From Escherichia phage MLF4: 64,000 nt of DNA. Both the position numbers and the translations under genes were made by a program. Every line of letters begins with the position of its first letter. The first letter of the stretch is position 1. The notes under the pieces are model-generated. The model was not told where the DNA came from. It searched no databases and saw only the letters and a list, made by a program, of their open reading frames with translations. Positions 1 to 64,000 of this stretch are shown here, one piece after another. Where the stretch lies: sequence record NC_055780.1. One strand, given 5' to 3'.

Positions 1-381
1 AATATTACAGGTGACCTCCAAGTTCGTTTTTATCGTGGCCTTTACGGCGGTAATATTGAAACTGAATTTATGTGTCTTTCTATCAACAATTGGGCAACAT
101 TCGTTGCCAAGGTGAAAGAATTCTTAGAATCTGAAACAGTCGAAACACCCGAAAAGGCTAAACTTCAATGGGCTAAAGATCGCGGTGCTAACATTATTAA
201 TCCAGTAGCTGCAAACTATACTACGACTTTGGATGTCAAGACTTCTTATGAAGATGGCGATGTCGTACTTGTTCGCCAAAATGATGATTCTCGAGCACAT
301 ATTGTCACATTTACCAAAGACGAAGCTATTGCGCTAAAGACTTATCTTGATTCTGTCATTCCAACTATGATTTCAAAGTGA
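1..381 (+). CDS. hypothetical protein, probably 5-prime truncated by window edge
   Basis: Frame is open from nt 1 (no stop before first ATG at 70); residues before and after that ATG align with the middle and C-terminus of the next ORF (NIETEF-MCL vs NIEDEVDTYMCVL; KTYLDSVIPTM vs IKYLTTVTPSM). Confidence 0.4.
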   Translation, partial: NITGDLQVRFYRGLYGGNIETEFMCLSINNWATFVAKVKEFLESETVETPEKAKLQWAKDRGANIINPVAANYTTTLDVKTSYEDGDVVLVRQNDDSRAHIVTFTKDEAIALKTYLDSVIPTMISK

Positions 382-387
382 GGAAAT

Positions 388-909
388 ATGTTTATTTCAA
401 GTGGAAGTGGTTTAATTCGTGTTGAATTTAAAAATGACATCTTTCTTATTCAAGGAGATGATATTATTAAAATGAGTTATGACGAAATCAAGAAAATTTG
501 TCATGCTCTTGAAAGTCATGGAAAAGTGAACGCTGTTATTGATATTGGCGATTTATGGGTGACACTTTATGAAGTATCCGAAGGATTTAACATTGAAGAT
601 GAAAATAACATTTTAGCTATTGATAAAAGAAGTGATTTGTTTGATGTATTAAAAGTTTATGAACAGTCAAATGGCGGAAGAAAAGCTGCATTGATTTATC
701 AAAAACCGCATTCATGTGGAACTGCTTCAATCATTTCAAATATTGAAGATGAAGTTGATACTTATATGTGTGTTTTAAAAGCTGGTGGTGACCGTCATCC
801 GGATTTTATTTCTATTCGTCAAAACAATGGAGAAATTTCATTATCAAAATCAGAAGCTGAAGCTATGATTAAGTATTTAACAACTGTTACGCCTTCAATG
901 AGAGGATAA
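388..909 (+). CDS. hypothetical protein (paralog of preceding ORF)
   Basis: 173-codon ORF, SD GAGGAAATATG, shared C-terminal motif with upstream ORF. Confidence 0.55.
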   Translation: MFISSGSGLIRVEFKNDIFLIQGDDIIKMSYDEIKKICHALESHGKVNAVIDIGDLWVTLYEVSEGFNIEDENNILAIDKRSDLFDVLKVYEQSNGGRKAALIYQKPHSCGTASIISNIEDEVDTYMCVLKAGGDRHPDFISIRQNNGEISLSKSEAEAMIKYLTTVTPSMRG

Positions 910-911
910 TT

Positions 912-1373
912 ATGATTATTAATGAAAACTCTTGGCACTATAAATTATTCAAATTGTTTAACGATGAATGGCAACGACCTAAGACACTATGCGCATATTT
1001 TTGGTCTATTGCCATTCCTACATTTTTCGTTTCTATTTTTGGATGTGCTATACTCGTAGGGCTAACAATTATTTGTGCAGAAAGCCTACAGCGTTGGATT
1101 ATTTTTGGTAGTTTATGGACTTTGCTTCCATCAGCATTTATACTTGCGCTTTTGGTTGTTTTACTTATTATCGGTTCATTTGTTATTCCTGCACATTTGC
1201 GTGAAAAATATAAAGATTATAAATGGAAAAAGGATTATGCTTTACACGTAGAAAATATTGATAGGGCGTATAAAGGTTTACCTCCTATTCAACCCAAGAA
1301 ATCTATTATCGTCGAATTTTTAAAAGCCCGTAAAGCTAAAGTATGTCCTGTTATTGAATATAAGGCTGAATGA
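912..1373 (+). CDS. hypothetical membrane protein
   Basis: 153-codon ORF with two or three long hydrophobic segments; start overlaps upstream stop (TAATTATG). Confidence 0.5.
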   Translation: MIINENSWHYKLFKLFNDEWQRPKTLCAYFWSIAIPTFFVSIFGCAILVGLTIICAESLQRWIIFGSLWTLLPSAFILALLVVLLIIGSFVIPAHLREKYKDYKWKKDYALHVENIDRAYKGLPPIQPKKSIIVEFLKARKAKVCPVIEYKAE

Positions 1374-2383
1374 TGAAAACAGTAATGAAAAGCTATTTTG
1401 GTAGTCATCTTTATGGAACTTCTACTCCAGAATCTGATGTAGATTTTAAAGAAATCTTTGTTCCTCCTGCTCGCGATATTCTTATCGGAAATGTCAAAGA
1501 GCACATGAGTAAAAACACTAACAATACATCATCTAAAAACACTAAAGATGATATTGACCATGAACTATACAGTCTTAAATATTTCTTTAAATTAGCAGCA
1601 GATGGTGAAACCGTAGCATTGGATATGCTTCACACTCCACCTGAACTAGTGGTTAAATCCGATTTGCCTGATGTGTGGAAGTTTATTCAAGACAACCGTT
1701 CTCGTTTTTATACGACTAACATGAAATCATATTTAGGATATGTCCGCAAGCAAGCTTCTAAATACGGCGTCAAGGGTTCTCGTTTGGCTGCATTACGTGA
1801 TGTATTGAAAGTAGTTAATCAAATCCCTGAGCAATGGGTTGATTACCAAGAAGACGGTTCCATTAAGCAGCGTCGTACTAAAGTTGAAGATATTAAGCAT
1901 CGTCTTCCAGAAAACGAATTCTGTGAATGGGTGTTCCATAATCATGAGAAAACAGGCCCACAAACGTTCTACACTGTGTTGGGTCGTAAATATCAGACAA
2001 CGCTTTCTCTTATTGAGCTTAAGCAGTCACTGAACAAATTAGATGCTGAATACGGTGAACGTGCTCGTAAGGCCGAAGCCAATGAAGGCATTGATTGGAA
2101 AGCACTAAGTCATGCTTGTCGTGGTGGACTCCAACTATTGGAAATTTACAAAACTGGTGACTTAGTCTATCCACTTCAAGATGCTCCATTTATTCTCGAC
2201 GTGAAGTTGGGTAAACATCCATTTAAAACAGTTCAAGAGTTTTTGGAAGATGTGGTCGATCAAGTAGAAGCAGCATCTACTGAAGCTTCTAAGAACGGTA
2301 TGCCTAAAACAGTAGACATGAGTTTCTGGGATGACTTCCTTGAGAAGGTCTATCTTGAAAACCACCGAAGTTATTATAAATGA
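1370..2383 (+). CDS. putative Pol-beta-superfamily nucleotidyltransferase
   Basis: 337 codons; N-terminal GSHLYGTSTPESDVDF matches the G[SG]x(9-13)DxD nucleotidyltransferase signature; ATGA overlap with upstream stop. Confidence 0.55.
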   Translation: MMKTVMKSYFGSHLYGTSTPESDVDFKEIFVPPARDILIGNVKEHMSKNTNNTSSKNTKDDIDHELYSLKYFFKLAADGETVALDMLHTPPELVVKSDLPDVWKFIQDNRSRFYTTNMKSYLGYVRKQASKYGVKGSRLAALRDVLKVVNQIPEQWVDYQEDGSIKQRRTKVEDIKHRLPENEFCEWVFHNHEKTGPQTFYTVLGRKYQTTLSLIELKQSLNKLDAEYGERARKAEANEGIDWKALSHACRGGLQLLEIYKTGDLVYPLQDAPFILDVKLGKHPFKTVQEFLEDVVDQVEAASTEASKNGMPKTVDMSFWDDFLEKVYLENHRSYYK

Positions 2384-2385
2384 TA

Positions 2386-2410
2386 GGGAGCCTTCGGGCT
2401 CCCTTTTTTA
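2386..2410 (+). terminator. intrinsic terminator (GGGAGCC-TTCG-GGCTCCC + T-run)
   Basis: Perfect 7-bp GC stem with UUCG loop followed by TTTTTTATTT directly after stop at 2383. Confidence 0.7.
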
Positions 2411-2433
2411 TTTCAAAAATTTTTCACAAAACT

Positions 2434-2463
2434 GTTTACAAGCATAAAGCTTTATGGTACTAT
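2434..2463 (+). promoter_or_regulatory. T4-type early promoter
   Basis: GTTTACA, 17-bp spacer, TGGTACTAT extended -10; A/T-rich upstream tract. Confidence 0.6.
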
Positions 2464-2501
2464 ACAACTATCAAAACAAATGAGTAAATTGGAGATACAA
2501 A

Positions 2502-2702
2502 ATGACTACTTTGAATAAACGTTTCGGTAAAGCTAAATCTGGGTGTGCAGCTGAACGTCGTTATGTTTTCGCTCAGTTAGAAGATGTAGAGTATCAGATT
2601 AATCAAGTTCACATTACTGGTATCGAGCCTATGTGTGGCCTTGAAGCTCTTCGTGAAGTTCGTGACGGGTATCGTCGTGACATCGAAGAAATGTCAAAAT
2701 AA
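2502..2702 (+). CDS. hypothetical protein (66 aa)
   Basis: ORF directly downstream of early promoter; SD GGAGATACAAAATG. Confidence 0.45.
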   Translation: MTTLNKRFGKAKSGCAAERRYVFAQLEDVEYQINQVHITGIEPMCGLEALREVRDGYRRDIEEMSK

Positions 2703-2759
2703 GTATACAAACTGATAGGACTATGTTATAGTAGTCCTATCAAATCAAAGGAGAATAAA

Positions 2760-3728
2760 ATGAAAACTGTAACTATCAATAAGGGTATTTACTTCGGTAA
2801 AGAAATCTCTGGAACTTTTGAGCTCTTAGGCGAATGGTTCCCAGATAATGCTCCGGTAGATGCACAAGGAGATGGTAAAGTTTTTGTTGAAATTGACGGT
2901 AAACGTCGCGGTGTTTGGGTTTACAAATCAGACATTTCATATGATGGTGTAAAAGTTGAAGAAGTTAAAGAATCGTATGAAGATATGAAAACCCGCATTA
3001 ATAAAAGATTTAATGTTATGGGAATGATGACGAATGGTATTATTAACGGAAACATTCGTTCATTAATTATCTCTGGTGCAGCAGGTATTGGTAAAACGTA
3101 TTCTTTAGATAAAGCTTTAAATAAAGCAAATGATATTGGATACATTGAATATAAAAGCATTAATGGTAAAATCTCTGGTATTGGTCTTTATGAGCAGCTT
3201 TGGAATAATCGTGAAGAGAATTCTGTCCTTTTGATTGATGATGTGGATGTTTTCTCTGATATGGACATTCTTAATCTTCTGAAAGCTGCTCTGGACACTG
3301 GAGAGACCCGTAAAGTCTGCTGGAGCACCGCATCTTCTTACTTAGAAGAAAAAGGCATTGAGCGTGAGTTTGAATTTAAAGGAACGATTGTTTTTATCAC
3401 AAACGTTGACATTGACCGCGAATTAGACCGTGGTACTAAACTTGCTCCACATTTACAAGCATTAGTGTCCCGCTCAGTTTATTTGGATTTGGGTGTTCAC
3501 ACTAATGAAGAAATTATGGTCAGGGTTGAAGATGTTATTCTTTCAACTGACATGATGCAAAAGCGCGGTCTTTCTGATGAAGAAACTTATAAAGCATTAT
3601 CATGGATGAAAGTCAATGTTAATCGTTTACGCAATGTTTCACTGCGTACTGCTCTTTATCTTGCTGACTTTATTATGACCGACAAAAACGGTTGGGAAGA
3701 AATCGCTGAGGTTACTCTTCTGAAATAA
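2760..3728 (+). CDS. putative P-loop NTPase
   Basis: 322 codons; Walker A GAAGIGKTYS and Walker B-like LLIDDVDVF; SD AAGGAGAATAAAATG. Confidence 0.6.
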   Translation: MKTVTINKGIYFGKEISGTFELLGEWFPDNAPVDAQGDGKVFVEIDGKRRGVWVYKSDISYDGVKVEEVKESYEDMKTRINKRFNVMGMMTNGIINGNIRSLIISGAAGIGKTYSLDKALNKANDIGYIEYKSINGKISGIGLYEQLWNNREENSVLLIDDVDVFSDMDILNLLKAALDTGETRKVCWSTASSYLEEKGIEREFEFKGTIVFITNVDIDRELDRGTKLAPHLQALVSRSVYLDLGVHTNEEIMVRVEDVILSTDMMQKRGLSDEETYKALSWMKVNVNRLRNVSLRTALYLADFIMTDKNGWEEIAEVTLLK

Positions 3729-3817
3729 TTCATAAGAGGACTTCTATGACAAAAAGGCAGTTCAGAAATAGATTATATGGACTGCCATCAAAAAGATGAC
3801 TAGAATTAAACTGGTAA

Positions 3818-4132
3818 ATGGAGGTAATGATGTTATACTCAAAGGCTCGTGAAATTTACGAAACTAAAATTAAAGAAGCTGTATTTCAATTCGCAACGAC
3901 AATGCGATGGACAAATGACTGGGAGTATTCAAAAAATCATAAGAAGCCCTTGGTGACAAGAAAGGCTCATATGTTAGTGTTAATAGACCGTGAGCAGATT
4001 AAAGCCCGAGAAGCCCTCCAGAATCATAAAAAGGCTGCCTTTGAATGGTTTATGGATAACACTGCTCCTGAGACTAAGAAAGCAGTGAGCGCGTGGTTCA
4101 GTGGAAAAAATTGTGAAAGAAGTTTCTTTTAG
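3818..4132 (+). CDS. hypothetical protein
   Basis: 104-codon ORF; true start may be ATG at 3827 or 3830 (SD GGAGGT at about 3821). Confidence 0.4.
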   Translation: MEVMMLYSKAREIYETKIKEAVFQFATTMRWTNDWEYSKNHKKPLVTRKAHMLVLIDREQIKAREALQNHKKAAFEWFMDNTAPETKKAVSAWFSGKNCERSFF

Positions 4133-4134
4133 TG

Positions 4135-4164
4135 GTTTACAAGACTGTTCCTCTGTGGTACTAT
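4135..4164 (+). promoter_or_regulatory. T4-type early promoter
   Basis: GTTTACA + 17 bp + TGGTACTAT, followed by conserved leader ATCAACTACGGAGGAACAGAAAATG. Confidence 0.65.
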
Positions 4165-4192
4165 ACAACTATCAACTACGGAGGAACAGAAA

Positions 4193-4720
4193 ATGAATGC
4201 TAAAGATATTTTCAACTTGGTAAATTACAACGATGGTAAATTTAAATCTGAAGCACAAAGCAAGTTCTTTAATGACATCTCAATTGGAGGTGAAATCACG
4301 GTTGATGGAGGACAAATTTATAAATCTCGTTGGAATTGGATTGTTATCATCGATGAGATTGGTATTGTAGAAATTTACAAAAATACGAATAAAAATCGTA
4401 CATTACACTGGTCTCGTGATACTAACGAACAGTACAAAAAGGATAAAGCATCTAAGTTATCTCGTGTAACTCAAGAAGATATTGAGTTCATCAAGAAAGA
4501 TATTTTGATGTATGATAACTTAATTGCTGAAGAGCAAGCTGTTATTGATAAATTTGATGAGATTAAAGCTTCTCGTGAAATTCCTGATTTTATGAAAGAA
4601 TCAGTAAATGAACGATACACTCTCATTTCAGAGCGTATTAAAACTTACAAAAAGCAAAGAGCTGAACGCCAGAATACTCTTCGGAAGTTTGAAGAACGGT
4701 TAAAGACGGTACTCGCATAA
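4193..4720 (+). CDS. hypothetical protein (175 aa)
   Basis: ORF with strong SD GGAGGAACAGAAAATG immediately after early promoter. Confidence 0.55.
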   Translation: MNAKDIFNLVNYNDGKFKSEAQSKFFNDISIGGEITVDGGQIYKSRWNWIVIIDEIGIVEIYKNTNKNRTLHWSRDTNEQYKKDKASKLSRVTQEDIEFIKKDILMYDNLIAEEQAVIDKFDEIKASREIPDFMKESVNERYTLISERIKTYKKQRAERQNTLRKFEERLKTVLA

Positions 4721-4775
4721 CCGCTTTATACCAAGGATGGTATAATGGTTCTAAGCCCTTTTAATTGAGATTATT

Positions 4776-5183
4776 ATGAAACAGTTGATAATTAAAAGAT
4801 TGAATTTATTGATATGTTGTTTATGTATAGTAATTGCATATGGTTATTACGCAATTAATGATTATATGCATTATAAAGATTATGATGTTACTGTAGTTAA
4901 TACCCTTACAGGAACTCAAGGAAAGGGGTCTAGTTTATCGTTTATTGCCGTATATGAACTCAAAGACGGTTATAGATTTAGTGAATATATTTCCCCAGAG
5001 ATGTATTCATCAATAGAAAAAGGCGATAATATTACTGTAAGTTTACGTCCTTTCGACGTAAAACAGACATTGTTTGATAATATTGTTTGGTTCTTTGGAA
5101 TGGTATTAGTTCAATCTGTGTGTGGTGCTTATATAGTCTTTTCCATCATATTCTGTATATTTAGTAAAATTGAAATTGAGTGA
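4776..5183 (+). CDS. hypothetical membrane protein (135 aa)
   Basis: N-terminal and C-terminal hydrophobic segments. Confidence 0.45.
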   Translation: MKQLIIKRLNLLICCLCIVIAYGYYAINDYMHYKDYDVTVVNTLTGTQGKGSSLSFIAVYELKDGYRFSEYISPEMYSSIEKGDNITVSLRPFDVKQTLFDNIVWFFGMVLVQSVCGAYIVFSIIFCIFSKIEIE

Positions 5184-5190
5184 GGAAAAT

Positions 5191-6078
5191 ATGTCAGTAG
5201 TAATTAATAATGTCAATACAGTAATTAAATCTTTAGTTAATAAAAAAATGAATGAATGGACTGTACTTCGTCGTGGAGAGCCAGATAAATTTTTTCATAG
5301 ATTTAACCCAACTTTGGATTTGAATGTTATTGACAGAGATGTTCATGCAGAAATTTTAGATAAGTTTAAAGTTGATATTGGATTTGGATTAGAAAAACAT
5401 TTGCAGCGAACAAACGGGTCTGGAATGGGTTTATCTAATCGCATTATGAAAGCCCTTAATAAAATTGGAGCATTGTCTCGTATTAACGCGAGTGAAATTC
5501 TTCGCAATTATAATAAAGGCTATGATCTTTATGGTCGACTAATGCCGAAATTATCATTTGACCAAATGATCGCAGATTTGTGGGAAAATCAACGACGATT
5601 ATTAGCATTAGGCGCTCGATTAGCTAAAGGTCTAGATAAACAAATGATTTTTAAGACCAATAATACAGAAGACCTTAAATGCTTTAAATTTAGTATTCGC
5701 GGAGATGATTATTATGTCAGAGCTCGCTCTACAGATTATGTTAATATGGGGCATCATCTCTGTTTAGCTTTTGAAGTTTTAAAAGAAGCCGGAACATTAG
5801 AATATGTGTCTGGTGCTAAATGCCCGATTGGTTCAAGTTGTATTTTAATTTATCGCCCGGATGAATCCAGTTTAACTAAATTGCCTACAAAACCTGTACC
5901 AGTTCGCAGTAATGAAAAACATTCTGAGCAAATTGATTATTTTAATAAGCAAATTGAAGAGCTGAATATTTCTATTCAACAGTATGACGATGAAATTTTC
6001 AGACTATCTGGATTGAGTAGTAAAGCTAAATCTGAGCGTGAAAAATTAATTAAAATTGTTGATTTACTTAAATCTTAA
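5191..6078 (+). CDS. hypothetical protein with C-terminal coiled coil (family member 1 of 4)
   Basis: Start placed at ATG after SD TGAGGAAAATATG (track start 5170 is an in-frame TTG); C-terminal heptad-like region. Confidence 0.5.
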   Translation: MSVVINNVNTVIKSLVNKKMNEWTVLRRGEPDKFFHRFNPTLDLNVIDRDVHAEILDKFKVDIGFGLEKHLQRTNGSGMGLSNRIMKALNKIGALSRINASEILRNYNKGYDLYGRLMPKLSFDQMIADLWENQRRLLALGARLAKGLDKQMIFKTNNTEDLKCFKFSIRGDDYYVRARSTDYVNMGHHLCLAFEVLKEAGTLEYVSGAKCPIGSSCILIYRPDESSLTKLPTKPVPVRSNEKHSEQIDYFNKQIEELNISIQQYDDEIFRLSGLSSKAKSEREKLIKIVDLLKS

Positions 6079-6086
6079 GGAACACT

Positions 6087-7091
6087 ATGAAAACTCGTTC
6101 TCAAATTGAAGATATGGTTCGTAATGCCAGCTATACTCGTGATGTTATGACATTTTTGTGCCAAAATAATTTAGACCCTGATAAAGTTAATCGTGATATT
6201 CACTTTAAATATATGAATAGCAGTGAATGGTTACGTCATTTTAGTAAAGCGGGGTATATTACACAAATGACTGCTCGTGAGCAGCTCACCGATTTCTGTA
6301 AAACTATTGATTATAAAAATCCTCTGTTTGTTCAAGGTGTTGGTCAGAGTAAGGTCGATTTATCATCTGGATTTTTTAATCCAAATCATTATCGTATTGA
6401 ATGGAGATTTATTGCTCTATTTCGTAAACAATTAAAGCAAATTTTGTCTACTGCTAGTCGATTAAAAGGCTCTGATATTAACTTAAAGAATCTGAAATTT
6501 GATGGTTATACTCTTCAGATGGAAGTAAGACCATTAAAAGAAAATAATAGAACTGCACGAATTAGCTTTAAACCTAGTACTAAAAATTCTCTTTCAATTT
6601 GTGAATGTCTTAAATCACAGCTGACAGAAGCATTTAAGTATATGGATGTTGTTGCCGCTGTTCAATCTAAGATTTCGCAGCATTTCGAACGATTTAAATT
6701 AGATACGACAACATATGAACTTGATATGATCGTTTCATTTAAATATGATTTTTTGAGAAAGGACGAAGTTACACAAGAGAAAAAACCTGAACCCCAAACT
6801 AATTACTCATCAAACGATCCTAAATTTTGGATGTATAGTTCAGGTAATAAAGATGCATGGAAATTTAATAAAGTGAATTTTCTTCCTATTGAAAATCCGA
6901 GTCTTAAACCTGTTGAAAAATGGCACGCGGATGCGATTGAGAAGTCTCTTAAGGCAGTAGATGATGAACTCGTTAAAGCAACTAATGAAGTGTTAGAAGC
7001 TGAAAAGATGCTAGAAAAAGCTCAAGAAAAAGTAAAAAATCTCACGAAGCAACGTTCTAAATTGAACAACGCACTAAATGCACTAAACTAG
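6087..7091 (+). CDS. hypothetical protein with C-terminal coiled coil (member 2)
   Basis: 334 codons; SD AAGGAACACTATG; starts MKTR like member 4; C-terminal EKAQEKVKNLTKQRSKLNNALNALN. Confidence 0.5.
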   Translation: MKTRSQIEDMVRNASYTRDVMTFLCQNNLDPDKVNRDIHFKYMNSSEWLRHFSKAGYITQMTAREQLTDFCKTIDYKNPLFVQGVGQSKVDLSSGFFNPNHYRIEWRFIALFRKQLKQILSTASRLKGSDINLKNLKFDGYTLQMEVRPLKENNRTARISFKPSTKNSLSICECLKSQLTEAFKYMDVVAAVQSKISQHFERFKLDTTTYELDMIVSFKYDFLRKDEVTQEKKPEPQTNYSSNDPKFWMYSSGNKDAWKFNKVNFLPIENPSLKPVEKWHADAIEKSLKAVDDELVKATNEVLEAEKMLEKAQEKVKNLTKQRSKLNNALNALN

Positions 7092-7120
7092 TTTACTTCG
7101 CCACAAGGATGTGGTATAAT
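7091..7120 (+). promoter_or_regulatory. T4-type early promoter
   Basis: GTTTACTTCGCCACAAGGATGTGGTATAAT, near-identical to the element at 52107. Confidence 0.6.
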
Positions 7121-7148
7121 GTTCTTACTTTCTACTGAGGAGATTAAT

Positions 7149-8150
7149 ATGACTCGCAACGAATATATTAAATCGTTCAACAGCGTTATTGATGATAAAG
7201 TTAAACCTATGTTTAGTCAGAATAGTGTGATTTCTATTATCAATCAATGGCTCAATAATACTGATGCAAGTATTGTTTCTTCCAGCAAATTTATTCATGA
7301 AGTTCATAAAATTTCTAGTCGTGCAGATAAAGATGATATTAAGGAAACCTTTAAAGGGTCTCGTCTTCTTTCATACTTAGTCAACAGAGATATTCTTAGT
7401 AAATTTGGGAAAGAAATTAAACGAACTAAAGATGTAGTAGGATATAATTGGTTTGGTGATGTTAATTCTTATCATCTTAATAATAAAGAAGACCCTGAGA
7501 ATATTTTTACTCGTCGTTGGATTAGTAATTTCAGACTTTTCAAAGGACAAATTCTAAAATCAGCTTCTAAATTATGTTATGGCGATTATCGTCAAATTCA
7601 TCCTTTGGCTTCTGATATGATTATCGTAAAAGAATATGAGCTTGATGAAAATAAAGTAGCTATTTTTGTGAATTATGGATTTTTTACACCAAACGCTAAT
7701 CAAAAGAATATTAATAAATTTTTCTCAATTGCTAGCACTATAACTTATCAATTAGAGGCGGTTTTGGGCTGTATGGAAACAGTAGAAAATATTCATACAT
7801 ATCCTTTTAAGAATATATGCGGTTGGGAAGGATATAAAATTGTAGTTAGTCTCCGTGAAGTAAAGTGCGCGTACTCACCGACTGATAAAGAAATTTATCA
7901 TCAAAAATGTGATGAAATTGTGAATACTCCTAAAGAAGAAACTACACTTGAGGAACTAATGGAATGTCTTGATGATTCACCTGAACCGGTAGAAATTCGT
8001 CCAGAAGTTATTGCATTAGAAAAAGCTTATAAGGAAGCTCTAGAAATTTCTAATAAAGCACAGAAAGAATATGAGAAGGCTAAAAGGATTTGGGAAGAAT
8101 CTGTTAATCGCCTTGATCGCTTAGAACAGGCTTTACAGTTAATTAAGTAA
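7149..8150 (+). CDS. hypothetical protein with C-terminal coiled coil (member 3)
   Basis: Start at ATG after SD GAGGAGATTAATATG (track start 7119 lies inside the -10 element). Confidence 0.5.
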   Translation: MTRNEYIKSFNSVIDDKVKPMFSQNSVISIINQWLNNTDASIVSSSKFIHEVHKISSRADKDDIKETFKGSRLLSYLVNRDILSKFGKEIKRTKDVVGYNWFGDVNSYHLNNKEDPENIFTRRWISNFRLFKGQILKSASKLCYGDYRQIHPLASDMIIVKEYELDENKVAIFVNYGFFTPNANQKNINKFFSIASTITYQLEAVLGCMETVENIHTYPFKNICGWEGYKIVVSLREVKCAYSPTDKEIYHQKCDEIVNTPKEETTLEELMECLDDSPEPVEIRPEVIALEKAYKEALEISNKAQKEYEKAKRIWEESVNRLDRLEQALQLIK

Positions 8151-8204
8151 AATTTAAAGCCAAGGATGGCTCGGAGTATAAATCATTAACCAAGTGAGAA
8201 GAAC

Positions 8205-9134
8205 ATGAAAACTCGTAAACATTATATTGATTATTTTGACAGTCTTATTACTAAACATCGTAATTATCAGATCGGACACAGAGCAGTAATCAATAATATT
8301 CTTCGTGATTTCCTTCAATATGTTGGCCAGGAAAATTATATCTGTAAAGATACTCAAAACGCTTATTCTCATTCGTTAGGTAATTTGCTTGAATGGTTTA
8401 AACGTTCTCGTATGTTATCTTCTACTGTAGCTCGCGATAACATTAAAAACTTTATGAAGCCGAGCTTTATTAAATCTGAGACATCTATAACTGATTTGGT
8501 TGAATTTACTATTGTTAACGATGTTAAAAAGACTCATTTGGCTGATTGGTTATCTACCATTCCTGAAACTAAATTTGCTGATAAATTTGCTTGTCAATTC
8601 AATGACCAAGTGAATATGCTTTTTAAGCATGCTCGCAAACTGTTTACCGCGGGTGATGACCGTACAAATACAGTTCATGTTAAGGACTGGGTTATTGCTG
8701 ATGAAGTAACACACAAGCCAGGTGGTTCATCAGTATTAATTAATATCCAGGTTCCTTATTATTACTCACGTAATCTCGGCACCATGACAGCTAAAGAAAT
8801 TAATAAGCACAACAAAACTATTCGTTCGTTGTCTTATAAACTCCGCATGATGTTAAAAATCATGGACGTAGTAGAAATGTATGACGAAACCGAAGATAAT
8901 GGTTCAATGTTATACAGTTCACGTATTCTAATTAAACTGAAGAACCCTAATACATATAAGACAGTTGTAAAAGAGCCTAAAGCAGAAAAGATTGATAACA
9001 TGAGTGAAGAACGTGAATACCTCAAATCTCGACTGGTTGAAGTTGAATCCCAGATTGCCGAACACACCAAATTGTTAAAAGCTCTTAATGCAAAAGCAAA
9101 TGGTTTACGTAATGCTATTGAGGTATTGAAATGA
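8205..9134 (+). CDS. hypothetical protein with C-terminal coiled coil (member 4)
   Basis: 309 codons; C-terminal heptad-like sequence. Confidence 0.5.
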   Translation: MKTRKHYIDYFDSLITKHRNYQIGHRAVINNILRDFLQYVGQENYICKDTQNAYSHSLGNLLEWFKRSRMLSSTVARDNIKNFMKPSFIKSETSITDLVEFTIVNDVKKTHLADWLSTIPETKFADKFACQFNDQVNMLFKHARKLFTAGDDRTNTVHVKDWVIADEVTHKPGGSSVLINIQVPYYYSRNLGTMTAKEINKHNKTIRSLSYKLRMMLKIMDVVEMYDETEDNGSMLYSSRILIKLKNPNTYKTVVKEPKAEKIDNMSEEREYLKSRLVEVESQIAEHTKLLKALNAKANGLRNAIEVLK

Positions 9135-9520
9135 AAAAGCGTTTATTAGAAGACATTGCAGCTTCAAGTAATTCCAGTTTAATTAAAATTATTATGGCTG
9201 GTGAGGAAGATGATATGGAAATGCGTGGAAAGATTCACGGCTGCGACGATTTAGATTTTAAACCTCCAGCATGGGATGCTATTATGGCTATGGTTGAACG
9301 ACGTGAAAGAGCTTCTAAAAACGTTCCTAATTGCCCTGAATGCGGTACTGAACAAGTTCAGTTGATTAACTGGCGTAAACCAGAGCTTGAATATAAATGC
9401 CGTCAATGTAAACATAAATTCAGTAAGCATGCTCCGGAAATGGTTAAATTGCCTGACTCTACTGAGTTCTTTAAAGAACTTGTGAGTGTTCAACCAATGC
9501 CTAATAATATTTTGGATTAA
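9131..9520 (+). CDS. hypothetical zinc-ribbon protein
   Basis: CPECG...17 aa...CRQCKHKF four-cysteine motif; ATGA overlap with upstream stop. Confidence 0.5.
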
Positions 9521-9522
9521 AA

Positions 9523-9765
9523 ATGACCAAGCGTAAAGAATATATGGAGGCTGCTGAAAAGGCAGTCCGTGAATTAGCAATAGCTTATTATAATGAACAC
9601 GGTAAATTTCCTGATAGATACAGCGTGCTTAAATCTGCTTTAACTCGTTCATATAAAAATATGCTATCAGAAGTAAGTGATATTATATACAAACATAAAG
9701 AACAAACGGGCCAAAGTCTTGATTACGACGAGACTTTTAAACAAGTACTAGGAATTAAGGAATAA
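9523..9765 (+). CDS. hypothetical protein (80 aa)
   Basis: Compact ORF tightly packed between neighbours. Confidence 0.45.
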
Positions 9766-9766
9766 T

Positions 9767-10030
9767 ATGTTTAAAGTATATGGTTATGATAGCAACATTC
9801 ATAAATGTGTGTATTGCGATAATGCAAAACGTCTTTTGACCGTGAAGAAACAGCCGTTTGAATTTATCAACATTATGCCGGAAAAAGGTGTTTTTGATGA
9901 TGAGAAAATCGCTGAGCTTCTGACTAAACTAGGTCGTGATACTCAAATCGGCTTGACAATGCCCCAGGTATTTGCTCCTGATGGAAGTCATATTGGTGGA
10001 TTTGACCAACTGCGAGAATATTTTAAATGA
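9767..10030 (+). CDS. nrdC: glutaredoxin/thioredoxin NrdC
   Basis: 87-aa product MFKVYGYDSNIHKCVYCDNAKRLL... matches my recollection of T4 NrdC essentially throughout; CVYC redox motif. Confidence 0.9.
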   Translation: MFKVYGYDSNIHKCVYCDNAKRLLTVKKQPFEFINIMPEKGVFDDEKIAELLTKLGRDTQIGLTMPQVFAPDGSHIGGFDQLREYFK

Positions 10031-10242
10031 TGCTCGAAGGAACTGACTATATTCATGATTACCGCGGAAGCGCGGTATATGTAGGTGATGAAGTTGCAGT
10101 TTATTATGGGTATGGAACTTTGATGACAGCCAAGGTTATTCAAATTAAAAATAATCGTGCTAAACTCGAAGTTTATTATTCTAATGGTGAAAAGTCTATT
10201 TCTAAGTGGAAATACGGCGATTGTATGGTTAAATTGGGGTAA
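10027..10242 (+). CDS. hypothetical protein (71 aa)
   Basis: ORF overlapping nrdC stop (ATGA). Confidence 0.4.
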   Translation: MMLEGTDYIHDYRGSAVYVGDEVAVYYGYGTLMTAKVIQIKNNRAKLEVYYSNGEKSISKWKYGDCMVKLG

Positions 10243-10425
10243 ATATGATTTACGATATTAATGTATCACGAGCTCCGTCAATGGTTACTATTCCAGCCGA
10301 AGAACTAGATCGTCTTCAGAAAATTGAAGAACTTCTTTGGGAAATTGAATGTGACCTGCCATCAGGACTAGAATCCTGGATTGATGATGAAGAACTTAAT
10401 AAATTGCGAAATTAATTGGTGAAAA

Positions 10426-10746
10426 ATGACTATTGAAAATAAATTAGATGTTGATGCAGTTCTGAGCGAAATCATTGAAGACCATGATGCATTTTCGGAA
10501 AACTATGATTTCGATTTTTCCAATTATCTTAAACCTGTCGAAATAGAAGACTGGGTGCAAGATGGTAAATGTCAATATCGTCAGTGTGTTTACTTTAGTC
10601 CAAAACATAATGTACATGTGGCTGTAAATGAATCTCGGTCAGGTTCTTATCATTCTGACTGGTATTATGCAGTTCCGACTGTTGAACTAGTCGAGCTCCA
10701 TGAACGTGTAGTAACTCAGACAGTACGAGAATGGATTACGCTATAA
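10426..10746 (+). CDS. hypothetical protein (106 aa)
   Basis: Acidic 106-codon ORF. Confidence 0.45.
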   Translation: MTIENKLDVDAVLSEIIEDHDAFSENYDFDFSNYLKPVEIEDWVQDGKCQYRQCVYFSPKHNVHVAVNESRSGSYHSDWYYAVPTVELVELHERVVTQTVREWITL

Positions 10747-10869
10747 AACCTTGGTGGGCGGCTAGATGGGAAACTGTAGAGTCAGAGCCGGAAGAACCGG
10801 TTTACACTGATGAAGAAACAGTATATAATGAACCAACGATAAATGACTTAATTGATATGGAGATGGGAC

Positions 10870-11355
10870 ATGATTACAGTAGATAAGTGGTTTAGAATTA
10901 ATCGTACTGATACAGGGCTGTGTAATTACTGGCCGGAACTTAGTGCAGGTACTGTCTTTAAAGTTCGTGAACTCGCAAAAGAATGTGAAGATGATATAGA
11001 GCCTGACACTGGAATTATTGAAATTGAACTTTCTGATGGAAAAATTATTAACATCTACGATAAGCCAATTACGTATTGGTGCTTGTGGAATACTGAATCA
11101 GTAGAAAATGGCGAAATTGAAGAAGTTGTAGAGAGAACTAATCAAGTTGTTCAGAAGCCTAAAGCCGATTTTCAAGGTGAACGTATTCCATACGCATTAG
11201 CTAAATTAGCTGCGCAAGAAAATAACGATGGCTATGAAGGTAACCTGATGCAAGCTGCCGCAGAATACATTGAATGGCTTGAAAATCAAATTTCTTTTTC
11301 TGACCAAAAGATTCGGCAATATAAGCGATTGAATCAAATGTTTTACAATACTTGA
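10870..11355 (+). CDS. hypothetical protein (161 aa)
   Basis: Start set at ATG with SD GGAG 7 nt upstream (track start 10852 is TTG). Confidence 0.45.
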   Translation: MITVDKWFRINRTDTGLCNYWPELSAGTVFKVRELAKECEDDIEPDTGIIEIELSDGKIINIYDKPITYWCLWNTESVENGEIEEVVERTNQVVQKPKADFQGERIPYALAKLAAQENNDGYEGNLMQAAAEYIEWLENQISFSDQKIRQYKRLNQMFYNT

Positions 11356-11366
11356 AAATAATAAAT

Positions 11367-11392
11367 ACCCTTATCTATTTAAGGTAAGGGTT
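11367..11392 (+). promoter_or_regulatory. hairpin (ACCCTTA / TAAGGGT) over gene 49 ribosome-binding region
   Basis: 7-bp inverted repeat with 12-nt loop ending 4 nt before the ATG; ATAAATA late-promoter-like element just upstream. Confidence 0.45.
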
Positions 11393-11396
11393 TATT

Positions 11397-11870
11397 ATGT
11401 TATTGACTGGCAAATTATATAAAGAAGAAAAACAGAAATTTTATGATGCACAAAACGGTAAATGCTTAATTTGCCAACGAGAACTAAATCCTGATGTTCA
11501 AGCTAATCACCTTGACCATGACCATGAATTAAATGGACCAAAAGCAGGAAAGGTACGTGGATTGCTTTGTAATCTCTGCAATGCCGCAGAAGGTCAAATG
11601 AAGCATAAATTTAATCGTTCTGGCTTAAAGGGACAAGGTGTTGATTATCTTGAATGGTTAGAAAATTTACTTACTTATTTAAAATCCGATTACACCCAAA
11701 ATAATATTCACCCTAACTTTGTTGGAGATAAATCAAAGGAATTTTCTCGTTTAGGAAAAGAGGAAATGATGGCTGAGATGCTTCAAAGAGGATTTGAATA
11801 TAATGAATCTGACACTAAAACACAATTAATAGCTTCATTTAAGAAGCAGCTTAGAAAGAGTTTAAAATGA
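11397..11870 (+). CDS. 49: endonuclease VII (Holliday-junction resolvase)
   Basis: 157-aa product MLLTGKLYKEEKQKFYDAQNGKCLICQ... recognised as T4 gp49; H-N-H-like Cys/His motifs. Confidence 0.9.
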   Translation: MLLTGKLYKEEKQKFYDAQNGKCLICQRELNPDVQANHLDHDHELNGPKAGKVRGLLCNLCNAAEGQMKHKFNRSGLKGQGVDYLEWLENLLTYLKSDYTQNNIHPNFVGDKSKEFSRLGKEEMMAEMLQRGFEYNESDTKTQLIASFKKQLRKSLK

Positions 11871-13684
11871 CAATTGAAAAAGAAATTGAAGGATTGATTC
11901 ATAAAACTAATAAAGACCTTTTAAACGAGAATGCTAATAAAGATTCTCGTGTTTTTCCAACTCAACGGGACCTTATGGCTGGTATTGTGTCTAAACACAT
12001 TGCCAAAAATATGGTCCCGTCTTTTATTATGAAAGCGCATGAAAGCGGAATTATTCATTTCCATGATATTGATTATTCCCCTGCTCTTCCATTTACTAAT
12101 TGCTGTTTAGTAGATTTAAAAGGAATGCTTGAGAACGGATTTAAGCTTGGTAATGCACAGATTGAAACTCCTAAATCAATCGGTGTTGCTACTGCAATTA
12201 TGGCACAAATTACTGCACAGGTTGCTTCCCATCAATACGGCGGAACGACTTTTGCTAATGTAGATAAAGTACTTTCTCCTTATGTTAAACGCACCTATGC
12301 AAAACATATTGAAGATGCAGAAAAATGGCAAATCGCTGATGCGTTGAATTATGCTCAATCTAAAACAGAAAAAGATGTATACGATGCATTCCAAGCTTAT
12401 GAATATGAAGTAAATACTCTCTTTAGTTCAAACGGACAAACACCTTTTGTAACAATTACATTTGGTACAGGAACTGACTGGACTGAACGAATGATTCAGA
12501 AAGCAATTCTGAAAAATCGTATTAAAGGTCTCGGTCGTGATGGGATAACTCCTATTTTCCCTAAGCTTGTTATGTTCGTTGAAGAAGGTGTTAATCTTTA
12601 TAAAGACGATCCGAACTATGATATTAAACAGCTTGCTCTAGAGTGCGCAAGCAAAAGAATGTATCCTGATATTATTTCAGCTAAGAACAATAAAGCTATC
12701 ACTGGCTCATCTATTCCTGTTTCTCCAATGGGTTGTCGTAGTTTCTTGAGCGTATGGAAAGATTCGACTGGCAATGAAATTCTTGATGGACGTAATAATC
12801 TCGGTGTTGTAACACTGAATCTTCCTCGTATCGCATTAGATTCTTATATTGGAACACAGTTCAATGAACAGAAATTTATCGAATTGTTCAATGAACGAAT
12901 GGATTTATGTTTTGAAGCTTTGATGTGTAGAATTAGTTCCTTAAAAGGAGTTAAAGCGACTGTTGCTCCTATTCTTTACCAAGAAGGTGCATTCGGGGTT
13001 CGTCTTAAACCTGATGACGATATAATTGAGTTATTTAAAAACGGCAGAAGTTCAGTGTCTTTAGGATACATTGGTATTCATGAATTGAATATTCTTGTCG
13101 GTCGTGATATTGGACAAGAAATTTTAACTAAAATGAATGCTCGTCTTAAGCAGTGGACTGAAAGAACCGGATTTGCTTTTAGTTTATATTCGACTCCTGC
13201 TGAAAACCTTTGTTATCGCTTCTGTAAACTCGATACCGAAAAATATGGAAGTGTAAAGGATGTTACCGATAAAGGCTGGTACACTAACAGTTTCCATGTT
13301 TCAGTAGAAGAAAATATTACTCCGTTTGAAAAGATTTCTCGCGAAGCGCCGTATCATTTCATTGCGACAGGCGGTCACATTTCTTATGTTGAACTTCCAG
13401 ATATGAAAAACAATTTAAAGGGTCTTGAGGCTGTCTGGGATTATGCTGCACAACATTTAGATTATTTTGGTGTTAATATGCCGGTAGATAAATGTTTTAC
13501 ATGCGGAAGTACCCATGAAATGACTCCTACTGAAAACGGATTTGTTTGTTCTATCTGTGGAGAAACTGATCCTAAAAAGATGAACACAATAAGAAGAACA
13601 TGTGGTTATTTGGGAAATCCGAACGAACGTGGATTTAATCTCGGTAAAAATAAAGAAATCATGCATAGGGTTAAACACCAATGA
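11867..13684 (+). CDS. nrdD: anaerobic ribonucleotide reductase NrdD (uninterrupted)
   Basis: 605 codons, C-terminal glycyl-radical region and CxxC...CxxC zinc ribbon; same length as spliced T4 NrdD. Confidence 0.9.
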   Translation: MTIEKEIEGLIHKTNKDLLNENANKDSRVFPTQRDLMAGIVSKHIAKNMVPSFIMKAHESGIIHFHDIDYSPALPFTNCCLVDLKGMLENGFKLGNAQIETPKSIGVATAIMAQITAQVASHQYGGTTFANVDKVLSPYVKRTYAKHIEDAEKWQIADALNYAQSKTEKDVYDAFQAYEYEVNTLFSSNGQTPFVTITFGTGTDWTERMIQKAILKNRIKGLGRDGITPIFPKLVMFVEEGVNLYKDDPNYDIKQLALECASKRMYPDIISAKNNKAITGSSIPVSPMGCRSFLSVWKDSTGNEILDGRNNLGVVTLNLPRIALDSYIGTQFNEQKFIELFNERMDLCFEALMCRISSLKGVKATVAPILYQEGAFGVRLKPDDDIIELFKNGRSSVSLGYIGIHELNILVGRDIGQEILTKMNARLKQWTERTGFAFSLYSTPAENLCYRFCKLDTEKYGSVKDVTDKGWYTNSFHVSVEENITPFEKISREAPYHFIATGGHISYVELPDMKNNLKGLEAVWDYAAQHLDYFGVNMPVDKCFTCGSTHEMTPTENGFVCSICGETDPKKMNTIRRTCGYLGNPNERGFNLGKNKEIMHRVKHQ

Positions 13685-14151
13685 ATTATGATAGATTTTA
13701 TCCTTGCGATTTTGTGAATGGCCCTGGTTGCAGGGTCGTTCTTTTCGTTACAGGTTGTTTGCATAAATGTGAAGGGTGTTATAATAAATCAACATGGAAT
13801 GCTAGAAATGGTATTCCATTCACTGGTGAAACACTAGAACAATTAATTGAATGTTTGAATAATGATTATATAGAAGGATTAACTATAACTGGGGGTGACC
13901 CTCTTTATCCTGATAACAGAGACGTGATTCACTCTGTGGTTCAAACTATTAAAAATCTTTATCCCAATAAAAGCATTTGGTTGTGGACAGGATATAAGTT
14001 TGAAGATATTAAACAACTAGAAATGCTTAAATATGTTGATGTTATTATTGATGGGAAGTATGAGAAAAATCTTCCGACTAAAAAGCTGTGGCGAGGATCA
14101 GATAATCAGCGACTTTGGTCAAATACCGATGGGGTGTGGACACATGATTAA
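13681..14151 (+). CDS. nrdG: anaerobic RNR activase NrdG (radical SAM)
   Basis: 156 codons; CLHKCEGCYN radical-SAM cysteine cluster; recognised as T4 NrdG. Confidence 0.9.
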   Translation: MNYDRFYPCDFVNGPGCRVVLFVTGCLHKCEGCYNKSTWNARNGIPFTGETLEQLIECLNNDYIEGLTITGGDPLYPDNRDVIHSVVQTIKNLYPNKSIWLWTGYKFEDIKQLEMLKYVDVIIDGKYEKNLPTKKLWRGSDNQRLWSNTDGVWTHD

Positions 14152-14266
14152 ATTGAATTACATTATGGATACTATAAATGATATGATTTTTCATTTTGGT
14201 CCAGAATTTTATTCGCAATATAGTTTAGTGCTTATCAATGCTTGGTTAATCAATTAAGGGTAAAAT

Positions 14267-14482
14267 ATGTATAAATTTCGTAAAGGTTTAGCTGATTTTC
14301 TTACAACTGTAACGTTCTTTCTGTTTATGGCAGTTGGAGCTATTTTCCTTATTCCTTTTATTGTTGTATTTTTCGTGATTAGTTTAATTTCTCCAGAAAA
14401 GGGCTTATCTTCTAGTGAGTTCAATGAGCGTCTGGATAAAATTACTAACAAGCTGAATGCTGTTCTTGATAAAAAGGCTTAA
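14267..14482 (+). CDS. hypothetical membrane protein (71 aa)
   Basis: One long hydrophobic helix; SD AAGGGTAAAATATG. Confidence 0.4.
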   Translation: MYKFRKGLADFLTTVTFFLFMAVGAIFLIPFIVVFFVISLISPEKGLSSSEFNERLDKITNKLNAVLDKKA

Positions 14483-14484
14483 TT

Positions 14485-14796
14485 ATGATTAGTTTTGAGC
14501 GGTATGTAGTAGAGAGTTGGAAGGGGTTTGATATGTTCGGTAATGACTATTATTTTTACGAATGTAGTCTAAATCCTAGTTTTTGGGCTGGACGTGAACG
14601 AGATCTCGAAGAAATTAATGCTCGTGCCGAATTGTTAGGTGAACTGCCTACGGTTTATTTTACCTTTGATGCATCTGGATTTGTTATCCAGGTTTATTTT
14701 CCTGAAGAAAACTCTGGTGAGGATTCTGTTAATCCTCCTTATTGGGCTTACCAAGGAATTATTTCTCGTGGAACAAAACTCGAACTTAAAGAATAA
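14485..14796 (+). CDS. hypothetical protein (103 aa)
   Basis: ORF whose TAA stop (14794-14796) sits at the N-terminus of the downstream glutaredoxin-like frame. Confidence 0.45.
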   Translation: MISFERYVVESWKGFDMFGNDYYFYECSLNPSFWAGRERDLEEINARAELLGELPTVYFTFDASGFVIQVYFPEENSGEDSVNPPYWAYQGIISRGTKLELKE

Positions 14797-15091
14797 GATT
14801 GAAGTCTACGGAATTCCAGATGAAGTTGGTCGTTGTCCTGGATGTCAATCAGTTACAAAACTTCTAAAGGAGCTCAATGCTCCTTTTACTTTCTATAAAG
14901 TTCTTACTAATAATGGTAAGATTGAGTACGATCGCCCATTGATTGTATCTCTTGCTAAACGCGCTGGATTCACATCTCTTAATATTCGGTATCCTGTCAT
15001 TTTCATTAATGATTCTAGACAAAAGAACATTAAACACTTCAAAGAAACTCTCATTTCACTTGGATATGATAGAGATATCATAGAAGACTAA
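14768..15091 (+). CDS. glutaredoxin-like protein (NrdC/NrdH-like), start codon uncertain
   Basis: KIEVYGIPDEVGRCPGCQ... aligns with NrdC MFKVYGY...CVYC; no in-frame ATG near the N-terminus, nearest GTG at 14768; track start 14639 rejected as over-extended. Confidence 0.45.
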   Translation: MEQNSNLKNKIEVYGIPDEVGRCPGCQSVTKLLKELNAPFTFYKVLTNNGKIEYDRPLIVSLAKRAGFTSLNIRYPVIFINDSRQKNIKHFKETLISLGYDRDIIED

Positions 15092-15093
15092 GA

Positions 15094-15118
15094 CGGGCCC
15101 TCTGGGCCTTTCTTTCTT
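15094..15118 (+). terminator. intrinsic terminator
   Basis: GGGCCC-TCT-GGGCC hairpin followed by TTTCTTTCTT right after stop at 15091. Confidence 0.5.
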
Positions 15119-15189
15119 ACATTCTGTATATTACCATTCTAAGCTATCGTTCCTTTCTTATCATTCCCTAAAATATTTTTCACAAAGTT

Positions 15190-15219
15190 GTTTACAACAA
15201 GCTCAAACTGTGGTATTAT
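15190..15219 (+). promoter_or_regulatory. T4-type early promoter
   Basis: GTTTACA + 17 bp + TGGTATTAT. Confidence 0.6.
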
Positions 15220-15249
15220 TAACACATGAATTGCCTTTGAGGAATTGAT

Positions 15250-15432
15250 ATGGTTGTGGTTGATAAAGAAATTAAAAAGGGGCAGTATTATCTCATTAAT
15301 GGTAATGCTGTTCGTGTTACTCATGTAAATAGTTTTGAAGTTTGCTATATTATACTCAAGTTACATAAACGCATGATTTGCGATCGTGCTGCATTTAGTT
15401 CAGTTGCTAAGGAAATTAAACTCCATGGGTAA
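15250..15432 (+). CDS. hypothetical protein (60 aa)
   Basis: First ORF after early promoter. Confidence 0.4.
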   Translation: MVVVDKEIKKGQYYLINGNAVRVTHVNSFEVCYIILKLHKRMICDRAAFSSVAKEIKLHG

Positions 15433-15718
15433 AACGTATCGTCGTAAAGATTTAAAAGTACGTGATTATGACTATTTCGGAAAGCGTAAAGCTCCTGATG
15501 GGGTAAGTCATAAAGATATGGTTGAAAACATTTTTCGCTCAGATAAATGGCGTAGAATGAAAGGTATTGATTCAGAAGTTAAAGATGAGCTAAATCGCCA
15601 ATTACGTGGTGAAGTAAGAAAGTTGAAAAAATCAGTTTACATTGACGATGATTTTGATTATAATACTTCTCAACGAGTTGCTAAACGTAAATCAAACGAG
15701 TGTTATCGTTACAGCTGA
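15425..15718 (+). CDS. hypothetical basic protein (97 aa)
   Basis: Start placed at internal ATG of track ORF 15386..15718; Lys/Arg-rich. Confidence 0.35.
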   Translation: MGKTYRRKDLKVRDYDYFGKRKAPDGVSHKDMVENIFRSDKWRRMKGIDSEVKDELNRQLRGEVRKLKKSVYIDDDFDYNTSQRVAKRKSNECYRYS

Positions 15719-15725
15719 GGAAATT

Positions 15726-15857
15726 ATGAATATCAAACGAATGCTTTTTAAGCAGGGGTTATACACTTTAAATGTTACTCCAAAAGGTGATACAACTAAG
15801 TGGTCAGTAAATGACTGGATTAAATTTATTGATGAAAACGGTAACTGGAAAATTTAA
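15726..15857 (+). CDS. hypothetical small protein (43 aa)
   Basis: ATG with SD GAGGAAATTATG; track ORF 15642..15857 trimmed to this start. Confidence 0.35.
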   Translation: MNIKRMLFKQGLYTLNVTPKGDTTKWSVNDWIKFIDENGNWKI

Positions 15858-16058
15858 ATGAATCCTGAATCTAAATTATCACAACGAATTGCCGAATCTC
15901 GTCGTCAGTTCTTTGAAAATATGATAGCCCAAGGTATTGATGACGAAGTTTTTCTAAACTGGTTTTGGAATCACAAATATTCAAGTTGCTCAGGAGCAAT
16001 ATTAATATCAGCCGCAATGATGTACGAAGGCTGGAAGGGTGCCAAAAAGTTTAGCTAA
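15858..16058 (+). CDS. hypothetical protein (66 aa)
   Basis: ORF ending immediately before terminator. Confidence 0.4.
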   Translation: MNPESKLSQRIAESRRQFFENMIAQGIDDEVFLNWFWNHKYSSCSGAILISAAMMYEGWKGAKKFS

Positions 16059-16075
16059 GGGCTTCGGCCCTTTTT
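16059..16075 (+). terminator. intrinsic terminator (GGGCTTCGGCCC + T5)
   Basis: UUCG-tetraloop GC hairpin plus TTTTT. Confidence 0.7.
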
Positions 16076-16110
16076 GGATAATAAAATTTTAACGCAATTG
16101 AGGATAATGT

Positions 16111-16437
16111 ATGACTATTCAAATTAAAAACGTCATTAATTCTTACGCATATGATAAAGTAGTTTCTTTGCTAGAAAAAGGCGATATTGTAACTCCTCAA
16201 ATTTTGGATAAATGGGAAAAAGAGCTTCATCAAACGATGAAACAGAATGATCAGAAGATTGGACGCAATACTGTCCGTGAATTGTTGGTTCAATATATCT
16301 TGTCAGAATTTGATGTTAAAGCTTTTGGCGTAGAATCTAAAGCTTATCAAAAGCATGAAATTTCCGATAAAACTATTCGTCGCATGAAAAATCAACGCAA
16401 GAAAAAATTTGCAGACCTGAAAATTACTAAGGTATAA
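16111..16437 (+). CDS. hypothetical protein (108 aa)
   Basis: SD GAGGATAATGTATG. Confidence 0.45.
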   Translation: MTIQIKNVINSYAYDKVVSLLEKGDIVTPQILDKWEKELHQTMKQNDQKIGRNTVRELLVQYILSEFDVKAFGVESKAYQKHEISDKTIRRMKNQRKKKFADLKITKV

Positions 16438-16439
16438 TT

Positions 16440-16655
16440 ATGAACGAAGCTCTTATTAACGATTTGCGTCTTGCCGGATATGAAGTAAATACAAATGGCA
16501 TTGGTTTAACTCAAATTGAAGGAAATGGATTCATCCTTGAGTATGAATTTAGCCAATGGTGGTTATACGCTAATTACGGCGAATTGATTGAATATGTTGA
16601 TCAATTTGATTCACTAGATGCAGCTCTTGAAGCGGCTAAGTTGATGAATGTATGA
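16440..16655 (+). CDS. hypothetical protein (71 aa)
   Basis: Tightly coupled ORF. Confidence 0.4.
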   Translation: MNEALINDLRLAGYEVNTNGIGLTQIEGNGFILEYEFSQWWLYANYGELIEYVDQFDSLDAALEAAKLMNV

Positions 16656-16921
16656 AATTTATTAATATTTCTATTACTATTGAAAATTATGGCATTTTCT
16701 ATGTTGACCAATACATGAAAATTTCATTTTTCCCAAATAAGACTGGTGTTGGATATTGGGAAAGCCATGTTTCTGAATTAAATGAAAGTGAATATGTTAG
16801 TACACATGAAAAGTTTTTAGACTTTTTATATCATGCTGATCTAACTAGTCATTATATAGATATTCATGAATTTAAAAAGATGATGGAAAAAGTATTCCAA
16901 GCATACTGTTTACTTAGATAA
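16652..16921 (+). CDS. hypothetical protein (89 aa)
   Basis: ATGA overlap with upstream stop. Confidence 0.4.
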   Translation: MKFINISITIENYGIFYVDQYMKISFFPNKTGVGYWESHVSELNESEYVSTHEKFLDFLYHADLTSHYIDIHEFKKMMEKVFQAYCLLR

Positions 16922-16999
16922 CTGATATCCTCTATGCTTTAAGATAGATCTTCAAATATTATGATATAATAGATCTATGAATTGAGCTAAGAGGTGAAA

Positions 17000-17557
17000 A
17001 TGTCAGAAACTAAGCCTAAATATAATTACGTAAACAATAAAGAGCTTTTACAAGCTATTATTGATTGGAAAACAGAATTAGCAAATAATAAAGACCCAAA
17101 TAAAGTAGTTCGTCAGAATGATACTATCGGATTAGCCATTATGCTTATTGCAGAAGGCTTATCTAAACGTTTCAACTTTTCAGGATACACCCAGTCTTGG
17201 AAACAAGAAATGATTGCAGATGGTATAGAAGCTTCTATTAAGGGGCTTCACAATTTTGATGAAACGAAATATAAAAACCCACATGCATATATAACTCAAG
17301 CTTGTTTTAATGCATTCGTCCAGCGTATTAAAAAAGAACGTAAGGAAGTTGCAAAGAAATATAGTTACTTCGTTCACAATGTCTATGACAGCCGTGACGA
17401 CGATATGGTTGCGTTAGTAGATGAAACTTTTATTCAAGACATCTACGATAAAATGACGCATTACGAAGAATCAACCTATAGAACACCGGGGGCTGAAAAG
17501 AAAAGTGTTGTAGACGATTCTCCTAGTTTGGATTTTTTATATGAGGCTAACGATTAA
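17000..17557 (+). CDS. 55: late-transcription sigma factor gp55
   Basis: 185-aa product [23 protein letters not shown]... recognised as T4 gp55; SD GAGGTG; track start 16994 is GTG. Confidence 0.9.
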
Positions 17558-17759
17558 CCTCTCCGGATTCTTGGAAGAAATACCTGAAGTTGAAGCTATT
17601 CCCTATTTACTTAAAATGTATCTCAGGGAAGTTTTAGCTCTTGACATTGATATTGATCCAGAAAATCCGTATGATACCGCTTTTAAATCTAATGGTGTAG
17701 AATTAAACTATCGGTATCATTTAACAGATGATGATTTTTATTTTATATTAGAGAAATAA
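17541..17759 (+). CDS. hypothetical protein (72 aa)
   Basis: ORF overlapping 3-prime end of gene 55 by 17 nt. Confidence 0.35.
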
Positions 17760-17760
17760 T

Positions 17761-18078
17761 ATGACTGATAAACCCGAAATTAATGATGAAGTGGAAAAGC
17801 TTATTTCTTCTATTGAAGAAAAGAACCGTCTTGAAGCAGAAAGAAAAGCAAATAAGTTATTGTCTAAAAACAAACGCGAACTGAATCGTCTTTATAAGCA
17901 CGCTCAGATCGCAGCTGAAAACAATAATTTTGCTCAATACGAATATGCTATCAAGAAAAGTCGGGATATTCTAAAACAGCCATATAACGATGAACTCATC
18001 AGTATTCTTTGGAAGACTACTAGATCGCAGATTGAGGATATGATTGATGCTTACACACGTAAAATTCAAGCGTCTTAA
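17761..18078 (+). CDS. hypothetical protein (105 aa)
   Basis: Charged, helical-looking ORF. Confidence 0.45.
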   Translation: MTDKPEINDEVEKLISSIEEKNRLEAERKANKLLSKNKRELNRLYKHAQIAAENNNFAQYEYAIKKSRDILKQPYNDELISILWKTTRSQIEDMIDAYTRKIQAS

Positions 18079-18250
18079 AATTAATGCAGGATTTACTGAA
18101 TCTTTGAATGGTCATCTTTGTGTGAAAATTTCTGAAAAAGAATACCATGATAGTTCAATTAAAGAAGTTAATCCTCCTATTGTAAGAGCAGACCCTAATA
18201 TGAAAGTGTGGGTTGATTCTTATCAAGTCAAAAAATGGTGGCAACTATGA
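18044..18250 (+). CDS. hypothetical protein (68 aa)
   Basis: ORF from track; overlaps upstream ORF by 35 nt. Confidence 0.3.
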   Translation: MMLTHVKFKRLKINAGFTESLNGHLCVKISEKEYHDSSIKEVNPPIVRADPNMKVWVDSYQVKKWWQL

Positions 18251-18426
18251 AAGATGAACACCCAGACTTCTGAAATAGATTATAATAAAATTCGTTCCTC
18301 TAAAGAGGAAATGATGAGACGCTTTAAAGAGTCTCATGATAAAGCTAAAGCAGAAGGAACTATAACATATAAGCGCATAAAATTTAAAAGTTCTAACGAG
18401 CCTCTATATGGCGTATTATGCGGATA

Positions 18427-18440
18427 GGAGCTTCGGCTCC
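18427..18440 (+). terminator. possible intrinsic terminator (GGAGCTTCGGCTCC)
   Basis: UUCG hairpin but weak T-run. Confidence 0.4.
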
Positions 18441-18444
18441 TATA

Positions 18445-18469
18445 TTGCTTTATAAATTTTTGGTAAAAT
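18445..18469 (+). promoter_or_regulatory. T4-type middle promoter (MotA box TTGCTTTA + -10 TAAAAT)
   Basis: MotA-box match with about 12-bp spacing to a TAnnnT -10, upstream of a-gt. Confidence 0.5.
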
Positions 18470-18493
18470 AAACCAAAACAAAGAGGATATTAA

Positions 18494-19696
18494 ATGAAAG
18501 TATGTATTTTTATGGCTCGAGGTCTTGAAGGTTGTGGTGTAACTAAATTTTCTCTTGAGCAACGTGATTGGTTTATTAAAAATGGTCATGAAGTAACTTT
18601 GGTTTATGCTAAAGATAAATCATTTACTCGTAATTGTGCGCATGATTATAAATCATTTTCAATTCCGGTTTTATTGGCAAAAGAATACGATAAAACACTT
18701 AAGCTGGTAAATGATTGTGATATTCTAATTATCAATTCAGTTCCTGCTACTTCGGTTGAAGAAGACACTATTAATAACTATAAAAAAATTATTGATAACA
18801 TTAAACCTTCTGTTCGTGTTGTAGTTTATCAACATGACCATTCTTCTCTTTCTTTGCGCCGAAATTTGGGATTAGAAGAAACTGTTCGTCGAGCTGATGT
18901 CATTTTTAGCCATTCTGATAATGGTGATTTTAATAAAGTTCTGATGAAAGAATGGTATCCAGAAACTGTTTCTCTGTTTGATGATATTGAAGAAGCACCG
19001 ACAGTATATAACTTTCAGCCTCCTATGGATATTGCGAAGGTTCGGTCAACCTACTGGAAAGATGTTTCTGAAATTAACATGAATATCAACCGTTGGATTG
19101 GTCGCACGACTACATGGAAAGGTTTTTATCAGATGTTTGATTTTCATGAAAAACATCTTAAACCTGCAGGACTAAGTACTATTATGGAAGGTCTGGAACG
19201 TTCTCCAGCGTTCATTCCTATTAAAGAAAAAGGAATTCCATACGAGTATTATCGTCTTCATCAAGTAGACCAAATTAAAATTGCTCCTAATTTGCCAACG
19301 CAAATTCTTGACCGTTATGTAAATAGCGAAATGCTTGAACGCATGAGTAAATCCGGTTTTGGTTATCAGTTGAGTAAGTTGGATAAAAAATATCTACAAC
19401 GTTCTTTAGAATATACTCATCTCGAGCTTGGTGCATGTGGAACAATTCCGGTATTTTGGAAATCTACTGGCGAAAATTTAAAATTCCGTGTTGATAATAC
19501 TCCATTAATTTCTCATGATAGCGGTATCGTTTGGTTTGATGAAAATGACATGGAATCAACATTTGAACGTATTAAAGAACTGTCATCTGACCGAACTCTT
19601 TATGACCGTGAACGCGAAAAAGCTTATGAATTTTTGTATCAGCATCAAGATTCAAGCTTCTGCTTTAAAGAACAGTTTGACATTATTACAAAATAA
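18494..19696 (+). CDS. a-gt: DNA alpha-glucosyltransferase
   Basis: 400-aa product M.ICIFMARGLEGCGVTKFSLEQRDWFIKNGHEV... recognised as T4 alpha-gt. Confidence 0.9.
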   Translation: MKVCIFMARGLEGCGVTKFSLEQRDWFIKNGHEVTLVYAKDKSFTRNCAHDYKSFSIPVLLAKEYDKTLKLVNDCDILIINSVPATSVEEDTINNYKKIIDNIKPSVRVVVYQHDHSSLSLRRNLGLEETVRRADVIFSHSDNGDFNKVLMKEWYPETVSLFDDIEEAPTVYNFQPPMDIAKVRSTYWKDVSEINMNINRWIGRTTTWKGFYQMFDFHEKHLKPAGLSTIMEGLERSPAFIPIKEKGIPYEYYRLHQVDQIKIAPNLPTQILDRYVNSEMLERMSKSGFGYQLSKLDKKYLQRSLEYTHLELGACGTIPVFWKSTGENLKFRVDNTPLISHDSGIVWFDENDMESTFERIKELSSDRTLYDREREKAYEFLYQHQDSSFCFKEQFDIITK

Positions 19697-19697
19697 A

Positions 19698-19712
19698 GGG
19701 CTTCGGCCCTTT
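19698..19712 (+). terminator. intrinsic terminator (GGGCTTCGGCCC + TTT)
   Basis: UUCG-tetraloop hairpin directly after a-gt stop. Confidence 0.65.
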
Positions 19713-19737
19713 AGCTTTATACGGAGTTTGATATAAT
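19711..19737 (+). promoter_or_regulatory. T4-type middle promoter (MotA box TAGCTTTA + TATAAT)
   Basis: AGCTTTA, 12 bp, TATAAT; cassette nearly identical to the one at 50236. Confidence 0.5.
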
Positions 19738-19876
19738 GATATTTCTTGGATATGTGATACTTTTTCTCGCGTTTTATCTTTTCACTAGAGCGTGTTGGGT
19801 TGGATTCTTTAGCACACCAGATGGGTTTATTTCAATAATTTTATTTTGCATTTCAATGACGGTTCTTGATATATGA
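19736..19876 (+). CDS. hypothetical small membrane protein (46 aa)
   Basis: Hydrophobic ORF between promoter and gene 47; stop overlaps gene 47 start (ATGA); below track size cut-off. Confidence 0.3.
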   Translation: MIFLGYVILFLAFYLFTRACWVGFFSTPDGFISIILFCISMTVLDI

Positions 19877-20892
19877 AAATTTTAAATTTAGGTGATTGGC
19901 ATTTAGGCGTTAAAGCCGATGATGAGTGGGTTCAATCCATTCAGTTAGATGGAATTAAACAAGCAATAGAATATTCTAAGAAAAATGGAATTACTACCTG
20001 GATTCAATACGGCGATATTTTTGATGTGCGAAAAGCAATCACGCATAAAACTATGGAGTTCGCTCGTGAAATAGTTCAAATGCTTGATGATGCCGGTATT
20101 ACCCTACATACTGTTGTAGGAAACCATGATATGCACTTTAAAAATACTTTAACCCCAAATGCCTCTACTGAGCTTTTGGCTAAATATCCTAATGTTAAAG
20201 TGTATGATAAGCCTACTACAGTAGATTTTGACGGATGTTTGATTGATTTAATTCCTTGGATGTGTGAAGAAAATACTGGTGAAATTCTTGAGCATATCAA
20301 AACTTCATCTGCTTCTTTTTGTGTTGGTCACTGGGAACTGAACGGATTTTATTTTTATAAAGGAATGAAATCTCATGGTCTTGAACCTGATTTCCTTAAG
20401 ACTTATAAAGAAGTGTGGTCTGGTCACTTCCATACTATCTCTGAGGCTGCTAACGTCAGATATATTGGGACACCATGGACACTAACTGCAGGTGACGAGA
20501 ATGACCCTCGTGGGTTCTGGATGTTTGATACAGAAACAGAACGAATGGAATTTATTCCAAACAATACTACCTGGCATCGTAGAATTCATTATCCATTTAA
20601 AGGAAAAATTGACTATAAAGATTTTACAAATCTATCAGTACGTGTTATAGTAACTGAAGTAGACAAAAATCTGACGAAGTTCGAATCTGAACTAGAAAAA
20701 GTTGTGCATTCATTACGAGTTGTGTCAAAGATTGATAACTCTGTCGAGTCAGATGATAGTGAAGAAGTTGAAGTTCAATCTCTTCAGACATTGATGGAAG
20801 AATACATTAATGCAATTCCAGACATCACTGATTCTGATCGCGAAGCACTTATTCAATATGCAAATCAGTTATATGTAGAGGCAACACAATGA
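19873..20892 (+). CDS. 47: recombination nuclease subunit gp47 (Mre11-like)
   Basis: 339 codons; phosphoesterase motifs GDWHLG, GDIFD, GNHD; recognised as T4 gp47. Confidence 0.9.
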   Translation: MKILNLGDWHLGVKADDEWVQSIQLDGIKQAIEYSKKNGITTWIQYGDIFDVRKAITHKTMEFAREIVQMLDDAGITLHTVVGNHDMHFKNTLTPNASTELLAKYPNVKVYDKPTTVDFDGCLIDLIPWMCEENTGEILEHIKTSSASFCVGHWELNGFYFYKGMKSHGLEPDFLKTYKEVWSGHFHTISEAANVRYIGTPWTLTAGDENDPRGFWMFDTETERMEFIPNNTTWHRRIHYPFKGKIDYKDFTNLSVRVIVTEVDKNLTKFESELEKVVHSLRVVSKIDNSVESDDSEEVEVQSLQTLMEEYINAIPDITDSDREALIQYANQLYVEATQ

Positions 20893-21152
20893 CTTTTGAT
20901 GAATTTAAAAATGTTATGATGAGTCAGCATTTTGAATGCGAAGTAAAAGATGATATTGGGCATAAAGAAATTATTGAATATTGGTTTGAACCGTTAGAGG
21001 TTGAAGATAATTGTATTAAAAAGGTTACAGTCTGCACTGACTGGGCTGTATCTTTTAACTTCAACATTTTAGATAATGACACACCTAAATCATTACGAGA
21101 TATGGCTGTATCTTGTATTAAGGATGCATACTGTGAAGTTTTCGACATTTGA
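20889..21152 (+). CDS. hypothetical protein (87 aa)
   Basis: ORF between genes 47 and 46. Confidence 0.4.
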   Translation: MTFDEFKNVMMSQHFECEVKDDIGHKEIIEYWFEPLEVEDNCIKKVTVCTDWAVSFNFNILDNDTPKSLRDMAVSCIKDAYCEVFDI

Positions 21153-21339
21153 CATTAATGATGAATTCATAGCAAACATTGATTATACCGAAGAAGATTC
21201 TAGATATGTTGGAATAATTTATATCACATCAAAAGCAGCACAAGGCGTTGTTTGCATGGCTGAATTTGATGAATACTTTTTAGATTATGATGATATGATA
21301 GAATGGTCTAAAAGATACATTAAAAGGAATCTTTTGTGA
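21076..21339 (+). CDS. hypothetical protein, start uncertain
   Basis: ORF overlapping the previous by 77 nt; real start probably an internal ATG. Confidence 0.3.
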   Translation: MTHLNHYEIWLYLVLRMHTVKFSTFDINDEFIANIDYTEEDSRYVGIIYITSKAAQGVVCMAEFDEYFLDYDDMIEWSKRYIKRNLL

Positions 21340-23018
21340 AGAATTTTAAACTAAACCGAGTTAGGTATCAAAATATAATGTCAGTAGGTGGAAATCCTAT
21401 TGACATTCAATTAGATAAGGTTCAAAAAACTCTTATTACTGGACGAAATGGCGGTGGTAAGTCTACTATGTTAGAAGCCATCACATTTGGGCTTTTTGGC
21501 AAGCCATTTCGTGATGTAAAGAAAGGTCAATTAATAAACAGCACAAATAAGAAAGAACTTTTAGTTGAACTGTGGATGGAATATGATGAGAAAAAGTACT
21601 ATATCAAAAGAGGACAAAAACCAAACGTTTTCGAAATCACCGTTAACGGTACACGTCTTAATGAATCTGCCAGCAGTAAAGATTTCCAAGCAGAATTTGA
21701 ACAGCTTATCGGAATGTCATATGCCAGTTTCAAGCAGATTGTTGTCCTTGGTACAGCAGGGTATACCCCTTTCATGGGTTTGTCGACCCCTGCGCGAAGA
21801 AAGCTTGTGGAAGACCTGCTTGAGGTAGGAACATTAGCTGAAATGGATAAGCTTAATAAAGCACTAATACGTGAATTAAATTCACAAAACCAAGTGCTTG
21901 ATGTTAAAAAAGATAGTATTATCCAACAAATTAAAATATATAATGATAACGTTGAACGCCAGAAAAAATTAACGGGTGACAACCTTACTCGTCTTCAAAA
22001 TATGTATGATGATTTGGCAAAAGAAGCTAGAACGCTAAAATCGGAAATAGAAGAAGCTAATGAAAGATTAGTTAATATTGTTTTAGATGAAGACCCGACT
22101 GATGCATTTAATAAAATCGGTCAAGAAGCAGTTTTAATTAAATCAAAAATTGACTCGTATAATAAAGTCATTAATATGTATCACGAAGGTGGATTATGCC
22201 CAACCTGCTTGTCACAATTAAGTTCAGGTGATAAAGTTGTTTCTAAAATTAAAGATAAAGTTTCTGAATGTACGCATTCGTTTGAACAGCTTTCAACACA
22301 TCGTGATAATTTAAAAGTTCTTGTTGATGAATACCGAGATAATATTAAAACCCAGCAGTCGTTGGCAAATGATATTCGCAATAAAAAGCAATCTCTGATC
22401 GCAGCAGTAGATAAAGCTAAAAAGGTTAAAGCGGCTATAGAAAAAGCATCTTCTGAGTTTATTGACCATGCTGATGAAATAGCACTGCTTCAAGAAGAAC
22501 TTGATAAAATTGTTAAGACAAAAACTAATTTAGTAATGGAAAAATACCACCGAGGAATTTTGACTGATATGCTCAAAGATTCTGGTATTAAAGGTGCTAT
22601 TATTAAAAAGTACATTCCATTATTTAATAAGCAGATTAACCATTATCTTAAAATAATGGAAGCGGATTATGTGTTTACATTAGATGAAGAATTTAATGAG
22701 ACAATTAAATCCCGTGGTCGTGAAGATTTTAGTTATGCTTCATTTAGTGAAGGTGAAAAGGCACGAATTGATATTGCTCTTTTATTTACTTGGCGTGATA
22801 TTGCTTCTATCGTATCTGGTGTTAGTATTAGTACATTAATTCTTGATGAAGTGTTTGATGGGTCATTTGATGCCGAAGGTATTAAAGGTGTAGCTAATAT
22901 TATAAATTCAATGAAAAACACTAATGTTTTTATAATTTCGCATAAAGACCATGACCCGCAAGCATACGGTCAGCATCTTCAAATGAAGAAAGTTGGTCGA
23001 TTTACTGTAATGGTTTAA
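21336..23018 (+). CDS. 46: recombination nuclease subunit gp46 (Rad50/SbcC-like ATPase)
   Basis: 560 codons, GTG start; Walker A GRNGGGKST, coiled-coil middle with CPTC zinc hook, C-terminal Walker B; recognised as T4 gp46. Confidence 0.9.
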   Translation: MKNFKLNRVRYQNIMSVGGNPIDIQLDKVQKTLITGRNGGGKSTMLEAITFGLFGKPFRDVKKGQLINSTNKKELLVELWMEYDEKKYYIKRGQKPNVFEITVNGTRLNESASSKDFQAEFEQLIGMSYASFKQIVVLGTAGYTPFMGLSTPARRKLVEDLLEVGTLAEMDKLNKALIRELNSQNQVLDVKKDSIIQQIKIYNDNVERQKKLTGDNLTRLQNMYDDLAKEARTLKSEIEEANERLVNIVLDEDPTDAFNKIGQEAVLIKSKIDSYNKVINMYHEGGLCPTCLSQLSSGDKVVSKIKDKVSECTHSFEQLSTHRDNLKVLVDEYRDNIKTQQSLANDIRNKKQSLIAAVDKAKKVKAAIEKASSEFIDHADEIALLQEELDKIVKTKTNLVMEKYHRGILTDMLKDSGIKGAIIKKYIPLFNKQINHYLKIMEADYVFTLDEEFNETIKSRGREDFSYASFSEGEKARIDIALLFTWRDIASIVSGVSISTLILDEVFDGSFDAEGIKGVANIINSMKNTNVFIISHKDHDPQAYGQHLQMKKVGRFTVMV

Positions 23019-23073
23019 TTTATAAGAGATTATGCTTTAATTTATTAGAGTATAATCTCTATGGAGGAAAAAC

Positions 23074-23262
23074 ATGGAATATTCAACTGGACAGCATCTA
23101 TTAACTATTCCTGAAATAAAACGATATATTCTGAGAAATAATTTTTCTAATGAAGAGCATATAGTTACTGAATCTATGCTTAGGAATGCATTTAAAGCAG
23201 AATATACAAAAATAATGTCCAATAGAAATGAAGCTTGGACTGTTACTGATTATTATGACTAA
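23074..23262 (+). CDS. hypothetical protein (62 aa)
   Basis: SD GGAGGAAAAACATG. Confidence 0.4.
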   Translation: MEYSTGQHLLTIPEIKRYILRNNFSNEEHIVTESMLRNAFKAEYTKIMSNRNEAWTVTDYYD

Positions 23263-23271
23263 AGGTGTATT

Positions 23272-23661
23272 ATGACTAAAATTACTGTGAATTATACTGT
23301 TGATGTAAAAGATATTCAGCCAAAACACGTGCGTTCTGACTCAAATCCGCAAAACCAAAATAAAATTCGTCGCGCATGGGTTTTGTCTCTTTCTGATAAC
23401 GCAATGGAAGTTATTCAGAACAAAATTAAATCTGCACCTGCTCGTCATGCATATTATGAAGCTATCGATCGTGAAGTAAGTAATAAATGGATTGAACTAA
23501 TGCGCAAACATACGACAGAATCTCTAAATGCTGGTGCTAAATTTATTATGACTTCATGCGGTGAACGCCTTGAAGATGATTATTGCGGTAATGCAGATGA
23601 ACGTCTAATTGTTGCTGCTCAAATTGTTGCGGAAACAATTGCTGCTGATTTTAATCGTTAA
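23272..23661 (+). CDS. rpbA: RNA polymerase-binding protein RpbA
   Basis: 129 codons at the conserved position between 46 and 45; matches my recollection of T4 RpbA. Confidence 0.8.
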
Positions 23662-23687
23662 TTGCTTTATTAAATTAGTTATAAAAT
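23662..23687 (+). promoter_or_regulatory. T4-type middle promoter for gene 45 (MotA box TTGCTTTA + TAAAAT)
   Basis: MotA box about 12 bp upstream of TAnnnT -10. Confidence 0.5.
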
Positions 23688-23716
23688 TAAATCTCATTTG
23701 AATTGAAGGAAATTAC

Positions 23717-24403
23717 ATGAAACTGTCTAAAGATACTACTGCTCTGCTTAAAAATTTCGCTACTATTAACTCTGGTATTATGCTTAAATCCGGTCAATTT
23801 ATTATGACTCGTGCAGTTAATGGTACAACTTATGCGGAAGCAAATATTTCTGACACTATTGATTTTGATGTAGCAATTTACGATTTGAATGGTTTTCTCG
23901 GTATTCTGTCTTTAGTTAATGATGATGCAGAAATTTCCCAGTCAGAAGATGGAAATATTAAAATTGCTGATGCCCGTTCAACAATTTTTTGGCCAGCAGC
24001 CGATCCGAGTACAGTAGTTGCTCCTAATAAACCAATTCCATTCCCAGTAGCATCTGTTGTTACTGAAATTAAAGCTGAAGACCTTCAACAGCTGTTGCGT
24101 GTATCTCGTGGTCTGCAGATTGATACAATTGCTATCACGGTAAAAGAAGGTAAAATCGTAATTAACGGTTTTAATAAAGTAGAAGATTCTGCTCTGACCC
24201 GTGTTAAATATTCTTTGACTCTTGGTGATTATGATGGTGAAAATACATTTAATTTCATTATCAATATGGCAAATATGAAAATGCAACCAGGAAATTATAA
24301 ACTTCTACTCTGGGCAAAAGGTAAACAAGGTGCTGCTAAATTTGAAGGTGAACACGCAAATTATGTAGTAGCTCTTGAAGCTGATTCTACCCACGATTTT
24401 TAA
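23717..24403 (+). CDS. 45: sliding clamp gp45
   Basis: 228-aa product MKLSKDTTALLKNFATINSGIMLKSGQFIMTRAVNGTTYAEANIS... recognised as T4 gp45. Confidence 0.92.
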   Translation: MKLSKDTTALLKNFATINSGIMLKSGQFIMTRAVNGTTYAEANISDTIDFDVAIYDLNGFLGILSLVNDDAEISQSEDGNIKIADARSTIFWPAADPSTVVAPNKPIPFPVASVVTEIKAEDLQQLLRVSRGLQIDTIAITVKEGKIVINGFNKVEDSALTRVKYSLTLGDYDGENTFNFIINMANMKMQPGNYKLLLWAKGKQGAAKFEGEHANYVVALEADSTHDF

Positions 24404-24407
24404 TAAA

Positions 24408-24423
24408 GGGCTTCGGCCCTTTA
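24408..24423 (+). terminator. intrinsic terminator (GGGCTTCGGCCC + TTT)
   Basis: UUCG hairpin after gene 45 stop. Confidence 0.6.
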
Positions 24424-24454
24424 TAATTTACACTAAAACTTGAATGAGGAAATT

Positions 24455-25414
24455 ATGATTACCGTAAATGAAAAAGAACACATTCTTGAACAGAAATATC
24501 GTCCATCTACTATCGATGAATGTATTCTTCCCGCCTTTGATAAAGAAACCTTTAAATCTATTACAAGTAAAGGTAAGATTCCACATATTATTCTTCATTC
24601 TCCTTCTCCAGGAACAGGTAAAACAACTGTAGCGAAAGCATTGTGTCATGATGTAAATGCTGATATGATGTTTGTGAATGGGTCAGATTGTAAAATTGAT
24701 TTCGTTCGTGGTCCTTTGACTAATTTTGCTAGCGCCGCTTCATTTGATGGGCGTCAAAAAGTAATCGTTATTGATGAATTTGACCGCTCAGGATTAGCAG
24801 AGTCTCAGCGACATCTTCGTTCCTTTATGGAAGCTTATAGTTCGAACTGTAGTATTATTATTACTGCTAACAATATTGATGGTATTATTAAACCGCTTCA
24901 GTCACGCTGCCGAGTTATCACATTCGGTCAACCGACCGATGAAGATAAAATTGAAATGATGAAGCAGATGATTCGTCGATTGACTGAAATCTGTAAGCAT
25001 GAAGGAATTGCTATAGCTGATATGAAAGTTGTAGCAGCTTTGGTTAAAAAGAATTTTCCTGATTTTCGTAAAACTATTGGCGAGCTCGATAGTTATTCAT
25101 CTAAAGGTGTTTTGGATGCTGGTATTTTATCACTGGTTACTAACGATCGTGGTGCTATTGATGATGTTCTTGAGTCTCTCAAAAATAAAGATGTTAAACA
25201 ACTCAGAGCTTTAGCACCAAAATATGCAGCCGATTATTCGTGGTTCGTGGGTAAACTTGCCGAAGAAATCTATTCACGTGTAACTCCACAGAGTATTATT
25301 CGTATGTACGAAATTGTCGGCGAAAATAATCAGTATCATGGTATTGCAGCTAATACTGAATTGCATCTAGTTTATCTTTTCATTCAGTTAGCATGTGAAA
25401 TGCAGTGGAAGTGA
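24455..25414 (+). CDS. 44: clamp loader large subunit gp44 (AAA+)
   Basis: 319 aa from ATG with SD GAGGAAATTATG; [17 protein letters not shown]..., Walker A GTGKTT; recognised as T4 gp44. Confidence 0.9.
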
Positions 25415-25415
25415 T

Positions 25416-25979
25416 ATGAGCTTATTTGAAGATGATATTCAATTAAACGAGCATCAAGTTGCTTGGTATTCAAAAGATTGGACAGCTGTCCAATCCGCTG
25501 CTGATTCTTTTAAAGAAAAAGCTGAAAATGAATTTTTTGAAATAATTGGAGCTATTAATAATAAAACTAAATGCTCTATTGCTCAAAAAGATTATTCAAA
25601 ATTCATGGTTGAAAATGCATTATCACAATTTCCAGAGTGCATGCCAGCTGTATATGCTATGAATTTAATTGGATCAGGCTTAAGCGATGAAGCTCATTTT
25701 AATTATCTAATGGCTGCAGTTCCTCGTGGTAAAAGATATGGTAAATGGGCAAAACTAGTTGAAGATTCCACCGAAGTATTGATTATTAAGTTACTTGCTA
25801 AGCGGTATCAAGTTAACACAAATGATGCAATTAACTATAAATCAATTCTTACTAAAAATGGAAAACTTCCTTTAGTATTAAAAGAACTAAAAGGTTTAGT
25901 CACGGATGATTTTTTGAAAGAAGTGACTAAGAACGTAAAAGAACAGAAACAACTCAAAAAACTAGCATTGGAATGGTAA
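25416..25979 (+). CDS. 62: clamp loader small subunit gp62
   Basis: 187 aa, [14 protein letters not shown]...; start overlaps gene 44 stop. Confidence 0.85.
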
Positions 25980-25980
25980 A

Positions 25981-26349
25981 ATGATTGAAATTACTCTTAA
26001 AAAACCTGAAGATTTTCTGAAAGTAAAAGAAACTTTGACTCGTATGGGAATTGCTAATAATAAAGATAAAGTTCTGTATCAGTCCTGTCATATTCTTCAG
26101 AAAAAAGGACTATACTATATCGTTCATTTTAAAGAAATGCTTCGTATGGATGGCCGTCAAGTTGAAATGACAGAAGAAGATGAAGTTCGTCGTGATTCGA
26201 TTGCATGGCTGTTAGAAGATTGGGGACTAATTGAAATCGTTCCTGGACAAAGAACTTTTATGAAAGATTTAACTAATAACTTCCGAGTTATTTCTTTTAA
26301 ACAAAAGCACGAATGGAAACTCGTTCCTAAATATACGATTGGTAATTAA
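25981..26349 (+). CDS. regA: translational repressor RegA
   Basis: 122-aa product MIEITLKKPEDFLKVKETLTRMGIANNKDKVLYQSCHILQKKGLYYIVHF... recognised as T4 RegA. Confidence 0.9.
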   Translation: MIEITLKKPEDFLKVKETLTRMGIANNKDKVLYQSCHILQKKGLYYIVHFKEMLRMDGRQVEMTEEDEVRRDSIAWLLEDWGLIEIVPGQRTFMKDLTNNFRVISFKQKHEWKLVPKYTIGN

Positions 26350-26359
26350 GGTAAATTAT

Positions 26360-26596
26360 ATGACACAATCAGAGATTCAGTTTACCGAAGCTTTTCTAAT
26401 ATTCGAAAATCTAAAACAAACATATGGTCTGTCTTCTACCCAACTAGTTTTTGACCTCCCGGAAGATAAACAAATAGAATTCCAAAAAGAATTCCAACGA
26501 TTAGTTTACCCACGCCAACGCGTATTTCATGCGATTATCAAAACCACAAATAAAGATGGCAAGTCCGTTATATCGCGTCGTACAATAGAAATTTAA
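26360..26596 (+). CDS. hypothetical protein (78 aa)
   Basis: ATG with SD AAGGTAAATTATATG; track ORF 26339..26596 trimmed. Confidence 0.4.
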   Translation: MTQSEIQFTEAFLIFENLKQTYGLSSTQLVFDLPEDKQIEFQKEFQRLVYPRQRVFHAIIKTTNKDGKSVISRRTIEI

Positions 26597-26602
26597 AGCA
26601 AA

Positions 26603-26622
26603 GGGGCTTCGGCCCCTTATTT
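26603..26622 (+). terminator. intrinsic terminator (GGGGCTTCGGCCCC + TTATTT)
   Basis: UUCG hairpin; a TATAAT -10-like element follows at about 26627. Confidence 0.6.
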
Positions 26623-26676
26623 GGAGTATAATATATCAAGAGCCTAATAACTCGGGCTATAAACTAAGGAATATCT

Positions 26677-29373
26677 ATGAAAGAATTTTATATCTCTATT
26701 GAAACAGTCGGAAATAACATTGTTGAACGTTATATTGATGAAAACGGAAAGGAACGTACTCGTGAAGTAGAATATCTTCCAACTATGTTTAGACATTGTA
26801 AGGAAGAGTCAAAGTACAAAGACATCTATGGTAAAAACTGTGCTCCTCAAAAATTTCCATCAATGAAAGATGCTCGAGATTGGATGAAACGAATGGAAGA
26901 CATCGGTCTCGAAGCTCTCGGTATGAACGATTTTAAACTCGCTTATATCAGTGATACATATGGTTCAGAAATTGTTTATGACCGAAAATTTGTTCGTGTA
27001 GCTAACTGTGACATTGAGGTTACTGGTGATAAATTTCCTGACCCAATGAAAGCTGAATATGAAATTGATGCTATCACTCATTACGATTCAATTGATGATC
27101 GTTTTTATGTTTTCGACCTTTTGAATTCAATGTACGGTTCAGTATCAAAATGGGATGCAAAGTTAGCTGCTAAGCTTGACTGTGAAGGTGGTGATGAAGT
27201 TCCTCAAGAAATTCTTGACCGAGTAATTTATATGCCATTCGATAATGAGCGTGATATGCTCATGGAATATATTAATCTTTGGGAACAGAAACGACCTGCT
27301 ATTTTTACTGGTTGGAATATTGAGGGATTTGACGTTCCGTATATCATGAATCGTGTTAAAATGGTTCTTGGTGAACGCAGTATGAAACGCTTCTCTCCAA
27401 TCGGTCGAGTAAAATCTAAACTTATCCAAAATATGTACGGTAGCAAAGAAATTTATTCTATTGATGGCGTATCTATTCTTGATTATTTAGATTTGTATAA
27501 GAAATTCGCATTTACTAATTTGCCGTCATTCTCTTTGGAATCAGTTGCTCAGCATGAAACCAAAAAAGGTAAATTACCATACGACGGTCCTATTAATAAA
27601 CTTCGTGAGACTAATCATCAGCGATACATTAGTTATAACATCATTGACGTAGAATCAGTTCAAGCGATTGATAAAATTCGTGGGTTTATCGATCTAGTTT
27701 TAAGTATGTCTTATTACGCTAAAATGCCTTTTTCTGGTGTAATGAGTCCCATTAAAACTTGGGATGCTATTATTTTTAACTCATTGAAAGGTGAACATAA
27801 GGTTATTCCTCAACAAGGTTCACACGTTAAACAGAGTTTTCCGGGTGCATTTGTGTTTGAACCTAAACCAATTGCTCGTCGATATATTATGAGTTTTGAC
27901 TTGACGTCTCTGTATCCGAGCATTATTCGTCAGGTTAACATTAGTCCTGAGACTATTCGTGGTCAGTTTAAAGTTCATCCAATTCATGAATATATCGCAG
28001 GAACAGCTCCTAAGCCAAGTGAAGAATATTCTTGTTCTCCGAATGGATGGATGTACGATAAGCATCAAGAAGGTATCATTCCAAAGGAAATCGCTAAAGT
28101 ATTTTTCCAGCGTAAAGATTGGAAAAAGAAAATGTTCGCTGAAGAAATGAATGCCGAAGCTATTAAAAAGATTATTATGAAAGGCGCAGGGTCTTGTTCA
28201 ACTAAACCTGAAGTTGAACGATATGTTAAGTTCAGTGATGATTTCTTAAATGAACTATCGAATTATACTGAATCTGTTCTCAATAGTTTGATTGAAGAAT
28301 GTGAAAAAGCAGCTACACTTGCTAACACAAATCAGCTGAACCGTAAAATTCTTATTAACAGTCTTTACGGTGCTCTTGGTAATATTCATTTCCGTTACTA
28401 TGATTTGCGAAATGCTACTGCTATCACAATTTTCGGCCAAGTTGGTATTCAGTGGATTGCTCGTAAAATTAATGAGTATCTGAATAAAGTATGTGGAACT
28501 AATGGCGAAGATTTCATCGCAGCAGGTGATACTGATTCGGTATATGTTTGTGTAGATAAAGTTATTGAAAAAGTTGGTCTTGACCGATTCAAAGAGCAGA
28601 ACGATTTAGTTGAATTCATGAATCAGTTCGGTAAGAAAAAGATGGAACCTATGATTGATGTTGCATATCGTGAGTTATGTGATTATATGAATAACCGCGA
28701 GCATCTGATGCATATGGACCGTGAAGCTATTTCTTGCCCTCCACTTGGTTCAAAGGGCGTTGGTGGATTTTGGAAAGCGAAAAAGCGTTATGCTCTGAAC
28801 GTTTATGATATGGAAGATAAGCGATTTGCTGAACCGCATCTAAAAATCATGGGTATGGAAACTCAGCAAAGTTCAACGCCTAAAGCGGTCCAAGAAGCTC
28901 TTGAAGAAAGTATCCGTCGTATTCTTCAAGAAGGCGAAGAGTCTGTTCAAGAATATTATAAGAACTTTGAGAAAGAATATCGTCAACTTGACTATAAAGT
29001 TATTGCTGAAGTAAAAACTGCGAACGATATAGCGAAATATGATGATAAAGGTTGGCCAGGATTTAAATGTCCGTTCCATATTCGTGGTGTGCTAACTTAT
29101 CGTCGAGCTGTTAACGGTTTAGGGGTAGCTCCAATTTTGGATGGAAATAAAGTAATGGTTCTTCCATTGCGTGAAGGAAATCCATTTGGTGACAAGTGCA
29201 TTGCTTGGCCGTCGGGCACAGAACTTCCAAAAGAAATTCGTTCTGACGTACTGTCTTGGATTGACTACTCAACTTTGTTCCAAAAATCGTTTGTTAAACC
29301 GCTTGCAGGCATGTGTGAATCGGCAGGTATGGACTATGAAGAAAAAGCTTCGTTAGACTTCCTGTTTGGCTGA
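26677..29373 (+). CDS. 43: DNA polymerase gp43 (family B, with 3-prime-5-prime exonuclease)
   Basis: 898 codons; exo motifs (FDIE, YNIIDV), pol motifs (DxxSLYPSII, KILINSLYG, YGDTDS); recognised as T4 gp43. Confidence 0.95.
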   Translation: MKEFYISIETVGNNIVERYIDENGKERTREVEYLPTMFRHCKEESKYKDIYGKNCAPQKFPSMKDARDWMKRMEDIGLEALGMNDFKLAYISDTYGSEIVYDRKFVRVANCDIEVTGDKFPDPMKAEYEIDAITHYDSIDDRFYVFDLLNSMYGSVSKWDAKLAAKLDCEGGDEVPQEILDRVIYMPFDNERDMLMEYINLWEQKRPAIFTGWNIEGFDVPYIMNRVKMVLGERSMKRFSPIGRVKSKLIQNMYGSKEIYSIDGVSILDYLDLYKKFAFTNLPSFSLESVAQHETKKGKLPYDGPINKLRETNHQRYISYNIIDVESVQAIDKIRGFIDLVLSMSYYAKMPFSGVMSPIKTWDAIIFNSLKGEHKVIPQQGSHVKQSFPGAFVFEPKPIARRYIMSFDLTSLYPSIIRQVNISPETIRGQFKVHPIHEYIAGTAPKPSEEYSCSPNGWMYDKHQEGIIPKEIAKVFFQRKDWKKKMFAEEMNAEAIKKIIMKGAGSCSTKPEVERYVKFSDDFLNELSNYTESVLNSLIEECEKAATLANTNQLNRKILINSLYGALGNIHFRYYDLRNATAITIFGQVGIQWIARKINEYLNKVCGTNGEDFIAAGDTDSVYVCVDKVIEKVGLDRFKEQNDLVEFMNQFGKKKMEPMIDVAYRELCDYMNNREHLMHMDREAISCPPLGSKGVGGFWKAKKRYALNVYDMEDKRFAEPHLKIMGMETQQSSTPKAVQEALEESIRRILQEGEESVQEYYKNFEKEYRQLDYKVIAEVKTANDIAKYDDKGWPGFKCPFHIRGVLTYRRAVNGLGVAPILDGNKVMVLPLREGNPFGDKCIAWPSGTELPKEIRSDVLSWIDYSTLFQKSFVKPLAGMCESAGMDYEEKASLDFLFG

Positions 29374-29386
29374 TAGAATAAATCTA

Positions 29387-29408
29387 GGGACCTCCGGGTC
29401 CCTTTTTC
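29387..29408 (+). terminator. intrinsic terminator (GGGACC-TCCG-GGTCCC + T5)
   Basis: Perfect hairpin plus TTTTT after gene 43 stop. Confidence 0.7.
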
Positions 29409-29488
29409 ACACAAGTAATATAAATCTATACTTAGGAAAAATAGATGATTCTGGACCTTTAGAATTCCCTAAAAAATTTCACAAAACT

Positions 29489-29518
29489 GTTTACAAGACT
29501 GTTCTTCCATGGTACTAT
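29489..29518 (+). promoter_or_regulatory. T4-type early promoter
   Basis: GTTTACA + 17 bp + TGGTACTAT, then leader ATCAACTACTGATACAG. Confidence 0.65.
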
Positions 29519-29555
29519 ACAACTATCAACTACTGATACAGATTTGGAGAATAAA

Positions 29556-29792
29556 ATGAAAATTGTTATGGGATGCTTAGCAGTTTGTTTAGTTGCATTA
29601 GCAGCAGTTCCATTTGTTAGTGTTGAAAATGATACTCAACCTGTGATTGAATCTAGCACCGTTATTCACACTAATGGTAAAATATCAGTTAAAATTGATG
29701 ATAATCTTCATGTGAATACAAATGGGTCTTTAGGTGTGCAAATGGGTAATATCTGCATAAGCACTACTGGAGTAATTACTACTTGCATTTGA
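29556..29792 (+). CDS. hypothetical secreted protein (78 aa)
   Basis: N-terminal signal-peptide-like segment MKIVMGCLAVCLVALAAVPF; SD GGAGAATAAAATG. Confidence 0.45.
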   Translation: MKIVMGCLAVCLVALAAVPFVSVENDTQPVIESSTVIHTNGKISVKIDDNLHVNTNGSLGVQMGNICISTTGVITTCI

Positions 29793-29802
29793 GGAAATTA
29801 TT

Positions 29803-30183
29803 ATGAAAATCGCTATTTTGGTTATTGCATTAGGTCTTACTGGTTGTGTAGCTCAAGGACCGGTAGTAAATCAGTCTGATGTAGGAAAAATTGTAAACTG
29901 TTCAAGCAAATTTTATAATCCTAATGTCAAGTGTTATAAAGAAGCTCCAAAGCAAACAGTAGAACAAATGCAGGCAAATTTTGACGAAGCTATTCGTCCA
30001 GATGAATCTGCTCAAGCATATCGTAATTCGGATGTAATTACACGCGAAGAAAAAATTGAAAACTACTGCGCCGAGCTTTGGGCAAATTGGGCTAATAATT
30101 ACCAATGGCGTACCGGTAAAAATGCTCCGATGGAGTATGTAGTGAATTCTTATAATTCATGTGTAAAAAATTTGACTAAGTGA
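29803..30183 (+). CDS. putative lipoprotein (126 aa)
   Basis: Signal peptide with lipobox LTGC (MKIAILVIALGLTGCVAQ); SD GAGGAAATTATTATG. Confidence 0.5.
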   Translation: MKIAILVIALGLTGCVAQGPVVNQSDVGKIVNCSSKFYNPNVKCYKEAPKQTVEQMQANFDEAIRPDESAQAYRNSDVITREEKIENYCAELWANWANNYQWRTGKNAPMEYVVNSYNSCVKNLTK

Positions 30184-30190
30184 GGAAAAC

Positions 30191-30442
30191 ATGGAAACTT
30201 TAGTAGCAGGTTCAATTTTTATGGTTTTAGTTTCAGGTGTGTTGGCTATTATTATATACATGCTTCCATGGTTTATTGCCTTGATGCGTGGGTCAAAATC
30301 GACAGTAGGAATCTTTTTCACATCTTTACTGTTTAACTGGTCAATTATTGGTTGGTTTATTACATTTATTTGGTCAATTGCTGGTGAAACTAAAAAGTCT
30401 GCACAACCAAATCAGGTAATTATCATCAGAGAGAAGGAATGA
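30191..30442 (+). CDS. imm: superinfection immunity protein Imm
   Basis: 83-aa two-helix membrane protein at the conserved position upstream of gene 42; matches length and character of T4 Imm. Confidence 0.7.
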   Translation: METLVAGSIFMVLVSGVLAIIIYMLPWFIALMRGSKSTVGIFFTSLLFNWSIIGWFITFIWSIAGETKKSAQPNQVIIIREKE

Positions 30443-30588
30443 AAAGCAAAATTATAGCAGTGTTGCTTTTAATCTTGATGATTATAATAAGTATATACTA
30501 TAGTGTAACGGTTCCTCTTATGATTCCAACTATTATTTTAGGTTGGGGTTTATTACTGTTACAAGTTAAATATGAATGTATCAATTGA
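30439..30588 (+). CDS. hypothetical small membrane protein (49 aa)
   Basis: ATGA overlap with imm stop; hydrophobic; below track cut-off. Confidence 0.3.
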   Translation: MKSKIIAVLLLILMIIISIYYSVTVPLMIPTIILGWGLLLLQVKYECIN

Positions 30589-30595
30589 GGTTTAA

Positions 30596-31336
30596 ATGAT
30601 TAGTGACTCTATGACAGTTGAAGAAATCCGTCTTCATTTGGGGCTTGCATTAAAAGAAAAAGATTTCGTAGTTGATAAAACTGGTGTTAAAACTATTGAA
30701 ATTATTGGCGCATCATTTGTAGCAGATGAACCGTTTATTTTTGGTGCTCTTAATGATGAATACATTCAGCGTGAACTTGAATGGTATAAATCTAAGAGCT
30801 TGTTTGTTAAAGATATTCCAGGTGAAACACCAAAGATTTGGCAGCAGGTAGCATCTTCTAAAGGCGAAATTAACTCGAATTATGGTTGGGCTATCTGGTC
30901 AGAAGATAACTATGCTCAATATGATATGTGTTTAGCTGAACTTGGTCAAAATCCTGATTCTCGACGTGGTATCATGATTTATACTCGTCCATCCATGCAA
31001 TTTGACTACAATAAAGATGGTATGTCAGATTTCATGTGTACGAATACAGTACAGTATCTGATTCGTGATAAGAAAGTCAATGCAGTAGTAAGCATGCGCT
31101 CAAATGACGTGGTCTTCGGATTCCGTAATGATTATGCATGGCAAAAATACGTATTAGATAAATTAGTATCTGATTTGAATGCAGGCGATTCAACTCGTCA
31201 GTATAAAGCAGGTTCTATTATATGGAATGTTGGAAGTCTTCATGTATATTCTCGTCATTTTTACTTGGTTGATCATTGGTGGAATACTGGCGAAACTCAT
31301 ATTGTGAAAAAAGATTATAACGGTGAGTGGAAATGA
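30596..31336 (+). CDS. 42: dCMP hydroxymethylase gp42
   Basis: 246-aa product MISDSMTVEEIRLHLGLALKEKDFVVDKTGVKTIEIIGASF... recognised as T4 gp42. Confidence 0.92.
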   Translation: MISDSMTVEEIRLHLGLALKEKDFVVDKTGVKTIEIIGASFVADEPFIFGALNDEYIQRELEWYKSKSLFVKDIPGETPKIWQQVASSKGEINSNYGWAIWSEDNYAQYDMCLAELGQNPDSRRGIMIYTRPSMQFDYNKDGMSDFMCTNTVQYLIRDKKVNAVVSMRSNDVVFGFRNDYAWQKYVLDKLVSDLNAGDSTRQYKAGSIIWNVGSLHVYSRHFYLVDHWWNTGETHIVKKDYNGEWK

Positions 31337-32175
31337 TTCAATTCGTAATTCCAAGTTATCAGCGTGTCGGGGCAGTTTCTGCCCTTGATATGTTTCCGAC
31401 TGATTATGAACCCCATATTGTAGTGCGTGAACATGAAGAAAAAGCTTATCATGACGCTTATGGGTCTAGAGCTAAAATTATAACTATTCCTGATGATGTA
31501 AACGGAATTGCCGGTACTCGTAAAGCAATTACTGATATGTATGCAGGTCAACGAATCTGGATGATTGACGATGATACTACTATTCGTATGAGTTCAATGC
31601 GAAAAAGAGATGATCGTCGTTGTGTAGATAAAGTCAATCAATTGACTCATGAACAGTTCTATGAATTGATTCAATACGTCGAAGATGCCATGGATTGCGG
31701 GTATTATCACGGTCATGCTCGCCTACCAATTTTTAAAATTACTTCATCTTGGGGTAATTATCGTGAAAACTCATATGGATTCACGAATACATGGTATGAC
31801 CTCGGAAAACTTACGACAGAACAAATTGGGTATGGAAAAATTGATTTGTGCGAAGATATGTATGCATTTCTCAATTTAATTAATCAAGGTTATCCGCATT
31901 TGGCCTTGTTCAAATATCTGGTTGTATCTGGAAAAGCACAAGCTCCTGGCGGGTGCAGTTCAATTCGTAGTAATTCTAAACATAATAGAGCGCTTGAGCA
32001 AATCAATAGAGAGTTTCCAGAGCAAGCTCGTTGGAAAACTTCTAATATTGAAAAACGAAAATCGTTGGGTGAAGAAGACGAGCCATTAAAGGTTCTTCGC
32101 ATGTGTGTTTCACGTAAAGAAAAATCAGAAGCATTTCATAAGTTTAATGCTATTCATCCAATAGCAGTTGATTAA
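31333..32175 (+). CDS. putative DNA glycosyltransferase (DxD type) at the beta-gt locus; candidate beta-glucosyl-HMC-alpha-glucosyltransferase
   Basis: 280 aa from ATG overlapping gene 42 stop; IWMIDDDTTI DxD motif; does not resemble my recollection of T4 beta-gt (351 aa). Confidence 0.5.
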   Translation: MIQFVIPSYQRVGAVSALDMFPTDYEPHIVVREHEEKAYHDAYGSRAKIITIPDDVNGIAGTRKAITDMYAGQRIWMIDDDTTIRMSSMRKRDDRRCVDKVNQLTHEQFYELIQYVEDAMDCGYYHGHARLPIFKITSSWGNYRENSYGFTNTWYDLGKLTTEQIGYGKIDLCEDMYAFLNLINQGYPHLALFKYLVVSGKAQAPGGCSSIRSNSKHNRALEQINREFPEQARWKTSNIEKRKSLGEEDEPLKVLRMCVSRKEKSEAFHKFNAIHPIAVD

Positions 32176-32252
32176 TGCCTAAATTTATTGTGTTATAATT
32201 ACTCTATCTTTAACCAGTGAGGAAAATATAATGATGCCTATGGAAAAAATGA

Positions 32253-33434
32253 ATGTCTATTGCAGATTTAAAATCCCGTTTGATTAAAGCTTCCACTTCT
32301 AAAATGACTGCTGAACTGACTACATCTAAATTCTTTAATGAAAAGGATGTAATCCGTACAAAAATTCCAATGCTTAATATTGCTATTTCTGGTGCGATTG
32401 ATGGCGGTATGCAGTCTGGTTTAACTATTTTCGCAGGGCCTTCTAAACACTTTAAATCAAATATGTCTTTGACTATGGTTGCGGCATATTTGAACAAATA
32501 TCCTGACGCAGTTTGTCTATTCTATGATAGCGAATTTGGTATTACTCCAGCTTATTTGCGATCCATGGGGGTTGACCCAGAACGAGTAATTCATACGCCA
32601 ATCCAGTCAGTTGAACAGCTGAAAATTGATATGGTGAACCAGCTTGAAGCTATTGAGCGTGGTGAAAAGGTTATTGTATTCATCGACTCAATTGGTAATA
32701 TGGCTTCTAAGAAAGAAACGGAAGATGCCTTGAATGAAAAATCTGTGGCAGATATGACTCGTGCTAAATCGCTGAAGTCATTATTCCGTATTGTTACTCC
32801 TTATTTTAGTATTAAAAATATTCCATGTGTTGCGGTTAACCATACAATTGAAACAATTGAAATGTTTAGTAAAACCGTGATGACAGGTGGTACAGGCGTA
32901 ATGTATTCGGCTGATACCGTATTCATTATCGGTAAACGCCAGATTAAAGATGGTTCTGATCTTCAGGGGTATCAATTTGTTCTAAATGTAGAAAAATCTC
33001 GTACCGTTAAAGAAAAAAGTAAATTCTTTATTGATGTTAAATTTGACGGCGGTATCGATCCTTATTCTGGATTGTTAGATATGGCTCTAGAATTAGGATT
33101 CGTGGTAAAACCTAAAAATGGTTGGTATGCTCGTGAATTTCTTGATGAAGAAACCGGTGAGATGATTCGCGAAGAAAAATCTTGGCGTGCAAAAGATACT
33201 AACTGCACTACATTCTGGGGTCCTTTATTTAAGCATCAACCATTCCGAGATGCTATTAAACGTGCTTATCAGTTAGGTGCTATTGATAGTAATGAAATTG
33301 TTGAAGCTGAAGTTGATGAATTGATTAACTCAAAGGTTGAAAAATTTAAATCTCCAGAAAGTAAAAGTAAATCAGCAGCTGATTTAGAAACTGACCTCGA
33401 GCAGTTAAGTGATATGGAAGAATTTAATGAATAA
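32253..33434 (+). CDS. uvsX: recombinase UvsX (RecA-like)
   Basis: 393 codons; MSIADLKSRLIKASTSKMTAEL..., Walker A GPSKHFKS; close to my recollection of T4 UvsX (391 aa). Confidence 0.9.
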   Translation: MSIADLKSRLIKASTSKMTAELTTSKFFNEKDVIRTKIPMLNIAISGAIDGGMQSGLTIFAGPSKHFKSNMSLTMVAAYLNKYPDAVCLFYDSEFGITPAYLRSMGVDPERVIHTPIQSVEQLKIDMVNQLEAIERGEKVIVFIDSIGNMASKKETEDALNEKSVADMTRAKSLKSLFRIVTPYFSIKNIPCVAVNHTIETIEMFSKTVMTGGTGVMYSADTVFIIGKRQIKDGSDLQGYQFVLNVEKSRTVKEKSKFFIDVKFDGGIDPYSGLLDMALELGFVVKPKNGWYAREFLDEETGEMIREEKSWRAKDTNCTTFWGPLFKHQPFRDAIKRAYQLGAIDSNEIVEAEVDELINSKVEKFKSPESKSKSAADLETDLEQLSDMEEFNE

Positions 33435-33771
33435 AGATGATTTAGACTTAGATCTAGAAATTATTGATGAATCCCCCTCTTCGGAGGGGGAAGAAGAAAG
33501 AAAAGAACGTCTTTTTAACGAGTCTCTTAAGATAATTAAATCTGCCATGGAAAATGTTATCCAGGAGATTGTCATTAAACTAGAAGATGGTTCTACACAC
33601 ATTGTGTATGTGACAAAATTAGATTGGGTTGATGGAAAGGTTGTAATGGACTTTGCTGTTCTTGACCAAGAAAGAAAAGCTGAGTTAGCTCCTCATGTAG
33701 AAAAATGTATTACAATGCAACTGCAAGATGCATTTAATAAAAGGTCAAAGAAAAAATTTAAATTCTTTTAA
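33427..33771 (+). CDS. 40: gp40 (head assembly accessory protein)
   Basis: Position between uvsX and 41 and size consistent with T4 gene 40; start taken at ATG overlapping uvsX stop. Confidence 0.55.
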   Translation: MNKDDLDLDLEIIDESPSSEGEEERKERLFNESLKIIKSAMENVIQEIVIKLEDGSTHIVYVTKLDWVDGKVVMDFAVLDQERKAELAPHVEKCITMQLQDAFNKRSKKKFKFF

Positions 33772-33780
33772 GGAGTAAGT

Positions 33781-35208
33781 GTGGTAGAAATTATTCTTTC
33801 TCATCTCATATTTGATCAAGCTTATTTTTCAAAAGTTTGGCCATATATGGATTCAGAATATTTTGAAAGTGGTCCAGCTAAAAATACATTCAAATTAATT
33901 AAATCCCATGTTAATGAGTATCATAGCGTTCCATCTATTAATGCGTTAAATGTTGCATTAGAAAATAGTTCATTTACTGAAACGGAATATTCTGGTGTAA
34001 AAACACTTATTTCAAAACTAGCCGATTCTCCAGAAGACCACAGCTGGTTAGTAAAAGAAACAGAAAAATATGTTCAGCAAAGGGCGATGTTTAATGCTAC
34101 ATCTAAAATAATTGAAATTCAAACTAATGCTGAGCTTCCTCCGGAAAAACGAAATAAGAAAATGCCGGATGTTGGTGCTATTCCTGACATCATGCGTCAA
34201 GCATTATCAATTTCATTTGATAGTTACGTTGGTCATGATTGGATGGATGACTACGAAGCACGTTGGTTATCTTATATGAATAAAGCTCGTAAGGTTCCAT
34301 TTAAACTCAAAATTCTAAATAAAATTACTAAAGGCGGAGCTGAAACTGGAACACTGAATGTTTTAATGGCTGGTGTTAACGTTGGTAAGTCATTAGGATT
34401 GTGTTCATTGGCAGCAGATTATTTGCAGCTCGGACATAATGTTCTTTACATTTCCATGGAAATGGCAGAAGAAGTCTGTGCTAAACGTATTGATGCTAAT
34501 ATGCTTGATGTTTCTCTTGATGACATTGATGATGGGCATATTTCTTACGCTGAGTATAAAGGAAAAATGGAAAAATGGCGTGAGAAATCTACTCTCGGTC
34601 GTTTAATTGTTAAACAGTACCCTACTGGTGGGGCAGATGCTAACACATTCAGGTCTCTCTTGAATGAATTGAAGCTCAAAAAGAATTTTGTTCCAACAAT
34701 CATTATTGTCGACTATCTAGGTATTTGTAAATCTTGCCGCATTAGAGTTTATTCAGAAAATAGTTACACAACTGTTAAAGCTATTGCAGAGGAATTGCGT
34801 GCTCTTGCTGTTGAAACCGAAACTGTTCTTTGGACTGCAGCGCAGGTCGGCAAACAAGCTTGGGATTCTTCTGATGTTAACATGAGCGATATTGCAGAAT
34901 CTGCCGGTCTTCCAGCAACAGCCGATTTTATGCTTGCGGTCATTGAAACCGAGGAGCTAGCAGCTGCTGAACAACAACTCATTAAGCAAATCAAATCACG
35001 ATATGGCGATAAGAACAAATGGAATAAGTTTTTGATGGGTGTTCAAAAGGGAAATCAGAAATGGGTAGAAATTGAACAAGATTCTACTCCAACTGAAGTG
35101 AACGAAGTAGCAGGTTCACAACAGATACAAGCTGAGCAGAATCGCTATCAAAGAAATGAATCCACTCGAGCTCAGTTAGATGCTTTGGCAAATGAATTAA
35201 AATTTTAG
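33781..35208 (+). CDS. 41: replicative DNA helicase gp41 (DnaB-like)
   Basis: 475 codons, GTG start; MVEIILSHLIFDQAYFSKVWPYMDSEYF..., Walker A GVNVGKS; recognised as T4 gp41. Confidence 0.9.
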   Translation: MVEIILSHLIFDQAYFSKVWPYMDSEYFESGPAKNTFKLIKSHVNEYHSVPSINALNVALENSSFTETEYSGVKTLISKLADSPEDHSWLVKETEKYVQQRAMFNATSKIIEIQTNAELPPEKRNKKMPDVGAIPDIMRQALSISFDSYVGHDWMDDYEARWLSYMNKARKVPFKLKILNKITKGGAETGTLNVLMAGVNVGKSLGLCSLAADYLQLGHNVLYISMEMAEEVCAKRIDANMLDVSLDDIDDGHISYAEYKGKMEKWREKSTLGRLIVKQYPTGGADANTFRSLLNELKLKKNFVPTIIIVDYLGICKSCRIRVYSENSYTTVKAIAEELRALAVETETVLWTAAQVGKQAWDSSDVNMSDIAESAGLPATADFMLAVIETEELAAAEQQLIKQIKSRYGDKNKWNKFLMGVQKGNQKWVEIEQDSTPTEVNEVAGSQQIQAEQNRYQRNESTRAQLDALANELKF

Positions 35209-35238
35209 TTTACAAGCTGACAAGACTATGGTATAGTA
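35209..35238 (+). promoter_or_regulatory. T4-type early promoter
   Basis: GTTTACA + 17 bp + TGGTATAGT. Confidence 0.55.
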
Positions 35239-35266
35239 GTCTTGTTGGTTAAATGAGGAGATTGTT

Positions 35267-35449
35267 ATGGAATTGGTAAAAGTAGTTTTTATGGGGTGGT
35301 TTAAGAACGAAAGTATGTTTACTAAAGAAATCACAATGATGAAAGATGACGTTCAATGGGCTACTACTCAATATGCTGAAGTTAATAAAGCATTAGTTAA
35401 AGCTTTCATTGATGACAAGAAAGTATGTGAAGTAGATTGCCGAGGATAA
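35267..35449 (+). CDS. dmd: Dmd (discriminator of mRNA degradation; antitoxin to RnlA/LsoA)
   Basis: 60-aa product MELVKVVFMGWFKNESMFTKEITMMKDDVQWATTQYAEV... recognised as T4 Dmd (gene 61.5). Confidence 0.85.
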   Translation: MELVKVVFMGWFKNESMFTKEITMMKDDVQWATTQYAEVNKALVKAFIDDKKVCEVDCRG

Positions 35450-35450
35450 T

Positions 35451-35708
35451 ATGCATATTGTTTTATTTAAACCTACTCCATATAACGTCAGGAAAAATAC
35501 GCAATTCAAAGCACTTATTGCAGATACATGGGAATTGGTGCTAGATATTCCAGCAGAAGAAAGTCCTCCATTTGGTCGAGTGGAATTTATTAAGTTTGCT
35601 GTACGTCCTACGAAGAGGCAGATTCGTCAATGCAAAAGATATTTTCGTAAGATCGTTAAGTTAGAGAAACAGTTTGTAACATGTGATTATGCAGAAGTTT
35701 TAAAATAA
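35451..35708 (+). CDS. hypothetical protein (85 aa)
   Basis: ATATGC overlap with dmd stop; basic ORF. Confidence 0.45.
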   Translation: MHIVLFKPTPYNVRKNTQFKALIADTWELVLDIPAEESPPFGRVEFIKFAVRPTKRQIRQCKRYFRKIVKLEKQFVTCDYAEVLK

Positions 35709-35768
35709 CTATTTACTTTTGTTGGAAATTGAGATACTATATAAACATAAACTACTGAGGAGATTATC

Positions 35769-36062
35769 ATGAAAAAATTTATTTTTGCTACAATTTTTGC
35801 TTTAGCTTCTTGTGCTGCTCAGCCTGCTATGGCAGGTTATGATAAAGATTTGTGTGAATGGTCTATGACTGCGGATCAGACTGAAGTTGAAACTCAAATT
35901 GAAGCAGATATTATGAATATCGTTGAGCGCGATCGCCCTGAAATGAAAGCTGAAGTGCAAAAACAGCTTAAGTCTGGTGGTGTAATGCAGTATAATTATG
36001 TTCTGTATTGCGATAAAAACTTTAATAACAAAAATATCATCGCTGAAGTGGTAGGTGAATAA
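35769..36062 (+). CDS. sp: Spackle periplasmic protein (superinfection exclusion / lysozyme inhibitor)
   Basis: 97 aa with signal peptide MKKFIFATIFALASCAAQPAMA; position and size match T4 sp (gene 61.3). Confidence 0.7.
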   Translation: MKKFIFATIFALASCAAQPAMAGYDKDLCEWSMTADQTEVETQIEADIMNIVERDRPEMKAEVQKQLKSGGVMQYNYVLYCDKNFNNKNIIAEVVGE

Positions 36063-36688
36063 TGCTCTATCAAATGCACAAGTGCAAAGATACATACAAA
36101 TATAAAGGTGCCCAGTGTTATATCATTAATCGTGAAAACGCGGGTCCAGGTCATTCGCATCAATCACGGTTTGTATTCGTTAAAAACAATGAAATTATAG
36201 CAGTTGCTAATTACATGCTTGTGACTAATGATGTTAATCCGGTGCCTTTTACATATTATAATCTAATGGATTTGGCGTACGATTATAATTGGTTTAATCA
36301 TGACACTTTGGCTCATATCGAAGGCGTAGGATTTGACATCTCTTATTCTAGTTACTCGTTGTGTCCTATGAGCCGAGCTCATAAAGAGCCTGAATATTTT
36401 TCATTTCGTCGGCGTGTAGACTTTAAACGCAGCACAGAGTATGTCGGTGGAATATTTGTTAAAGATAATCGAATTACTCGCATTATTTATCCTTTGGGCT
36501 GTGGTCAAAAAGATATTGATGTTGATTTAGACTTTACTGAAAACATCATTAATCATATTGCTTCTGTATATTTTGATATTGATCACAAAATTGTAATATG
36601 TGGATATGAATTACCATCAGAAAAACAGTCTAAAGTAAATGTTTCTATTGATGACCAAATTTTTAATGCTTTTATGAATAGAGGTTAA
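36062..36688 (+). CDS. hypothetical protein (208 aa)
   Basis: ORF in the 61.x interval. Confidence 0.5.
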   Translation: MLYQMHKCKDTYKYKGAQCYIINRENAGPGHSHQSRFVFVKNNEIIAVANYMLVTNDVNPVPFTYYNLMDLAYDYNWFNHDTLAHIEGVGFDISYSSYSLCPMSRAHKEPEYFSFRRRVDFKRSTEYVGGIFVKDNRITRIIYPLGCGQKDIDVDLDFTENIINHIASVYFDIDHKIVICGYELPSEKQSKVNVSIDDQIFNAFMNRG

Positions 36689-36689
36689 T

Positions 36690-36854
36690 ATGAAAACATA
36701 TAAAGAATTTATTAAAGAAGATATGGTCGCTGGAGATTCAGGTGGTAATCCTGAAAATATCTCTACTGGAACAACGTCAGGTGCTGTAGTAAATAAAGGT
36801 CCTGAACAGATTCCTAAAAAGAAGAAAGAGGAATCTAAAGAAAAAGAAGAGTAA
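36690..36854 (+). CDS. hypothetical small protein (54 aa)
   Basis: ATG 1 nt after upstream stop, stop 2 nt before gene 61 start; Lys/Glu-rich; below track cut-off. Confidence 0.3.
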   Translation: MKTYKEFIKEDMVAGDSGGNPENISTGTTSGAVVNKGPEQIPKKKKEESKEKEE

Positions 36855-36856
36855 AA

Positions 36857-37885
36857 ATGTCATCAATACCTTGGATTGATAATGAGTTTGCATACCGTGC
36901 ATTAGCTCATTTACCTAAATTCACACAAGTAAATAATAGTTCAACTTTTAAATTGCGGTTTAGATGCCCTGTTTGTGGAGATTCAAAAACCGACCAGAAT
37001 AAAGCTCGTGGATGGTATTATGGTGATAATAATGAAGGAAATATTCATTGTTATAACTGTAACTATCATGCACCAATTGGAATATATTTAAAGGAGTTTG
37101 AACCTGATTTATATCGTGAGTATATCTTTGAAATAAGAAAAGAAAAAGGTAAAAGTCGTCCAGTAGAAAAACCTAAAGAACTTCCTAAACAACCTGAGAA
37201 GAAAATAATTAAATCTCTTCCGTCATGTGTTCGATTAGATAAACTGGCGGAAGACCATGCAATTATAAAATATGTAAAAGCTCGTTGTATTCCAAAGGAT
37301 AAATGGAAATATCTTTGGTTTACAACCGAATGGCCTAAATTAGTTAATAGCATAGCACCGGGAACATACAAAAAGGAAATTTCTGAGCCTCGTCTTGTTA
37401 TTCCAATTTATAATGCTAATGGAAAAGCTGAGTCTTTTCAAGGACGTGCATTAAAGAAAGATGCTCCTCAAAAATATATCACCATCAAAGCTTATCCTGA
37501 GGCAACAAAAATCTATGGAGTCGAACGAGTTAAAGATGGTGATGTATATGTTCTAGAAGGACCTATAGATTCACTTTTTATTGAAAATGGTATAGCTATT
37601 ACGGGTGGTCAATTAGACCTAGAAGTTGTTCCATTTAAAGATAGACGAGTGTGGGTTTTAGATAATGAACCTCGTCACCCTGACACTATCAAGCGAATGA
37701 CTAAATTAGTTGATGCAGGAGAAAGGGTTATGTTTTGGGATAAATCTCCCTGGAAATCAAAAGATGTTAATGATATGATTAGAAAGGAAGGTGCAACCCC
37801 TGAACAAATTATGGAATATATGAAAAATAATATTGCCCAGGGGTTGATGGCTAAAATGCGGTTATCTAAATATGCTAAGATTTAA
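36857..37885 (+). CDS. 61: DNA primase gp61
   Basis: 342 codons; N-terminal zinc ribbon CPVCGDS...CYNCNYH, Toprim-like core; recognised as T4 gp61. Confidence 0.9.
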   Translation: MSSIPWIDNEFAYRALAHLPKFTQVNNSSTFKLRFRCPVCGDSKTDQNKARGWYYGDNNEGNIHCYNCNYHAPIGIYLKEFEPDLYREYIFEIRKEKGKSRPVEKPKELPKQPEKKIIKSLPSCVRLDKLAEDHAIIKYVKARCIPKDKWKYLWFTTEWPKLVNSIAPGTYKKEISEPRLVIPIYNANGKAESFQGRALKKDAPQKYITIKAYPEATKIYGVERVKDGDVYVLEGPIDSLFIENGIAITGGQLDLEVVPFKDRRVWVLDNEPRHPDTIKRMTKLVDAGERVMFWDKSPWKSKDVNDMIRKEGATPEQIMEYMKNNIAQGLMAKMRLSKYAKI

Positions 37886-38082
37886 ATTAACCCAACTAAA
37901 GCAAATGCTAAATCTACGAATGTATCAAGAGTAACTACTGGAATATTAATACCATGTGCAATTGCAATAGGTGATAGAATAAAGTTCCAGAGTAAAATTC
38001 CTACCATAGCAGAAATAGTAAAAGCTATACGTTTTTTATTACCTTTTATGGCATTAACAAGTGCCATTAATTTTTGTACCAT
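37882..38082 (-). CDS. hypothetical small membrane protein (66 aa), antisense to the surrounding operon
   Basis: Minus-strand ORF with strong SD (AAGGAGGACATATG), two hydrophobic segments; stop overlaps gene 61 stop by 4 nt. Confidence 0.4.
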   Translation of the reverse strand: MVQKLMALVNAIKGNKKRIAFTISAMVGILLWNFILSPIAIAHGINIPVVTLDTFVDLAFALVGLI

Positions 38083-38094
38083 ATGTCCTCCTTA

Positions 38095-38119
38095 TTGCTT
38101 TATATATTTATTGTATAAT
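38095..38119 (+). promoter_or_regulatory. T4-type middle promoter for gene 56 (MotA box TTGCTTTA + TATAAT)
   Basis: MotA box, 11-bp spacing, TATAAT. Confidence 0.5.
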
Positions 38120-38153
38120 TAATCTACTAACCCATGAATTGAAAGGAAAAATA

Positions 38154-38672
38154 ATGGCTTACTTTAATGAATGTGCTCATTTGATCGAAGGTGTTGATAA
38201 AGCAAATCGTGCATATGCTGAGAATATTATGCACAATATTGACCCACTGCAGGTTATGCTTGATATGCAGCGGCATTTACAGATTCGTTTGGCTAATGAT
38301 AAACCAGAAACAAATCGTCATCCTGATTCACTTGAAACTGCAGGAGAAGTTCTTGCTTGGTTGCGAAACCAAGACGATTATATCGCAGATGAAACTCGCG
38401 AACTATATACTTCTCTTGGTGGTATGAGTAATGGTGAAAAAGAAGCTTCTGCTGTATGGAAACCTTGGAAGAAACGTTATTCTGAAATGCAATCCAAGAA
38501 AATTCAAGATTTATCTCCCGAAGATCAGCTTGAAATTAAATTTGAACTGATTGACCAATTTCACTTTTTCATGAATAAATTTATTGCTCTTGGAATGTCA
38601 GCTGAAGAAATCTTTAAACTTTATTACCTGAAAAATGCTGAAAACTTCGCTCGTCAAGACCGAGGTTATTAA
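38154..38672 (+). CDS. 56: dCTPase / dCTP-dCDP pyrophosphatase gp56
   Basis: 172 codons from ATG with SD GGAAAAATAATG; MAYFNECAHLIEGVDKA...EEIFKLYYLKNAENFARQDRGY recognised as T4 gp56; track start 38061 rejected as over-extended. Confidence 0.85.
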   Translation: MAYFNECAHLIEGVDKANRAYAENIMHNIDPLQVMLDMQRHLQIRLANDKPETNRHPDSLETAGEVLAWLRNQDDYIADETRELYTSLGGMSNGEKEASAVWKPWKKRYSEMQSKKIQDLSPEDQLEIKFELIDQFHFFMNKFIALGMSAEEIFKLYYLKNAENFARQDRGY

Positions 38673-38875
38673 TGGCTCGTTTAAATAAGCGTCAGCTTAA
38701 GAAAGCCCATAAGAAACGTATTGACCAGCTATTTAAAGATTATAACAAGGAGCTCGTATGTGAGCTCTTATCTAATCAGCTTCGCAAAGCTTACATAATT
38801 AAAACTGGGCATATACCATTAGGCAAGTGGGTACATGAAGAAGCCTTAAAATTAATTATAGAGCATTCAAAATGA
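38672..38875 (+). CDS. hypothetical basic protein (67 aa)
   Basis: ATTAATGG overlap with gene 56 stop. Confidence 0.4.
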   Translation: MARLNKRQLKKAHKKRIDQLFKDYNKELVCELLSNQLRKAYIIKTGHIPLGKWVHEEALKLIIEHSK

Positions 38876-39081
38876 AATTTAATTTTTATGCATGGCAAAA
38901 AGCCGGGAGACCGGCTAGTCGAGCATTTGGTTCTGATGGATATAATATTAGAGCCCATTGGAAATTTAATGCTCCAGACGATTATTCTCCGGTAATTATT
39001 AACGGCGATGTTGTTATATTAACTAAAATTGGGTATTTTAACGTTCCGCGAGAATTTATTATAAATAATCATGTAATTTAA
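38872..39081 (+). CDS. hypothetical protein (69 aa)
   Basis: ATGA overlap with upstream stop. Confidence 0.4.
   Translation: MKFNFYAWQKAGRPASRAFGSDGYNIRAHWKFNAPDDYSPVIINGDVVILTKIGYFNVPREFIINNHVI
39060..39067 (+). promoter_or_regulatory. T4 late promoter (TATAAATA) for soc
   Basis: Exact TATAAATA about 30 nt upstream of the soc ATG. Confidence 0.55.
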
Positions 39082-39097
39082 ATAAAAGGAGAATTAC

Positions 39098-39343
39098 ATG
39101 GCTAGTACTCGCGGTTATGTTAATATTAAAACATTTGAGCAAAAATTAGATGGAAATAAGAAAATTGAAGGAAAGGAAATTTCCGTAGCTTTCCCTCTTT
39201 ATTCTGACGTTCACAAAATTTCTGGTGCTCATTACCAGACATTCCCTTCAGAAAAAGCAGCATATTCTACAGTATATGAAGAAAATCAACGCACTGAATG
39301 GATTGCTGCAAATGAAGATTTGTGGAAAGTAACTGGTGAATAA
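39098..39343 (+). CDS. soc: small outer capsid protein Soc
   Basis: 81 codons; MASTRGYVNIKTFEQKLDGNKKIEGKEISVAFPLYSDVHKISGAHYQTF... recognised as T4 Soc. Confidence 0.92.
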   Translation: MASTRGYVNIKTFEQKLDGNKKIEGKEISVAFPLYSDVHKISGAHYQTFPSEKAAYSTVYEENQRTEWIAANEDLWKVTGE

Positions 39344-39348
39344 ATTCA

Positions 39349-39373
39349 AGGACTCCTTCGGGAGTCCTTTTTC
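39349..39373 (+). terminator. intrinsic terminator (AGGACTCC-TTCG-GGAGTCCT + T5)
   Basis: 8-bp stem UUCG hairpin plus TTTTT after soc. Confidence 0.7.
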
Positions 39374-39382
39374 ATTTAAATG

Positions 39383-39412
39383 GTTTACTTTCCAAAATGA
39401 GTATGGTATAAT
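39383..39412 (+). promoter_or_regulatory. T4-type early promoter
   Basis: GTTTAC + 18 bp + TGGTATAAT. Confidence 0.55.
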
Positions 39413-39438
39413 AGAATTATCTTATAGAGGAGAGCACT

Positions 39439-39645
39439 ATGTTAAATCGTTGGATTAAACCAAATGAAGATTTAGATATTATCATTTCACGACATGTAAT
39501 GAAGAAATATGAACTGCAGCCATGGTCTACAGAAGTTGTTGTGCATTCATTTATGATGTACGCAGATGGTTCTGTTGAATTTAATGCAGAGATTCGATAT
39601 GATTATGGTGAGAAGCAAGTCGAATTCAAAAGAGGCTTTTTGTAA
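39439..39645 (+). CDS. hypothetical protein (68 aa)
   Basis: SD GAGGAGAGCACTATG. Confidence 0.45.
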   Translation: MLNRWIKPNEDLDIIISRHVMKKYELQPWSTEVVVHSFMMYADGSVEFNAEIRYDYGEKQVEFKRGFL

Positions 39646-39986
39646 TGTTTATCTTTAATTGGTTTAAAAATTTCTTTACAGATTTTTTCTCTACAACTCC
39701 GGGAGAAGGTGTAGTTCCTATTTCAAATGACTATCTTCCTTTAACTGTAGTTGAGTATGTTTATATGGGAGATGGAACAGTAGAAGCAGTTACTATGACT
39801 TATGAAGAAGCCCAAGAATATTATAAAAATCCTTGGCGCTGGTCAGTACCTACTACATCATCTAATGCACAGAATACACAGTCTAGTTCTGATTCATATG
39901 ACACCAATGTTCCTGTTCATGTATGGACGGGCGATTCATGTGGAAGTTCTTGTGATTCTAGTTGTTCATCTACATCTTGTGATTGA
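39645..39986 (+). CDS. hypothetical protein with Ser/Cys-repeat C-terminus (113 aa)
   Basis: C-terminal [18 protein letters not shown]; N-terminal aromatic-rich segment. Confidence 0.4.
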
Positions 39987-39994
39987 GGAAAATT

Positions 39995-40480
39995 ATGGAA
40001 GCGATTTTGTTTGAAATGTCTATCAATAGTATTAGTATGGCGTTTGTCAAGGATGTTCCAATTACAGTAGCAGTAATGATTGATAAAAGATATGACAATG
40101 ACATGTATCTAGTAGAAGATTTTATTTCAATGCCAGTTCCAGAAGATGTTGAAATAAAACTTAAAAAGATCGGAATTATTGAAACTGTACAAAATTCTCC
40201 ATTTATGGCAATTCAAGCATTTACTAAATCTAACTATATTGATGTTGCTGAAGCATACTATAATAATAAACCGTTATCCTTCTATTCATACGATTCAATA
40301 TATGATTGGAAAATAGATAAAGGAAATAAATTTATAATTACGGACGAAAGTGCGCTATCATATTTTATTACCTCTTTATGGAATAATTTAAATCCTAATT
40401 TGCTAAAAATTCATGAATTTGACGCTGTCCATACTATCGTTTTAGGTAAAACAAATGAAAGTTCTGAAGAAAATGCTTGA
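39995..40480 (+). CDS. hypothetical protein (161 aa)
   Basis: Start at ATG after SD GAGGAAAATTATG; track ORF 39983..40480 trimmed. Confidence 0.45.
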
Positions 40481-40658
40481 ATGGTTCAATAGACCAAACT
40501 CAATGTATATTGATGATGGTTGGGTTGAACAAGCAAATAAAGAAATGCAGAACGAGTCAGAAGAATGGATGAAATCAATGATTAGTGCTGAGAAAGAAAA
40601 GAAATTAGAACGCTCAGCGCTTAAATTGATGAGAGACATCTATGGTGATAAATCATGA
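40455..40658 (+). CDS. hypothetical protein (67 aa)
   Basis: Charged helical ORF overlapping upstream gene by 26 nt. Confidence 0.35.
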
Positions 40659-40819
40659 CCAAAGATATGACGTTAGAAGAGGCAAAGGCTAAAGCAAATG
40701 AAGCAATGGATTTGCTTCTTAAAATTGGCAGTAAAATGATGGAAGAAAATGAGAAGTATATCCAGGAAAATAAAATTCCTGACGGTCCATTAGTAGGCAA
40801 AAGGAAATCACATGATTGA
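40655..40819 (+). CDS. hypothetical small protein (54 aa)
   Basis: ATGA overlap with upstream stop; below track cut-off. Confidence 0.3.
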
Positions 40820-41282
40820 AGTAGCAAAATTATATTCAATAGAATTTATGTCTAAAGAAGGTAAATCAGTAAATACACTTGATAAAAAATGCTCATTAAT
40901 TATTCCTTTAGCAGAAAATCCGGATTTTTTAATTAAAGATATAAAAGAAAGAAAATATCCAGAAAATGTTATTCTAATTATAAAGCATACTGAAGATATT
41001 TTGCAGAATACTGATTCGCCGTTTTCTTCTTCCGAAGCTTTAACTATTAAAGGCTATAAAAGAGCTCATGAATATGGTCTTTTTGACATGTTTGAAGACG
41101 ATAAAGTTAAATTAGCGAGTCAACCTTCTAAAAGTAAAACATTCATTATTGAAGATATTAAAGATATAAATGCATTTGTTAAGATGGTCTGGGCTCATTT
41201 TGATGTTGGACTACGCTGGAGAATGTCCGAAGAAGAAAGAAAGATTATTGAAGCTAATCGTCAATTTGGTTTTTATCGCTAG
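40812..41282 (+). CDS. hypothetical protein (156 aa)
   Basis: ORF in the soc-modB interval. Confidence 0.45.
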
Positions 41283-41290
41283 GAATTAGT

Positions 41291-41473
41291 ATGGATTTAT
41301 TTGAGATGTTAGAAGATAATCATTCTACGAATATCCAGAATGATTCTAGTGATTATAAGAAAGAATACCGTATAGTATTACAGAATTATGGAATTGAAGC
41401 CCCAGATGCTCTTCTAGAAGAACTAGCTTCATACCATCTTGACCCTCCGCCTTGGGCTCCCTGGGCAAAATAA
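41291..41473 (+). CDS. hypothetical acidic protein (60 aa)
   Basis: SD AGGAATTAGTATG. Confidence 0.35.
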   Translation: MDLFEMLEDNHSTNIQNDSSDYKKEYRIVLQNYGIEAPDALLEELASYHLDPPPWAPWAK

Positions 41474-41484
41474 TTCAAAAAGTT

Positions 41485-41513
41485 GTTTACTTTCCTTTCT
41501 AACGATGATATGA
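41485..41513 (+). promoter_or_regulatory. T4-type early promoter
   Basis: GTTTAC + 17 bp + TATGAT. Confidence 0.5.
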
Positions 41514-41540
41514 TAGCTTCTGAAGTATACGGAGGCTATC

Positions 41541-42164
41541 ATGATTATTAATCCTGCAGATGTTGAACAGTTATCTATAAAAGCTGAAAGCGTTGATTTT
41601 CAATATGATATGTATAAAAAAGTCTGTGAAAAATTTACTGACTTTGAGCAGTCTGTTCTTTGGCAATGTATGGAAGCCAAAAAGAATGAAGCTCTTCATC
41701 GGCAGTTGAATAAAATCATTAAAAAGCATTTAACTAAATCGCCTTATCAGTTATATCGTGGTATATCAAAATCGACAAAAGAAATAATAGAAAATTTACA
41801 GGTTGGAGATGTATTTTCAACAAATAGGGTAGATTCATTTACTACTAGTTTGCATACAGCGTGTTCTTTTTCTTATGCTGAATATTTCACTGAAACAATA
41901 CTTCGTTTAAAAACTGATAAAGCTTTTAATTATTCTGACCATATCAGCGATATTATACTTTCTTCTCCTAACACTGAGTTTAAGTACACGTATGAAGATA
42001 CTGATGGGTTAGATTCAGAAAGAACTGATAACTTAATGATGATTGTACATGAACAAGAATGGATGATTCCAATTGGAAAGTATAAAATAACTTCTATTTC
42101 AAAAGAAAAATTACACGATTCATTTGGAACATTTAAAGTTTATGATATTGAGGTAATTGAATGA
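41541..42164 (+). CDS. modB: ADP-ribosyltransferase ModB
   Basis: 207 aa; R...S-T-S...E-x-E ADP-ribosyltransferase-like motifs (YRG, STNRVDSF, EQEWMIP); order and length match T4 modB. Confidence 0.65.
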   Translation: MIINPADVEQLSIKAESVDFQYDMYKKVCEKFTDFEQSVLWQCMEAKKNEALHRQLNKIIKKHLTKSPYQLYRGISKSTKEIIENLQVGDVFSTNRVDSFTTSLHTACSFSYAEYFTETILRLKTDKAFNYSDHISDIILSSPNTEFKYTYEDTDGLDSERTDNLMMIVHEQEWMIPIGKYKITSISKEKLHDSFGTFKVYDIEVIE

Positions 42165-42763
42165 AATACTCAGTAATGCAACTAAAAGATTTTAAAATAA
42201 AATCAATGGATGCATCGGTGCGTGCTTCTATTCGTGAAGAATTACTTTCTGAAGGGTTTAATTTATCTGAAATTGAACTTTTAATTCATTGTATTACTAA
42301 TAAACCAGATGACCATACTTGGTTAAATGAAATAATCAAATCTCGTTTGGTTCCAAACGATAAACCTCTTTGGAGAGGTGTTCCAGCTGAGACTAAGCAG
42401 GTGTTAAATCAAGGAATTGATATTATTACATTTGATAAAGTCGTATCAGCTTCATATGATAAAAATATAGCTCTACATTTTGCTTCCGGTTTAGAGTATA
42501 ACACACAGGTTATTTTTGAATTCAAAGCTCCTATGGTATTCAATTTCCAGGAGTATGCTATAAAAGCTCTACGCTGTAAAGAATACAATCCAAACTTTAA
42601 GTTTCCGGATAGCCATCGTTATCGTAATATGGAATTAGTTTCAGATGAACAAGAAGTAATGATACCAGCTGGAAGTGTATTTAGAATTGCAGATAGATAT
42701 GAGTACAAAAAGTATTCAACATACACTATCTATACTCTTGATTTTGAAGGATTTAATCTATAA
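42161..42763 (+). CDS. modA: ADP-ribosyltransferase ModA
   Basis: 200 aa; paralog of the preceding ORF (WRG, SAS, EQEVMIP); order and length match T4 modA. Confidence 0.65.
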   Translation: MKYSVMQLKDFKIKSMDASVRASIREELLSEGFNLSEIELLIHCITNKPDDHTWLNEIIKSRLVPNDKPLWRGVPAETKQVLNQGIDIITFDKVVSASYDKNIALHFASGLEYNTQVIFEFKAPMVFNFQEYAIKALRCKEYNPNFKFPDSHRYRNMELVSDEQEVMIPAGSVFRIADRYEYKKYSTYTIYTLDFEGFNL

Positions 42764-42820
42764 TGGAAGGACTTAGATTCATTATACCATGAAATTTTTA
42801 AAGCATTTTTACATAAAGTT

Positions 42821-42850
42821 GTTTACAAGTTAAGGTAAAAATGTTATAGT
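42821..42850 (+). promoter_or_regulatory. T4-type early promoter
   Basis: GTTTACA + 17 bp + TGTTATAGT. Confidence 0.55.
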
Positions 42851-42884
42851 AAGTATTAAATCGTCCGTAAGATGTGAGAAAAAT

Positions 42885-43640
42885 ATGAAACTGCATAATA
42901 TGTCTAATAATCAAATTCGTAAAATTAAACGTCGTTTAGAGCGCACTCAGGCATCTGCTAAAAGACGTTCTAAAGATTTTAACTTAGACTTCAATTACAT
43001 TAAGAACATTTTAGATCAGAAAGTTTGCGCTTACTCGGGAGAACCTTTTGATAATCGTATTGAAGGAGAGAAATTATCATTAGAACGTTTTGATAATAAC
43101 GTTGGATACATTAAAGGGAATGTTATTGCAGTAAAGAAAAAGTATAATACATTTCGTTCTGATTATACTTTAGAAGAGTTGATTGAAAAGCGTGATTTAT
43201 TTGCTTTGCGAATTGGTCGTTCATCTGCGAAAAAAGTTCATAAACTAAATTTAGATGAAAAGAAATGGGCTAAAATCAAAAAGACTTATAATCAAATTAA
43301 AGCTATACAGAAAAAACGTGAAAACCGAATTGAACACATTTCTCAGCTTTCTAAATCAAAACAGACCTCTGACATTAAGCTAAGAATTATATCACTTAAA
43401 GCTCGTATTGATGGTTCTCGCATAGCAGAAGGCGCTGAAGTTGTTAAACTTAACGTTCTTCTTAAAGGTTCGGATTGGAAAATTGTGAAAAAGCTGTCAG
43501 AAGCAGAAATGCAATATGATATGTGTGATAAAATTATTCAAGGTGTAGAGCGGTATCAAAACTTGTCTTTTATTGATAAACTTAAACTGAAAAGAGGATA
43601 CCCGCTAAATTGTTCAATTTTTAAACTTATCCGAGGATAA
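42885..43640 (+). CDS. srd: Srd-like protein (sigma-factor-like decoy)
   Basis: 251 aa, basic, at the conserved position upstream of dda. Confidence 0.55.
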   Translation: MKLHNMSNNQIRKIKRRLERTQASAKRRSKDFNLDFNYIKNILDQKVCAYSGEPFDNRIEGEKLSLERFDNNVGYIKGNVIAVKKKYNTFRSDYTLEELIEKRDLFALRIGRSSAKKVHKLNLDEKKWAKIKKTYNQIKAIQKKRENRIEHISQLSKSKQTSDIKLRIISLKARIDGSRIAEGAEVVKLNVLLKGSDWKIVKKLSEAEMQYDMCDKIIQGVERYQNLSFIDKLKLKRGYPLNCSIFKLIRG

Positions 43641-43641
43641 T

Positions 43642-43953
43642 ATGGTTTATGTATATGCGATAGTTTACCGAGACAAAGACGGATTTACGGCGCCAGTTCC
43701 GCTTGATGAACATCGTCCTGCTGTATTTTTTGAATGGAAGATTGCTGATAAAGTATTTACCACTCTTAAAGAGCAGTATCAACTAGCTTTAGGTAAGGGA
43801 ATTCCAAGATTAGTTGAGACTCCACGTAAATTTTGGTTTAATAAAATAGAAGTTAAACATGTTAAGCCTGATGTAGACACACAAAGATTATATCAGCGAA
43901 TTTTAGATACTGGGCGTATTGTTAGTATACCAATTGCAGGGAATTTACGATGA
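43642..43953 (+). CDS. hypothetical protein (103 aa)
   Basis: ORF immediately upstream of dda, ATGA overlap. Confidence 0.45.
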   Translation: MVYVYAIVYRDKDGFTAPVPLDEHRPAVFFEWKIADKVFTTLKEQYQLALGKGIPRLVETPRKFWFNKIEVKHVKPDVDTQRLYQRILDTGRIVSIPIAGNLR

Positions 43954-45269
43954 CATTTGATGATTTGACCGAAGGCCAGAAAAATGCCTTTAACATTGTT
44001 ATGAGGGCTATTAAAGAAAAGAAACATCATGTAACTATTAATGGACCTGCTGGTACTGGTAAGACTACTCTTACTAAGTTCATCATTGAAGCTTTAATAT
44101 CTACGGGTGAAACTGGTATTATTTTAGCAGCTCCTACACATGCAGCTAAAAAGATTCTTTCAAAACTGTCGGGGAAAGAAGCGAGTACTATTCATAGTAT
44201 TCTTAAAATTAACCCAGTAACATATGAAGAAAATGTCCTCTTTGAGCAGAAGGAAGTACCAGATTTAGCTAAATGCAGAGTATTAATCTGCGATGAAGTG
44301 TCAATGTATGATAGAAAGCTATTTAAAATTCTGCTTTCAACTATCCCGCCGTGGTGTACTATAATTGGAATAGGTGATAATAAGCAAATTAGACCTGTTG
44401 ACCCAGGAGAAAATACTGCTTATATCAGTCCATTCTTTACACATAAAGATTTTTATCAGTGTGAACTCACTGAAGTTAAACGCAGTAATGCTCCTATTAT
44501 TGATGTAGCTACTGATGTTCGCAACGGTAAGTGGATTTATGATAAAGTTGTTGACGGGCATGGAGTACGTGGATTTACAGGTGATACCGCTTTACGCGAT
44601 TTTATGGTAAATTATTTTTCAATCGTCAAATCTCTAGATGATTTGTTTGAAAATCGCGTAATGGCATTTACGAATAAATCTGTTGACAAGTTAAATAGCA
44701 TTATTCGTAAAAAGATTTTTGAAACTGATAAAGATTTTATTGTAGGTGAAATTATTGTAATGCAGGAACCATTAATTAAAACATATAAAATTGATGGAAA
44801 GCCTGTGTCAGAAATTATTTTTAATAACGGACAATTAGTTCGTATTATAGAAGCAGAGTATACATCAACGTTTGTTAAAGCCCGTGGTGTTCCTGGAGAA
44901 TACTTAATTCGTCATTGGGATTTAACAGTAGAAACTTACGGCGATGATGAATATTATCGTGAAAAGATTAAAATAATTTCATCTGATGAAGAGCTATATA
45001 AGTTTAACCTGTTTTTAGGTAAAACAGCAGAAACTTATAAAAATTGGAACAAAGGCGGAAAAGCTCCATGGAGTGATTTTTGGGATGCTAAATCACAGTT
45101 CAGTAAAGTGAAAGCACTTCCTGCATCAACATTCCATAAAGCTCAGGGTATGTCTGTAGACCGTGCTTTCATTTATACGCCTTGTATTCATTATGCAGAT
45201 GCTGAATTAGCTCAACAACTTCTTTACGTTGGTGTAACACGTGGTCGTTATGATGTGTTTTATGTGTGA
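43950..45269 (+). CDS. dda: Dda DNA helicase (SF1B)
   Basis: 439-aa product MTFDDLTEGQKNAFNIVM.AIKEKKHHVTINGPAGTGKTT... recognised as T4 Dda. Confidence 0.92.
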   Translation: MTFDDLTEGQKNAFNIVMRAIKEKKHHVTINGPAGTGKTTLTKFIIEALISTGETGIILAAPTHAAKKILSKLSGKEASTIHSILKINPVTYEENVLFEQKEVPDLAKCRVLICDEVSMYDRKLFKILLSTIPPWCTIIGIGDNKQIRPVDPGENTAYISPFFTHKDFYQCELTEVKRSNAPIIDVATDVRNGKWIYDKVVDGHGVRGFTGDTALRDFMVNYFSIVKSLDDLFENRVMAFTNKSVDKLNSIIRKKIFETDKDFIVGEIIVMQEPLIKTYKIDGKPVSEIIFNNGQLVRIIEAEYTSTFVKARGVPGEYLIRHWDLTVETYGDDEYYREKIKIISSDEELYKFNLFLGKTAETYKNWNKGGKAPWSDFWDAKSQFSKVKALPASTFHKAQGMSVDRAFIYTPCIHYADAELAQQLLYVGVTRGRYDVFYV

Positions 45270-45275
45270 GGCTAT

Positions 45276-45536
45276 ATGATTAACATCAATTCAAAATATT
45301 TAAATCGTCTAATAGATGGTATAAGGAAGCATACTAATAAGCAAGATAATCTCGATGTTATGGTAACAGGAGCTGAGCTCCTTCATAAGCTTTATCTTAT
45401 AAGTGATACTATATTAGCAATTAAACGAATTGAAAAACAATCATATCACAGTAATACAGATACGGTAATTACACTAGATGAAAGTGTCTGTAAATTACTA
45501 ATTAAATTTGAGGAAGCTATTCGTGGAAATAACTAA
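45276..45536 (+). CDS. hypothetical protein, tandem paralog 1 of 3
   Basis: 86 aa; SD GAGGCTATATG. Confidence 0.4.
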   Translation: MININSKYLNRLIDGIRKHTNKQDNLDVMVTGAELLHKLYLISDTILAIKRIEKQSYHSNTDTVITLDESVCKLLIKFEEAIRGNN

Positions 45537-45768
45537 AGACCAGTTTTATCTGCTTCAAGATAAAGTAAGCGAAATTTATGAAATAGCTTATAGTAAAAAT
45601 CGCAAAAACGTGAAAATTGAATCAGGCAAGTTAATGCTTCAATTGGAAGAAATTGAACGAGATTTAATTGCGTTAGAATTCTTTTGCGGCGAAGTGAAAA
45701 CTGTCACAATCAATGATTACGTTTTAGGCGAAATTAGCTATCTTTATGAGGCGATTATTAATGATTGA
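45523..45768 (+). CDS. hypothetical protein, tandem paralog 2 of 3
   Basis: Start placed at GTG after SD GAGGAAG (track start 45508 is TTG); similar size and motifs to neighbours. Confidence 0.35.
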   Translation: MEITKDQFYLLQDKVSEIYEIAYSKNRKNVKIESGKLMLQLEEIERDLIALEFFCGEVKTVTINDYVLGEISYLYEAIIND

Positions 45769-46003
45769 ATTAAGTTGGTACCAGTTTAAATCTCTTATGA
45801 CAAATGTTAAAGCTGTCATTGAAGAAAATCCAGGTCCTGAAAATATTACTATTCGCGAAAAAGCTTCAAAGATAGTATACAGTCTTAAAGAGATACAAAA
45901 AGATATTGAATCTATGGCAAAATTTATTGATGAGCCTATTAATAAAGTTTATATTCAAGACTATACTGTAGGCCAAATTCGTGACTTAGCGAGGAAAATT
46001 TAA
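45761..46003 (+). CDS. hypothetical protein, tandem paralog 3 of 3
   Basis: Start at ATG after SD GAGG (track start 45746); motif Y.QDYTVGQI parallels TINDYVLGEI in paralog 2. Confidence 0.35.
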   Translation: MIELSWYQFKSLMTNVKAVIEENPGPENITIREKASKIVYSLKEIQKDIESMAKFIDEPINKVYIQDYTVGQIRDLARKI

Positions 46004-46686
46004 TGTTTGATTTTATTATAGATTTTGAAACAATGGGAAGCGGTGAAAAAGCAGCTGTTATTGATTTGGCTGTAATTGCTTTTGACCCTAACCCAGAAGT
46101 AGTTGAATCATTCGATGAACTAGTTTCACGTGGCATTAAAATCAAATTTGATTTAAAAAGCCAAAAAGGACATCGTCTTTTTACTAAAAGCACTATCGAA
46201 TGGTGGAAAAATCAGTCTCCTGAAGCTCGAAAAAATATTGCACCATCCGATGAAGATGTAAGCACCATTGATGGTATTGCAAAATTCAACGATTACATCA
46301 ATGCACATAATATCGATCCTTGGAAATCTCAAGGCTGGTGCCGTGGAATGTCGTTTGATTTTCCAATTTTAGTCGATCTCATTCGCGATATTCAACGTCT
46401 TAATGGCGTTTCCGAGAATGAGCTTGATACATTTAAGTTAGAACCATGTAAATTCTGGAATCAGCGTGATATTCGTACCAGAATTGAAGCACTTCTGCTT
46501 GTTCGTGATATGACCACGTGTCCTCTTCCAAAGGGAACTTTAGATGGATTCGTTGCACATGATTCTATTCATGACTGTGCGAAAGACATCCTGATGATGA
46601 AGTATGCTTTGCGATACGCTATGGGTCTTGAAGATGCTCCGTCAGAGGAAGATTGCGATCCTCTGTCTCTTCCAACAAAACGATAA
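46003..46686 (+). CDS. dexA: exonuclease A (DnaQ-like 3-prime-5-prime exonuclease)
   Basis: 227 aa with N-terminal DFET motif (FIIDFETMG); size and position match T4 DexA. Confidence 0.8.
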   Translation: MFDFIIDFETMGSGEKAAVIDLAVIAFDPNPEVVESFDELVSRGIKIKFDLKSQKGHRLFTKSTIEWWKNQSPEARKNIAPSDEDVSTIDGIAKFNDYINAHNIDPWKSQGWCRGMSFDFPILVDLIRDIQRLNGVSENELDTFKLEPCKFWNQRDIRTRIEALLLVRDMTTCPLPKGTLDGFVAHDSIHDCAKDILMMKYALRYAMGLEDAPSEEDCDPLSLPTKR

Positions 46687-46692
46687 AAAGTT

Positions 46693-46722
46693 GTTTACTT
46701 CCTCGGTTAGTTGTGGTATTAT
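46693..46722 (+). promoter_or_regulatory. T4-type early promoter
   Basis: GTTTAC + 18 bp + TGGTATTAT. Confidence 0.55.
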
Positions 46723-46749
46723 AACACCATAGCTACTGAGGATAATAAA

Positions 46750-47262
46750 ATGAAAATTTATCGTGTTGAATCATCGTTTAGCGCATTAAATGATGATAGT
46801 GGTATAGTCAAAATTAGGCAAGAGTTATGCGTTCAATCAACTCCTTATCGTGGATTTGATTCTATGAAAACTCGAACTTGGCTAAAATTTTGCGGTATTA
46901 ATTCATCGTCATTTCATCATCATAGCGATAATTATGAAAGCCATGAAAGTATTCCTATTCCACACGATGATAAGTTATTAGTTGAAAATGCTAATGATGC
47001 TATTAAAACTAAATGGAATAAAGATTATTCACAATTTGAAAATTATATTCCATTGTGGCTTATTGCATTATATCATTTTGCTTTCGCTAGTGAATATGAT
47101 ATGATGAGATGGTTCACCCGAGAAGAGCGTGAAGACTTAAAAGATCGTGGAATGTACATTGCGATTTATGAAGTTCCTGAAGATGAAGTTATCATTGGCG
47201 GGCACCAAGTAATGTTCCGTAAATCCCATGCTGAACTTGTAGATTTTATTGAAATGAGATAA
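46750..47262 (+). CDS. hypothetical protein (170 aa)
   Basis: Start at ATG after SD GAGGATAATAAAATG; track ORF 46711..47262 trimmed. Confidence 0.45.
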   Translation: MKIYRVESSFSALNDDSGIVKIRQELCVQSTPYRGFDSMKTRTWLKFCGINSSSFHHHSDNYESHESIPIPHDDKLLVENANDAIKTKWNKDYSQFENYIPLWLIALYHFAFASEYDMMRWFTREEREDLKDRGMYIAIYEVPEDEVIIGGHQVMFRKSHAELVDFIEMR

Positions 47263-47264
47263 TT

Positions 47265-47807
47265 ATGAAATTTAATTATAATCCTGAATACACACCGAAT
47301 CCTGTAGATAAACCGTTTGATATGGATATAGCAAGCATGTACGGCACCCTCGTTAAACCATTAGAAATTAAGGAAACATTTATGACTGCTCGGACCATCG
47401 AAATTGGCAAAATCTACAAACTAGTTGAAACTGAAATTAAAACTACTGAACTAAATTTGGGTTATAAAGCATTGACTAATGTTTTTGGTGAAGGCGAGTT
47501 TGTGGTTAAAAGCTTTTCAAAAAGTAACTGGTATGATAAGAATAAAGCTTACGTGATTCGAGTACAACGTTTAGATAATGATGAAGTAATTAAAACTATA
47601 GTTTTTGAAGCAGAGTTCATCCTCTTTCAAGAATGCGATCCTACTGACCTTTTAACTCGTGCGGTAGCTATCAAGACCCCATTTATTTCGGTTTGTGGTT
47701 GGGTAACAGACCAGTGGATTGAAGATGGTGTTGAACTTCTGAACGTTGTTCATGCAGGTGATTTTAGTGTAGTACCTCGTAGTGCGGTGGTAGCTATTTT
47801 AAATTAA
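47265..47807 (+). CDS. hypothetical protein (180 aa), paralog of next ORF
   Basis: C-terminal WVTDQWIEDGVEL matches YITDQWVEDGVKL in 47883..48380. Confidence 0.45.
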   Translation: MKFNYNPEYTPNPVDKPFDMDIASMYGTLVKPLEIKETFMTARTIEIGKIYKLVETEIKTTELNLGYKALTNVFGEGEFVVKSFSKSNWYDKNKAYVIRVQRLDNDEVIKTIVFEAEFILFQECDPTDLLTRAVAIKTPFISVCGWVTDQWIEDGVELLNVVHAGDFSVVPRSAVVAILN

Positions 47808-47809
47808 TA

Positions 47810-47837
47810 GTTTACAAACTCTTGGGATCATTATACT
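47810..47837 (+). promoter_or_regulatory. probable T4-type early promoter
   Basis: GTTTACA followed by TATACT-like -10 at non-ideal spacing. Confidence 0.4.
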
Positions 47838-47882
47838 CTGGTCCCGTGGAGTATAAAATCTTTTAACAAGTGAGAGATAACT

Positions 47883-48380
47883 ATGATTATTAATATTGGT
47901 GAAATTGCTCGTGTATCTGATAAATCCCGTTCTAAAGCAGCAGGAAAATTGGTTGAAATTGTAAGCATTCAGCTTAAACACGGTGTTAAAGATGAAGATT
48001 CTGAAGTAAAAGTGCGTATCATTCCTAAAGATGGAAAGTCTAAACCTCAGTTTGGCTATGTTCGTGCGAAATTTCTTGAATCTGCGTTTTTGAAAGCTGT
48101 TCCTGCTAAAGGAATTGAAACGATTGATACTTCGCATGTAGGCGTAGACTTTAAGTGGAAACTCGGTCAAGCTATTAAGTTCGTTGCTCCTTATGAATTC
48201 GAATTTACTGAAGATGAGGAAGGGGTTGTTCAAAAACACCGTACTCGTGCTATGTGCGCATACATTACCGATCAGTGGGTAGAAGACGGTGTTAAGCTGT
48301 ACAACGCGGTATTTTTAGGAACATACAAAGTCATTCCTGAAAGTTGGATTAAACACTATAGCAAAGCTCGCTATGCATAA
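47883..48380 (+). CDS. hypothetical protein (165 aa); possibly the MotB homolog
   Basis: SD GAGAGATAACTATG; position relative to dexA/cef consistent with T4 motB (tentative). Confidence 0.45.
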   Translation: MIINIGEIARVSDKSRSKAAGKLVEIVSIQLKHGVKDEDSEVKVRIIPKDGKSKPQFGYVRAKFLESAFLKAVPAKGIETIDTSHVGVDFKWKLGQAIKFVAPYEFEFTEDEEGVVQKHRTRAMCAYITDQWVEDGVKLYNAVFLGTYKVIPESWIKHYSKARYA

Positions 48381-48477
48381 AGTTTAAAATTTTTTCATAA
48401 AACTATATACATCAGTAGTTGATTATGGTACTATATCAATATCAACTACTGATACAGAAAATAACTTGGAGAATAAA

Positions 48478-48747
48478 ATGGAAAACTTAATTATCATCGA
48501 GCAATCTTTCAACGATTATGGTATGGCTTACGGTTATCGTGCGATAATGGAAGATTCTCGTGGATGTGTTATCGATATTGCTGAATGTAAAGATTTACTG
48601 CAGCTTTTGAAGATTGTTCGCAAAAATTGGGATTGTGAAAACATTAAAGCTCGTGTTGTAACGGAAGAAGAAACTGTTTTTCATGATGTAAAATTCGCTA
48701 AAGGTGCTGCTACTCTTCTGAAACGCATCGCTCCACTGTTCAATTAA
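48478..48747 (+). CDS. hypothetical protein (89 aa)
   Basis: Start at ATG after SD GGAGAATAAAATG. Confidence 0.4.
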   Translation: MENLIIIEQSFNDYGMAYGYRAIMEDSRGCVIDIAECKDLLQLLKIVRKNWDCENIKARVVTEEETVFHDVKFAKGAATLLKRIAPLFN

Positions 48748-48760
48748 TGAGGAAATTGTA

Positions 48761-48976
48761 ATGAAACGTAAAATTGTTCAGAATTGCACTAATGACGAAT
48801 TTGAAGATGTACTATTCGATCCAGATTTGGTAGTAGTTCAAAAAGAACATACCGTTAAGTTTACTCACTTGACTTCGGTTTATGTGTATGAAAAGGTTGG
48901 TGATAAACAACCAATTTACGGTGTATTTCGTGAAATTACTGAAGATGGCACAACTTACTGGAAGGAAACTTATTAA
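48761..48976 (+). CDS. hypothetical protein (71 aa); possibly Cef
   Basis: Size and position match T4 cef; sequence identity not verifiable from memory. Confidence 0.4.
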
Positions 48977-49401
48977 TGGCTATTAAATTTGAAGTTAATA
49001 AATGGTATCAATTTAAAAATAAACAAGCTCAAGAAGATTTTATCAAGGACCATACTGAAAACGGAATTTATGCACGTCGTCTTGGTATGGAACCTTTTAG
49101 AGTTACAGATATTGACTATCTTGGTCGTCCTACTAAACTTGTGACATCTAGTGGAAAATTGGCGTTATCTTCTGGTAAAGATATTTTGGATGAAGATTTT
49201 ATCTGGCTTTCAACGAGCGAAGCTGTGTTCTTTGATGAAGTGGAAAATCCATATCAGGCAGTTGAAGAGCAAGAGCAGGAAGAGAAAGAGCAAGAACAAA
49301 TAGAAGATTTCACAGAATTCCCGGTCATGAAAGTTACTATTGAAAATAATGAACAGGCATGGTCTTTGTATCAGATGCTGAAAGCTCATTTTAAGGAATA
49401 A
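48976..49401 (+). CDS. hypothetical protein (141 aa); possibly GoF
   Basis: Size and position match T4 goF; acidic [11 protein letters not shown] stretch. Confidence 0.4.
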
Positions 49402-49403
49402 TT

Positions 49404-49580
49404 ATGCCAATGTATGATTATAAATGCCAATCTGAAGACTGCGGGCATGAATATGAAAAAATTAAAAAGATTTCTGAACGAGAAAATGATGTTTGCCCTA
49501 AATGTCATCGTTTGTCTACTCGTCGGCCTTCTGCTCCTAAGCATGTGAATGGCGGATTTTACGACTTACTTAAAGGATAA
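49404..49580 (+). CDS. putative zinc-ribbon protein (58 aa)
   Basis: MPMYDYKCQSEDCGH...CPKCH: CxxxxC...CxxC FmdB-like zinc ribbon; below track cut-off. Confidence 0.35.
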   Translation: MPMYDYKCQSEDCGHEYEKIKKISERENDVCPKCHRLSTRRPSAPKHVNGGFYDLLKG

Positions 49581-49582
49581 TT

Positions 49583-49954
49583 ATGTTTAAAATCGGTAAG
49601 AAGTATCGTATTCGCAAAGGCGAAGAAAAGAAATATCTAATGTCTGCTATTTATAGGAATGGTTCTATTAATGCTGTAATATCTACAAACGAATTTATCG
49701 TTGAAGATATGAAAGGTCATAATGTTACAATGATTAGTACAGCATCCGGAAATGATGGAAAAATTCTTCACAGTTTTCAGAGTAATGTTCTAATTTATGA
49801 TGAAGAATTTGACTTCTTCGAAGAAGTCACAGAAGATTTTGATTTTGAATGCACTATTACCATGAAATCTGGCGACCCTCTTTCTTTTACAGTTAAAGAT
49901 GAAAGAAGTCGCTTGAGAATTATTAGTCTTCTTCAAGCCATTAAATTTGAGTGA
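49583..49954 (+). CDS. hypothetical protein (123 aa)
   Basis: SD AAGGATAATTATG. Confidence 0.4.
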   Translation: MFKIGKKYRIRKGEEKKYLMSAIYRNGSINAVISTNEFIVEDMKGHNVTMISTASGNDGKILHSFQSNVLIYDEEFDFFEEVTEDFDFECTITMKSGDPLSFTVKDERSRLRIISLLQAIKFE

Positions 49955-50220
49955 AAATTATGAAATATATTAATCGTTCTATCGCGGCATTAGTATTAGC
50001 AGTGTCTTTAGCAGGATGTACTGATGCTGATAATGCAACCAAAGTTTTATCTTCAAGTGGTTTTACTAATATTGAAATCACTGGATATAATTGGTTTGGT
50101 TGTTCTGAAAATGATTTCCAACATACTGGATTTCGTGCTATTGGACCTACTGGGCAGAAAGTAGAAGGAACAGTATGTTCTGGGCTGTTCTTTAAGGATT
50201 CAACTATTCGTTTTAAATAA
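49951..50220 (+). CDS. putative lipoprotein (89 aa)
   Basis: Signal peptide with lipobox LAGC (MKYINRSIAALVLAVSLAGCTD). Confidence 0.45.
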   Translation: MKIMKYINRSIAALVLAVSLAGCTDADNATKVLSSSGFTNIEITGYNWFGCSENDFQHTGFRAIGPTGQKVEGTVCSGLFFKDSTIRFK

Positions 50221-50221
50221 A

Positions 50222-50238
50222 AGGCCTTCGGGCCTTTA
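50222..50238 (+). terminator. intrinsic terminator (AGGCCTTCGGGCCT + TTT)
   Basis: UUCG hairpin right after stop. Confidence 0.6.
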
Positions 50239-50262
50239 GCTTTATGATTGCCGGAGTATAAT
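50236..50262 (+). promoter_or_regulatory. T4-type middle promoter for gene 39 (MotA box TAGCTTTA + TATAAT)
   Basis: AGCTTTA, 12 bp, TATAAT. Confidence 0.5.
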
Positions 50263-50289
50263 ATTCCCGAAACCAAACGAGGATAAGTG

Positions 50290-52107
50290 ATGATTAAGAA
50301 TGAAATTAAAATTCTGAGCGATATTGAACATATCAAAAAGCGTAGTGGCATGTACATTGGCTCTTCTGCTAATGAAATGCATGAGCGCTTTCTGTTTGGT
50401 AAATGGGAAAGTGTTCAGTATGTACCTGGTCTTGTTAAGCTTATTGATGAAATTATCGATAACTCAGTCGATGAAGGTATTCGTACTAAGTTTAAATTCG
50501 CAAATAAAATTAATGTTACTATTAAAAACAATCAAGTAACAGTTGAAGATAACGGTCGTGGTATTCCACAAGCGATGGTTAAAACACCTACCGGTGAAGA
50601 AATTCCTGGTCCAGTTGCTGCTTGGACTATTCCAAAAGCGGGTGGTAACTTTGGTGATGATAAAGAACGTGTCACCGGTGGTATGAATGGTGTTGGTTCT
50701 AGTTTAACTAACATTTTTTCTGTGATGTTTGTCGGTGAAACTGGCGATGGTCAAAATAATATTGTAGTTCGTTGTTCAAATGGCATGGAAAATAAATCCT
50801 GGGAAACTATTCCTGGAAAATGGAAAGGAACTCGTGTTACTTTCATTCCAGATTTTATGTCATTTGAAACTAATGAGCTGTCCCAAGTTTATCTTGACAT
50901 TACACTAGATCGTCTCCAGACACTTGCTGTTGTTTATCCTGATATTCAATTTACCTTTAATGGTAAAAAGGTTCAGGGCAATTTTAAGAAATATGCACGA
51001 CAGTATGATGAACATGCTATCGTTCAAGAACAAGAAAATTGTTCTATTGCGGTTGGTCGTTCACCGGATGGATTTCGTCAATTAACTTACGTGAATAACA
51101 TTCACACTAAGAATGGTGGCCATCACATTGACTGTGTTATGGATGATATTTGTGAAGACCTTATTCCACAAATCAAACGTAAGTTCAAAATTGATGTAAC
51201 TAAAGCACGTGTCAAAGAATGTTTGACTATCGTTATGTTTGTCCGTGATATGAAAAACATGCGATTTGATTCTCAAACTAAAGAGCGTTTGACTTCTCCA
51301 TTTGGCGAAATTCGTAGTCATATTCAGCTTGATGCTAAAAAGATTTCACGCGCTATTCTAAATAATGAAGCAATTTTAATGCCGATTATTGAAGCTGCTT
51401 TGGCTCGTAAATTGGCGGCAGAAAAAGCAGCAGAAACTAAAGCAGCTAAAAAGGCTTCTAAAGCTAAGGTTCATAAACATATCAAAGCGAATCTTTGCGG
51501 TAAAGATGCTGACACTACTCTTTTCTTGACTGAGGGTGATTCTGCTATCGGATATCTTATTGATGTTCGTGATAAAGAACTTCATGGTGGTTATCCATTA
51601 CGTGGTAAAGTTCTCAACAGTTGGGGTATGTCTTATGCAGATATGCTTAAAAACAAAGAACTATTTGATATTTGCGCAATCACTGGATTAGTTCTCGGTG
51701 AAAAAGCTGAAAACTTGAATTATCATAATATTGCTATTATGACTGATGCTGACCATGATGGTCTAGGAAGCATTTATCCTTCTCTGCTCGGATTTTTTAG
51801 TAATTGGCCAGAATTGTTTGAGCAAGGACGAATTCGCTTTGTCAAAACTCCTGTAATCATCGCTCAGGTCGGTAAAAAACAAGAATGGTTTTATACAGTC
51901 GCTGAATATGAGAGTGCCAAAGATGCTCTACCTAAACATAGCATCCGTTATATTAAAGGACTTGGCTCTTTGGAAAAATCTGAATATCGTGAGATGATTC
52001 AAAATCCAGTATATGATGTTGTTAAACTTCCTGAGAACTGGAAAGAGCTTTTTGAAATGCTCATGGGAGATAATGCTGACCTTCGTAAAGAATGGATGAG
52101 CCAGTAG
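50290..52107 (+). CDS. 39: DNA topoisomerase II large subunit gp39, fused T2/T6 type (GyrB-like ATPase + Toprim)
   Basis: 605 aa from ATG (track starts at GTG 50287); MIKNEIKILSDIEHIKKRSGMYIGS...; one uninterrupted ORF covering what T4 splits into genes 39 and 60. Confidence 0.9.
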   Translation: MIKNEIKILSDIEHIKKRSGMYIGSSANEMHERFLFGKWESVQYVPGLVKLIDEIIDNSVDEGIRTKFKFANKINVTIKNNQVTVEDNGRGIPQAMVKTPTGEEIPGPVAAWTIPKAGGNFGDDKERVTGGMNGVGSSLTNIFSVMFVGETGDGQNNIVVRCSNGMENKSWETIPGKWKGTRVTFIPDFMSFETNELSQVYLDITLDRLQTLAVVYPDIQFTFNGKKVQGNFKKYARQYDEHAIVQEQENCSIAVGRSPDGFRQLTYVNNIHTKNGGHHIDCVMDDICEDLIPQIKRKFKIDVTKARVKECLTIVMFVRDMKNMRFDSQTKERLTSPFGEIRSHIQLDAKKISRAILNNEAILMPIIEAALARKLAAEKAAETKAAKKASKAKVHKHIKANLCGKDADTTLFLTEGDSAIGYLIDVRDKELHGGYPLRGKVLNSWGMSYADMLKNKELFDICAITGLVLGEKAENLNYHNIAIMTDADHDGLGSIYPSLLGFFSNWPELFEQGRIRFVKTPVIIAQVGKKQEWFYTVAEYESAKDALPKHSIRYIKGLGSLEKSEYREMIQNPVYDVVKLPENWKELFEMLMGDNADLRKEWMSQ

Positions 52108-52136
52108 TTTACTTTACCACAAGGATGTGGTATAAT
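52107..52136 (+). promoter_or_regulatory. T4-type early promoter
   Basis: GTTTACTTTACCACAAGGATGTGGTATAAT, near-identical to the element at 7091. Confidence 0.6.
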
Positions 52137-52161
52137 TAATTGGGCAAATGAGGATATTGAA

Positions 52162-52365
52162 ATGAAATCATATAAAGTAAATTTAGAACTTTTTGATAAA
52201 GCAGTTCATCGAGAATATAGAATCATTCAACGCTTTTTCGATATGGGAGAAGCCGAAGAATTTAAAAACCGCTTTAAAGATATTAGAGATAAAATTCAAT
52301 CCGACACTGCAACTAAAGATGAACTACTAGAAGTTGCTGAAGTTATTAAGCGTAATATGAATTAA
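52162..52365 (+). CDS. hypothetical protein (67 aa) upstream of rIIA
   Basis: SD GAGGATATTGAAATG; position corresponds to T4 rIIA.1. Confidence 0.45.
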
Positions 52366-52375
52366 TGAGGAAATT

Positions 52376-54553
52376 ATGATTATCACCACTGAAAAAGAAA
52401 CAATTCTTGGTAATGGTTCTAAATCAAAAGCATTTAGCATCGCAGCAAATCCTAAAGTATTTAAAATTCTGTCATCTGATTTGTATACAAACAAGATTCG
52501 CGCAGTAGTCCGTGAATTGATTACTAACATGATTGATGCTCATGCTCTCAATGGAAATCCTGAAAAATTTATCATTCAAGTTCCAGGACGATTAGATCCA
52601 CGATTTGTTTGTCGAGATTTTGGTCCGGGTATGAGTGATTTTGATATTCAGGGTGATGATAATTCTCCTGGGTTATATAATTCATACTTCAGTTCATCTA
52701 AGGCTGAATCTAACGATTTCATTGGCGGATTTGGTTTAGGTTCTAAATCTCCGTTTAGTTATACTGATACGTTTAGTATTACTTCGTATCATAAAGGTGA
52801 AATTCGTGGTTATGTAGCTTACATGGATGGTGATGGTCCACAAATTAAACCTACATTCGTGAAAGAAATGGGTCCAGATGATAAAACTGGTATTGAAATC
52901 GTAGTTCCAGTTGAAGAAAAAGACTTTAGAAACTTTGCTTATGAAGTTTCTTATATCATGCGACCGTTCAAAGATTTGGCTATTATTAATGGTCTTGACC
53001 GCGAAATTGATTATTTTCCGGATTTTGATGACTATTACGGTGTAAATCCAGAAAGATACTGGCCTGATCGTGGTGGATTATATGCTATCTATGGTGGTAT
53101 TGTTTATCCTATCGATGGTGTTATTAGAGACCGTAACTGGCTAAGCATTCGCAATGAAGTGAATTACATTAAATTTCCAATGGGTTCACTTGATATTGCT
53201 CCATCTCGCGAGGCTCTTTCACTGGATGATCGTACTCGTAAAAATATTATTGAACGAGTTAAAGAACTCAGTGAGAAAGCATTTAATGAAGATGTAAAAC
53301 GATTTAAAGAATCTACATCTCCTCGTCACACATATCGTGAATTGATGAAGATGGGGTATTCTGCTCGAGATTATATGATTAGTAATTCAGTCAAATTCAC
53401 GACTAAAAATCTGTCATATAAAAAGATGCAGAGCATGTTTGAACCTGACAGTAAGTTATGCAATGCAGGAGTTGTGTATGAAGTAAATCTTGACCCTCGA
53501 CTGAAGCGCATTAAGCAAAGTCATGAAACATCAGCCGTTGCGTCAAGTTATCGTCTGTTTGGTATTAATACAACAAAAATTAATATCGTTATTGATAATA
53601 TTAAAAATCGTGTTAATATTGTCCGTGGATTAGCACATGCGCTAGATGATAGTGAATTTAATAACACTTTAAATATTCATCACAATGAGCGTCTTCTGTT
53701 TATTAATCCGGAAGTAGAATCGCAGATTGATTTACTACCTGATATTATGGCAATGTTTGAAAGTGATGAAGTTAACATTCATTATTTGTCAGAAATTGAA
53801 GCTTTAGTTAAAAGCTATATTCCAAAGGTAGTTAAAAGTAAAGCTCCTCGTCCTAAAGCTGCTACAGCATTTAAGTTTGAAATTAAAGATGGGCGTTGGG
53901 AAAAAGAGGAATTATTTACACTTACGTCAGAAGCAGATGAAATTACTGGTTATGTAGCGTATATGCATCGTTCTGATATTTTCTCTATGGATGGTACTAC
54001 ATCACTTTGTCATCCATCTATGAATATTTTGATTCGTATGGCTAATCTTATTGGCATTAATGAATTTTATGTTATTCGTCCGCTTTTACAGAAAAAGGTA
54101 AAAGAACTCGGTCAGTGCCAATGTATTTTTGAAGCTTTGCGTGATTTATATGTAGATGCTTTTGATGATGTAGATTATGATAAGTATGTAGGTTATTCAA
54201 GTTCAGCTCAACGATATATTGATAAAATTATCAAGTATCCTGAACTAGATTTTATGATGAAGTACTTCAGTACAGATGAAGTTTCTGAAGAATATACACG
54301 ACTTGGTAATATGGTTAGTTCATTACGCGGTGTGTATTTCAATGGTGGAAAAGATACCATCGGTCATGATATCTGGACAGTAACTAATCTCTTTGATGAA
54401 TTATCACGTAATGCTTCAAAAAATAGTGATAAAATGGTTGCTGAGTTTACCAAGAAATTCCGTATTGTTTCCGACTTCATCGGTTATCGCAACTCTTTAA
54501 GTGATGATGAAGTTTCCCAAATCGCTAAAACTATGAAGGCCCTTGCGGCCTAA
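52376..54553 (+). CDS. rIIA: rIIA lysis-inhibition / exclusion protein (GHKL ATPase-like)
   Basis: 725-aa product [53 protein letters not shown] recognised as T4 rIIA. Confidence 0.92.
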
Positions 54554-54564
54554 TAAGGAAAATT

Positions 54565-55503
54565 ATGTACAATATTAAATGCCTGACCAAAAACGAACAA
54601 GCTGAAATTGTTAAGCTGTATTCAAGTGGTAATTACACCCAGCAGGAATTGGCTGATTGGCAAGGTGTATCGGTTGACACAATCCGTCGTGTTTTGAAAA
54701 ATGCTGAAGAAGCTAAACGTCCTAAAGTTACTATTAGCGGTGACATTACGGTTAAAGTTAATAGCGATGCAGTTATTGCTCCAGTTGCTAAATCTGACAT
54801 TATTTGGAATGCATCTAAAAAATTCATTTCAATTACTGTTGATGGTGTAACTTATAACGCAACTCCTAATACTCATTCAAACTTCCAGGAAATTCTTAAT
54901 CTGCTTGTTGCAGATAAATTGGAAGAAGCGGCACAAAAAATTAATGTTCGCCGCGCTGTTGAAAAATATATTTCTGGTGATGTTCGAATTGAAGGTGGAA
55001 GCTTGTTCTATCAAAATATTGAATTGCGGTCTGGTTTAGTTGATCGTATTCTCGATTCGATGGAAAAAGGCGAAAACTTTGAATTTTATTTTCCGTTCTT
55101 GGAAAATCTGTTAGAAAACCCGAGCCAAAAGGCGGTATCTCGACTCTTTGATTTCTTGGTAGCAAACGATATTGAAATTACAGAAGACGGTTACTTCTAT
55201 GCTTGGAAAGTAGTTCGCAGTAATTACTTTGACTGCCATTCAAATACTTTTGATAACAGTCCTGGTAAAGTAGTTAAAATGCCACGTACTCGTGTGAATG
55301 ACGATGATACACAAACTTGTTCTCGCGGTCTGCATGTATGTTCTAAATCTTATATTCGTCACTTTGGCAGTTCAACCAGCCGAGTTGTAAAAGTTAAAGT
55401 ACATCCTCGCGATGTAGTATCAATTCCGATTGATTACAACGATGCTAAAATGCGTACCTGCCAATACGAAGTAGTTGAAGACGTTACTGAACAATTCAAA
55501 TAA
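54565..55503 (+). CDS. rIIB: rIIB protein
   Basis: 312 codons immediately downstream of rIIA; SD AAGGAAAATTATG. Confidence 0.9.
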   Translation: MYNIKCLTKNEQAEIVKLYSSGNYTQQELADWQGVSVDTIRRVLKNAEEAKRPKVTISGDITVKVNSDAVIAPVAKSDIIWNASKKFISITVDGVTYNATPNTHSNFQEILNLLVADKLEEAAQKINVRRAVEKYISGDVRIEGGSLFYQNIELRSGLVDRILDSMEKGENFEFYFPFLENLLENPSQKAVSRLFDFLVANDIEITEDGYFYAWKVVRSNYFDCHSNTFDNSPGKVVKMPRTRVNDDDTQTCSRGLHVCSKSYIRHFGSSTSRVVKVKVHPRDVVSIPIDYNDAKMRTCQYEVVEDVTEQFK

Positions 55504-55518
55504 GGGCTTCAGCCCTTA
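55504..55518 (+). terminator. possible terminator/RNA hairpin (GGGCTTCAGCCC)
   Basis: GC hairpin but poor T-run. Confidence 0.35.
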
Positions 55519-55531
55519 ACTAAGGAAAATT

Positions 55532-55726
55532 ATGTTAGGTTATCAAGCACGAGTAAAAGAAGAATACGATCAATTAATGCTCAAAATTAATGCGCTGAGC
55601 AAATTTTTAGAAAGCACAAAGTTTATAACGATTAATGAAGTTGAGCAAGAATTACTGCTTTCACAATTCATCTCAATGAAATCTTACGCAGATTGTTTAG
55701 AGAAAAGAATTGCACAATTCAAATAA
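55532..55726 (+). CDS. hypothetical protein (64 aa)
   Basis: SD AAGGAAAATTATG. Confidence 0.4.
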   Translation: MLGYQARVKEEYDQLMLKINALSKFLESTKFITINEVEQELLLSQFISMKSYADCLEKRIAQFK

Positions 55727-55732
55727 AGTAAA

Positions 55733-55753
55733 GGGCTTCGGCCCTTTTGTTTT
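55733..55753 (+). terminator. intrinsic terminator (GGGCTTCGGCCC + TTTTGTTTT)
   Basis: UUCG hairpin plus T-run. Confidence 0.65.
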
Positions 55754-55764
55754 AAGGGAAAATT

Positions 55765-56094
55765 ATGATTTATTGTATGAATATCGGTGATTCCGATATA
55801 AAAGAGATTAAACTGCACGGAAATCATCACGCTAATATTGTGTACTGTAATAAATTTGAGTTTGGTCACGAAAAACTTGGGTTTCTTTACTGTAATGATG
55901 TTATAGTCATGGATAAAAAGGAGCTCGATGAACTTGACCGCGAGTCTTTAGATGAAAATGACCGAATTTATTACGGCACTCTTAAAGTATATAACGCTTA
56001 TCTCAGTGGTAAAAAGGAAAGTCTAAATGCAGAAAACGAATCCGGGTTTACAGAGACTATTTCAGATTCCGACATTTACCCTATCGAACGGTGA
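55765..56094 (+). CDS. hypothetical protein (109 aa)
   Basis: SD AAGGGAAAATTATG. Confidence 0.4.
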   Translation: MIYCMNIGDSDIKEIKLHGNHHANIVYCNKFEFGHEKLGFLYCNDVIVMDKKELDELDRESLDENDRIYYGTLKVYNAYLSGKKESLNAENESGFTETISDSDIYPIER

Positions 56095-56584
56095 CTTGAC
56101 TAGTGAAATGAAGGTCAAAATTGCTGATACAGCAAGATACTCTTTAAAACAAAATCCGAATCAGGATAAGGCAGAAGTTATCGAAAGATGCCGTATCGCT
56201 GTGTACGCAGAGTTTTTTGTAGCAGATTGGCTGAGCGGGTATGTTAACAAAGGTCAAGAAGATGTCGATGATCCGTACACATATGCATGGGATGTATTGG
56301 CGCATCCAAAATACTGTGGGCTTCGTGTAGAAGTTAAGACACATCAAACTGACTCACGTTGGATTTCGGTTACAACAGGATGCAGCGGAGAGTATCCATA
56401 TGGTTCTGGAATAAATCTAGGGCCCATTCTGAATCATCAGGTCGCTGACTGTATAATTATATTCAACACTAAAGAAATTCATCCAGGTGTCATCCAGTAC
56501 ACTCCGAAGTTCATCGGTGACAGAGAAGACCTTCGTAAGGTTGTAAGAAAAAGCAACTACAACGGATGGTATCTTTCCATTTAA
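56027..56584 (+). CDS. hypothetical protein (185 aa); possibly endonuclease IV DenB
   Basis: Length and map position match T4 denB; start may be an internal ATG because of the 68-nt overlap with the upstream ORF. Confidence 0.4.
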   Translation: MQKTNPGLQRLFQIPTFTLSNGDLTSEMKVKIADTARYSLKQNPNQDKAEVIERCRIAVYAEFFVADWLSGYVNKGQEDVDDPYTYAWDVLAHPKYCGLRVEVKTHQTDSRWISVTTGCSGEYPYGSGINLGPILNHQVADCIIIFNTKEIHPGVIQYTPKFIGDREDLRKVVRKSNYNGWYLSI

Positions 56585-56601
56585 AAAATTTTCACAAAAC
56601 G

Positions 56602-56631
56602 GTTTACATACCACAAGGACCGTGGTACTAT
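56602..56631 (+). promoter_or_regulatory. T4-type early promoter
   Basis: GTTTACA + 17 bp + TGGTACTAT + leader ATCAACTACGGAGGAGCGGAAAATG. Confidence 0.65.
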
Positions 56632-56659
56632 ATAACTATCAACTACGGAGGAGCGGAAA

Positions 56660-56923
56660 ATGAAATTTAAATTTTATTACGCTAAACATAAAATAACTGA
56701 TGAGTTTGTGTCAGTTGAATATTCTAGCGATGATGAAGGTATGATTTATACTCGCTTGGGACTATCGCATTGGGAGTCTGATACGCCTTATTTTTCAACT
56801 CCCGAAGAAATTACACGCTTAGTTAATGGTCATATGAATGACCACTGGAATGTAATTCTTTCAGATAGTCTTAAAGCGGCTATTAATAGTAATGAAATGA
56901 AAATCGCTGAGATTGAACTATGA
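56660..56923 (+). CDS. hypothetical protein (87 aa)
   Basis: First ORF after early promoter. Confidence 0.45.
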   Translation: MKFKFYYAKHKITDEFVSVEYSSDDEGMIYTRLGLSHWESDTPYFSTPEEITRLVNGHMNDHWNVILSDSLKAAINSNEMKIAEIEL

Positions 56924-57107
56924 GTTCATTGTGGTGGTGTTTTATTTGGTTAATTAGTATTCCATTAATTTGTTTAACATTTACTTTTGTGATGAGGTTA
57001 TTATGAAAATTTTGAATTCTGTGCTTATTGCTTGTGCGTGGTGGGTTGCGCAAGTTTCAGCGGTAGTAGTTGGTATTCACATTTATTACGAATATTTTTA
57101 AAAAAGT

Positions 57108-57138
57108 TGTTTACAAGACTGTTCCTCTGTGGTATTAT
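57108..57138 (+). promoter_or_regulatory. T4-type early promoter
   Basis: GTTTACA + 18 bp + TGGTATTAT + leader ATCAACTACGGAGGAACAGAAAATG. Confidence 0.6.
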
Positions 57139-57166
57139 TACCCTATCAACTACGGAGGAACAGAAA

Positions 57167-57280
57167 ATGAAAAAGATTGTTAAAGCTATATGGAATGTAG
57201 TTATAATATTAGTAGTTTTGAGTATATTCCCAATCGTTTTAATGATTGATGTATTAAACGTTTACTTTGGATTTATGTGA
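57167..57280 (+). CDS. hypothetical tiny membrane peptide (37 aa)
   Basis: ATG with strong SD directly downstream of early promoter; one hydrophobic helix; track ORF 57032..57280 trimmed. Confidence 0.4.
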   Translation: MKKIVKAIWNVVIILVVLSIFPIVLMIDVLNVYFGFM

Positions 57281-57287
57281 GGAAAAT

Positions 57288-57485
57288 ATGAAGCGTAAAC
57301 GCAGTGCTTTTACATTTATTGAATGGTTTTTCGATAATATTTTTCCGGCTTTATTCATTTTCATGCTGATTTTTGCCTTAGGTTCAGTTGTAGTTGGAAT
57401 CTATTTGATGGCGGTAGTCGGAATGGATATTCATCAAAATGGTTTAAAATCCGTAGTTGAAACAATTTGGAATGGTGTAAAATGA
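57288..57485 (+). CDS. hypothetical small membrane protein (65 aa)
   Basis: Start at ATG after SD GAGGAAAATATG; track ORF 57267..57485 trimmed. Confidence 0.35.
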   Translation: MKRKRSAFTFIEWFFDNIFPALFIFMLIFALGSVVVGIYLMAVVGMDIHQNGLKSVVETIWNGVK

Positions 57486-57600
57486 TGAATTTGTTGAGCG
57501 GTTGGTTTTATATTCTTATGTTTTACATTGGTGCAAATTTCCCATATTGGATGGGATGGTCAACAACTGCATTTGGATTTTATACTCCTTGAGGTGAATT

Positions 57601-57816
57601 ATGAAAAGTTTTAAAGATGTAAAAGTTGGTGAAATTTTTTGTTTAGATAACGGTGATCAGTTAATTCGTATTTCACCTCTTAAGAGCACTAGCGAGAAAC
57701 CGACAGTTAATGCTACTTTAGCAAATAATAGTAATGAACGTTTCTGTATTGAAAATGATACTGAAACTTACACCGTAGAAGAATTCTGGGAATTGAGCGT
57801 CGACTGCGACGAGTAA
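57601..57816 (+). CDS. hypothetical protein (71 aa)
   Basis: SD GAGGTGAATTATG. Confidence 0.4.
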   Translation: MKSFKDVKVGEIFCLDNGDQLIRISPLKSTSEKPTVNATLANNSNERFCIENDTETYTVEEFWELSVDCDE

Positions 57817-57876
57817 TTTAATGGCCGTGTGTATTCATGCGGCCTTGGAGTAGAAAATAATTTAGAGGAAATTAAT

Positions 57877-58335
57877 ATGAAATATATGACTGTTACTGAT
57901 CTGAACAACGCAGGTGCTACTGTTATTGGTACAATCAAGGGTGGTGAATGGTTTTTGGGAACTCCGCATAAAGATATTTTATCTAAACCTGGATTTTACT
58001 TTTTAGTAAGTAAATTAGATGGTCGTCCATTTAGTAATCCATGCGTGTCTGCACGATTTTATGTAGGTAATCAGCGTTCTAAGCAAGGATTCAGTGCAGT
58101 TCTAAGTCATATTCGTCAACGTCGGTCTCAGCTTGCACGTACTATTGCAAATAACAATGTTCCATACACAGTATTTTATCTGCCTGCTTCTAAGATGAAA
58201 CCTCTGACGACAGGATTTGGTAAAGGTCAGTTAGCTTTGGCGTTTACTCGTAATCATCATTCTGAGTATCAAACACTTGAAGAAATGAACCGTATGTTGG
58301 CTGATAACTTTAAATTCGTTTTGCAGGCATATTAA
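57877..58335 (+). CDS. ndd: nucleoid disruption protein Ndd
   Basis: 152 codons from ATG after SD GAGGAAATTAATATG; [23 protein letters not shown]... matches my recollection of T4 Ndd. Confidence 0.75.
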
Positions 58336-58415
58336 TGAGTAATTTCCACAACGAACACGTGATGCAGTTCTATCGTAACAATCTTAAAACTAAAGGTGTC
58401 TTCGGACGCCAGTGA
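58335..58415 (+). CDS. stp: Stp peptide (26 aa; host anticodon-nuclease PrrC interaction)
   Basis: Translation [26 protein letters not shown] matches my recollection of T4 Stp exactly; ATG overlaps ndd stop. Confidence 0.8.
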
Positions 58416-58422
58416 GGAAAAT

Positions 58423-58581
58423 ATGAATATCGCAAAATTATTAGGAGTTATTTCATTTATTTGTTGGATAGTAGCATGTGTTTTAACTATCTGTATTGAT
58501 GCCAGCAGTGTGTTTTCGCAAGCTTTAGCTCAGGGTATGTGTGCATATTTAACATTTGTGTTGTTATCTACTAATGATTAA
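58423..58581 (+). CDS. small membrane protein (52 aa); possibly the ac (acridine-sensitivity) homolog
   Basis: Start at ATG after SD GAGGAAAATATG; hydrophobic; position between stp and 52. Confidence 0.4.
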   Translation: MNIAKLLGVISFICWIVACVLTICIDASSVFSQALAQGMCAYLTFVLLSTND

Positions 58582-58718
58582 GAAAATCTTGGGCTATTCA
58601 TTAGCCCTTGCTATTTTATTGATAGCATTATATTACGGAATAATGTTCGGATTAATTCAAGTCGTGCTTTTCATTTCTGATGTTATTATGGCACTACATT
58701 CACTAGTATGGTAAATTT

Positions 58719-60047
58719 ATGCAACTGAATAATCGCGATTTAAAAAGTATCATTGATAATGAAGCATTGGCTTATGCTATGTACACGGTTGAAAATCGTG
58801 CTATTCCAAATATGATTGATGGATTTAAGCCAGTTCAACGATTTGTTATTGCTCGAGCTCTTGATTTGGCACGAGGAAATAAAGATAAGTTTCACAAACT
58901 CGCTTCTATTGCAGGTGGTGTAGCGGACCTTGGATATCATCATGGCGAAAACTCTGCACAAGATGCAGGTGCTTTGATGGCGAATACTTGGAACAATAAC
59001 TTTCCTCTGTTAGATGGTCAAGGAAACTTTGGTTCTCGTACCGTTCAAAAAGCAGCGGCAAGTCGTTATATTTTTGCTCGTGTAAGTAAAAATTTCTATA
59101 ACGTATATAAAGATACTGAATATGCTCCGGTACATCAAGATAAAGAACACATTCCGCCTGCTTTCTATTTGCCTATTATTCCTACTGTTCTTCTTAATGG
59201 TGTTTCCGGTATTGCAACTGGTTATGCAACTTACATTCTTCCTCATAGTGTTTCTTCTGTCAAGAAAGCTGTATTACAAGCTCTTCAAGGAAAGAAAGTA
59301 ACTAAACCGAAGGTAGAATTCCCAGAATTTCGTGGTGAAGTCGTTGAAATTGATGGGCAATATGAAATTCGTGGAACATATAAGTTTACTTCACGAACTC
59401 AAATGCATATCACTGAGATTCCGTATAAGTATGATCGTGAAACTTATGTGAGTAAAATCTTAGACCCACTTGAAGATAAAGGCTTCATTACATGGGATGA
59501 TGCTTGTGGTGAGCATGGTTTTGGCTTTAAAGTTAAATTCCGTAAAGAATATTCTTTGAGCGATAATGAAGAAGAACGCCACGCAAAAATTATGAAAGAC
59601 TTCGGGTTGATTGAGCGTCGTTCTCAGAATATTACGGTTATTAATGAGAAAGGAAAACTACAAGTTTACGATAACGTAGTTGATTTAATCAAAGACTTCG
59701 TTGAAGTTCGTAAAACTTACGTCCAAAAACGAATTGATAACAAAATCAAAGAAACTGAATCAGCTTTTCGTTTAGCCTTTGCCAAGGCACATTTCATTAA
59801 GAAAGTAATTTCAGGTGAAATTGTTGTGCAAGGTAAAACTCGCAAAGAACTGACCGAAGAACTTTCTAAAATTGATATGTATTCTTCTTATGTTGATAAA
59901 CTGGTTGGAATGAATATTTTTCATATGACTTCTGATGAAGCAAAGAAACTTGCTGAAGAAGCTAAAGCTAAAAAAGAAGAAAACGAATATTGGAAAACTA
60001 CTGATGTAGTTACAGAATACACCAAAGATTTAGAGGAAATCAAATGA
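58719..60047 (+). CDS. 52: DNA topoisomerase II medium subunit gp52 (GyrA-like)
   Basis: 442-aa product MQLNNRDLKSIIDNEALAYAMYTVENRAIPNMIDGFKPVQRFV... recognised as T4 gp52. Confidence 0.92.
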   Translation: MQLNNRDLKSIIDNEALAYAMYTVENRAIPNMIDGFKPVQRFVIARALDLARGNKDKFHKLASIAGGVADLGYHHGENSAQDAGALMANTWNNNFPLLDGQGNFGSRTVQKAAASRYIFARVSKNFYNVYKDTEYAPVHQDKEHIPPAFYLPIIPTVLLNGVSGIATGYATYILPHSVSSVKKAVLQALQGKKVTKPKVEFPEFRGEVVEIDGQYEIRGTYKFTSRTQMHITEIPYKYDRETYVSKILDPLEDKGFITWDDACGEHGFGFKVKFRKEYSLSDNEEERHAKIMKDFGLIERRSQNITVINEKGKLQVYDNVVDLIKDFVEVRKTYVQKRIDNKIKETESAFRLAFAKAHFIKKVISGEIVVQGKTRKELTEELSKIDMYSSYVDKLVGMNIFHMTSDEAKKLAEEAKAKKEENEYWKTTDVVTEYTKDLEEIK

Positions 60048-60198
60048 GTCCATTCATAGGTATTACAAGCGCTGCATTAGTATCCGGTAGCATTTTACTG
60101 GCGGGTTTAGGTGTTGTTCCAGCCGTAGCAGGAGGTCTTCTTGCGTTCGGAATTCAACGTGTTATCATGACAGTTATCACAGTCATGCAGTAATTTTT

Positions 60199-60229
60199 AG
60201 GGAGAGCCGAGGCTCTCCCTTTTTATTTT
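60199..60229 (+). terminator. intrinsic terminator (AGGGAGAGCC-GAGG-CTCTCCCT + T-run)
   Basis: 9-bp GC-rich stem followed by TTTTTATTTT. Confidence 0.7.
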
Positions 60230-60249
60230 AAAATTTTTTTCACAAAACG

Positions 60250-60279
60250 GTTTACAACCAAAGCATACTGTGGTACTAT
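60250..60279 (+). promoter_or_regulatory. T4-type early promoter
   Basis: GTTTACA + 17 bp + TGGTACTAT + leader ATCAACTACTGATACAG. Confidence 0.65.
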
Positions 60280-60320
60280 ATAATTATCAACTACTGATAC
60301 AGAATTACGGAGATTAGAAA

Positions 60321-60956
60321 ATGTCTAAAGTAACTTACATCATCAAAGCTTCTAACGATGTTCTGAATGAAAAAACTGCTGCGATTTTAATTACTATTGC
60401 TAAGAAAGATTTCATTACAGCTGCAGAAGTTCGTGAGGTGCATCCAGATTTAGGTAACGCAGTAGTTAATAGTAATATTGGGGTATTAATTAAAAAAGGC
60501 CTGGTAGAGAAATCAGGTGATGGATTAATCATTACAGGCGAAGCTCAGGATATTATTTCAAATGCAGCAACTTTATATGCGCAGGAAAATGCTCCGGAAC
60601 TGCTGAAAAAACGAGCAACTCGTAAAGCTCGCGAGATTACTTCTGATATGGAAGAAGATAAAGACCTCATGTTAAAACTTTTGGATGAAAATGGATTTGT
60701 TCTTAAAAAGGTTGAAACTTATCGCAGTAACTATCTTGCTATTTTAGAAAAACGCACTCACGGAATTCGTAATTTTGAAATTAACAACAATGGAAATATG
60801 CGAATTTTTGGATACAAAATGATGGAACATCATATTCAGAAATTTACTGACATCGGAATGTCATGTAAAATCGCTAAAAACGGTAATGTGTATCTTGACA
60901 TTAAACGCTCGGCAGAAAACATTGAAGCTGTAATCACTGTAGCATCTGAACTGTGA
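60321..60956 (+). CDS. motA: middle-transcription activator MotA
   Basis: 211-aa product MSKVTYIIKASNDVLNEKTAAILITIAKKDFITAAEVREVHPDLGNAVVN... recognised as T4 MotA. Confidence 0.88.
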   Translation: MSKVTYIIKASNDVLNEKTAAILITIAKKDFITAAEVREVHPDLGNAVVNSNIGVLIKKGLVEKSGDGLIITGEAQDIISNAATLYAQENAPELLKKRATRKAREITSDMEEDKDLMLKLLDENGFVLKKVETYRSNYLAILEKRTHGIRNFEINNNGNMRIFGYKMMEHHIQKFTDIGMSCKIAKNGNVYLDIKRSAENIEAVITVASEL

Positions 60957-60966
60957 GGAATAAATA

Positions 60967-61296
60967 ATGAACAAGTTAGAAATTATCAATGAACTTCGTC
61001 GTTGCGCAGAACCTACTCAAGAGGGTTGGGATATTTGGTACCATGGAGCTTATCTTGGAACTATCGTAAAGATTAAGACTGGTAAATATATGATTATTCG
61101 TGAAAGTAAAGATGCTCCAGTAGGTATTCGCAATAATTTTATGGCAGCGATAAGTTCATTTACGGATGCAGCTTACGAAATTTATCTTGCTGATTATAAA
61201 GAATTCCAGGAATCTCAACCGGTTATTCGCTCAATTGGTGTTAACAAAGCTCAACAGAAAACTTTGTGGCAGCGTATTAAAGGATGGTTTAAATGA
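60967..61296 (+). CDS. hypothetical protein (109 aa)
   Basis: SD GAGGAATAAATAATG. Confidence 0.45.
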
Positions 61297-61754
61297 ACCC
61301 ATTTATTAATCGTTTAAAAATGCTGAATGTTCCTTTATCTCGTGAGACTCCAGAAAGTCTTGTTGAAAAATTTAAAGCGCATGGTTATAAATGCACAGAA
61401 GAAGATATTCTGAAAGAAGTTCCTGAAATCTGTTGGCAGACTGCATACTGGGATGAAAACCAAAAGTACCAACGACGAATTGTCTGTGCAGCCAACCGTT
61501 TTAAATTAAAAGATGGACGAACTCTTATTATTCCAGGTGCTCGTCATTATTCTAAAGATATGGCAGAAGTTTTAGATGTAGTTAAACCACAATTAGTTAC
61601 TCAGCAAGTTTGTGATGATGACCAAGGGTTTATTGACCAATATAGTAATTATTGGACACGCGAAGAAGCAATGATTATTGCAACTTACGCTGGACAAGTA
61701 CGTATTGAACGTGGTGGTAGTGAAAAAGAACTTTATTCTGAGGACCTTTACTAA
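61293..61754 (+). CDS. hypothetical protein (153 aa)
   Basis: ATGA overlap with upstream stop. Confidence 0.45.
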
Positions 61755-62050
61755 TGAATATTAAACAGTTTCAAATTGATGGAATTATGAATCAAATCCA
61801 GGCACTGGAATATGCCAATAAAATGATGTCAACTAATTGGGGAATTTATACCAATGAGCCGGCATTTCAGTTCTGTAATATTGAATTCACTAAAAAGCTC
61901 GTAGGAAAAGATTATGTATGTCCATTTAGTTCTCCAGTAAATGGAATGCTAAAACCTGCTTTACGCGATCTTTATATTGCGATGAACGAAGAAATGATAA
62001 AAGAATTAAAACGTCAACTGAAGGTGATTCAATTTGGCCAGGGAAATTAA
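61754..62050 (+). CDS. hypothetical protein (98 aa)
   Basis: TAATG overlap with upstream stop. Confidence 0.4.
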   Translation: MNIKQFQIDGIMNQIQALEYANKMMSTNWGIYTNEPAFQFCNIEFTKKLVGKDYVCPFSSPVNGMLKPALRDLYIAMNEEMIKELKRQLKVIQFGQGN

Positions 62051-62252
62051 TTCAAAATCTGATTATTTTAATTCTCTCAATGATAAAGATAAAAATCTAA
62101 TACGGCATTTTATTGTTGAGATGGGATATACGGATACACGCGATTTAAGAGAACATATATTTGAATGTGGTGTAGCTAAAAAGTTTTCATTCACATGCAA
62201 ATGTTTGAGAGAGGTAATTCAGCACTATGAACAATTTAGTCGCAAAGCATAA
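62034..62252 (+). CDS. hypothetical protein, start uncertain
   Basis: Track start is TTG overlapping the upstream ORF; an internal ATG may be the true start. Confidence 0.3.
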   Translation: MAREINSKSDYFNSLNDKDKNLIRHFIVEMGYTDTRDLREHIFECGVAKKFSFTCKCLREVIQHYEQFSRKA

Positions 62253-62335
62253 TTTTAATAAAGCTTCTGTTCATAAAGATAAGAAGAAAGCGTTTAAAGA
62301 ATCTAATCGCAAACAGAAACATAAGGGGAAGGTCT

Positions 62336-62614
62336 ATGATTATTGATTCTCAGTCTGTGGTTCAATACACAATCAAAATTGATATTCTAGAAAAGCTATA
62401 TAAGTTTCTACCAAATTTATACCACTCAATTGTTAATGAATTAGTTGAAGAACTACATCTCGAGAATAATGATTTCTTGATTGGAACTTATAAAGACCTC
62501 TCAAAAGCAGGATATTTTTACGTAATTCCAGCTCCAGGAAAAAGTATCGATGATGTATTAAAAACTATAATGTTTTATGTCCATGATTATGAAATTGAAG
62601 ATTATTTCGAATGA
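62336..62614 (+). CDS. hypothetical protein (92 aa); possibly anti-restriction nuclease Arn
   Basis: Length (92 aa) and position immediately upstream of asiA match T4 arn; acidic protein. Confidence 0.45.
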   Translation: MIIDSQSVVQYTIKIDILEKLYKFLPNLYHSIVNELVEELHLENNDFLIGTYKDLSKAGYFYVIPAPGKSIDDVLKTIMFYVHDYEIEDYFE

Positions 62615-62775
62615 GTCATAATCTTGAAAAGGTAATCGAGCATAATGTAGCTCAGGAACGCGAGTCGTTCAAGGAATTCGTAGAAAAAATTTTTGAAGAA
62701 AATAACACAGACCAGTTTACAAATCAAGCGTCTGATGATATTATAATAAAGTCAACTAATTGAGTGGTATAGTTA

Positions 62776-63048
62776 ATGAATAAAAATATTGATACAGTTC
62801 GTGAAATTATTACTGTTGCGTCTATTTTGATTAAATTTTCCAGAGAAGATATTGTTGAGAATCGTGCTAATTTTATTGCATTTCTAAATGAGATTGGAGT
62901 AACGCATGAAGGTAGAAAATTAAATCAGAATTCATTCCGTAAAATTGTTTCTGAATTAACCCAAGAAGATAAGAAAACCCTCATCGACGAATTCAACGAG
63001 GGTTTTGAGGGTGTATATCGATATCTAGAGATGTATACAAACAAATAA
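62776..63048 (+). CDS. asiA: anti-sigma-70 factor AsiA
   Basis: 90-aa product MNKNIDTVREIITVASILIKFSREDIVENRANFIAFLNEIGV... recognised as T4 AsiA. Confidence 0.88.
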   Translation: MNKNIDTVREIITVASILIKFSREDIVENRANFIAFLNEIGVTHEGRKLNQNSFRKIVSELTQEDKKTLIDEFNEGFEGVYRYLEMYTNK

Positions 63049-63705
63049 TTATTTAGCCCTTCCTAATATTCTGGCCGCCTGAGCACATATTGATTCAAGG
63101 CGGTCATTACTTATATGATCATTTCTATACCAGTACATGGTTATCGTTCCAGCATAGATATTATCCAAATTAAAATATGGACAACTGTACATGTAGTTTA
63201 TTTCGGGAGTAGGCTTTTTAGTTGGTAAAAAAGCAAATTTTGAGTTGGAATAATAATGACGTCCATTTAAATGAACTGCATATTCATCCATAGTTTTATC
63301 AACAGGATATCCTCCAAGTGATTTTTCACTTATTGTTGAAGGTAATTTTCCTTCATATGCTATAATATCGACAAAATAGTTTAAGTTTTTAGGGCGGAAA
63401 GAATACACCGCACTAAAGTCTGCCTCAGATGATATGTGAACTATCTGGAGTTGTTCCAGGGCGACAGATTCAAAGCGTGCATTTCTTTCCTTTTCAATAA
63501 TTTCACTGTATGTTTCATACTTTGATTGCTTATAGTACTCAAAGAAACTATCTCCCCTATACCAAACAATCGCCATCATAAACAAAAGAACTACGACAGC
63601 TACCCGGGAAGCAAGAACTTTCCCGGTAGCGTTATCTTTGAACAAGCGATCTAGAACACCAAATAGAATATCAGAGGGCGAAAATGATATTCTAGGTGCT
63701 GCCAT
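63049..63705 (-). CDS. t: holin T
   Basis: 218-aa minus-strand product MAAPRISFSPSDILFGVLDRLFKDNATGKVLASRVAVV... recognised as T4 holin; SD AAGGAGGGTCTATG. Confidence 0.9.
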   Translation of the reverse strand: MAAPRISFSPSDILFGVLDRLFKDNATGKVLASRVAVVVLLFMMAIVWYRGDSFFEYYKQSKYETYSEIIEKERNARFESVALEQLQIVHISSEADFSAVYSFRPKNLNYFVDIIAYEGKLPSTISEKSLGGYPVDKTMDEYAVHLNGRHYYSNSKFAFLPTKKPTPEINYMYSCPYFNLDNIYAGTITMYWYRNDHISNDRLESICAQAARILGRAK

Positions 63706-63737
63706 AGACCCTCCTTTTAAGGATATTTATTCAAAAA

Positions 63738-64000
<263 letters not shown>

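Follow-up and report, generated by a model that had tools for sequence, protein, structure and literature searches.

The T4 gene products closest in kind to the small membrane protein described here are holin T and a group of accessory proteins of the inner membrane and periplasm. Holin T (class III) has a cytoplasmic N-terminus, one transmembrane (TM) helix, and a periplasmic C-terminus, and genetically the t and e genes suffice to explain T4 lysis. Like the 66-aa gene that we analyzed, t is transcribed against the early direction and has an AATAAATA promoter variant with a strong Shine-Dalgarno (SD) sequence, the promoter lying 18–22 nt upstream of ATG in the two genes. The predicted topology of the 66-aa protein also matches that of holin T. 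The two differ in that holin T is 218 aa long, with a large periplasmic domain (PF11031), while the 66-aa protein has ∼24 periplasmic residues, and we detected no sequence or profile similarity between them. Imm, Sp, RI, and RIII offer a second comparison, as small, non-essential proteins of the inner membrane or periplasm that are encoded in plastic accessory regions of T4. The genes for Imm and Sp lie on the early strand and belong to the early/middle class, whereas the 66-aa gene has a late-type promoter. Late promoters are known for T4 gene 49, soc, and holin t.

The window, the 64,000-nt stretch of Escherichia phage MLF4 (NC_055780.1) that we analyzed, corresponds to the early region of a T4-type phage genome, in which + is the early strand. 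Open reading frames (ORFs) of at least 100 aa number 66 on the + strand and seven on the − strand, and holin t (63049..63705, −) is the sole convincing gene among those seven. The neighborhood of the 66-aa ORF is almost wholly +, with the order 41 (33781..35208), dmd, 61.4, sp (35769..36062, 1.8 kb from the ORF), 61.2, 61.1, 61, gene 56, two small ORFs, and soc (39098..39343). Within it, the first-pass annotation had reported a 66-codon ORF on the − strand, and the product that it quoted is exact. The ORF occupies 37882..38082 (−), stop codon included, between a convergent neighbor, gene 61 (DNA primase; 36857..37885, +), and a divergent one, gene 56 (dCTPase; 38154..38672, +). Its stop codon overlaps that of gene 61 by the 4 nt described earlier, 37882..37885, and the SD that had been called textbook is AAGGAGG at 38093..38087 (−), 4 nt (ACAT) before an ATG whose A is position 38082. 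The start codons of the ORF and gene 56 are 71 nt apart, and the gap between them is the empty "dam slot" of this phage.

The ORF is an already catalogued, uncharacterized Tevenvirinae gene that is present in T4 itself; hundreds of genomes list it as a hypothetical protein. A PHROG scan of the 66-aa protein returned phrog_2024 (E = 1.4e-31; residues 2–66 against profile positions 1–65 of 65), a family annotated as "unknown function," and no further family up to E = 1. The exact window protein is already present in public records (UniRef), where it falls in the same 90% cluster as dam.1 of T4T (ADJ39749); the UniRef entry for T4 reads "Uncharacterized protein dam.1." Elsewhere the gene is named RB32ORF030w/RB14ORF31 or RB69ORF029w, the RB14 annotation reading RB32ORF030w, "similar to RB69ORF029w." The Tequatrovirus copies (dam.1/RB32ORF030w) are 94–100% identical to the window copy, equal to it in length, and share with it the site convergent to gene 61, the 4-nt stop overlap, the SD, and an upstream ATAAATA. 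Relative to T4, four residues differ (62/66 identical), which is no material difference from dam.1.

Searches beyond the family were negative. The window protein had no Pfam match up to E = 10, NCBIfam had no match for the family, and PADLOC, whose models cover anti-phage defense and counter-defense, matched neither the window protein nor three distant members. Foldseek with an AF2 model found no match in the PDB and, in BFVD, no structures beyond its own family; a 66-residue helix-loop-helix cannot discriminate among folds in such a search. Literature searches by gene and family name, and others on ribosome profiling or unannotated ORFs in T4, turned up no paper about the gene.

We asked whether the gene is linked to the state of dam. 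The first-pass annotation stated that T4 carries dam between 61 and 56, saw no Dam-like ORF in the window, and proposed that dam had been replaced at this junction by a new convergent membrane gene whose transcript would be antisense to the gene 56 promoter and leader. The two observations hold. Dam is absent from the window, as the best tblastn match to T4 Dam has E = 1.9 and no long ORF contains a DPPY-type motif, and in T4 dam does sit between the small ORF and gene 56. A gap of merely 71 nt between the start codons also fits a replacement. However, T4 has both genes: NC_000866 leaves 309 nt between dam and 61 without annotation, and there the ORF is found again, identical at 62/66 aa and overlapping gene 61 by 4 nt as in the window. 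The annotation had itself suggested looking for this antisense ORF in T4, and finding it there essentially disposes of the replacement. The T4T record annotates the T4 copy as dam.1, and the T4 RefSeq record NC_000866 leaves it unannotated. Nor is the ORF confined to dam-less loci, as T4, T4T, and fPS-65 all carry it together with dam, which in the last is one of two cargo genes, and three other genera combine the ORF with an empty slot.

Counts across public records agree. The ORF was found in 693–872 phage records overall. By tblastn, 693 records carry it at any identity and 501 at ≥80% identity, which gives ∼500 Tequatrovirus records. Megablast (≥80% coverage) found the dam-less 61–ORF–56 junction of the window in 322 records, and the T4 dam gene occurs in 184. 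Because 322 dam-less plus 184 dam records come close to the 501 ORF records, the empty slot is the majority Tequatrovirus state, at about 64%; we judged dam status from this partition (322 + 184 vs ∼501) together with the search of the window. The compact arrangement, with the ORF start 66–88 nt from the gene 56 start, also occurs in Mosigvirus, Gaprivervirus, and Jiaodavirus. Where the slot is filled, its content varies: dam in T4, a 186-aa nuclease-like ORF plus dam in fPS-65, mobE in VR5, a 75-aa ORF in Q7622, and three small ORFs in the metagenomic locus L023. In an alignment of the window, T4, and fPS-65, the left-side homology stops directly after the SD of the ORF and returns ∼20 nt ahead of the start codon of gene 56. 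Thus, the conserved small gene anchors the junction; dam, like the other cargoes of the slot, is optional and independent of it. By parsimony, the empty slot is probably the ancestral state. With the putative − strand start falling in the spacer of the gene 56 promoter and pointing away from gene 56 (see below), replacement of dam by a new gene is scarcely credible, while we hold with high confidence that the ORF is a coding gene independent of dam.

Conservation of the ORF extends far beyond Tequatrovirus. Orthologs of 60–69 aa convergent to the primase gene are present in at least eight Tevenvirinae genera, and the ORF, SD, and ATG are kept in Tequatro-, Mosig-, Gapriver-, Dhaka-, Kanagawa-, and Jiaodavirus, in Gelderland/Moon/Karam-type phages, and in a metagenomic T4-like contig. 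The frame was open, with its SD and ATG, in each T4-like locus that we examined, and a comparison of seven genera found the GGAG(G) motif at an unchanged position in each. The gene lies convergent to gene 61 and upstream of gene 56 in T4, RB14, Shf125875, and VR20, and likewise in Q7622, KP1, VR5, and L023. Between genera, pairwise Nei-Gojobori estimates gave dN/dS of 0.11–0.46 and dS of 1.1–4. Since synonymous sites are saturated, yet the protein is still alignable and dN/dS is low, the 66-aa ORF is under purifying selection.

The conserved residues form a family signature. Across 29 diverse members, W32, N33, P38, and G44 show no variation and A40 and P48 hardly any, while the N-terminus varies among subfamilies. 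The signature, W-N-x4-P-x-A-x3-G-x3-P-x3-L-(D/E), occurs in hydrophobic proteins of 52–74 aa; in the window protein it reads W32, N33, P38, G44, and P48, followed by L52-D53. A profile search of 1.84 billion representative proteins recovered only 17 clusters, of which 16 contain proteins of 45–70 aa, the exception being a marginal match (E about 1e-3) to a 445-aa protein. Several of these clusters carry the motif in non-T4 contexts. Three siphovirus-like contigs have a homolog directly after an Endonuclease VII gene, among tail genes; one distant homolog is at a prophage end, beside host genes, and another lies ahead of a RelA/SpoT-domain gene. In non-T4 phage contigs, the distant members are co-oriented with late or structural genes. 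In IMG/VR, all 13 loci were T4-like, and scans of genome contigs for further distant members found none, two family alignments being too divergent to seed such a scan. As homologs occur in unrelated phages, conservation of the ORF is not a mere by-product of the gene 61 strand. Judged from these sequence comparisons, the ORF is a protein-coding gene under purifying selection, convergent to the primase 3′ end. The earlier view that a small hydrophobic product is genuinely encoded here is thereby upheld.

The start signals of the ORF point to late expression. On the − strand, a putative gp55-dependent late promoter, AATAAATA, the variant with A at −13, lies at 38112..38105, 22 nt upstream of the ATG. 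T4 late promoters, which depend on gp55, gp33, and gp45, need no −35 element and have a TATAAATA-type box roughly one turn of the helix ahead of the transcription start. The 8-bp TATAAATA box constitutes the entire promoter, and A at −13 is its commonest deviation, found in nine of 50 T4 late promoters (PMC2988020). Orthologous loci retain the element: ATAAATA is found 12–22 nt upstream of the annotated ATG in 21 of 21 T4-like loci and is kept though the flanks differ, whether the upstream DNA is gene 56, dam, or other cargo. At −13, most genera depart from TATAAATA, having A, G, or C, which counts against the assignment; G and C are rarer than A at this position among accepted T4 late promoters. 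Five non-T4 contigs lack ATAAATA, as expected for phages without gp55.

Chance is a poor explanation for the motif. ATAAATA occurs seven times in the window against about 40 expected (5.7-fold depleted) and TATAAATA twice against 10.4 expected, and four of the seven ATAAATA sites stand just upstream of an SD and ATG. The distance to the ATG is 29 nt for AATAAATA at gene 49 (Endonuclease VII), 30 nt for TATAAATA at soc, and 18 nt for AATAAATA at holin t, compared to 22 nt for the 66-aa ORF. The ORF thus has a TATAAATA-type element that is conserved in orthologous loci and improbable by chance, and the gene is likely to be transcribed late and dependent on gp55. We infer that the putative late transcript starts near 38098. 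For the T4 copy (NC_000866 17738..17938, clockwise), the predicted start is ∼6–7 nt downstream of GATAAATA, at about 17,720–17,725. In the proposed scheme, RNA polymerase with gp55 would transcribe the gene late in infection from its own AATAAATA promoter and the ORF would be translated from its strong SD. A T4 RNA-seq/proteome study counted only the features of NC_000866.4, which omit the 66-aa ORF (PMC9697503). Thus, read counts per NC_000866 feature, as in that study, cannot see the gene.

The 66-aa ORF and its upstream region share their DNA with signals for the opposite strand. Upstream of gene 56 is a middle-promoter-like element (38096..38119, +) consisting of the box TGCTTTA (38096..38102), an 11-nt spacer, and the −10 sequence TATAAT (38114..38119). 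We take it to be MotA-type because it fits the T4 middle-promoter consensus, which is well established; in fPS-65, a "predicted middle promoter" is annotated at the corresponding site ahead of gene 56. The − strand late-promoter motif is located inside the 11-nt spacer of this element. With a − strand start near 38098, upstream of the gene 56 −10 box, the two promoters would be back-to-back and divergent. The first-pass annotation had the small transcript lying opposite the middle promoter and leader of gene 56; this part is not supported, as the predicted − strand RNA leaves the gene 56 leader uncovered. Instead, this RNA would lie opposite gene 61, being complementary to the 3′ end of that gene and to its 3′ UTR.

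On the gene 61 strand, a hairpin followed by a T-run resembles an intrinsic terminator (38048..38077, +; 8-bp stem, loop of 4, tail TAATTTTTGT) and lies inside ORF codons 2–12. It is annotated as a terminator in fPS-65 and likely forms the 3′ end of the 41–61 transcripts. If these transcripts end there, almost all of the 66-aa ORF would have its complement in their 3′ UTR. On the − strand, we found no terminator within 580 nt after the ORF, so a late transcript would continue antisense into gene 61.

These signals allow a reading in which the ORF is untranslated and its conservation comes from the gene 61 3′ UTR and terminator or from a late antisense RNA that down-regulates primase mRNA. The hairpin inside the ORF and the run of a late transcript into gene 61, which follows from the 580 nt free of a − strand terminator, both suit such a role, and there are sites in T4 where the two strands are known to be transcribed at different times (PMC2988020). 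However, the hairpin is present in T4, RB14, and fPS-65 and absent from other genera. As it is limited to Tequatrovirus, it is a secondary feature, and the embedded terminator is ruled out as the cause of ORF conservation. The frame, the SD, and the amino-acid motif, in contrast, persist across genera in which synonymous change is saturated, and unrelated phage contigs encode homologs with no primase gene opposite them. An untranslated ORF is therefore very improbable. An antisense effect on gene 61 could arise as a by-product of the late transcript of a coding gene.

We next considered the protein. Its hydropathy peaks over residues 19–41, and the AF2 model (mean pLDDT 75, built on 29 sequences) has helices at 2–13, 16–42, and 52–63. 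Residues 1–18 include five basic and no acidic residues, while residues 43–66 contain two aspartates and one histidine and end in the hydrophobic and acidic sequence …DLAFALVGLI. By the positive-inside rule, this charge layout places the N-terminus in the cytoplasm and the C-terminal ∼24 residues in the periplasm. We consider it quite probable that the product is a bitopic membrane protein, and it is predicted to be an N-in/C-out inner-membrane microprotein. In this model, a basic N-terminal amphipathic helix (residues 2–13, net +5) would face the cytoplasm, a single TM helix would span about residues 16–42, and a short acidic amphipathic helix (52–63) would sit on the periplasmic side. The conserved residues concentrate in the predicted periplasmic loop and in that half of the TM helix nearest to it. 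Of the tryptic peptides of the protein, LMALVNAIK alone has a convenient size, and the remainder is a single hydrophobic peptide of 48 residues, which would explain why shotgun proteomes lack the protein.

Could the protein be a holin or pinholin? The ortholog from OE5505 has been named so by its submitter and UniProt (P0025/A0A482MZV5, "Holin"). The protein is small with a TM segment, its late-type promoter is identical in form to that of holin t, and its predicted N-in/C-out topology with a single TM helix resembles class III holins. Against this, no holin profile matched significantly (best, GTA_holin_3TM, E = 0.03, in three of 17 members), and the C-terminus is hydrophobic and acidic instead of basic and hydrophilic, the basic cluster being N-terminal. 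No endolysin gene adjoins in any T4-like locus, where the neighbors are the primase and dCTPase genes. The window already encodes a T holin and, since t-defective T4 fails to lyse by established genetics, a second autonomous holin would be unexpected. In the distant contigs, lysozyme genes are 1.5–3.5 kb away from the homolog and on the other strand. We also considered a lysis-cassette context for the distant homologs and rejected it, as the following gene matches a "minor tail protein" PHROG and not an endolysin. With profile, charged C-terminal tail, and endolysin linkage all failing, an autonomous holin is unlikely, and we give the holin or pinholin designation very little weight.

A related possibility is a membrane-active toxin that the complementary gene 61 3′ UTR silences early and that is released late, in the manner of a type I toxin-antitoxin system. 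The product is indeed small and hydrophobic, and gene 61 transcripts ending at 38048..38077 would complement all but the first ORF codon. However, a 66-aa protein with a conserved periplasmic-side motif is unlike type I toxins, which have 19–50 aa, and the geometry of the overlap varies: an intergenic hairpin occurs in KP1 and a gap of 200 nt in VR20, and the siphovirus contexts are different again. Moreover, the late promoter would already provide temporal control. These points leave a silenced toxin highly improbable.

Another likeness concerns the TM helix itself. E of phiX174 and type I toxins have a functional TM proline, and the 66-aa protein has the invariant P38 and the polar N33 in its TM helix. 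By this analogy, P38 and N33 suggest binding to a membrane-protein target, though the proteins show no homology and differ in orientation and charge layout. Because the conserved motif is on the outer side and homologs occur in unrelated phages, a host envelope partner is more likely than a T4-specific protein.

The protein may therefore be speculated to act as a non-essential accessory at the inner membrane late in infection, where it would affect lysis timing, envelope integrity, or exclusion. Any specific role in the envelope or lysis, for which topology, timing, and analogy form the basis, is one that we hold with low confidence at most. The heterogeneous contexts of the distant homologs (an Endonuclease VII neighbor, a prophage end, a RelA/SpoT-domain neighbor) count against such role inference. 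A more detailed proposal makes dam.1 an overlooked late gene of T4 and of nearly all enterobacterial T4-like phages. Its inner-membrane product would use the WN-x4-P…G…P…L(D/E) motif to contact some component of the host envelope and so tune lysis timing, lysis inhibition, or exclusion; this proposal is rather doubtful. Taken as a whole, a late membrane gene, independent of dam, whose product would serve as an envelope accessory is the explanation toward which we lean.

Together, our results reveal a gene that is conserved in at least eight Tevenvirinae genera and yet missing from NC_000866, the reference record of T4. The dam-less state is the commoner one among T4-type phages, and the junction in the window is mostly ordinary. 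Close to oriA, the 66-aa gene and gene 56 bound a clean hotspot of insertion, and these anchors, now defined, should be useful for comparing T4-like genomes. The conserved late-promoter motif provides a concrete and cheaply testable prediction, and both the predicted late expression and the predicted membrane location are well supported. If the proposed role is true, the 66-aa protein would join the classic lysis/envelope network of T4 as a new member.

The late-promoter core ATAAATA, present ahead of the small minus-strand ORF that encodes the predicted membrane protein of the dam.1 family, is strongly depleted on both strands of the whole window, with 7 sites found and approximately 40 expected. 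For TATAAATA, 2 sites were found over the same sequence, with 10.4 expected. Four of the seven ATAAATA sites lie immediately 5′ of a Shine-Dalgarno sequence (SD) and ATG, and these belong to gene 49 (11360), the small ORF (38105), soc (39060), and t (63724). The holin gene t and its upstream motif occupy 63049..63731 (−), at the window's right-hand end, and its 218-aa product matches the T holin family (PF11031, E=1.6e-116). Upstream of t, AATAAATA (63731..63724) is followed by 18 nt to the ATG, including a AAAGGAGGG SD. Both the promoter variant and the layout are identical between t and the small ORF.

Core sites also occur without this arrangement. At GATAAATA (36483..36491, −), which lies within gene 61.2 on the opposite strand, and at AATAAATA (60959..60966, +), an ATG follows directly with no leader. 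Separately, a perfect TATAAATA is found at 49648..49655 (−) within a plus-strand gene (49583..49954), with neither an SD nor a sizeable ORF downstream. It may act as a late promoter in the antisense direction, or it may have survived by chance.

We also compared the surroundings of small ORF homologs in other genomes. In three siphovirus-like contigs that are not T4-type (L022 3260..4210, L024 4279..5213, and L026 4272..5159), the homolog shares its beginning or end with the stop codon region of a gene for an Endonuclease VII-like protein, the two overlapping there. Ahead of the latter gene is one for a protein of 94-98 aa that has a TM helix at its N-terminus as well as a coiled coil. This module is recurrent and sits amid tail genes. 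At locus L025 (129..1383), the homolog is 59 aa long, and 17 nt downstream of it lies the gene for a RelA/SpoT-domain protein of 352 aa, which has a match to the PADLOC candidate defence model PDC-S33 (E=2.4e-17).

In Gaprivervirus VR20, the family is represented twice in direct succession, the second copy (L005 2259..2399; L016 3259..3399) lying on the gene 61 side of the first. This second copy belongs to the Dhakavirus type. Its N-terminal part is in a different frame, which makes it look like either a pseudogene with a frameshift or what remains of an allele exchange.

In Yersinia phage fPS-65 and similar phages, the slot that carries dam also contains, directly upstream of dam, a 186-aa ORF (L029 1341..1901, −) with a D…EIK (PD-(D/E)xK-like) motif. 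This ORF is perhaps a mobile element, or else a nuclease that partners dam. The T4 arrangement looks like the product of a deletion that removed this ORF between short ATCRCAAA repeats. On the other side of gene 56, the interval to soc (38672..39081, +) contains two small ORFs of 67 and 69 aa in the window, while T4 carries the homing endonuclease gene segF in their place. The first of the two is of the type annotated as ncORF029c in RB14, and the Shf125875 annotation names the two ORFs 'T6 soc.2' and 'soc.1'. The gene 56-soc interval is a second indel polymorphism, adjoining the dam slot.
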